Shown here piece after piece: positions 1 to 28,919 of a stretch of 28,919 nucleotides of DNA. Position 1 is the stretch's first letter. Each line of letters starts with the position of its first letter. Origin of the DNA: an uncultured Ruminococcus sp. (lineage in GTDB: Bacteria; Bacillota; Clostridia; Oscillospirales; Ruminococcaceae); the NCBI GenBank assembly GCA_902776945.1, contig CACYSH010000043.1:1-28919 (forward strand), in the 5' to 3' direction. The notes under the pieces are model-generated. The model was given only the letters and a program-made list of their open reading frames with translations, had not been told where the DNA came from and ran no database searches. A program made the position numbers and the translations under genes.

Positions 1-710
1 GCTATTTCCCCGAAGCGGTGCGCGAATACCTGATGACCATCCTGAATTCCGACTACGAAGAATGGCGCATGGCCAACCCGGACGCGGCGCTGGAAGATTT
101 CCCGTTCGAGGCCTCCAAGATGAGCAGCTCCGGCACGCTGTTCGACTTAAGCAAGCTGAACGATATCTCCAAGGACGTTCTGGCAAAGAAGTCCGCGCAG
201 GAGATCTACGATTTCGAACTGGCCTGGGCGAAGGAATTCGCGCCGGAGAAGGCGCAGTTGCTCGCCCGTGACCCGGAAAAGACGAAGCGCATCTTCGACA
301 TCGACCGGGGCGGAGAGAAACCCAGAAAGGACCTGGTCTTCGCGCAGCAGATCTTCGGCTTCATCAGTTATTTCTTCGACGAGACGTTCGCTCCCGAGAC
401 GCAGATGCCTGCGGAATGCAGCGCGGACGACATCCGGGAGATCTTCAGAAGATATAAGGAAGGCTACTGCGAAGCGGACGACAACAGCGCGTGGTTCGAG
501 AAGATCCGCGGCATCACGGCGGATCTGGGCTATGCGGTCAAACCCAAGGATTACAAGAAGAATCCCGACCAGTACAAGGGCAGCATCGTACATATCACAA
601 ATATGCTTAGAATCGCCCTCACGGGACACGCCAATGCTCCCGATATATGGGAAGTAAGCCATGTTCTGGGCGAGGATATAGTAAGATCAAGACTTGGAAG
701 GTGGGTATAA
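1..710 (+). CDS. gltX: Glutamate--tRNA ligase, C-terminal part; the 5' end lies upstream of the window
   Basis: The frame is open from base 3 (YFPEAVREYLMTILNS...) to TAA at 708-710. The tail LRIALTG..APDIWEV..LG....SRL is the typical C-terminal block of bacterial GluRS. There is no stop between the window edge and the first Met at 18. Confidence 0.75.
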   Translation, partial: YFPEAVREYLMTILNSDYEEWRMANPDAALEDFPFEASKMSSSGTLFDLSKLNDISKDVLAKKSAQEIYDFELAWAKEFAPEKAQLLARDPEKTKRIFDIDRGGEKPRKDLVFAQQIFGFISYFFDETFAPETQMPAECSADDIREIFRRYKEGYCEADDNSAWFEKIRGITADLGYAVKPKDYKKNPDQYKGSIVHITNMLRIALTGHANAPDIWEVSHVLGEDIVRSRLGRWV

Positions 711-713
711 CAA

Positions 714-1388
714 ATGAATGAGATCATTTCCGAATTGCTTAAAAAGCTCGATGTGGGGCAGATAAACGAGCTTCTCGGAAAGCTGACGGGCAAGGACGGC
801 ATTCTGAACGCAGACGTTGTGAAAAAGCTGGCGGCAAAGCTGGGCGCAGACCCGCAGAAGCTGCTTTCTCTGCTGCCGGCTATCCTTAAAAAGACGGGCT
901 GCGACAAGAGCGGCGGCGAAGCGCAGACTTTAAACGCCGAAAAATTGCTCTCGGCTATCGACATGAACGAGCTTATAAAGCTGATACCCGCCGCAGGAGC
1001 GATCAAGGCGGTTCACAGCGCGTCGAAGTTCGCTTCAAAAAAGATAGAAGAGGAAATGGGCAAGATCAAGGAAGTAGAGTCCACTTTGTGGAAGGGTTCC
1101 GCGACTACCGAGATACAGAAAGCCGCCGAGCTTTCCGCCGAATACGCGAAAACGGAAGTAGGGGAGACTGTCACCGAAGAAGATGTTACGCTGCTCAAAG
1201 CCTATCGCGACCTTGCGCAGAAGGCGCTTGACAACGCGAAGGACAGGAAAGAACGTCTGCTGAAAGCGGGTACCGATAAGTATTCCGACCCTGTGGCTGA
1301 AATGAATACGGCGATAGTCAAATGCTCGGGAGCGTTAAGAACGCTTAACGAGAAGGTTGAAGCGGCGGAGAAGAAAATAAAGAGATAA
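714..1388 (+). CDS. Hypothetical Lys/Ala/Glu-rich helical protein (224 aa), function unknown
   Basis: A long ORF starts 4 nt after the gltX stop, preceded by GGAAGGTGGG. The composition suggests coiled-coil or helical structure. I recognise no catalytic motif. Confidence 0.55.
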   Translation: MNEIISELLKKLDVGQINELLGKLTGKDGILNADVVKKLAAKLGADPQKLLSLLPAILKKTGCDKSGGEAQTLNAEKLLSAIDMNELIKLIPAAGAIKAVHSASKFASKKIEEEMGKIKEVESTLWKGSATTEIQKAAELSAEYAKTEVGETVTEEDVTLLKAYRDLAQKALDNAKDRKERLLKAGTDKYSDPVAEMNTAIVKCSGALRTLNEKVEAAEKKIKR

Positions 1389-1494
1389 AAAATAAAAGCA
1401 AAAAACGCAAGAGGATAACTCTTCTTCAGAAGGGTTTCCCCAGAAAAGCTGACAGCGTTTGCAAATTTACGGTTAAAGAGAAGCCGTTAAGTCC

Positions 1495-1848
1495 AAAATA
1501 AAATCGGCAATTCATAAAAAGCAGGGAAAAATCAGAAGGTTATAGCTCTGCATAACATGACAAAAACAAATAAATTGCCGATCTTATATTTGTATTTGCG
1601 AAAGAGCGAAGCGATTTTTGCAAATCAATTGCGCAAAAGTCCCACCGAAAAGAAAGTGCTGACCGCGCTTTGCCCTGCCGCGAGGATATTGCAGGGCGAA
1701 CGGATTGCTCGTTCGCTCCGCTTACGTCTCGCAAAGGAGGCAAGCCGCGCGAACGACTTTTCAAGGCGAGAGGATATTCTGTGCGCGGCTTGATTTTGAA
1801 TGGGACTCTGCCCCAAGCCCCGCAAGCGCGAGTCGGCGCTTGACCTGG
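1495..1848 (+). repeat. Copy A of a mosaic intergenic repeat family: AAAATCGGCAATT arm, spacer, AATTGCCGAT arm, then a GC-rich multi-hairpin tail
   Basis: AAAATAAAATCGGCAATT sits at 1495-1512 and AAATTGCCGAT at 1572-1582. It is followed by TTTGCGAAAGAGCGAAGCGATTTTTGCAAA, which recurs almost verbatim at 12589-12619. The tail has hairpins GCCCTGC..GCAGGGC and GCCGCGC..GCGCGGC. The short ORFs here overlap on both strands and lack RBSs. Confidence 0.6.
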
Positions 1849-1915
1849 CTTTATGTTTGAACCTAACGGCTTTTTTGCTTTTTACTTAAATTTTAACGGA
1901 AGAATGTGAATCAAT

Positions 1916-3967
1916 ATGGCTAAAAATAAGGACGGAAAGCCCTTCGAGATACCGCGCCCGGCGTTCCCGAAGCGTGCGGTAATTACAGGCGGTATGCCTT
2001 ACGGAAACAAGGAACTGCACTTCGGTCACGTTGGGGGCATGATGGTTTTCGCCGATACCTACGCGAGATTCCTTCGCGACAGGATAGGCGAGGAAAATGT
2101 TATATTCGTCAGCGGCACCGACTGCTACGGCTCGCCCATAGCAGAGGGCTGGCGCAAAAAATGCGAGAGCGGCGAGTTTGAAGGCACTCTCGAACAGTTC
2201 GTGAAGATGAACCACGACAAGCAGAAGGCGACCCTCGACGCTTATGGCATCAGCCCGAACCTCTTCGGCGCGTCGGGTCTCGGCAGGACTAAGGAAATAC
2301 ACGCCGACGTTACGGACAGGTTCATCAGGTCGCTGTATAAAAAGGGTCAGCTCGAACGCATCACGACAATGCAGTTTTTCGATGAAAAGGCGGGTGTGTT
2401 CTTAAACGGCAGACAGGTCATCGGCAAATGCCCCGTCGAAGGCTGCTCGGCAAAGGGCTACGCCGACGAATGCGATCTCGGACATCAGTATATGCCCGAA
2501 AATCTTATCGACCCTATAAGCACGCTCACGGGTGAAACGCCCTCGATGAAGCCCGTTACCAACTGGTATTTCAAGCTGCCCGAATACAACGACCTCATGA
2601 AGGGCTGGATAGGCGACCTGCAAAAGCGCAAGGATATTCGTCCCGTTGTGTGGAAAACGATTGATGAGTTCTTAAAGCCGCCCGCTATCTACATCATGCG
2701 GCAGTTTGAGGAAAAATATCTCGCGATAAAGGATAAGCTCCCCGCGCACGAGTATTTCGAGGAGCCGAAAAAGCCCTCGTTCACGATACAGTTCGAAAAG
2801 CTCGCCGACAGCGACGAAGCGCACCGTATTTTGACAGAGAACGGCATCCGCTGCCGCACGGGCAAAACGCTCGTTCCGTTCAGACTGACGGGCAACATCG
2901 ACTGGAGCGTACCCGCGCCGCAGCTTGAAGACGAGGAAAAGCTCACAGTATGGGTATGGCCCGAATCGCTCTGGGCACCGATCTCGTTCACTGAGGCTTA
3001 TCTTGAACAGCAGGGCAAGCCCGCCGATGAGTGGAAAAAGTTTTGGTGCAGCAAGGACGCGCAGGTTTATCAGTTCATCGGGCAGGACAATATCTATTTC
3101 TACGGCATCGCCGAGCCTGCCATGTGGATGGCGCAGCAGGCGGCGGAGGAAAAGACCTTCGACCCGCCCGAAGGCGAGCTGCAAATGCCGACGATCGTTG
3201 CGAATTTCCATATACTTTTCCTGAACAAGAAGGCTTCAAGCTCGGGCGACATCAAGCCGCCTATGGCTGACGAGCTGCTGCAATACTACACCCCCGAGCA
3301 GCTGCGTATGCACTGGCTGGAGTTTGGTCTCGGTCAGCAGAGCGTTTCGTTTTTCCCGAAGCCGTTCAACAAGCCGCTCCTTGAGGAGGAAGCTGAGAAA
3401 AAGGCTTTGGGCGAGCCGACCAACGACCCGAAATTCACCGACCCCGTAACAAAGAACGGTCTGCTGACGAACGTTTACAACCGCATTATCCGCACGGCGT
3501 TCTATACCACGCAGAAGCGCTTTGACGGCGTTCTGCCCGACGTTCAGCCGGAGGAAAAATTCTTAGCCGAAGGCAAAAAGGCGGTGCTTGATTACGAGCG
3601 GCAGATGTCGAGGTTCGCGTTCCACCAGTGTACATACGTTCTTGACAGCTATATCAGGAACGGCAGCAAATATATGGCAAAAGCGCTGGCGAAGCCCGAC
3701 GAGCTTTCCGACGAGGAGCTTTCACAGGCGCTTGCGAACGTATTCTATATAATAAGGATAGCCGGAGTTCTGCTGCACCCGATGGCACCGTTCGGCACCG
3801 AAAAGCTGCGCGAGTATCTGCAAGCCCCCGAGAAGCTCTGGTCGTGGGATACGATCTTTGAGCCGATTAATTACTTTGTCGGTGAGGGGCATAAGCTGAA
3901 ATTCCTGCCGCCGAGAACGGATTTCTTCACACGCCACGAAAGCGAATTTGCGACAGAAGAAAATTAA
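1916..3967 (+). CDS. metG: Methionyl-tRNA-synthetase-like class I ligase (683 aa), divergent
   Basis: PYGNKELHFGHVGG (HIGH motif), GTDCYGSPI and the MetRS-style knuckle CPVEGCSAKGYADECDLGH..P..LIDP are present. The block ..WVWPESLWAPISF.. is also present. KASSS occupies the KMSKS position. Confidence 0.7.
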   Translation: MAKNKDGKPFEIPRPAFPKRAVITGGMPYGNKELHFGHVGGMMVFADTYARFLRDRIGEENVIFVSGTDCYGSPIAEGWRKKCESGEFEGTLEQFVKMNHDKQKATLDAYGISPNLFGASGLGRTKEIHADVTDRFIRSLYKKGQLERITTMQFFDEKAGVFLNGRQVIGKCPVEGCSAKGYADECDLGHQYMPENLIDPISTLTGETPSMKPVTNWYFKLPEYNDLMKGWIGDLQKRKDIRPVVWKTIDEFLKPPAIYIMRQFEEKYLAIKDKLPAHEYFEEPKKPSFTIQFEKLADSDEAHRILTENGIRCRTGKTLVPFRLTGNIDWSVPAPQLEDEEKLTVWVWPESLWAPISFTEAYLEQQGKPADEWKKFWCSKDAQVYQFIGQDNIYFYGIAEPAMWMAQQAAEEKTFDPPEGELQMPTIVANFHILFLNKKASSSGDIKPPMADELLQYYTPEQLRMHWLEFGLGQQSVSFFPKPFNKPLLEEEAEKKALGEPTNDPKFTDPVTKNGLLTNVYNRIIRTAFYTTQKRFDGVLPDVQPEEKFLAEGKKAVLDYERQMSRFAFHQCTYVLDSYIRNGSKYMAKALAKPDELSDEELSQALANVFYIIRIAGVLLHPMAPFGTEKLREYLQAPEKLWSWDTIFEPINYFVGEGHKLKFLPPRTDFFTRHESEFATEEN

Positions 3968-4139
3968 ATCAGGAATATCATCAGAAAACGGAGTGATAAT
4001 AATGACGAAACATATTGTTATACATTATTATAAAACAACTGCGGAGTCATCGTTAGCGTACAATTTTTAGTACACCTCTTTCGGCTGCGCGAATAAACCG
4101 CTGTCCGATTTGTCAATTTGCGTTTTTTGAAGGATGATC

Positions 4140-4172
4140 GACCGTCGCAGCGCGTCTGCGGCGGTCTTTTTT
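4140..4172 (+). terminator. Rho-independent terminator
   Basis: GACCGTCGCAG (4140-4150) pairs with CTGCGGCGGTC (4156-4166) with one G-U pair. The loop is 5 nt and is followed by TTTTTT (4167-4172). Confidence 0.6.
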
Positions 4173-4186
4173 AGGAGATGAAAGCT

Positions 4187-4738
4187 ATGAATTATTATAT
4201 TTCTGATATTCATTTAGATCATAAGAATGTTCTTAAGTACGATAATCGCCCCTTTGCTGACTGCGACATTATGTTTAAGGCGCTTGTCCACAACTGGAAC
4301 AGCACCGTTAAGCCGGACGATGACGTATATATCTTAGGCGATCTGACCTGGAAGAACTCTTCCGGGCTTGATTTCCTGCAACAGATTGCCGGCAGAAAGT
4401 ACCTGATTCTCGGCAACCACGACAAGCCGACCGCAGACATGATGAAGTGCTTTGAATGGGTAAAGGATTACGCAGTTATTAGGGACGGGGAGACTGACGT
4501 TGTGCTTTTTCATTACCCTATCGCAAGTTGGTATAACCAATTTCACGGCTCGGTGCATTTGTACGGACACGTTCACGGCAACTTCGACCATACGGCGTAT
4601 CTGCGTTATCTTGATGTGTGCGATGAACTGGGTATCCCGCATGAGTGCTACAATGTCGGTTGTATGATGCCCTATATGGACTACACGCCGCGCACTCTTG
4701 CAGAAATAAGGCAGTTTTGCGGGCTTATGACGACTTGA
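4187..4738 (+). CDS. Calcineurin-like metallophosphoesterase
   Basis: Motifs are DIHLDH, GDLTW, LGNHD and HLYGHVHG. AGGAG at 4173-4177 abuts the ORF-track ATG at 4178 with zero spacing, so ATG 4187 (9-nt spacing) is the more likely start. Confidence 0.75.
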   Translation: MNYYISDIHLDHKNVLKYDNRPFADCDIMFKALVHNWNSTVKPDDDVYILGDLTWKNSSGLDFLQQIAGRKYLILGNHDKPTADMMKCFEWVKDYAVIRDGETDVVLFHYPIASWYNQFHGSVHLYGHVHGNFDHTAYLRYLDVCDELGIPHECYNVGCMMPYMDYTPRTLAEIRQFCGLMTT

Positions 4739-4771
4739 TAATTAAATAACAAACGAAATTAGCGGAGCTTG

Positions 4772-4797
4772 TGTAAACGTTTTCGCACATTTATAAT
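4772..4797 (+). promoter_or_regulatory. cre-like (CcpA-type) core TGTAAACGTTTTCG next to a TATAAT box
   Basis: TGTAAACGTTTTCG at 4772-4785 fits the core of the cre consensus TGNAANCGNWNNC. The flanking W positions do not fit. TATAAT lies at 4792-4797, with a weak -35 TTGTGT 17 nt upstream. Confidence 0.3.
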
Positions 4798-4855
4798 GAC
4801 AAATATTAAATTATTGCTAAAATCGAATTGTAAATATAAATATATACATATAAAT

Positions 4856-4930
4856 TTGATTTTGTCCACCGGAAAACGATTTTGTGGGTTCACAGGGTGC
4901 ATAAAATATGCTATAATGTCTACATAATAA
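4856..4930 (+). promoter_or_regulatory. Promoter/operator module, copy 1, upstream of the GH30 gene
   Basis: Extended -10 TGCTATAAT lies at 4909-4917 and -35 TTCACA at 4889-4894 with a 17-nt spacer. Upstream are direct repeats GATTTTGT at 4858 and 4878. The whole block is about 85% identical by eye to 7315-7390. Confidence 0.6.
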
Positions 4931-4984
4931 ATTATTCGTTCGTTTAATAATTTTATTGAGGATTATATTGAGGGAGGAATTTTT

Positions 4985-7147
4985 ATGCAAACAGTGAGAA
5001 CCTTTAAACGACTGTGCATGGCTGCTGTAAGCGGCGCTATGCTGCTGACGATGGTGCCTGAGGTACCTGCCGATGCAGCCGGTGTGTGCAGCATCAACAC
5101 CAACAAGACTTATCAGTACATCAGAGGCTTCGGCGGTATCGACCTTCCCGAATGGCAGGGCTACTCCCTTTCCGACGCGGAATTAGCCCGCGCATTCGGA
5201 AACGGCAGCGGTCAGTTGGGTCTTTCGGTGCTTCGCGTGTACATCAATCCCGACAGGAACCAGTGGAATAAGGGTCTTAAGACTGCGCAGTATGCAGCAA
5301 AGGCTGGCGCGACAATATTCGCTACCCCCTGGGAGCCGCCCGCAGCTCTTGCCGAATCCGGCGGAAACAACGGTAAGCTGCACCTTCCGTCGTACAACTA
5401 CGGCGCTTATGCTACTCACTTAAACGACTTCGGTAACTACATGAAGAACAACGGCGTTAATCTTTACTCGATCTCCGTTCAGAACGAGCCTGACTACGCC
5501 CATGACTGGACATACTGGACTCCCATGGAAACTACCAACTTCATTGCCAATTACGGCGACAAGATAACCAGCGCGAAGCTTATGTCGCCCGAGACCTTCC
5601 AGTACGGCGCATGGGGCAACGGCAGAGATTACTACAACAATATCCTGAACAATCAGAAGGCTAACGCTAATATCGACGTTTTCGGAACGCACTTCTACGG
5701 CACTCCGAGAAGCAAAATGGATTTCCCTGCTCTTGAAAACAGCGGCAGAGAGATCTGGATGACCGAAGTTTATGTTCCGAACTCGAACGCCAACTCGGCT
5801 AACAACTGGCCCGAAGCTCTCGATGTTGCCGAGAATATCCACAACGGTCTTGTAGTAGGCAACATGAGCGTTTATACCTGGTGGTACATCAAGAGAAGTT
5901 ACAGCCTTATCGAGCAGAACGGCAGCAACGGCGCTATCACCAAGCGCGGCTACATGATGGGTCAGTATTCCAAGTACGTTCGTCCCGGTGACTACCGCAT
6001 CGACTGCACCGAGTCTCCTGACAGCAATCTGCTTATCTCCGCTTACAAGCACAGCGATACTCAGATCGAGATCGTTGCTATCAATAAGGGTAATACCGAC
6101 GTTTCGCAGCAGTTCTCCGTTGACGGCAGAACTATCACAGACGTTGACAGATACCGCACTACTTCGAGCGAGAACCTCGCTTGTACCTCGAATATGGAAC
6201 ACGGCACTTCCTCATACTGGTCTTATCTCCCCGCAAAGAGCGTTTCGACCTTCGTTGTTAAGCTCAAGAGCGACGGCAGCACTCTCCCGACCAATCCCGG
6301 TTCTTCTTCCGGCAGCACCGAGGTTAATCCCGATTCCAACGGTTACTACTTCCATGACACCTTTGAAGACAGTGCTAACGGCTGGGAAGCAAGAGGCGGC
6401 AACACCGAACTGACCCTCAGCGGCAGACATCCCTACGCAGGCACAAACGCTCTGCTCGTTCAGAAGCGTGAAAGCGCCTGGCAGGGCGTACAGAAGACCC
6501 TTGATTCCTCTACCTACAAGCCCGGTCAGAAGTACAGCTTCAGCGTACTCGTAGATTACGAAGACGGCGAAGCCAGCCAGGACTTCCTGCTTTCGATGCA
6601 GTACAAGGATTCTTCCGGCACTACCAAGTATCTCCACATCGCGGAGGGAACTACTTATCCCAGACAGTATCTCCAGCTTAAGAACCCCAGCTTCCAGATC
6701 CCCAGCGACGCAAGCGACGTTATGATTTATGTTGAGACCAAGGACGTTACCGGCAATTTCTACATTGATGAAGCGATAGTTGCTAAGGATGGCGTAAATA
6801 TAAGCGGTCCCGCAGCACCTACTGCTCCCAGCACTTCTACCACAACAACATCGCCTACTACTACCACTCCTGTTTATCCCGAGAAGACTTCACTCACCTA
6901 TAACGTATCTTCCCGTCAGTTCAGAGTTTCGTGGACTTCCGTTCCGAACGCTCAGGCTTACGGCATCGGCTACTATTCCGGCGGCAAGTGGAAGGTATTT
7001 ACTGACAGCATCTCGTCTTCGGCGACCTCGTGGACTTCTCCCAAGATTCCCAGCGGCAAATACAAGGTCGTTATCTTAGCTAAGGTAAACGGTCAGTGGG
7101 AAACCAAGAGCATCAATTCAAGAGCGTTCACCGTTACCATTAGTTAA
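4985..7147 (+). CDS. Secreted GH30 (glucurono)xylanase-like enzyme with a CBM22/CBM_4_9-like module, a Thr/Pro/Ser linker and a C-terminal Ig/Fn3-like module
   Basis: The signal peptide is MQTVRTFKRLCMAAVSGAMLLTMVP. The GH30 blocks are YQYIRGFGG, LSVLRVYI, FATPWEPP, SVQNEPDY (acid/base Glu) and IWMTEVY (nucleophile Glu). A CBM-like module spans GYYFHDTFED...FYIDEAIV. The linker is PAAPTAPSTSTTTTSPTTTTP. RBS GGGAGGA precedes the ATG. Confidence 0.85.
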   Translation: MQTVRTFKRLCMAAVSGAMLLTMVPEVPADAAGVCSINTNKTYQYIRGFGGIDLPEWQGYSLSDAELARAFGNGSGQLGLSVLRVYINPDRNQWNKGLKTAQYAAKAGATIFATPWEPPAALAESGGNNGKLHLPSYNYGAYATHLNDFGNYMKNNGVNLYSISVQNEPDYAHDWTYWTPMETTNFIANYGDKITSAKLMSPETFQYGAWGNGRDYYNNILNNQKANANIDVFGTHFYGTPRSKMDFPALENSGREIWMTEVYVPNSNANSANNWPEALDVAENIHNGLVVGNMSVYTWWYIKRSYSLIEQNGSNGAITKRGYMMGQYSKYVRPGDYRIDCTESPDSNLLISAYKHSDTQIEIVAINKGNTDVSQQFSVDGRTITDVDRYRTTSSENLACTSNMEHGTSSYWSYLPAKSVSTFVVKLKSDGSTLPTNPGSSSGSTEVNPDSNGYYFHDTFEDSANGWEARGGNTELTLSGRHPYAGTNALLVQKRESAWQGVQKTLDSSTYKPGQKYSFSVLVDYEDGEASQDFLLSMQYKDSSGTTKYLHIAEGTTYPRQYLQLKNPSFQIPSDASDVMIYVETKDVTGNFYIDEAIVAKDGVNISGPAAPTAPSTSTTTTSPTTTTPVYPEKTSLTYNVSSRQFRVSWTSVPNAQAYGIGYYSGGKWKVFTDSISSSATSWTSPKIPSGKYKVVILAKVNGQWETKSINSRAFTVTIS

Positions 7148-7184
7148 TGCGATAACGTGAGTCAGATATAACTGATATTAATAG

Positions 7185-7222
7185 CGATCTCCCGTCATTG
7201 TTTAGACGGGAGATCGTTTTTT
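7185..7222 (+). terminator. Rho-independent terminator of the GH30 gene
   Basis: CGATCTCCCGTC (7185-7196) pairs perfectly with GACGGGAGATCG (7205-7216), followed by TTTTTT (7217-7222). Confidence 0.85.
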
Positions 7223-7314
7223 ATATTATAATGAAATAACAGTTAATAAATGGTCAATAACAATGCTGCACGGATAATCACATGAAAATTCAAGATGATG
7301 TCAGAGCTTTTTTC

Positions 7315-7390
7315 TTGATTTTGTCCACCCAAAAAACGATTTTGTGGGTTTTTACGGTGTATGAAATATGCTATAATATATACATAATAT
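7315..7390 (+). promoter_or_regulatory. Promoter/operator module, copy 2, upstream of the two-component operon
   Basis: TTGATTTTGTCCACCC..AAAACGATTTTGTGGGTT is followed by the extended -10 TGCTATAAT (7369-7377). GATTTTGT repeats lie at 7317 and 7338. It is near-identical to 4856-4930. Confidence 0.6.
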
Positions 7391-7451
7391 ATTGTATGTT
7401 TTAAAAATTTTGTTTAAGGAGGATATTTTGTTATTACAGCGAGGTAGCATT

Positions 7452-8105
7452 ATGAAGCATATTACGATCATCGAGGACGATATAGGTTTGAATAATGGCA
7501 TCGTCCTTGCGCTCAAACGCGAAGGCTTTACATTCTGTCAGCTTTACAGACTTGGCGATTTCCGACCGTCCGAGCCGACCGACCTCATTATCCTTGACAT
7601 AAATCTTCCCGACGGAAACGGCTTTGATTTTCTGAGAAAGCTCCGCCGCAGCTCGGACGTACCCGTAATCATTCTTACGGCGAACGATCTCGAAACCGAT
7701 GAAGTCATGGGGCTGGAGCTTGGCGCGGACGACTACATTACAAAGCCGTTCAGCCTTATGGTGCTGCGTGCAAGGATAGACAAGGTTCTGAAAAAATCGG
7801 TCGGCACCGCAAATAACATCTATACCGATGAGAAGTACTCTTTCGATTTTGACAAAATGGAGTTCTCCGTGAACGACTCGCCCGCCGAACTCAGCAAGAC
7901 CGAACAAAAGCTGTTAAAGCTCCTTATACAAAACAAGGGTCAGACGCTCGCAAGGGAATTTCTTGTTGACAGGATATGGACGGACGGCGCTGAGTATGTT
8001 GACGAAAACGCACTTTCCGTCACGGTGGGCAGGCTCCGCAAAAAGCTGAACGCCGCCGAACACATTCAGACCGTCTATGGAATCGGCTATGCGTGGAGGG
8101 CTTAA
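7452..8105 (+). CDS. OmpR/PhoB-family response regulator
   Basis: The receiver has ITIIEDD, DLIILDINLPDGNG, VIILTA and ADDYITKPF. The winged helix has LSKTEQKLLKLL...VTVGRLRKKL...TVYGIGY. An alternative start is the in-frame TTG at 7428, 5 nt after AAGGAGG (7416-7422). Confidence 0.85.
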   Translation: MKHITIIEDDIGLNNGIVLALKREGFTFCQLYRLGDFRPSEPTDLIILDINLPDGNGFDFLRKLRRSSDVPVIILTANDLETDEVMGLELGADDYITKPFSLMVLRARIDKVLKKSVGTANNIYTDEKYSFDFDKMEFSVNDSPAELSKTEQKLLKLLIQNKGQTLAREFLVDRIWTDGAEYVDENALSVTVGRLRKKLNAAEHIQTVYGIGYAWRA

Positions 8106-8942
8106 ATGATGTTTGGCGACAAAAAAGTGCTTGCGCGTCTTGATAAAATGCTGGAGGACGGCATTAACGGCACGTTTGAGGAATCGGATTACGACGAAAC
8201 GCAGCTCTCAAAGCTGGAATCCAAATGGCTTCGGTATCTCACATCGTCGAAGATGTCTGCACAGAAAACCGAACAGGAACGTCAAAAGCTCAAAGAACTG
8301 GTCTCGGATATATCCCACCAGACAAAGACTCCTCTCTCGAATATCCTGCTGTATACGCAGCTTTTGCAGGAACAACCGCTTGATGAACAAAGCCTTGTGC
8401 TTGCCGACGAGATACGGGCGCAGGCGGAAAAGCTCGAATTTCTGATACAGTCGCTCGTCAAGACCTCGCGGCTTGAAACGGGAACTTTTCAGCTTGCACC
8501 GTCGGAAAATAACGTTGATGATATAATAAATTCGGCACTTGAACAGATCGCACTAAAAGCGGAAAGCAAGCATATCAGGCTTGTATATATCCGTGAAAAC
8601 TATATGGCAAAATTTGACAGCAAGTGGACGCAGGAGGCTATTTTCAATATCCTTGACAATGCCGTGAAATATTCGCCCGAGCAAAGCACTGTTACTGTTA
8701 TCGTGCAGATATTTGAGATGTTCGCCTGTATATCGGTAGAGGATAGCGGTATCGGTATTGCAGAGGACGAACTGCCGCATATTTTCGGGCGTTTTTACAG
8801 AGGACAGAACGTCCGTGAGCAAAGCGGCGTGGGTATCGGGCTGTATCTCAGCAGGCAGATCGTTGAAGGGCAGGGAGGTTATATCGTGGCGGAATCGGGA
8901 ATCGGAAAAGGCTCGGTGTTCAAAATATTTCTGCCGAGATGA
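8106..8942 (+). CDS. Histidine kinase (278 aa) with no transmembrane or sensor domain
   Basis: Motifs are H-box DISHQTKTPLSNI, N-box NILDNAVKYSP, G1 VEDSGIGI and G2 GVGIGL. The first ~65 residues are hydrophilic with no hydrophobic stretch. The ATG directly follows the regulator's TAA. Confidence 0.85.
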   Translation: MMFGDKKVLARLDKMLEDGINGTFEESDYDETQLSKLESKWLRYLTSSKMSAQKTEQERQKLKELVSDISHQTKTPLSNILLYTQLLQEQPLDEQSLVLADEIRAQAEKLEFLIQSLVKTSRLETGTFQLAPSENNVDDIINSALEQIALKAESKHIRLVYIRENYMAKFDSKWTQEAIFNILDNAVKYSPEQSTVTVIVQIFEMFACISVEDSGIGIAEDELPHIFGRFYRGQNVREQSGVGIGLYLSRQIVEGQGGYIVAESGIGKGSVFKIFLPR

Positions 8943-8960
8943 ATTATGTCAAAACTGTTA

Positions 8961-8999
8961 GATTTCAGACAGATTCTCGTAAGGATCGTTTGTTACAAT
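8961..8999 (+). promoter_or_regulatory. Candidate regulator-dependent promoter for the ABC genes
   Basis: Extended -10 TGTTACAAT lies at 8991-8999 with no good -35. Direct repeats GATTTC (8961), GATTCT (8972) and GATCGT (8984) are spaced 11-12 bp, which is typical geometry for OmpR-family sites. Confidence 0.35.
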
Positions 9000-9000
9000 A

Positions 9001-9031
9001 AATGCAGTGAAAGAAATTCACTGCATTTTTT
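9001..9031 (+). terminator. Rho-independent terminator between the kinase and ABC genes
   Basis: AATGCAGTGAA (9001-9011) pairs perfectly with TTCACTGCATT (9017-9027). A T-run extends through 9031. Confidence 0.7.
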
Positions 9032-9045
9032 GTGAGGTGAGATAA

Positions 9046-9729
9046 ATGGAAGTATTGAAAACGGAAGAACTTACCAAGATATACGGAAAGGAGCAGAACA
9101 AAGTCACGGCGCTCGATAACGCAAACCTTGTCGTAAAACAGGGCGAATTTGCGGCGATTGTCGGAACATCGGGCAGCGGCAAATCAACGCTCCTGCATAT
9201 GCTCGGCGGACTGGACAGACCCACCTCCGGCAAGGTGTATGTGGAAAACAAGGACATTTTTTCTTTAAAGGACGAAGCGCTAACCATATTCCGCAGACGG
9301 AAGATAGGTTTTGTGTTCCAGTCGTTCAACCTTGTGCCGACGCTTAATGTGTACGAAAATATCGTGTTTCCGATACAGCTTGACGGAAACAACGTGGACG
9401 AGAAATTCGTGGGCGAGGTCATAGATATTCTCGGGCTTTCCGATATGCAGAGCCGTCTGCCGAATCAGCTTTCGGGCGGTCAGCAGCAGCGCGTGGCAAT
9501 TGCAAGAGCCTTAGCCGCCAAGCCTGCGATAGTCCTTGCGGACGAACCGACGGGCAACCTTGACAGCAAGACCTCGCAGGACGTTTTGAGCCTGCTTAAA
9601 GTCACGGGGCAGAAGTTCGGTCAAACTATCGTGATGATTACCCACAACGAAGCCATTGCGCAAATGGCAGACCGCATTATCCGCATCGAGGACGGACATA
9701 TCGTAAAGGGCGGTGAACCTAATGAATAA
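9046..9729 (+). CDS. ABC transporter ATP-binding protein (MacB/FtsE-like)
   Basis: Walker A is GTSGSGKST, the signature is [15 protein letters not shown] and Walker B is [23 protein letters not shown] precedes the ATG. Confidence 0.9.
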
Positions 9730-12256
9730 GGTAAAAAACAAAAAGGCGATTCGCCGCCTTGCGTTCCGCGAGCTGAAAGCCGACCGCAGAATGAATATCG
9801 TTGTGGTGCTTTCGATCATGCTGACCTGCATACTGTTCACGGCGCTGACCACGATAGGCGGCGGCATGATGAACGGTATGCAGCAGGAGACAATGCGTCA
9901 GGTCGGCGGCAACAGAATGGCGGGCATCAAGTTAGTTCTGCCCGAGGACTATGAAAAGGTAAAGCACGACGCCGCGACAAAGGATCTTGTCTATCGTATC
10001 ATCATCGGCAACGCGGTGAACACCGAGCTTAAAAATGTCAAAGCCGAGTTCAACTGCGCGGGCGACGATGACGCCGCAAAAGCTTCGTTCTGCTATCCTT
10101 CCGTCGGCAGACTGCCCGAAAGCATCAATGAGACAGCGCTCAGCACGGTCGTTCTCGACGAATTGCAGCTGCCGCATGAGATCGGCACGCCCGTACACAT
10201 CAGTCTTGACATTGACGGCGTTGTTACGGAGCATGATCTTACCCTGTGCGGCTACTGGGAAGGTGACAAGGTGGCGATGGCACAGATGTGCTGGCTTTCG
10301 CGGGCTTTTGCCGATAAATACGCGCCTACCCCTTCGGAAAGCTTTTACACTCGGGAACACTGTACTTATGCCGGGTACTGGCAGGTGGATTTTAATTATT
10401 TCAACAGCTGGAACATCACGGGAAAGACAGGGGCGCTTCTTTCAAGGCTTTACGGCGATAATACATCGGAATATCCCGATACGGGCATAAACTGGGCGTT
10501 CTCGGCAAGCGACGTGGAGCCGGGCAGCATTGTGGGCGCTATCGTTATACTGCTTGTTATATTTGCGGCGGGTTATTTGATAATCTACAATATTTTCCAT
10601 ATCAATATCTCGTCGAATATCCGCAGCTACGGGCTTTTAAAAACGATCGGCACCACGGCAAAGCAGATAAGGCATATGGTAAGAGTGCGTGCGGCGGTGT
10701 ATTCGGCGTTCGGCATACCGTTCGGTATCGTCATCGGCGTTTTGTTAAGCAGGCTGATGATGAGTTCGATAGTAAACATTCTGAACATACACTCGGCGGA
10801 AAGCTATTCCGTAAGTGCCGAGCTGCTCGTTCCGATGTGCCTTATTTCGGCGGCGTTTACTTTCGTGACAGTTATGATAAGCTGCCGCAAGCCCTGCAAG
10901 ATCGCGGGCAGCGTTTCACCCATTGAAGCGCTAAGATACAACGAAACGGATATAAATATAAAGAAAGACAGAAAAAAGACAAACAAAGTCACCACTTTCT
11001 CGATAGCGCTGAGCAATATGTCGCGCAGCAGAAAAAAGACCGTCGTTGTGGTTCTTTCGCTGACGCTGAGTCTGGTGCTTGTCAACACGCTTTTCACGGT
11101 GCTGAAAGGCATTGACAAAGATAAATACATCAGAGATTCTATCGTCGGCGATGCGATGATCCGCCATACCGATAATACCAACCTGATGGACGATCGCATA
11201 AATGGCGTTACTACCGAAGCGATAGCCGACCTGCAACAGATAGAAGGCGCGGAAACTCACCCGATATACTTTACTTACGGCGGCGTTTGCCCCGAAGGCG
11301 AACAGCTCGAACAGCTGAAAAAGCTTTATGAAAAGTACGGCAGCGATGAGGTCTTGTCAGCGCATCTTGAAGGAGCTGTCTCGGGCAGCTATACAGCGGA
11401 TGTTTACGGCATCGACGAGGATACCGCCGCATATTTCGAGCCTGTCGAGGGCAGCATCGACGCCGAAAAGCTCAAATCGGGAAAATACGCGATCGTGCAT
11501 ACCTATCTTTGGAACGCGGACGGCGACAGCGATGTCGAGATATATCACGTCGGTGATACGATAAAAGTGGAATGTGGAGACAAAATGCGCGAATACGAGG
11601 TAATGGCGGTGAGCATTATTCCCTATCCGCTTTCCACAAAGGTTTACAGCATTTTGGAAACGAACGTGATCGTCAGCGCCGAGGAATATCTTTCGCTGAC
11701 CGATAAGCCGGCTGCTACTTGTGCGATGATAAGCACCTCCGACGAAAGCGGTCGGGTAAAGGAGCAGCTGAAAGCATACTGCGACCGTCAGGGCTCTCCG
11801 TTAGTCTACACCGACAAGCAGACCTATCTTGACGAATTCAACGATCTTCTCGTAATGGTAAAGCTGGTAGGCGGCACGCTTTCGGGAATACTTGCGCTGA
11901 TCGGAATACTCAACTTTATCAACGCCGTGGTGACAGGCATACTTTCCCGCCGCCGCGAGCTTGCGATGATGAACGCCGTCGGCATGACAGGCGGTCAGCT
12001 GAAAAAAATGCTGATGTGGGAGAGCGTTCACTATGCCGTGCTGACGGCGGTATGTGCGGCGGCTGTCGGAGCGTTACTCAGCCGTACAGCGGTACGAAGC
12101 GCGACGGGAGATATGTTCTTTTTCAGCTATCATTTCACTCTGCTGCCTATTATGGTCTGTGTTCCTGTGTTGATTTTGCTTTCGGCGGTGATACCGTCTG
12201 TTGCGTATAGAGCGATCTGTAATGAAAGTGTTGTGGAGAGACTTAGGGAAAACTGA
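9722..12256 (+). CDS. ABC transporter permease with two fused FtsX/MacB-type halves (~845 aa)
   Basis: Each half has one TM helix, a ~220-250 aa hydrophilic (extracytoplasmic) domain and then three TM helices. Examples are IVVVLSIMLTCILFTALTTIGGG, GSIVGAIVILLVIFAAGYLIIY, VVVVLSLTLSLVLVNTLF and LVGGTLSGILALIGILNFINAVV. ATG 9722 overlaps the ATPase stop. The ORF track starts at GTG 9713. Confidence 0.85.
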   Translation: MNKVKNKKAIRRLAFRELKADRRMNIVVVLSIMLTCILFTALTTIGGGMMNGMQQETMRQVGGNRMAGIKLVLPEDYEKVKHDAATKDLVYRIIIGNAVNTELKNVKAEFNCAGDDDAAKASFCYPSVGRLPESINETALSTVVLDELQLPHEIGTPVHISLDIDGVVTEHDLTLCGYWEGDKVAMAQMCWLSRAFADKYAPTPSESFYTREHCTYAGYWQVDFNYFNSWNITGKTGALLSRLYGDNTSEYPDTGINWAFSASDVEPGSIVGAIVILLVIFAAGYLIIYNIFHINISSNIRSYGLLKTIGTTAKQIRHMVRVRAAVYSAFGIPFGIVIGVLLSRLMMSSIVNILNIHSAESYSVSAELLVPMCLISAAFTFVTVMISCRKPCKIAGSVSPIEALRYNETDINIKKDRKKTNKVTTFSIALSNMSRSRKKTVVVVLSLTLSLVLVNTLFTVLKGIDKDKYIRDSIVGDAMIRHTDNTNLMDDRINGVTTEAIADLQQIEGAETHPIYFTYGGVCPEGEQLEQLKKLYEKYGSDEVLSAHLEGAVSGSYTADVYGIDEDTAAYFEPVEGSIDAEKLKSGKYAIVHTYLWNADGDSDVEIYHVGDTIKVECGDKMREYEVMAVSIIPYPLSTKVYSILETNVIVSAEEYLSLTDKPAATCAMISTSDESGRVKEQLKAYCDRQGSPLVYTDKQTYLDEFNDLLVMVKLVGGTLSGILALIGILNFINAVVTGILSRRRELAMMNAVGMTGGQLKKMLMWESVHYAVLTAVCAAAVGALLSRTAVRSATGDMFFFSYHFTLLPIMVCVPVLILLSAVIPSVAYRAICNESVVERLREN

Positions 12257-12627
12257 AAGTGCGAAGTAAGGTCAGACACGGGATCCAGCGCCGCAGGCGC
12301 AATCAATCAAAGCTAACGGCAAATGCAAATCTCCTATAACTGAGCAGCACCGTCAACTTGCACAAAACCTGACTATCACAAGGCTTGCCCCCCGCCGTCC
12401 TCGTGAAAAGGCTTTATCTAACGATGATTATTTATGCAATTTGACAAAACACACTCATTTATAGCTCCAAAAATACGCAGAGATGAGCGTTTAAAATCAA
12501 AATCGGCAATTTCAAGAAAGACTAATAAAAACAGGCAAAGCGATAAAATCAGCAAAACGTGACGGAAACAAAGAAATTGCCGATTTTAATTTGCAAAAGA
12601 GCGAAGCGATTTTCGCAAAGAAGCTGT

Positions 12628-12666
12628 GCGGTTCTGCATTCTCTTACCGGAGCAGAACCGCATTTT
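12628..12666 (+). terminator. Rho-independent-type terminator, probably ending the ABC operon
   Basis: GCGGTTCTGC (12628-12637) pairs perfectly with GCAGAACCGC (12652-12661), followed by ATTTTG. Confidence 0.55.
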
Positions 12667-12713
12667 GCACAAATGAACTCAGTTACAAAAGCTCTTAAAA
12701 TCCTTGAAAATCA

Positions 12714-12742
12714 TTGACATTTCTGACGGTATTTGATATAAT
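12714..12742 (+). promoter_or_regulatory. Consensus housekeeping-sigma promoter facing the MoxR/VWA genes
   Basis: TTGACA lies at 12714-12719, then an exact 17-nt spacer, then TATAAT at 12737-12742. The -10 is bracketed by a perfect 8-bp inverted repeat, TTTCTGAC (12720-12727) and GTCAGAAA (12747-12754). Confidence 0.65.
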
Positions 12743-13079
12743 ATTTGTCAGAAACTATAAACGAGCGATTTTGGTTAATTGTACAGAATGCGGTTCATCT
12801 TTGCGAAAATCGGCAATTTACTTGTTTTTGTCGTGTTCTGCTGATTTCTTTGATTGTGGTTTTTTGTGGGCTTTTTCTTGAAATTGCCGATTTTAATTTT
12901 GACCGTTCAATTCTGCGTATAATATAGTTTTGCTTTGTCGTGGGCTTTGCTTTGTTGCGCCTGCGGCGCAAATGGGACTTTGCTCCTTGCATGAACGCTT
13001 TAGCGTTCATGCAAACCCCTCGCCAGCGCACGGGCGCTGGATCCCGTGTCTGCCAAACTTTGCGTTTTTCGGAGGTCTT

Positions 13080-14144
13080 ATGAATTTATCATTTACAGTT
13101 ACACAAAGTGAATTATCTGATCTGCTGCTTAATCTTTCGCCGTCACGCCCCGTTTTTATATGGGGAGCGCCGGGCATCGGCAAATCCGCTCTTGTACAGA
13201 AATTTGCCGACGATGTGGGAATGCCTTGCGTTTCACTGCTCGGCAGCCAGCTCGCGCCGGAGGATATTATCGGCATACCGCAGATAAGCGGCGACACATC
13301 GCGGTTCGTGCCGCCCAAAATGATAGCCCGCAAAGAGCCTTATGTGCTGTTTCTCGACGAGCTTAACGCCTGCTCGCAGGAGGTACAGAAAGCGTTTTAC
13401 AGCCTTATCCACGAAAAGCGTATAGGCGAATATCATCTTCCGAAGGGGAGCGTCGTTATCGGCGCGGGCAACCGTTCGCAGGACAGCGCTATCGTGAAAA
13501 CTATGTCCTCTGCGCTGATAAACCGAATGTTTCATGTTCAGCTTGTCGCCGACCCTCAGCAATGGCTTGACTGGGCTTATGACAACGACTTGCACCCGTG
13601 GGTGATCGACTACATAACTCAGCGCCCCGATCATCTTTTTTCCGAACCGCCAAAAACCGAAGAACCGTATTCCACACCGCGTTCGTGGCATATGCTCAGT
13701 GACGCGCTCAAAGAATACGGCGCGGGCGAAAGGGAAGTCCCCGAGAATATTCTGCGCGTGCTTGCTTACGGTTCGGTTTCATCGGGTCATGCGGGAATGT
13801 TTCTTGCCTTCGTGAAAAATGCCGGGAATAAATATCTGCTTAATCAGATAATCAAGGGCGACGCAAGATTTCCCTCCGACCCGAAGGACAGAGATGTGCT
13901 TTACTTTGTGTCGCAGAGCTTTCGCGCAAAGCTGCTTATGGAGCTGCCCGACGACAAGCAGAAAATGGATAAAAGTACGCAGTTTCTCACTCACCGTGCA
14001 AAGGCGCTTATCAAAGACCTGTCTCATATCAGCCTTGAACTGGCGCAAATGGTCGTTTCCTCCGATGACGGAAAGGTTCTGCCCGAATGGTTCATGGTCG
14101 AGATTGTCCGCGATCTGCCGAGACTGATAAAGAATGATAAATAA
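13080..14144 (+). CDS. MoxR/AAA_5-type AAA+ ATPase (354 aa)
   Basis: Walker A is WGAPGIGKS, Walker B is VLFLDELN, sensor-1 is VVIGAGN and the sensor-2-like block is SSALINRMF. GGAGG at 13071-13075 precedes ATG 13080. The longer ORF-track start (12930) lies inside the repeat element. Confidence 0.85.
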   Translation: MNLSFTVTQSELSDLLLNLSPSRPVFIWGAPGIGKSALVQKFADDVGMPCVSLLGSQLAPEDIIGIPQISGDTSRFVPPKMIARKEPYVLFLDELNACSQEVQKAFYSLIHEKRIGEYHLPKGSVVIGAGNRSQDSAIVKTMSSALINRMFHVQLVADPQQWLDWAYDNDLHPWVIDYITQRPDHLFSEPPKTEEPYSTPRSWHMLSDALKEYGAGEREVPENILRVLAYGSVSSGHAGMFLAFVKNAGNKYLLNQIIKGDARFPSDPKDRDVLYFVSQSFRAKLLMELPDDKQKMDKSTQFLTHRAKALIKDLSHISLELAQMVVSSDDGKVLPEWFMVEIVRDLPRLIKNDK

Positions 14145-14146
14145 CT

Positions 14147-15991
14147 ATGGCAAAGACAAAAAAAGAAAACAAGATCACCCCGAACGAAAAGCAGGTTCTC
14201 AACGGAATAGCTCATATAAATATGCACCCTCTTTTCGGGAAGCTCGGTATACGAACCGAACTGGTTGAAAAAAGCCGTCTGGGGAAGAATATTCCTGCGA
14301 AGGTATCCTCGTCGGGTATCGTTTATCTCAACAAAGACTGCGACAAGCAGCCGAAGGAATGGGCTTATATTATCGCACATTGTATGCTGCACCTTTCGTT
14401 CGGGCATTTCGACGCGGAGCGTATGCCGGGTTACTGGCAGCAGATAACCGAAAAGCAGAGGAAGTGGGTAAATAAATACGACCCTGATATTTGGAATATC
14501 GCCTGTGATATTTTCATAGCGCGGTTTCTTGCAGACATAAAATTCGGCAAAAGCGACATAGACACGACACAGCTTGCGGTTTACGGTTCTTCATCGAACG
14601 AGCTGAAAATATATGAGTATCTGGTCAATAACCATTCTCCCGTAAAATTTGATACCTTCGGGACGGCGGGCGAATTTCCCGACATGATAGGTACGGATTC
14701 GCCGCTTACATATCATTATGGTAAAAACAGGCATATCATCGACTTTGCTTATGCTCTTGCAGATTCCGTCCGTTCGGTCATTGACAGCGCGGGAGATAAG
14801 CCAAAGGGTCACAGCGATAAAAAATCGGTAATGCAAAAAGCAGCCGACTGGTTCATAAACCATTATCCGCTGCTCGGAGGACTTGCCACAGGTTTTGAGG
14901 TCATTGAAACGATCGGCAGAGCCGATCTGAACGACATTGAGGTAGCTGCCGTTGATGTTACAGTCGGCGAGATCTATGTGAATCCCGCCGCAGGGCTTAG
15001 TCTGGAAGAGTGGAAATTTGTTCTTGCTCATGAATATCTTCACGCGGGCTTGCAGCACCACGCAAGGCGCAAGGGACGAGACCCGTATCTTTGGAATATT
15101 GCCTGCGATTTCGTTATAAACGGCTGGCTTCACGAAATGCAGATAGGGATAATGCCGCAGAACGGGCTTATGTACGACGAAACGCTCAAAAATAAGTCGG
15201 CGGAAGAAATATATGATGTTTTGACCGATAATATCAGAAAAAACTCAAAGCTCGGCACTTTCAGAGGGTACGGAAAAGGCGATATTATCGACAAAGGCTG
15301 GTCGCCCGATATGGATAAGCCTACCTCGCTTGACGATTTCTGCAAAAGCGCTTTGCGGAACGGTCTTGAGTATCACACCTCGACAAACAGAGGATTTATA
15401 CCCGCCGGGCTTATCGAGGAAATAAAAGCGCTTTCCATGCCGCCCGTTCCCTGGGACGTTGAGCTTGCCAAATGGTTCGATACATGGTTCACGCCTATTG
15501 AAAAGCGCCGCACCTACGCCCGACCGAGCAGGCGGCAAAGCAGTACGCCCGATATACCCCGCCCGAGCTGGGTGCGCCCCGAGCTGCCCGAGTACAGCCG
15601 CACTTACGCGGTAATTATTGACACATCGGGTTCGATGTCGCCCGAGATGATCGGCAAAGCGCTGGGCGCTGCGGCAAGCTATTCGGTCGCAAAAGATGTT
15701 CCGTTCGTCAGAGTGGTTTTCTGCGACGCGCAGGCTTACGACATAGGCTACATTGCGCCGGAGGATATTGCGGGGCGTGTAATGGTCAAGGGCAGGGGAG
15801 GCACAGTATTGCAGCCGGCTGTCGATCTGCTTGAAAACGCGAAAGACCTTCCGAAAGACGCTCCCATACTCATAATCACCGACGCGGGGATAGAGCATGA
15901 CCTTAAAGTGCATCATGAACACGCTTTTCTCATTCCCGAAGGCGCAAGGCTCCCGTTCCGTTCGGGAGGAAAGGTGTTTTACTTCAAGTGA
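14147..15991 (+). CDS. Fusion protein: two tandem DUF2201_N-like putative zincin peptidase modules (the first degenerate) plus a C-terminal VWA-like domain (614 aa)
   Basis: Module 1 has IIAHCMLHLSFGH...DIWNIACDIFIARFL. Module 2 has VLAHEYLHAGLQHH...YLWNIACDFVINGWL (HExxH). The C-terminus has YAVIIDTSGSMS (a DxSxS MIDAS-like motif). The ATG is 2 nt after the ATPase stop. Confidence 0.8.
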   Translation: MAKTKKENKITPNEKQVLNGIAHINMHPLFGKLGIRTELVEKSRLGKNIPAKVSSSGIVYLNKDCDKQPKEWAYIIAHCMLHLSFGHFDAERMPGYWQQITEKQRKWVNKYDPDIWNIACDIFIARFLADIKFGKSDIDTTQLAVYGSSSNELKIYEYLVNNHSPVKFDTFGTAGEFPDMIGTDSPLTYHYGKNRHIIDFAYALADSVRSVIDSAGDKPKGHSDKKSVMQKAADWFINHYPLLGGLATGFEVIETIGRADLNDIEVAAVDVTVGEIYVNPAAGLSLEEWKFVLAHEYLHAGLQHHARRKGRDPYLWNIACDFVINGWLHEMQIGIMPQNGLMYDETLKNKSAEEIYDVLTDNIRKNSKLGTFRGYGKGDIIDKGWSPDMDKPTSLDDFCKSALRNGLEYHTSTNRGFIPAGLIEEIKALSMPPVPWDVELAKWFDTWFTPIEKRRTYARPSRRQSSTPDIPRPSWVRPELPEYSRTYAVIIDTSGSMSPEMIGKALGAAASYSVAKDVPFVRVVFCDAQAYDIGYIAPEDIAGRVMVKGRGGTVLQPAVDLLENAKDLPKDAPILIITDAGIEHDLKVHHEHAFLIPEGARLPFRSGGKVFYFK

Positions 15992-18395
15992 GCTTTGCAA
16001 CGCGGATATTTGTTATCGCGCACTGGTCGCCCGTGAGCGCCACATAGACCTCGTTCACATCGTCAAGGAGCGTTGTAACGCTGTTTATCGCTATTCCGAG
16101 ATTTTCCGTCCGAATGACGATCTTATTATCTTTTCTTTCGAGTGTCACGGTGCAGTCAAGCCCCTGTTTATTTCTTGCGAGCCATGCTTTCCAGTCTTCA
16201 AAGTCCTTTGTATGCTCAACGTTTACCTGATTTTCGACATTTTCGGTGGAATCCCAGTTTTCTCCGTCCAGTTTCAGCAGCAGATATTCATGGTAATTCT
16301 CGCCGTTCACCTGACCGTTGGCGGAGGTGAATATGCAGAAGAACGGGCAATGCCATATCAGACGAGCTGTCGGATAGCTCATCGTGTGGAAGGATATTGT
16401 CATTTTGTCATGTATCGGTATGCCCTTTGAAGAGGAAAGTCTCGGTCCGTCAATTTCTATATTGGGAATATCTCCGGCAGGGCAGTTCTTTGTGTAGCTT
16501 ATCTCTTCGGCGATTCGCGGTATCGTTTCGGGAACGGTATCCGCAGTATCCGCGTCTACCGTGATATTATGAATTTTACAATGTTCGCCGCTAATGGAAA
16601 TATAAGTGTAACGCGCCGTATCCGGCAATGCTATAATGACCTCGAAGGTCTGTGTTTCCGTTGTTATACGCGCAAGCACATGGTCGCGATTTCTGACCGC
16701 CTCGATCTGATACTGCTGTTCCTCATGCTCGCCGTGCTTTGCGGCATTTTTACGGTCATGGTATCTTACTTCGGTCTTTCTCGCTCCCATCTCTGTGACA
16801 TTTCCGTCAAATCTTATCTTGGCGTATTCAAAATAGAACAGCTCGCGGTTGTTTTCTTCTCCCGGGTGAACCTTTCCGTCCAGCGAATCAAAGACTATCA
16901 GCATCGGAATACTTTTGTTTTCCGAAAAGCCCTCGTCGGGCAGGCTGCCCAGATGGATAGTTGTCTTTTTACTTGTGATAACGATGCCTTCCGTGCAGTT
17001 GTTGTAGACGGACTCAAAGTGCATTTCGTTTGCCGCCGTTACATTCGAGCCTGAAATACGCTCCCGCATTTTATATTCAAAGTCAAGGTCGATCATGTGT
17101 ATCATTATTCTGGCAAATGCGGGGTCGAACTGCGTTCTCATGCCTTTGACAAGCTCCTCGCGGACTATCTGCTGAGGGATAGCGCTGCGGTAGCTGCGGT
17201 TGGAGGTCATCGCGTCGTAAGCGTCGGCTACGGCAATGATACGGGCGATCTGCGGTATTTCCTCGCCCTTCAGCCCTTCGGGATAGCCTTTTCCGTCGTA
17301 CCGCTCATGATGATAATGCGCCCCTACGCTGAGATACGGGTATTCGTTGATCGTGGACAAAATCTGATTGCCGATGACAGGGTGCTGCCTTATTTCGGCA
17401 AATTCATCATCGTTCAGTCTTCCTTTTTTGTTGATGATACGGTCGGGAACTCCGATCTTTCCCACGTCGTGAAGCAGCGCCGCATAATATACCGTGTCGC
17501 ATTCCTCGGAAGAAAGTCCGTAAGCCTTTGCGATCTTTCCGGAATAATCCGCAACTCTCGCCGAATGTCCATGAGTATATTCATCTTTCGCATCGATAGC
17601 GCCTGCGAGAGCTTTTGCCGTCTGCTCGAATAACATCTGCTGCTGCGCCCGCCTGCGCTCGGCTTCGTCATATTCGTCAGCCTTTCGGGCGCGGAGAGTG
17701 TAATGATACGCCGCGATAAACAGTATAAGAAAGAACAAAGCCGAAATGACAATGACCCACCTTAAAAAAGTGTGATTATATTCGTTGACCCCTATCATTG
17801 AAATATCTGCGCCGACATAAGCAACGCATTTTCCCGATGAGTCGATAACGGGTTCGTACTTCGTAAGCAGCCAGCCGTATTTGTCATTGCTTTCTTTTAT
17901 GCCTATCCGACCGCCTTCAAGCAGCGTTGGCACATCTTTTGAAAAGCTGTCGTCAAATTCGATAATCTCGCCCAGAGAAGTGTCCGGCTCATCGGGCAAT
18001 TCGTCATATTGGTCAAGCTCTGCCGCCATAGTTTCGGTATCGAACACAACATGGCAGCCGTCTGGTTTGATCTGATAGACATACAGATACTGGATATAAG
18101 GAGTATTATTGCAGATACTTTGAAGAGTATTTTTTGTTTTTATGTATGATTCATCAATACCGTAAGTAAGCCATTGATCTATTTTATCTGCGTCTATCTG
18201 TTCGGCAGCCAGCTTTGCCGACTTGGTGAGAGTTTCTTCTCTGTACTCCCGCGTAGCCCGGTTGAATAATGCCGTGCTTGCGACAATGCTTGCGGAAAAG
18301 GCGGCAATAAGAAGAAATACTATCACAAAAATGCTTCTGAAATGCTTGGTCTTAAAAAACTTATTTTTGCCTTTCGGCGTGGATATGTTGTCCAA
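15984..18395 (-). CDS. Membrane-anchored Cache-like sensor / HD-GYP phosphodiesterase with a ~380-aa C-terminal tandem domain of unknown function
   Basis: HD-GYP motifs are HGHSARVA, LLHDVGKIGVP and HHERYDGKGYP. Two TM segments flank a Cache-like block (YLYVYQIKPDG...YGWLLTKYEPVIDSSGK..AYVGADIS). The likely start is TTG 18395, 7 nt after AGGAGG (18408-18403). The ORF-track start is GTG 18419. Confidence 0.85.
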   Translation of the reverse strand: MDNISTPKGKNKFFKTKHFRSIFVIVFLLIAAFSASIVASTALFNRATREYREETLTKSAKLAAEQIDADKIDQWLTYGIDESYIKTKNTLQSICNNTPYIQYLYVYQIKPDGCHVVFDTETMAAELDQYDELPDEPDTSLGEIIEFDDSFSKDVPTLLEGGRIGIKESNDKYGWLLTKYEPVIDSSGKCVAYVGADISMIGVNEYNHTFLRWVIVISALFFLILFIAAYHYTLRARKADEYDEAERRRAQQQMLFEQTAKALAGAIDAKDEYTHGHSARVADYSGKIAKAYGLSSEECDTVYYAALLHDVGKIGVPDRIINKKGRLNDDEFAEIRQHPVIGNQILSTINEYPYLSVGAHYHHERYDGKGYPEGLKGEEIPQIARIIAVADAYDAMTSNRSYRSAIPQQIVREELVKGMRTQFDPAFARIMIHMIDLDFEYKMRERISGSNVTAANEMHFESVYNNCTEGIVITSKKTTIHLGSLPDEGFSENKSIPMLIVFDSLDGKVHPGEENNRELFYFEYAKIRFDGNVTEMGARKTEVRYHDRKNAAKHGEHEEQQYQIEAVRNRDHVLARITTETQTFEVIIALPDTARYTYISISGEHCKIHNITVDADTADTVPETIPRIAEEISYTKNCPAGDIPNIEIDGPRLSSSKGIPIHDKMTISFHTMSYPTARLIWHCPFFCIFTSANGQVNGENYHEYLLLKLDGENWDSTENVENQVNVEHTKDFEDWKAWLARNKQGLDCTVTLERKDNKIVIRTENLGIAINSVTTLLDDVNEVYVALTGDQCAITNIRVAKLT

Positions 18396-18473
18396 AGGTT
18401 TTCCTCCTAACCGGATCACGGGGCAGCCTTGATAAATTTGGTTTTCTTTACGAATTTATTTAAAACAGATGTG

Positions 18474-18482
18474 ATTATATCA
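18474..18482 (-). promoter_or_regulatory. Extended -10 (TGATATAAT on the minus strand) embedded in a perfect palindrome, proximal to the HD-GYP gene
   Basis: The plus strand reads GATGTGAT-TAT-ATCACATC at 18468-18486. The minus strand reads TGATATAAT. It lies about 75 nt upstream of the TTG start. Confidence 0.35.
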
Positions 18483-18586
18483 CATCGCTGCTCATGATAT
18501 TTCGGGCGTTATTTATTATCACAGTTACTTAAAGCGTCGTCGATCTTGGTACGGCGCTTTAATCAATGTCAAATAGTGTTGCTTTT

Positions 18587-18615
18587 ATTATAGCATATAC
18601 TGCCGATTTAGTCAA
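18587..18615 (-). promoter_or_regulatory. Near-consensus promoter on the minus strand, distal to the HD-GYP gene
   Basis: The minus strand reads TTGACT (18615-18610), a 17-nt spacer, then TATAAT (18592-18587), preceded by TGC (extended -10). Confidence 0.5.
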
Positions 18616-19094
18616 TGATAGAATATGAATAAATCCATATTCTATAAGCCTGAACAGCGCAATAACGGGCTTTGACAACATCTCATAGGCGGTCTTGCCG
18701 ACAGCATAAGGCAGCCTTGAAGAATAATCGGCGCATATACGATTGATCTTCGTTCATGTCATGCCTGTGCGGTGATCGATGTTGCCGTAATATCCGAACG
18801 CAAACAAAAGCAAGGTTATTTGCAGCATGGCTGCCGACCTTTGCAGGCTCGGCGTGAACGCGGCTTGATATTTTTATGCTTTATACGCGCATTTGTATAG
18901 ATTATGCTGCGGAATAGCTGCGTATGGTGCCGCCGTTAATGCCTGCGCGGCACACGTTGGCTCGGGGTTAATGGTGGCTCCGTCGGAGTCACCGGCAATT
19001 GACTCCTCTCAATTTCGCTAAATTTTTATTTAGTGAAATTAGCTGTCAGCACTTCCCTGTCAGATGTATTTTCAAATTCTTGACACTATCAATG

Positions 19095-19132
19095 ATCGTT
19101 TCCTTTCGCTTACGCAAAAGGAAACGATTTTT
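19095..19132 (+). terminator. Orphan Rho-independent terminator in a non-coding region
   Basis: ATCGTTTCCTTTCGC (19095-19109) pairs with GCAAAAGGAAACGAT (19114-19128) with one mismatch. The loop is TTAC and the T-run ends at 19132. No ORF of 60 aa or more lies upstream on the + strand. Confidence 0.55.
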
Positions 19133-19230
19133 CTCATTCCACTATCAGGTGTGATGTCGGATTCATAGCTTTCAAAACCGAAAGCTATCCTATAAAAATC
19201 AGACATTTTACGTTGTTAACAATATATTCA

Positions 19231-19259
19231 TTGACAAGCATTATAAATCGTGATATATT
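19231..19259 (+). promoter_or_regulatory. Promoter upstream of the AraC-type regulator
   Basis: TTGACA lies at 19231-19236, then a 17-nt spacer, then TATATT at 19254-19259. Confidence 0.55.
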
Positions 19260-19274
19260 GATTTCAAGCAATGG

Positions 19275-19304
19275 CGCTGTATCGTGGGGATACAGCGTTT
19301 TTTT
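19275..19304 (+). terminator. Terminator-like hairpin within the regulator's leader (candidate attenuator)
   Basis: CGCTGTATC (19275-19283) pairs perfectly with GATACAGCG (19289-19297), followed by TTTTTTT (19298-19304). It lies between the promoter and ATG 19336. Confidence 0.6.
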
Positions 19305-19335
19305 GTTTCGCTTATGTATGAAAGAGGGTAATGTC

Positions 19336-20103
19336 ATGATCGGGAATTTTCGTGTTCTAATAGCAGATACTTCACCTGACACACAAAGCAGATTCAGGAA
19401 CATGACAATGTGGGAAGAAAACGGTTTTGAGATCGCAGCCTGCGTGTCGAATACTGCCGAAACGCTTAAAATGTGTAAAACAGGAAATATCGACCTTGTT
19501 TTATGCTTCAATAAGCCGCCTGTGCTGACGGCTCCCGATGTAATGATACAGGTGCGCCGCGCTGCGGGAGATATACCATTCATTATAATCAGCCCTTCCG
19601 ACGATTCGGAATATATGCGCGAGTGCTTTCTGCTGGGAGCGATAGATTACCTTGTCGAGCCGATCAGCGAAACGAGGCTGAATAACGCCGTTGTCAGGGC
19701 TAAAAACAACATGAAAGTATCCGTCACCGATTACGAATACAAACGTGCGGCGGACGAATTTTTTTCATCGCTTGAAAGCCCCGAAAGAGACAGCAAATTC
19801 ATAACGGAGCTTAAAAAATTTATTCTTGCTTCCTCCAACGTCACCGCTACGACAGAGTACGCGGCGGATTTCTTCGGCTTCAACAAGGATTATTTCGGCA
19901 GACTTTTCAAAGCAAAGGTCGGTATGACGTTCGTGGAGTTCAACAAACGTTTCCGAGTCTGTTATGCGGAACGGCTTCTGAGATCGGGCAGGTACAAGGT
20001 GCGCGAGGTAAGCGAAATGCTGGGCTTCGCTTCGGTAGATTACTTTACGACGGTATTCAAGAAGATCACGGGCAAAAAACCTTCGGATTTAAAGAAGATC
20101 TGA
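19336..20103 (+). CDS. AraC-family transcription regulator with an N-terminal degenerate (pseudo-)receiver domain
   Basis: The C-terminal AraC HTH is FGRLFKAKVGMTFVEFNKRF...VSEMLGFASVDYFTTVFKKITGKKPS. The N-terminus has a CheY-like fold pattern with altered key residues (see findings). AGAGGG lies 7 nt before ATG 19336. Upstream in-frame codons (19213, 19318) lack an RBS. Confidence 0.8.
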   Translation: MIGNFRVLIADTSPDTQSRFRNMTMWEENGFEIAACVSNTAETLKMCKTGNIDLVLCFNKPPVLTAPDVMIQVRRAAGDIPFIIISPSDDSEYMRECFLLGAIDYLVEPISETRLNNAVVRAKNNMKVSVTDYEYKRAADEFFSSLESPERDSKFITELKKFILASSNVTATTEYAADFFGFNKDYFGRLFKAKVGMTFVEFNKRFRVCYAERLLRSGRYKVREVSEMLGFASVDYFTTVFKKITGKKPSDLKKI

Positions 20104-20273
20104 GCTTATACTATTCCTTGACCAAATTCGTGACAAGATTCGCCGCCATGGACACGAGTGCCAAGGATGACGACGAAGGCTAACTGGCGTTAGTCGAGGA
20201 GGAAGACGACGGCAATCGTTATATAATAAATACAGTTCGATCTTTTTTATCCTGTTTTGTATACCTGCACTGT

Positions 20274-20308
20274 GGGAGACAAGCATTTTGCCTGTCTCCC
20301 GTTTTTTT
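20274..20308 (+). terminator. Rho-independent terminator
   Basis: GGGAGACAAGCA pairs with TGCCTGTCTCCC (one mismatch), followed by GTTTTTTT (20301-20308). Confidence 0.7.
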
Positions 20309-20445
20309 CACAGATATTTTTCCATAGATGTCAGTCTGAAATTTATAGAAAAATATCTGATTTTTATGGTATTTTTGAAATTGATTTTTTTGACAGTTTA
20401 GTGTATTATAGTATCAAGGCAATGGCGTCTGAGAAGCTCGGTTGA

Positions 20446-21846
<1,401 letters not shown>

Positions 21847-21883
21847 TAAACTGATTACGTATTATACAAGGAGGTTGATCTGC

Positions 21884-22048
21884 ATGAAAGAAGATCGTCA
21901 GGAATACACCGGATATTTGCCCATTTGTCCGATAGCACCCGAACACCCCGAAATGCTTATCGGCATTCCGGCTGAATATGAAGCAAAAGGTTCTAAAGTG
22001 CAGGGTATCGTTTCCGAGTACGCTCTTGATACCCAGACCTGGGACTGA
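21884..22048 (+). CDS. Small hypothetical protein (54 aa), below the ORF-track cut-off
   Basis: AAGGAGG at 21868-21874 lies 9 nt before ATG 21884. The open frame MKEDRQEYTGYLPICPIAPEHPEMLIGIPAEYEAKGSKVQGIVSEYALDTQTWD runs to TGA 22046-22048. It starts 38 nt after gdhA with no intervening terminator. Confidence 0.45.
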   Translation: MKEDRQEYTGYLPICPIAPEHPEMLIGIPAEYEAKGSKVQGIVSEYALDTQTWD

Positions 22049-22080
22049 TTGATAAATATCTGATTATTACCTTCACCGAT

Positions 22081-22221
22081 CCTTCGGGCAGCTGATAAGG
22101 CGGACGAACACACAAACCACTTTTGCTTTGTGTGTGGATATTACAGCGACATCGAACACCGCTTTTTTCCGTTTTTGTTCCATGAGGACACTATCGTCCG
22201 CTGTATCAGCTGCCCGGAAGG
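22081..22221. other. Long imperfect inverted repeat (~27-bp arms) enclosing ~86 nt, in the spacer before pntAA
   Basis: CCTTCGGGCAGCTGATAAGGCGGACGA (22081-22107) pairs with TCGTCCGCTGTATCAGCTGCCCGGAAGG (22194-22221). The inner hairpin is ACACACAAA..TTTGTGTGT (22109-22135). Confidence 0.55.
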
Positions 22222-22318
22222 TCATTCCCGAATAATATAAGGCAGCACCGCACGGGGTAACTGAGCCCCTGTGCGGTATTGCCGTTATATAATAATACAC
22301 ACCGAAAGGAGTTTTTTA

Positions 22319-23440
22319 ATGAAGAAGATACTTGTCTGCAAGGAAAAAGACCCTCGCGAAACAAGAGTCGCTATGATACCCGACGACATCAAGCGGCTCA
22401 TCGGTATGGGCTTTGAGTTTCGCGTTGTCAGCGGCGCAGGCATTAAAAGCGGTTTTTCCGACGAGGATTACAAAAAAGCGGGAGCCGAGATAGTTTCAAA
22501 AGAGGAGGACGCTCTTAAAAAGAGCGAAATAGTTCTCCGCATAATGAAGCCCGAAAGCGCAAAGGGGCTTTCAAAGGATACAATGCACATCAGCTATCTT
22601 GACCCGTTCAACGAGAAGGCTCTGCTTAATGAATTTGCCTCTGCGGGCGTTAAGGCTGTTTCGCTCGAAATGATACCCCGTACCACCCTTGCGCAGAAAA
22701 TGGACGTTCAGTCCTCGCAGACCTCGCTTGCGGGCTACACAGCGGTAGTAAATGCCGCCGCAAGACTGCCTAAGATACTCCCCATGATGGTTACGCCCTC
22801 AGGTACTATCCAACCCGCGAGAGTATTTATTATCGGCGTAGGCGTTGCGGGCTTACAGGCTATCGCTACGGCAAAACGCCTCGGCGCGAGAGTTGACGCT
22901 TTCGATACCCGCCCCGTTGTTGAGGAGCAGGTAAAGTCGCTGGGCGCTAATTTCGTAAAGATCGACTTAGGCGAAATGGGTCAGACCGATCAGGGCTATG
23001 CGAAGGAGCTTACTCCCGAGCAGGTAGCCAAGCAGCAGGAGGCTCAGGCAAAGGTCTGTGAGCGTTCGAACATCGTTATCACGACCGCAAAGGTATTTGG
23101 AAGAAAGGCTCCCCGTCTCATAAAGAAAGACGTTCTCGACCGTATGATGCCCGGCTCCATTGTCGTTGACATGGCGGTATCTACCGGAGGAAATGTAGAG
23201 GGAAGCAAGCTGTTTGAGGACGTTGTTACCGATAATGGCGTAACGATCATGTCCGGCGACCTGCTTGAAAGACAGGTACCCTATGATGCTTCAAAGATGC
23301 TCTCGGGCAACTTCACTGCGTTCCTTACTCACTTCTATAATAAGGAATCGAAGGAGTTTGAAGTGCGTATGGAGGACGAGATCATGAAGGGCTGTCTGCT
23401 TACCAGCGGCGGCGCGATCATACACGATAGATTCAAGTGA
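22319..23440 (+). CDS. pntA: NAD(P) transhydrogenase alpha subunit, part 1 (dI domain)
   Basis: It has an alanine-dehydrogenase/PNT-type N-terminus (ETRVAMIPDD) and the Rossmann motif IGVGVAGLQAIATAKRLGA. AAAGGAG precedes ATG 22319. Confidence 0.9.
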   Translation: MKKILVCKEKDPRETRVAMIPDDIKRLIGMGFEFRVVSGAGIKSGFSDEDYKKAGAEIVSKEEDALKKSEIVLRIMKPESAKGLSKDTMHISYLDPFNEKALLNEFASAGVKAVSLEMIPRTTLAQKMDVQSSQTSLAGYTAVVNAAARLPKILPMMVTPSGTIQPARVFIIGVGVAGLQAIATAKRLGARVDAFDTRPVVEEQVKSLGANFVKIDLGEMGQTDQGYAKELTPEQVAKQQEAQAKVCERSNIVITTAKVFGRKAPRLIKKDVLDRMMPGSIVVDMAVSTGGNVEGSKLFEDVVTDNGVTIMSGDLLERQVPYDASKMLSGNFTAFLTHFYNKESKEFEVRMEDEIMKGCLLTSGGAIIHDRFK

Positions 23441-23471
23441 TAGGATATATTATTATTCGGGAGGAAAGAAA

Positions 23472-23777
23472 ATGGCAATAGGAGAAATATTATTGCTCGT
23501 GTTCGTATTCGTTATCGCGGGCTTTCTTGGTGTCGAACTAATATCAAAGGTTCCCTCGCAGCTGCATACCCCGCTTATGTCGGGAACGAACGCTATATCC
23601 GGCATAACCATTGTTGGCGCTATATCCGCAACGGCTGTCGCACTGCATACTGAGGGTATGGTATCGAATATCTGCGGCTTTGCGGCGATCTTGCTTGCTA
23701 CGATAAACGTTGTCGGCGGCTATCTCGTTACCGACAGAATGCTCGGTATGTTCAAGAAGAAGGGGGATAAGAAGTAA
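23472..23777 (+). CDS. NAD(P) transhydrogenase alpha subunit, part 2 (membrane segment)
   Basis: This 101-aa hydrophobic protein has the blocks PLMSGTNAISGI and INVVGGYLVTDRML. RBS GGGAGGAAAG precedes it. Confidence 0.85.
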   Translation: MAIGEILLLVFVFVIAGFLGVELISKVPSQLHTPLMSGTNAISGITIVGAISATAVALHTEGMVSNICGFAAILLATINVVGGYLVTDRMLGMFKKKGDKK

Positions 23778-23778
23778 A

Positions 23779-25215
23779 ATGAATTGGGCTGATATAAGCG
23801 TGGTACTGACGACCGTACTTTATATGGTATCGTCGGTGCTGTTCATACGCGGCATTAAGCTGCTCGGAAAGGCAGATACCGCACGCAAGGGCAATCTTAT
23901 GTCCTCCGTTGGTATGCTGATCGCAGTTGTTACCGTACTGCTCGAAAAGAAAGTAACCGACACACTCACCGCTGCGCCGATGAAAAACGCATACATCTGG
24001 GCGATAGCGGCAATAGCTCTCGGCAGCATTATCGGCGCTGTCTGGGCTAAAAAGGTCGAAATGACAGGTATGCCGCAGTTGGTAGCGCTCTTTAACGGAT
24101 TCGGCGGTCTGTCGAGCCTGCTCGTTGCTCTCACTCAGTATATGACCGACCCCGATGTGAATGTATTCTCTTCTGTCGCTCTCGGTCTTACCATTGCGAT
24201 AGGCGCTATCGCGTTCACAGGTTCGATAGTTGCGTGGGGCAAGCTCTCGGGCAAGGCGTTCAAGAAGAACGTTTCTATCCCCGGAAAGAATGCCGTAAAC
24301 GCACTCTTTGCAATCGTTGGTCTTGCGGGCGTTGGAATGTACGCTTTGCAGATCGCGGGTATACTTGATAAGCAAATGGGAATGATCGGCATAATCACCG
24401 TTACCGCCGCATTCCTGATACTCGGCTTTACTATGGTAATCTGCATCGGCGGCGGCGATATGCCCGTTATCATCTCGCTGCTGAACGCCTTTTCGGGACT
24501 TGCGGCTGCATTTGCGGGTCTTTCGATCTCGAACTCGGTGCTTGTTGTTTCGGGATGTCTCGTTGGTACTTCGGGACTTATCCTCACGCTCATCATGTGC
24601 AAGGCGATGAACCGCACACTTTACAGCCTGCTCTTCGCCAGCGCGTCGGCAGCAAAGAAGAAGGGCGCAGCCGGCGAAGCAAAGGAGCCGCGCTCGATGT
24701 CTGTTGAGGACGCTTACCTTGTACTTGAAGCCGCAAGCTCTGTTGTATTTATTCCCGGATACGGCATGGCGGTTGCTCAGGCGCAGCACGCAGTCAAGGA
24801 GCTTTGCGATAAGTTAGAGGAAAACGGTGCGGAGGTCAGCTTTGCCATACACCCCGTTGCAGGACGTATGCCCGGTCACATGAACGTACTTCTCGCGGAG
24901 GCGAATGTTCCTTACGAGCAACTCAAGACAGCTGACGAAATGAATCCTCAGATGCCCAATACCGACGTTGCTATCGTTATCGGTGCAAACGACGTTGTAA
25001 ACCCCTCCGCAGTAAACGACGAGACTTCCCCGCTCTATGGTATGCCTATAATCAACGCATACGAAGCAAGGACTGTATTCGTACTTAAGCGCGGCAAGGG
25101 CGCGGGCTTCTCGGGAGTTGAGAATCCGCTCTTCACCAACGACAACACCGTAATGATCTACGGAGATGCGAAAAATACTGTTTCGGCGCTTGTAAGCGAG
25201 TTTGACGATAAGTGA
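23779..25215 (+). CDS. pntB: NAD(P) transhydrogenase beta subunit
   Basis: A polytopic N-terminus is followed by the dIII domain blocks IPGYGMAVAQAQH, HPVAGRMPGHMNVLLAEA, IGANDVVNP and PLYGMP. ATG 23779 lies 1 nt after the preceding stop. The ORF-track start 23710 overlaps the previous gene. Confidence 0.9.
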   Translation: MNWADISVVLTTVLYMVSSVLFIRGIKLLGKADTARKGNLMSSVGMLIAVVTVLLEKKVTDTLTAAPMKNAYIWAIAAIALGSIIGAVWAKKVEMTGMPQLVALFNGFGGLSSLLVALTQYMTDPDVNVFSSVALGLTIAIGAIAFTGSIVAWGKLSGKAFKKNVSIPGKNAVNALFAIVGLAGVGMYALQIAGILDKQMGMIGIITVTAAFLILGFTMVICIGGGDMPVIISLLNAFSGLAAAFAGLSISNSVLVVSGCLVGTSGLILTLIMCKAMNRTLYSLLFASASAAKKKGAAGEAKEPRSMSVEDAYLVLEAASSVVFIPGYGMAVAQAQHAVKELCDKLEENGAEVSFAIHPVAGRMPGHMNVLLAEANVPYEQLKTADEMNPQMPNTDVAIVIGANDVVNPSAVNDETSPLYGMPIINAYEARTVFVLKRGKGAGFSGVENPLFTNDNTVMIYGDAKNTVSALVSEFDDK

Positions 25216-26159
25216 TGAAAAGCGTTCGCGAAATCGCAGACTTTTGTGCCGATGAGGATATAAAGTTTGTAAAGCTGACATTCTGCGACGCTGTCGGGCA
25301 GCAGAAAAACGTGTCGATACCGGCGGGCGAGCTGGAAAGAGCCTTTGAGTACGGAATAGCCTTTGACGCTTCGGCGATACGCGGCTTTGAGAACGAAACG
25401 CACTCCGACCTGTTTCTCTCCCCCGAACCCGACACGCTTACTATCCTGCCCTGGCGACCCGAAAAGCAGCGAGTGGCAAGGATATTATGCTCGGTGCGCC
25501 GACCGGACGGCAGCATACACGAATGCGATACTCGCTCGCTGCTGAAAAAAGCCGTCCGTGAAGCGGAGAACGCGGGTCTGTATCTCTCGGTAGGAGCAGA
25601 AAATAAGTTCACGGTGTACGGCACGGACAGCAGACTCTTTCCTGCCGACAACGCGGCTTATTTAGACCTGGAGCCGGAGGACGGCTGCTGCGACATAAGG
25701 CGGCAGGTTTGCCTGATGCTCGAAAGCATGGGGATACCTGTAAACCGGTCTAATCACGGTCTTGCAGCCGGACAGAACAGCCTGGGCTTCGGCGGAATGA
25801 GCGTGCTGCGAGCTGCCGACACCATGATGACGACCCTCACGGCAATAAAGGTCATTGCCGCCGAAAACGAGCTTTATGCCGAGACAGGACATATTACATA
25901 CGATATTAATGTGAGCGGGGATTCCGGGAGCTTTATCCGTTCGACAGCGGGTCGGCTTGCGGAACTGAAAAGGTTCTTTGTTCCGGGCGGCGGCGCTTGG
26001 AAGGACATAACGCGAATGGACAGCAGTTCAATTAAAGTCACGGCTATCGGCGCGAATCCGTTCATTGCACTCATGCTGATAATATATGCAGGGCTTGGAA
26101 ATGATGTGGGATCAATATATAACCGATTACCGAAGCCGATAGCGGATCTTTACTCATAA
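25215..26159 (+). CDS. Truncated, catalytically degenerate glutamine-synthetase-like protein (~314 aa)
   Basis: A GS N-terminal beta-grasp pattern is present (DIKFVKLTFCDAVGQQKNVSIP..FDASAIRGFE...SDLFL.PEPDT..ILPW). Remnants of the catalytic domain carry substituted metal/substrate residues. The ATG shares one base with the pntB TGA. Confidence 0.65.
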   Translation: MKSVREIADFCADEDIKFVKLTFCDAVGQQKNVSIPAGELERAFEYGIAFDASAIRGFENETHSDLFLSPEPDTLTILPWRPEKQRVARILCSVRRPDGSIHECDTRSLLKKAVREAENAGLYLSVGAENKFTVYGTDSRLFPADNAAYLDLEPEDGCCDIRRQVCLMLESMGIPVNRSNHGLAAGQNSLGFGGMSVLRAADTMMTTLTAIKVIAAENELYAETGHITYDINVSGDSGSFIRSTAGRLAELKRFFVPGGGAWKDITRMDSSSIKVTAIGANPFIALMLIIYAGLGNDVGSIYNRLPKPIADLYS

Positions 26160-26173
26160 AATATTTATTGCCA

Positions 26174-26204
26174 AAGGCGCTTTTCCTTTAAGGAAAAGCG
26201 CCTT
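26174..26204. terminator. Perfect 14-bp hairpin between convergent genes (possible bidirectional terminator, no strong T-run)
   Basis: AAGGCGCTTTTCCT (26174-26187) pairs with AGGAAAAGCGCCTT (26191-26204). Confidence 0.4.
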
Positions 26205-26234
26205 AATTGCAAAGTGAGGACATAAACTGGGTTT

Positions 26235-26450
26235 AGCGCCCGTGCGTTGGCGAAGGGTCAACCGCACGATTGCACGAACTCGTTGTGCCGTTCGCGCTAA
26301 GCGAGCAGTCCCATTTGCGCCGCAGGCGCAACAAAGCAAAGCCGACAAATCAAGCAAAACCCCTAAAAACGCACAAGTGAACGGTCAAAAATAAAATCGG
26401 CAATTTCAAGAAAAATCTTACAAAAACGCACAATATAGAAGCTCTGCAAG
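26235..26450 (+). repeat. Copy D of the mosaic intergenic repeat family
   Basis: It is collinear with the reverse complement of ~12870-13038. The shared blocks are AGCGCCCGTGCGYTGGCGARGGGT, GTCCCATTTGCGCCGCAGGCGCAACAAAGCAAAGCC and GAACGGTCAAAAWTAAAATCGGCAATTTCAAGAAAAA (AAAATCGGCAATT at 26393-26405). Confidence 0.75.
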
Positions 26451-26483
26451 CTGTTTTGTACAATTTTCCGAAAACGCTTATTT

Positions 26484-28919
26484 TTAGTATTCAAATCTGA
26501 TCGAAGAAAGGTCAAAACAGCTGCCCGGCAGGAACGCAAGAGTTACCCGCTGTCTGCCCGAAATTCCGTCAAGCTCAAACCCGCGTTCGGTATAGCCTTC
26601 CGCACCCGCAAATTCGCAGATGATGCGTTTCTCGCCGTCGCTGCCAGAAAACATCGCGTGGATACTGTTCATCGGAAGAGCCGACCTGCCCGTAATACAA
26701 AGCCTTTTCGGCACGGCGGCAAAATCGAACTCGCCGAAATCGAGCGTGACATTGTTGCCGATGCCCGTTACTTCGCTGCCGCTTACCGTGAAAGTGTCGC
26801 CGTAAATGCTCTCAGCGAGTGCGGCGGGCAAAGCAGCAGTTTCCTTTGCGCGGCGCTCAAAAACAAAGCTGCCAATGTCGTAACGAACGTCCGAAGCAAA
26901 GCTGATCGTATGCCGCCCGCGCAGCGGCTCGGACAATCGGTAAGTCATGCTTTGATAATTCTGCCAGATAGGTTTGAGCGAGTATTCAAAATCGCCGAGC
27001 AGTACGCCGTCCTGCGGTGTGCCGTCGTAAACGCGCAGCCGCACGGGGGTATTGGAATTAGCCCACAGAGCCACCGTGAACGTATCGCTCCCGACCATGC
27101 CGAAATCGACGTTTTCAAAGCCTATCCAGCCGCCGCCGACACCTATCCCCGCGCCGTGTCCAAGCCCGGTCGTTACATCGCCGCCGCCAAGACCGTGCAG
27201 ACCGCATTCGACTGTGCTGTACGGGTCGGTCAGGGCAAGACCGATCCCCCGCGCCGTCAGCCGCACCTGCGAGAAAAGGCGGTATCTGTCGGTGCCGTTC
27301 CTGCAAAGCGCCCGCAGACAGAACTCTCCGTCGCCCTTAGCTTCGAGCAAAACGCCGTCCGCGCCGCTTTCGGTGATGACGGCAAGCGGCGAATCAATGC
27401 CGTTCACGGTCGTAACGCGGTATTCAAGCTCTCCCGAATATGTGCTGTTCGCGGGGCGGCAGACGGCTTTCACGCAGACAGTCCGCCGTTCGGTGGTAAG
27501 CTCGCGGAACTCGGGGAAAAGCGATATTCCGCGTACCGGAATATCGCGGGTCTCGTCGGGACAGTCGGCGGAGGTATGAGTGTTTTCTGCCGTCCCCGCA
27601 AGACCACGCGGCTTGTTTTCTGCGTAAGCCATAAAAATCATTTCAAGCGGAGAAAGCGACGGCGAGGTCAGTCGGACTTTTATCTCGCCCGGCTCTTTTT
27701 TCGGCGCAACTATTGCAAGCAGTCTGCCCGAAAAAAGCCGCCGCGAAACGCCTTTATATTGCTCATAATCGGTCGAATCGCCGTTGTCAAGCCCGATAAG
27801 CCTGCCAGCACCCGTCACGCTGACAAACACGCGGTCATTGGCATTTTCAACCATGACGCCGTTTTCGTCAAGCGCTGTGATCTCGATGAAAATAAGCTCG
27901 TCGCTGTCGGTGGGAACATTTGTGCGATCGGCGCTGGCGGCTATCTTCACCGCGTCGCCGAAGGGCGGCTTTTCCTCGCGGGCGACTTCCCTGCCCTGCT
28001 TGTCGTAAGCCACCGCAAGCAGCGTTCCCCTGCGGCAGACAATTTTTGTATCAAGTGTTATCTTATCGCCGTGAGCGCGGTCAAAATCGCCTGCCGCTAT
28101 CATTTCGCCGTCAAAGAAAAGCTCGACACGCGGCGCGTTCGATGCCACGCGAACGTCTATCATCTCGCCGTCATTGAAATCGGTGTGCGGGAAGATATGC
28201 ACGAACGGCGCGGAATCGCAGTCAGTCCACGCGGCGCGGTAGACATAAGCGCCGTCCTTGAAAAATCCCGCCGTGTCGATCTGCCCGAAAAAGCTGTTTT
28301 TCGTCGAATATGGCGTAGGCTCGCCGATGTAGTCAAAGCCCGTCCAGATGAACTGCCCCGCGCAGAAATCGCGGTCACGGTCGGCAATGATGTTCGCCTC
28401 GCGGCTGCGCGAAGCCCATGCGGGGGCGCTGTTGCCGAGACCGCTGCATTGCCCGTCGTCCTCGCAGAGTATCGGCATATCGAGCGGGAAATGGTACACT
28501 CCCCTGCTCTCGACCACCGAAGAGGTCTCGCTGCCGAAGATCGCCCAGTCGGGGTGTTCCTCGTGGTGATCGTCGTAAAGCCGCTCGGAGTAGTTGTAGC
28601 CCGCAATTTTCAGAATATCGGCGCAGCGGCGGGCGTTGTCGCTCGACATATAGTTCGAGCCGATCGTGATAAAGCCGTTGCTGCGTGGGTCATGCGACTG
28701 CACAAGCATTTTCAGCCGCGACGTAACCTCCTGACCGCGCTCACCGACATGGGTGTCATAGATCTCGTTGCCGATGCTCCAGCCGATAAGCGAGGGGTGA
28801 TTGCGGTCGCGGCGCACCCACGCGGCGACATCGCGCTCGTGCCATTCGAGGAAAAATCGTGCGTAGTCGTAGTCGGTCTTGGACAGCTCCCACATATCGA
28901 AGCCCTCTGACAGAATAAG
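26484..28919 (-). CDS. GH2-family glycosidase (beta-galactosidase/glucuronidase-like) with two C-terminal CBM6-like modules; the N-terminus lies beyond the window
   Basis: Motifs are RNHPSLIGWSIGNE (acid/base) and AIFGSETSS (nucleophile region). C-terminal blocks such as GGWIGFENVDFG...ISFASDVRYDIGSFVFE resemble carbohydrate-binding modules. The frame stays open to the window edge. Confidence 0.85.
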   Translation of the reverse strand, partial: LILSEGFDMWELSKTDYDYARFFLEWHERDVAAWVRRDRNHPSLIGWSIGNEIYDTHVGERGQEVTSRLKMLVQSHDPRSNGFITIGSNYMSSDNARRCADILKIAGYNYSERLYDDHHEEHPDWAIFGSETSSVVESRGVYHFPLDMPILCEDDGQCSGLGNSAPAWASRSREANIIADRDRDFCAGQFIWTGFDYIGEPTPYSTKNSFFGQIDTAGFFKDGAYVYRAAWTDCDSAPFVHIFPHTDFNDGEMIDVRVASNAPRVELFFDGEMIAAGDFDRAHGDKITLDTKIVCRRGTLLAVAYDKQGREVAREEKPPFGDAVKIAASADRTNVPTDSDELIFIEITALDENGVMVENANDRVFVSVTGAGRLIGLDNGDSTDYEQYKGVSRRLFSGRLLAIVAPKKEPGEIKVRLTSPSLSPLEMIFMAYAENKPRGLAGTAENTHTSADCPDETRDIPVRGISLFPEFRELTTERRTVCVKAVCRPANSTYSGELEYRVTTVNGIDSPLAVITESGADGVLLEAKGDGEFCLRALCRNGTDRYRLFSQVRLTARGIGLALTDPYSTVECGLHGLGGGDVTTGLGHGAGIGVGGGWIGFENVDFGMVGSDTFTVALWANSNTPVRLRVYDGTPQDGVLLGDFEYSLKPIWQNYQSMTYRLSEPLRGRHTISFASDVRYDIGSFVFERRAKETAALPAALAESIYGDTFTVSGSEVTGIGNNVTLDFGEFDFAAVPKRLCITGRSALPMNSIHAMFSGSDGEKRIICEFAGAEGYTERGFELDGISGRQRVTLAFLPGSCFDLSSIRFEY

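Follow-up and report, generated by a model that had tools for sequence, protein, structure and literature searches.

The two adjacent genes at positions 13,080 to 15,991 of the window (the whole 28.9-kb stretch of DNA that was analysed) encode an AAA+ ATPase and a partner protein in which a dead zincin module, a predicted live zincin module and a VWA domain follow one another. Our data suggest that the pair may be a self-contained, horizontally mobile AAA+ module that captures and cleaves proteins and is possibly tied to recovery from RNA damage, a proposal to which we give an even chance. The evidence comes from the conserved catalytic and metal-binding motifs of both proteins, from the apparent movement of the pair as a unit between unrelated genomic surroundings, and from the frequency with which related gut bacteria carry it beside the gene of the RNA ligase RtcB.

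The ATPase and its peptidase-VWA partner

The ATPase gene runs on the forward strand from an ATG at 13,080 to a TAA at 14,142-14,144, encodes 354 amino acids and is preceded by a GGAGG ribosome-binding site at 13,068-13,072. Just two nucleotides (CT, 14,145-14,146) separate its stop codon from the ATG at 14,147 of the second gene, which encodes 614 amino acids on the same strand and ends with a TGA at 15,989-15,991. According to the gene calls, the spacing among relatives ranges from -11 to +3 nt, and the arrangement points to a translationally coupled two-gene unit. A longer ORF starting from a TTG at 12,930 was rejected as the ATPase gene because the similarity to relatives begins only at ~13,071. 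At its other end, the second gene overlaps by 8 nt the stop codon (15,984-15,986, minus strand) of a convergent HD-GYP-type (HD_5) gene (15,984-18,395), which is not kept next to the pair in the other genomes of our neighbour comparison. Both the 2-nt gap and the tail-to-tail overlap are thus as the preliminary description of this DNA had them.

Pfam AAA_5 (PF07728) comprises dynein- and midasin-related AAA modules, many MoxR-like ATPases included. The first protein matches it at 53.2 bits (4e-14; gathering cut-off 22 bits) over aa 24-150, which covers the full AAA module (profile positions 1-139 of 139), and it also matches phrog_1297 (2.7e-71). The earlier assignment to a MoxR/AAA_5 type therefore holds for AAA_5, whereas 'MoxR-type' is valid in a broad sense only, because MoxR proper (AAA_3, PF07726) scores 23.9 bits and stays under its 27-bit gathering cut-off; the bpMoxR family, with 19.3 bits against a cut-off of 27, is not reached either. 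The Walker A (GAPGIGKS, aa 29-36, 13,164-13,187) and Walker B (LFLDELN, aa 90-96, 13,347-13,367) motifs, already recognised as complete together with the sensor motifs, are accompanied by sensor-1 N131, the arginine finger R149 and a TPRSW sensor-2-like motif. Across 68 orthologs, two phage versions included, the conservation of these motifs is 95% or higher, and the same bound applies to each of K35, D93-E94, N131 and R149. With this full set of catalytic motifs, the ATPase is predicted to be catalytically competent. Its closest solved structure is a Midasin AAA module (9e-8).

The second protein matches DUF2201_N (PF13203, putative metallopeptidase) in two stretches (94.3 bits, 1.3e-26; cut-off 23.2) and phrog_1314 (5.9e-59). 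The VWA-like family DUF2201 (PF09967) scores 26.3 bits (9e-6), 0.1 under its cut-off of 26.4, and close homologs carry a precomputed PF09967 match. Of the Pfam families predicted beforehand for the two proteins, AAA_5 and the twofold DUF2201_N were thus recovered, and DUF2201 fell just short of its threshold. Internal duplication is evident from the alignment of aa 13-162 with aa 224-362 (26% identity, E = 6e-11), in agreement with the two paralogous modules, each with a WNIACD block, that had been proposed. The first module (aa ~12-215, 14,180-14,791) is degenerate: it has HCMLH at aa 78-82 (14,378-14,392) and WNIACD at aa 116-121 (14,492-14,509) and lacks the catalytic Glu, as do all 81 of the 81 two-module homologs compared. 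It is best read as an ancient, Glu-less zincin copy. The second module (aa ~225-470, 14,819-15,556) is intact and keeps HEYLH at aa 295-299 (15,029-15,043), H304, WNIACD at aa 316-321 (15,092-15,109) and N325. H295 and H299 are each found in 79 of 81 homologs and E296 in 76, and the module is predicted to be a catalytically complete HExxH zincin with peptidase activity. The loss of the Glu from one copy and its retention in the other had been noted from the outset. A profile match links the HExxH region of module 2 to minigluzincins (MJ1213, 3e-7), the only relatives with a solved structure, over ~40 residues only. When the AF2 model of residues 1-470 was compared with the PDB by Foldseek, no structure matched the zincin modules significantly. 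In two homologs, an intein is inserted in the module-2 WNxACD motif, exactly between its C and D. Inteins are typically located in functionally critical conserved sites.

The C-terminal domain (15,596-15,988) carries the DTSGS motif at aa 492-496 (15,620-15,634), that is, the MIDAS signature D492-x-S494-x-S496, and T553 and D579 complete the site. Each of these five residues is present in 76-79 of 81 homologs, and the complete MIDAS site is predicted to bind metal. The modelled fold is clearly that of a VWA domain, matching the CLCA1 VWA, the MDN1 MIDAS domain and NorD at a Foldseek probability of 1.0, with Ro60 also among the matches; this settles the C-terminal assignment in favour of the VWA domain first suggested. 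The AF2 model of the whole protein has a mean pLDDT of 83.8. AlphaFold predicts each module with confidence, but not how the modules are arranged relative to one another (pTM 0.44 and 0.50). The AF2 run on residues 1-470 (pTM 0.50) gave no support for a pseudo-dimer in which the dead and live modules are held in a fixed arrangement. The pseudo-substrate or autoinhibitory arrangement first suggested is a hypothetical reading that the data favour neither way, and phage homologs manage with one module.

Distribution, mobility and the link to RtcB

Judging from homologous sequences, the family appears to be widespread and common to bacteria and phages. When clustered at 50% identity, the sequences of the subfamily form more than 9,000 clusters, and the pair ranges over Clostridia, Betaproteobacteria, Actinobacteria-like contigs and many phages. 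The two genes are conserved as neighbours: of 72 species-level genome loci, 71 have the ATPase gene directly upstream of the peptidase-VWA gene, and in 68 of 80 viral contigs the two are no more than a few kb apart. The similarity between the window copy and its relatives is confined to 13,071-15,991, the two ORFs and the ribosome-binding site, and the flanks are unrelated even between copies that are 83% identical in DNA. Therefore, the pair appears to behave as a horizontally mobile accessory unit and not as a housekeeping operon, which upholds the earlier view of an inserted accessory cassette. Some copies adjoin integrases, serine recombinases or toxin genes. The neighbours are diverse, with 132 flanking proteins falling into 117 Pfam families, and among 84 clustered loci the ATPase, RtcB and a small ORF are the only recurrent ones, placing the pair outside any conserved housekeeping operon. 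A profile search gave no NCBIfam equivalog for the pair. An empty insertion site could not be defined, because even the closest FtsX relatives share only 69% identity and are followed by other genes.

Upstream of the window copy lies an imperfect, locus-specific palindrome of 780 bp (12,273-13,052). It ends in perfect 20-nt inverted repeats (12,273-12,292 and 13,033-13,052), of which none is expected by chance, and encloses a forward-strand promoter, TTGACA-17-TATAAT, with a 12/12 match at 12,714-12,742. The repeat-bounded region of 820 bp with its consensus promoter is thus present as originally described, but it is not part of the inserted cassette: relatives lack it, the internal repeat being absent from 86 of 86 loci compared, and their similarity stops at the ribosome-binding site. 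The same absence speaks against a repeated mobile element. The terminal 20-mer occurs once in the JGI metagenome collection, as a chance match in an unrelated high-GC coding region. An invertible promoter is not favoured because the whole interior of the palindrome is itself palindromic. Since neither Rfam, at gathering and permissive thresholds, nor a tRNA scan returned an upstream non-coding RNA, a Y-RNA-like or riboswitch leader is not supported; a match to a plant miRNA-precursor model reflects only the long hairpin.

In related gut bacteria, the RNA-repair ligase RtcB is often encoded next to the pair. RtcB, whose identity was confirmed by Pfam, adjoins it in 19-20 of 54 Clostridia loci related to the window copy. 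It lies within 700 nt in 19 of the 54, on the same strand in all 19, with 17 upstream and 2 downstream. RtcB is also near the pair in the Ruminococcus loci L001-L005, and locus L048 has a further, second copy directly upstream. A small Cys-rich, Lys-rich ORF lies between RtcB and the ATPase gene in ~12 loci. The ~250-aa ORFs upstream of RtcB are mutually unrelated, so no further conserved gene is recognised there. RNA repair cannot be the core function of the pair, because RtcB was found nowhere in the 28.9-kb window, about two thirds of the genome loci lack it, and of 80 viral loci 3 have it near the pair and 77 do not. Whether the RtcB link is new is uncertain, since the survey of RNA repair systems by Burroughs and Aravind (NAR, 2016) might already mention an RtcB-MoxR-vWA link. 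Neither the RtcB linkage nor the wide phage distribution is visible from the window sequence alone.

Related systems and competing explanations

The phage form of the pair is already known from the comparative paper of Iyer et al. 2021 (Viruses, PMC7824862), which described such a MoxR AAA+/vWA pair, including an N-terminal metallopeptidase, for the group 2.2 jumbo phages. That pair belongs to the same two phrog families, has the same order of ATPase first and peptidase-VWA protein second, and shares the HExxH and MIDAS motifs. Phage homologs (~380-450 aa) have a single zincin module and lack the Glu-less one, whereas the window protein adds this dead copy at its N-terminus; the window copy thus appears to be a variant of the known pair type. 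The virion-assembly role proposed for the phage pair cannot be carried over to a copy in a bacterial chromosome, and the RtcB link is not reported in that paper. Our literature search found no experimental function for the family, consistent with the earlier remark that DUF2201-type peptidase-VWA proteins have none defined.

Among better-studied systems, NorQ-NorD, CbbQ-CbbO, RavA-ViaA and CoxD-CoxE also have a MoxR-like AAA+ ATPase beside a VWA/MIDAS partner. The NorD VWA is among the structural matches. The VWA domain of NorQD inserts a finger into the pore of the ATPase (PMC13036017), and similar docking is plausible for our pair. These canonical pairs are encoded in one operon with the enzyme they serve and have no peptidase, whereas the pair studied here has a conserved HExxH and no fixed client, its flanks being unrelated between close relatives, unlike the client-operon placement of NorQD, CbbQO and CoxDE. 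Midasin/Rea1 (MDN1), whose AAA_5-type modules are the best solved match of the ATPase and whose MIDAS domain is among the top VWA matches, follows a shared logic in which an ATP-driven motor and a MIDAS hook extract proteins from ribonucleoprotein. However, Midasin is a eukaryotic protein that fuses six AAA modules in a single giant polypeptide and contains no peptidase, and the resemblance is one of domain type, not orthology. FtsH, an AAA+ module fused to an HExxH zincin, and IetAS, an ATPase-protease defence pair, also have an AAA+ motor feeding or controlling a protease. The window pair differs from them in its AAA+ clade, its peptidase family, its lack of a membrane anchor and its coupling through a VWA adaptor, and its matches to IetA and FtsH are weak and non-specific. 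Known RtcB operons (rtcBA; rsr-Y RNA-rtcBA; RtcB2-PrfH) likewise join RtcB with accessory proteins. The Rsr/Ro60 protein of the rsr-Y RNA-rtcBA operons also has a vWA/MIDAS domain, and RtcB2-PrfH illustrates how RtcB can be guided to damaged ribosomes by accessory factors (PMC9223846). Unlike these operons, the pair has no TROVE domain, RtcA, RtcR and PrfH are not conserved partners, and the window, besides lacking RtcB, has no Y RNA or other Rfam match.

Other characterised MoxR-VWA pairs are, as far as is known, maturation or activation factors. It is conceivable, if unlikely, that the present pair is a classical chaperone of this kind, which would assemble or activate a client by metal insertion, removal of inhibition or proteolytic maturation. 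NorQD is such a maturation or activation factor (PMC13036017, PMC9976466), and virion assembly with peptidolytic processing was proposed for the phage pair (Iyer et al. 2021, PMC7824862). The phage clients would then be virion parts, in line with the ATPase record of PA5oct, which bears the same 'ESI-MS/MS' note as that phage's 'structural protein' entries and so may denote detection by mass spectrometry, possibly of phage particles. In Clostridia, the client could be the Mn-dependent RtcB, the sole recurrent neighbour apart from the small ORF, making the pair an 'RtcB activase' analogous to archease or the Rubisco activase CbbQO. However, most genomes have no fixed client gene beside the pair, N4-like phages place it among early/middle nucleotide-metabolism genes and not among morphogenesis genes, and an intact, strongly conserved peptidase site is foreign to the known metal-insertion pairs.

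The mobility and patchy distribution of the cassette, the AbiEii, Fic, polymorphic-toxin/immunity or STAND genes beside some copies, and the weak generic AAA similarity to IetA might instead indicate anti-phage or anti-invader defence. The ATPase-VWA part would sense an invader protein, and the peptidase would, as in IetAS, be the effector, either destroying the invader or killing or arresting the cell itself. We consider this quite improbable. In PADLOC-DB 2.0, gene 2 has no match and gene 1 has only weak, sub-significant P-loop matches to IetA/DolB (E at least 1.9e-4); only ~8 of 132 flanking proteins match PADLOC defence families, which removes a defence-island context; and the frequent occurrence of the pair in lytic phages speaks against a defence role confined to hosts. 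The published vWA-MoxR ternary systems (Kaur, Burroughs, Iyer and Aravind 2020, eLife, PMC7159879) share the MoxR-vWA core and are defined by a third component, which may be VMAP, an inactive STAND, FtsH or a beta-propeller. Their effectors are sometimes fused to the vWA protein and are rarely a metallopeptidase, but they lie C-terminal to the vWA, whereas the window peptidase is N-terminal, and no conserved third component of these types was found among the 84 clustered loci and 132 flanking proteins. The conflict-system label considered at first is therefore not supported, given the PADLOC results and the missing third component. A mobile-element kit for counter-defence and repair also seems improbable. 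Here, the pair would degrade nucleases or toxins of the host or of competitors, such as anticodon nucleases and ribotoxins, and RtcB, where present, would re-ligate the RNA. The presence of the pair in many phages and beside mobile-element genes, the RtcB operons of Clostridia and the view that phage RNA-repair enzymes counter host RNases (PMC7824862) are consistent with it. Nevertheless, this support is purely contextual, the scarcity of RtcB at viral loci weighs against it, and the window copy lies among ordinary chromosomal genes, with no mobile-element marker in the 28.9 kb.

A proposed capture-and-cleave model

We favour the capture-and-cleave module. By analogy with NorQ-NorD and Midasin, a hexameric ring of the ATPase would dock on the VWA domain of its partner, the MIDAS metal would bind an acidic residue of the target protein, and ATP hydrolysis would pull on or remodel the partner-target complex. 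The live zincin site, formed by H295, E296, H299 and H304 with the WNxACD helix, would cleave the captured protein, and the dead module may serve as a scaffold or an extra binding surface. The module appears to share one operon with RtcB and the small basic Cys-rich protein in many Clostridia, and because of this, one of its physiological roles is probably RNA-damage recovery, for example through the removal or destruction of a protein that breaks tRNA or rRNA or blocks its repair. The window copy, with no adjacent RtcB, would be driven from its locus-specific upstream region.

It is possible, though still rather unlikely, that the ATPase, the dead/live zincin-VWA protein, RtcB and the Cys-rich protein together constitute an undescribed ATP-dependent system for RNA-damage recovery. 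The MIDAS hook and the peptidase would remove or destroy the protein that causes the lesion or blocks it, such as a ribotoxin, a stalled factor or a ribosomal protein, and RtcB would then reseal the RNA. Stand-alone copies, like those of the window and of phages, would be the same protease module without a dedicated ligase.

Few AAA+ machines of poorly understood mechanism are as widespread as the MoxR-VWA pairs. A regulated protease that combines a conserved live peptidase and a conserved dead copy with a MIDAS hook and a motor would be new in its design. The operon link to RtcB gives a concrete entry point into function. If the role suggested by this link is true, it could extend the short list of accessory factors that direct bacterial RNA repair, and it could explain why so many phages carry the pair.

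The coupled genes and their locus

The ATPase gene (gene 1) runs on the forward strand from an ATG at 13080 to a TAA at 14142-14144, with GGAGG ahead of it at 13068-13072. The partner, gene 2, begins on the same strand 2 nt after this stop codon and extends from its ATG at 14147 to 15991, where its end overlaps the stop codon of a convergent HD-GYP gene by 8 nt. All sequence features listed in the preliminary description are present. The window corresponds to metagenome contig ERZ27280290, k141_1964821, and its nearest protein relatives are named Ruminococcus sp. or R. flavefaciens. The pair is unremarkable in base composition, and the gene content around it consists of ordinary chromosomal genes. 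Genes for methionyl-tRNA synthetase, a GH30 enzyme and a two-component system precede it, the last followed by an ABC ATPase and an FtsX permease; beyond it lie the convergent HD-GYP protein and an AraC-type response regulator, and then glutamate dehydrogenase, transhydrogenase subunits, a glutamine synthetase fragment and a GH2 enzyme. The glutamine synthetase ORF (25212-26159) encodes only 315 aa, with a Gln-synt_C match to only profile positions 2-135 of 344, so that a truncation or a frameshift is possible.

The FtsX and ATPase genes are 823 bp apart, and most of this interval is occupied by an imperfect palindrome of 780 bp (12273-13052), with perfect 20-nt inverted repeats at its ends, inner arms of 75-83% complementarity and several sub-repeats. 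Folded as RNA, it is predicted to form a single giant hairpin (-337.8 kcal/mol, z = -14.2). A 12/12 consensus promoter located near the palindrome centre (12714-12742) is directed toward the pair. The palindrome matches no Rfam family, and an independent assembly (L188) has the same left arm and ends inside the palindrome. The repeat-bounded upstream region with its own promoter, described from the sequence alone, is thus real but locus-specific, as it is absent from the relatives of the pair.

Gene 1 matches Pfam AAA_5 (53.2 bits), whereas its score against AAA_3, the MoxR family proper, is under the cut-off. Therefore, "MoxR-type", the original designation, holds in a broad sense only. Across 68 orthologs, two of them from phages, conservation is 95% or more for Walker A, Walker B, sensor 1, the arginine finger and a sensor-2-like TPRxW motif, and by its sequence the ATPase is competent. 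Among solved structures, the AAA modules of Midasin are its best match.

The tandem of zincin modules

The gene 2 product, a peptidase-VWA protein, matches Pfam DUF2201_N in two stretches with 94.3 bits and scores 26.3 bits against the DUF2201 VWA-like model, for which the cut-off is 26.4. Of the Pfam matches that had been predicted, AAA_5 and the doubled DUF2201_N were obtained and DUF2201 fell marginally short. The pair is assigned to the AAA_5 and DUF2201_N/DUF2201 families. A Foldseek search with the AlphaFold model (mean pLDDT 83.8) assigns the C-terminal third to the VWA fold with a probability of 1.0, the matches including the CLCA1 VWA domain, the MIDAS domain of MDN1/Rea1, and NorD.

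The two halves of gene 2 align with each other at 26% identity (E = 6e-11). In a comparison of 81 diverse two-module homologs, the module 2 residues H295, E296, H299, H304, N317, D321 and N325 are kept in 79, 76, 79, 78, 79, 80 and 78 proteins, respectively, and the MIDAS residues D492, S494, S496, T553 and D579 in 76-79 each. In module 1, the position equivalent to the catalytic Glu is occupied by C, A, L, G or P, and by Glu in none of the 81 homologs. Its His positions are only partly kept (46, 65 and 59 of 81), and all three are still there in the window protein (H78, H82 and H87). Because the Glu is absent from module 1 while the module 2 and MIDAS residues are kept across these homologs, the dead-plus-live arrangement is, as judged from this alignment, old and maintained rather than a product of recent decay.

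A structural search of the PDB with the zincin part gave no significant match; by sequence, its only solved relatives are two minigluzincins, projannalysin (MJ1213) and proabylysin, which it matches across ~40 residues around HExxH. Each module is modeled by AlphaFold with a pLDDT around 90, and their relative position is left unfixed (pTM 0.44 at full length and 0.50 with residues 1-470 alone). Two homologs of 957-958 aa (P0125 and P0168) carry a LAGLIDADG-type intein (Intein_splicing plus LAGLIDADG_3) exactly within the module 2 WNxACD motif, between C and D, which marks this motif as a critical site.

The two-module form is found in Clostridia, in Betaproteobacteria (Allofranklinella and Vandammella) and on high-GC contigs, which an adjoining WhiB-family gene suggests to be Actinobacterial. 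The phage proteins consist of the live module and the VWA domain only. In the N4-like phage Moo19, gp37 and gp38 make up the pair. The phage peptidase-VWA proteins are widely labelled "HNH endonuclease" or "homing endonuclease" (for example, NC_070850.1 gp38 and NC_071039.1 gp144), after the phrog_1314 label. Since no HNH domain is seen in the peptidase-VWA family, this label is apparently a mis-annotation that has spread, perhaps from members that contain an intein or an endonuclease.

Mobility of the pair and association with RtcB

The two genes form a unit. In a scan of one genome per species (80 loci, 72 with sufficient upstream DNA), 71 of 72 loci have the ATPase gene on the same strand and immediately upstream, and a related ATPase gene is found within a few kb of the partner in 68 of 80 viral loci. 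The spacing between the genes, by gene calls in diverse lineages, is -11 to +3 nt. The ATPase is more conserved (63-94% identity) than its partner (46-90%).

The window and its relatives are similar in DNA sequence from ~13071 to 15991, a stretch that comprises the two ORFs with the ribosome-binding site and no more. Copies with 83% DNA identity occupy wholly different sites: between a pilin gene and an AraC regulator, after a GH53 enzyme, and beside two large serine recombinases. Further copies lie near an integrase and a relaxosome gene, a Fic protein, and AbiEii toxin or polymorphic-toxin genes. The 132 flanking proteins match 117 different Pfam families, none of them more than four times. 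Because similarity stops at the pair and the flanks differ between relatives, sequence comparison places the pair outside any housekeeping operon, as an accessory, mobile unit. This upholds the cassette interpretation of the preliminary description, for which a conserved housekeeping operon would have been the counter-example; an empty site showing the insertion directly was looked for and none was found.

In a 90%-identical relative (L095:5040-8138; also L096 and L097), the pair lies ~1.8 kb upstream of two tandem large serine recombinase genes, suggesting that this copy is carried on, or beside, an integrative element. In the Betaproteobacterium Allofranklinella (L101:9876-10517), the pair is followed by a gene for an AlkB-type 2OG-Fe(II) oxygenase, a nucleic-acid dealkylation repair enzyme, and then by grpE-dnaK-dnaJ; this arrangement may be a coincidence.

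Clustering of the neighbours at 84 loci (seven genes upstream and six downstream) yielded only three recurrent families besides the partner: the ATPase, the RNA ligase RtcB (27 loci) and a small protein. Of 54 species-level loci that have 1.5 kb or more of upstream DNA, 19 have RtcB within 700 nt on the same strand, upstream in 17 and downstream in 2. L048 has a second RtcB copy directly upstream. RtcB thus adjoins the pair in 19-20 of 54 Clostridia loci (examples, within L007-L086, are L046, L071, L073, L074 and L082; L074, from Eubacterium ramulus ATCC 29099, has RtcB, a small ORF, the ATPase gene and the partner in one operon). In seven loci, 4-28 nt separate RtcB from the ATPase gene, and in ~12 loci the interval contains a Lys/Arg-rich ORF of 56-71 aa (L068:3196-3381, L064:8652-8837, L001:8749-8919), most with a Cx8C...CxxC pattern. 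No Pfam family matches this small ORF, whose product may be an RNA-binding fourth component. RtcB, the small ORF and the pair share one region in Ruminococcus flavefaciens and in another Ruminococcus. RtcB is absent from the window and, in viruses, accompanies the pair in only 3 of 80 loci; therefore, the link is real but facultative, and mostly found in Clostridia.

Possible roles and mechanism

Three rival readings, besides the mechanism proposed below, can be considered for the pair. It might be a maturation chaperone, acting for instance as an RtcB activase or, as proposed for phages, in virion assembly (PMC7824862), but in an N4-like phage the pair is placed among early and middle nucleotide-metabolism genes, which argues against the latter. 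A defence role is weakened, since PADLOC matches no system, few defence genes are found among the flanking proteins, and the pair is abundant in lytic phages. Alternatively, the pair might be a counter-defence kit of mobile elements. Lacking a third component, it falls outside the vWA-MoxR ternary conflict systems; it is also a member of no NCBIfam equivalog.

The phage form was noted in 2021 as a "MoxR-vWA pair with an N-terminal metallopeptidase" (PMC7824862). Within the literature searched, the intein in the WNxACD motif is new, as is, judging by the homologs compared, the conserved dead-plus-live tandem of the bacterial branch. Its repeated arrangement in one operon with RtcB and the small basic ORF is probably new as well: full-text searches combining RtcB with MoxR/vWA turned up no account of such a link, in a literature that excluded Burroughs and Aravind 2016, the likeliest place for it.

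The coupled genes, the competent ATPase, the complete and the Glu-less zincin modules, the complete MIDAS site and mobility are the facts we take as established, and the mechanism is most likely analogous to that of two relatives. In Midasin, the MIDAS domain hooks proteins, which the motor pulls off pre-ribosomes. In NorQ-NorD, a VWA finger enters the pore of the ATPase hexamer, and ATP hydrolysis remodels a linker of the VWA protein (PMC13036017). On these precedents, the ATPase hexamer would dock onto the VWA domain, the MIDAS ion would capture an acidic residue of the target, ATP hydrolysis would remodel the complex, and the target would be cut at the live zincin site. The dead module, for which autoinhibition had been proposed, would probably provide an extra surface for binding or scaffolding. 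Given the RtcB link, the target may, in many Clostridia, have to do with RNA damage. The window copy is a typical family member, and the pair offers a solid, testable way into a family that is large and uncharacterised.
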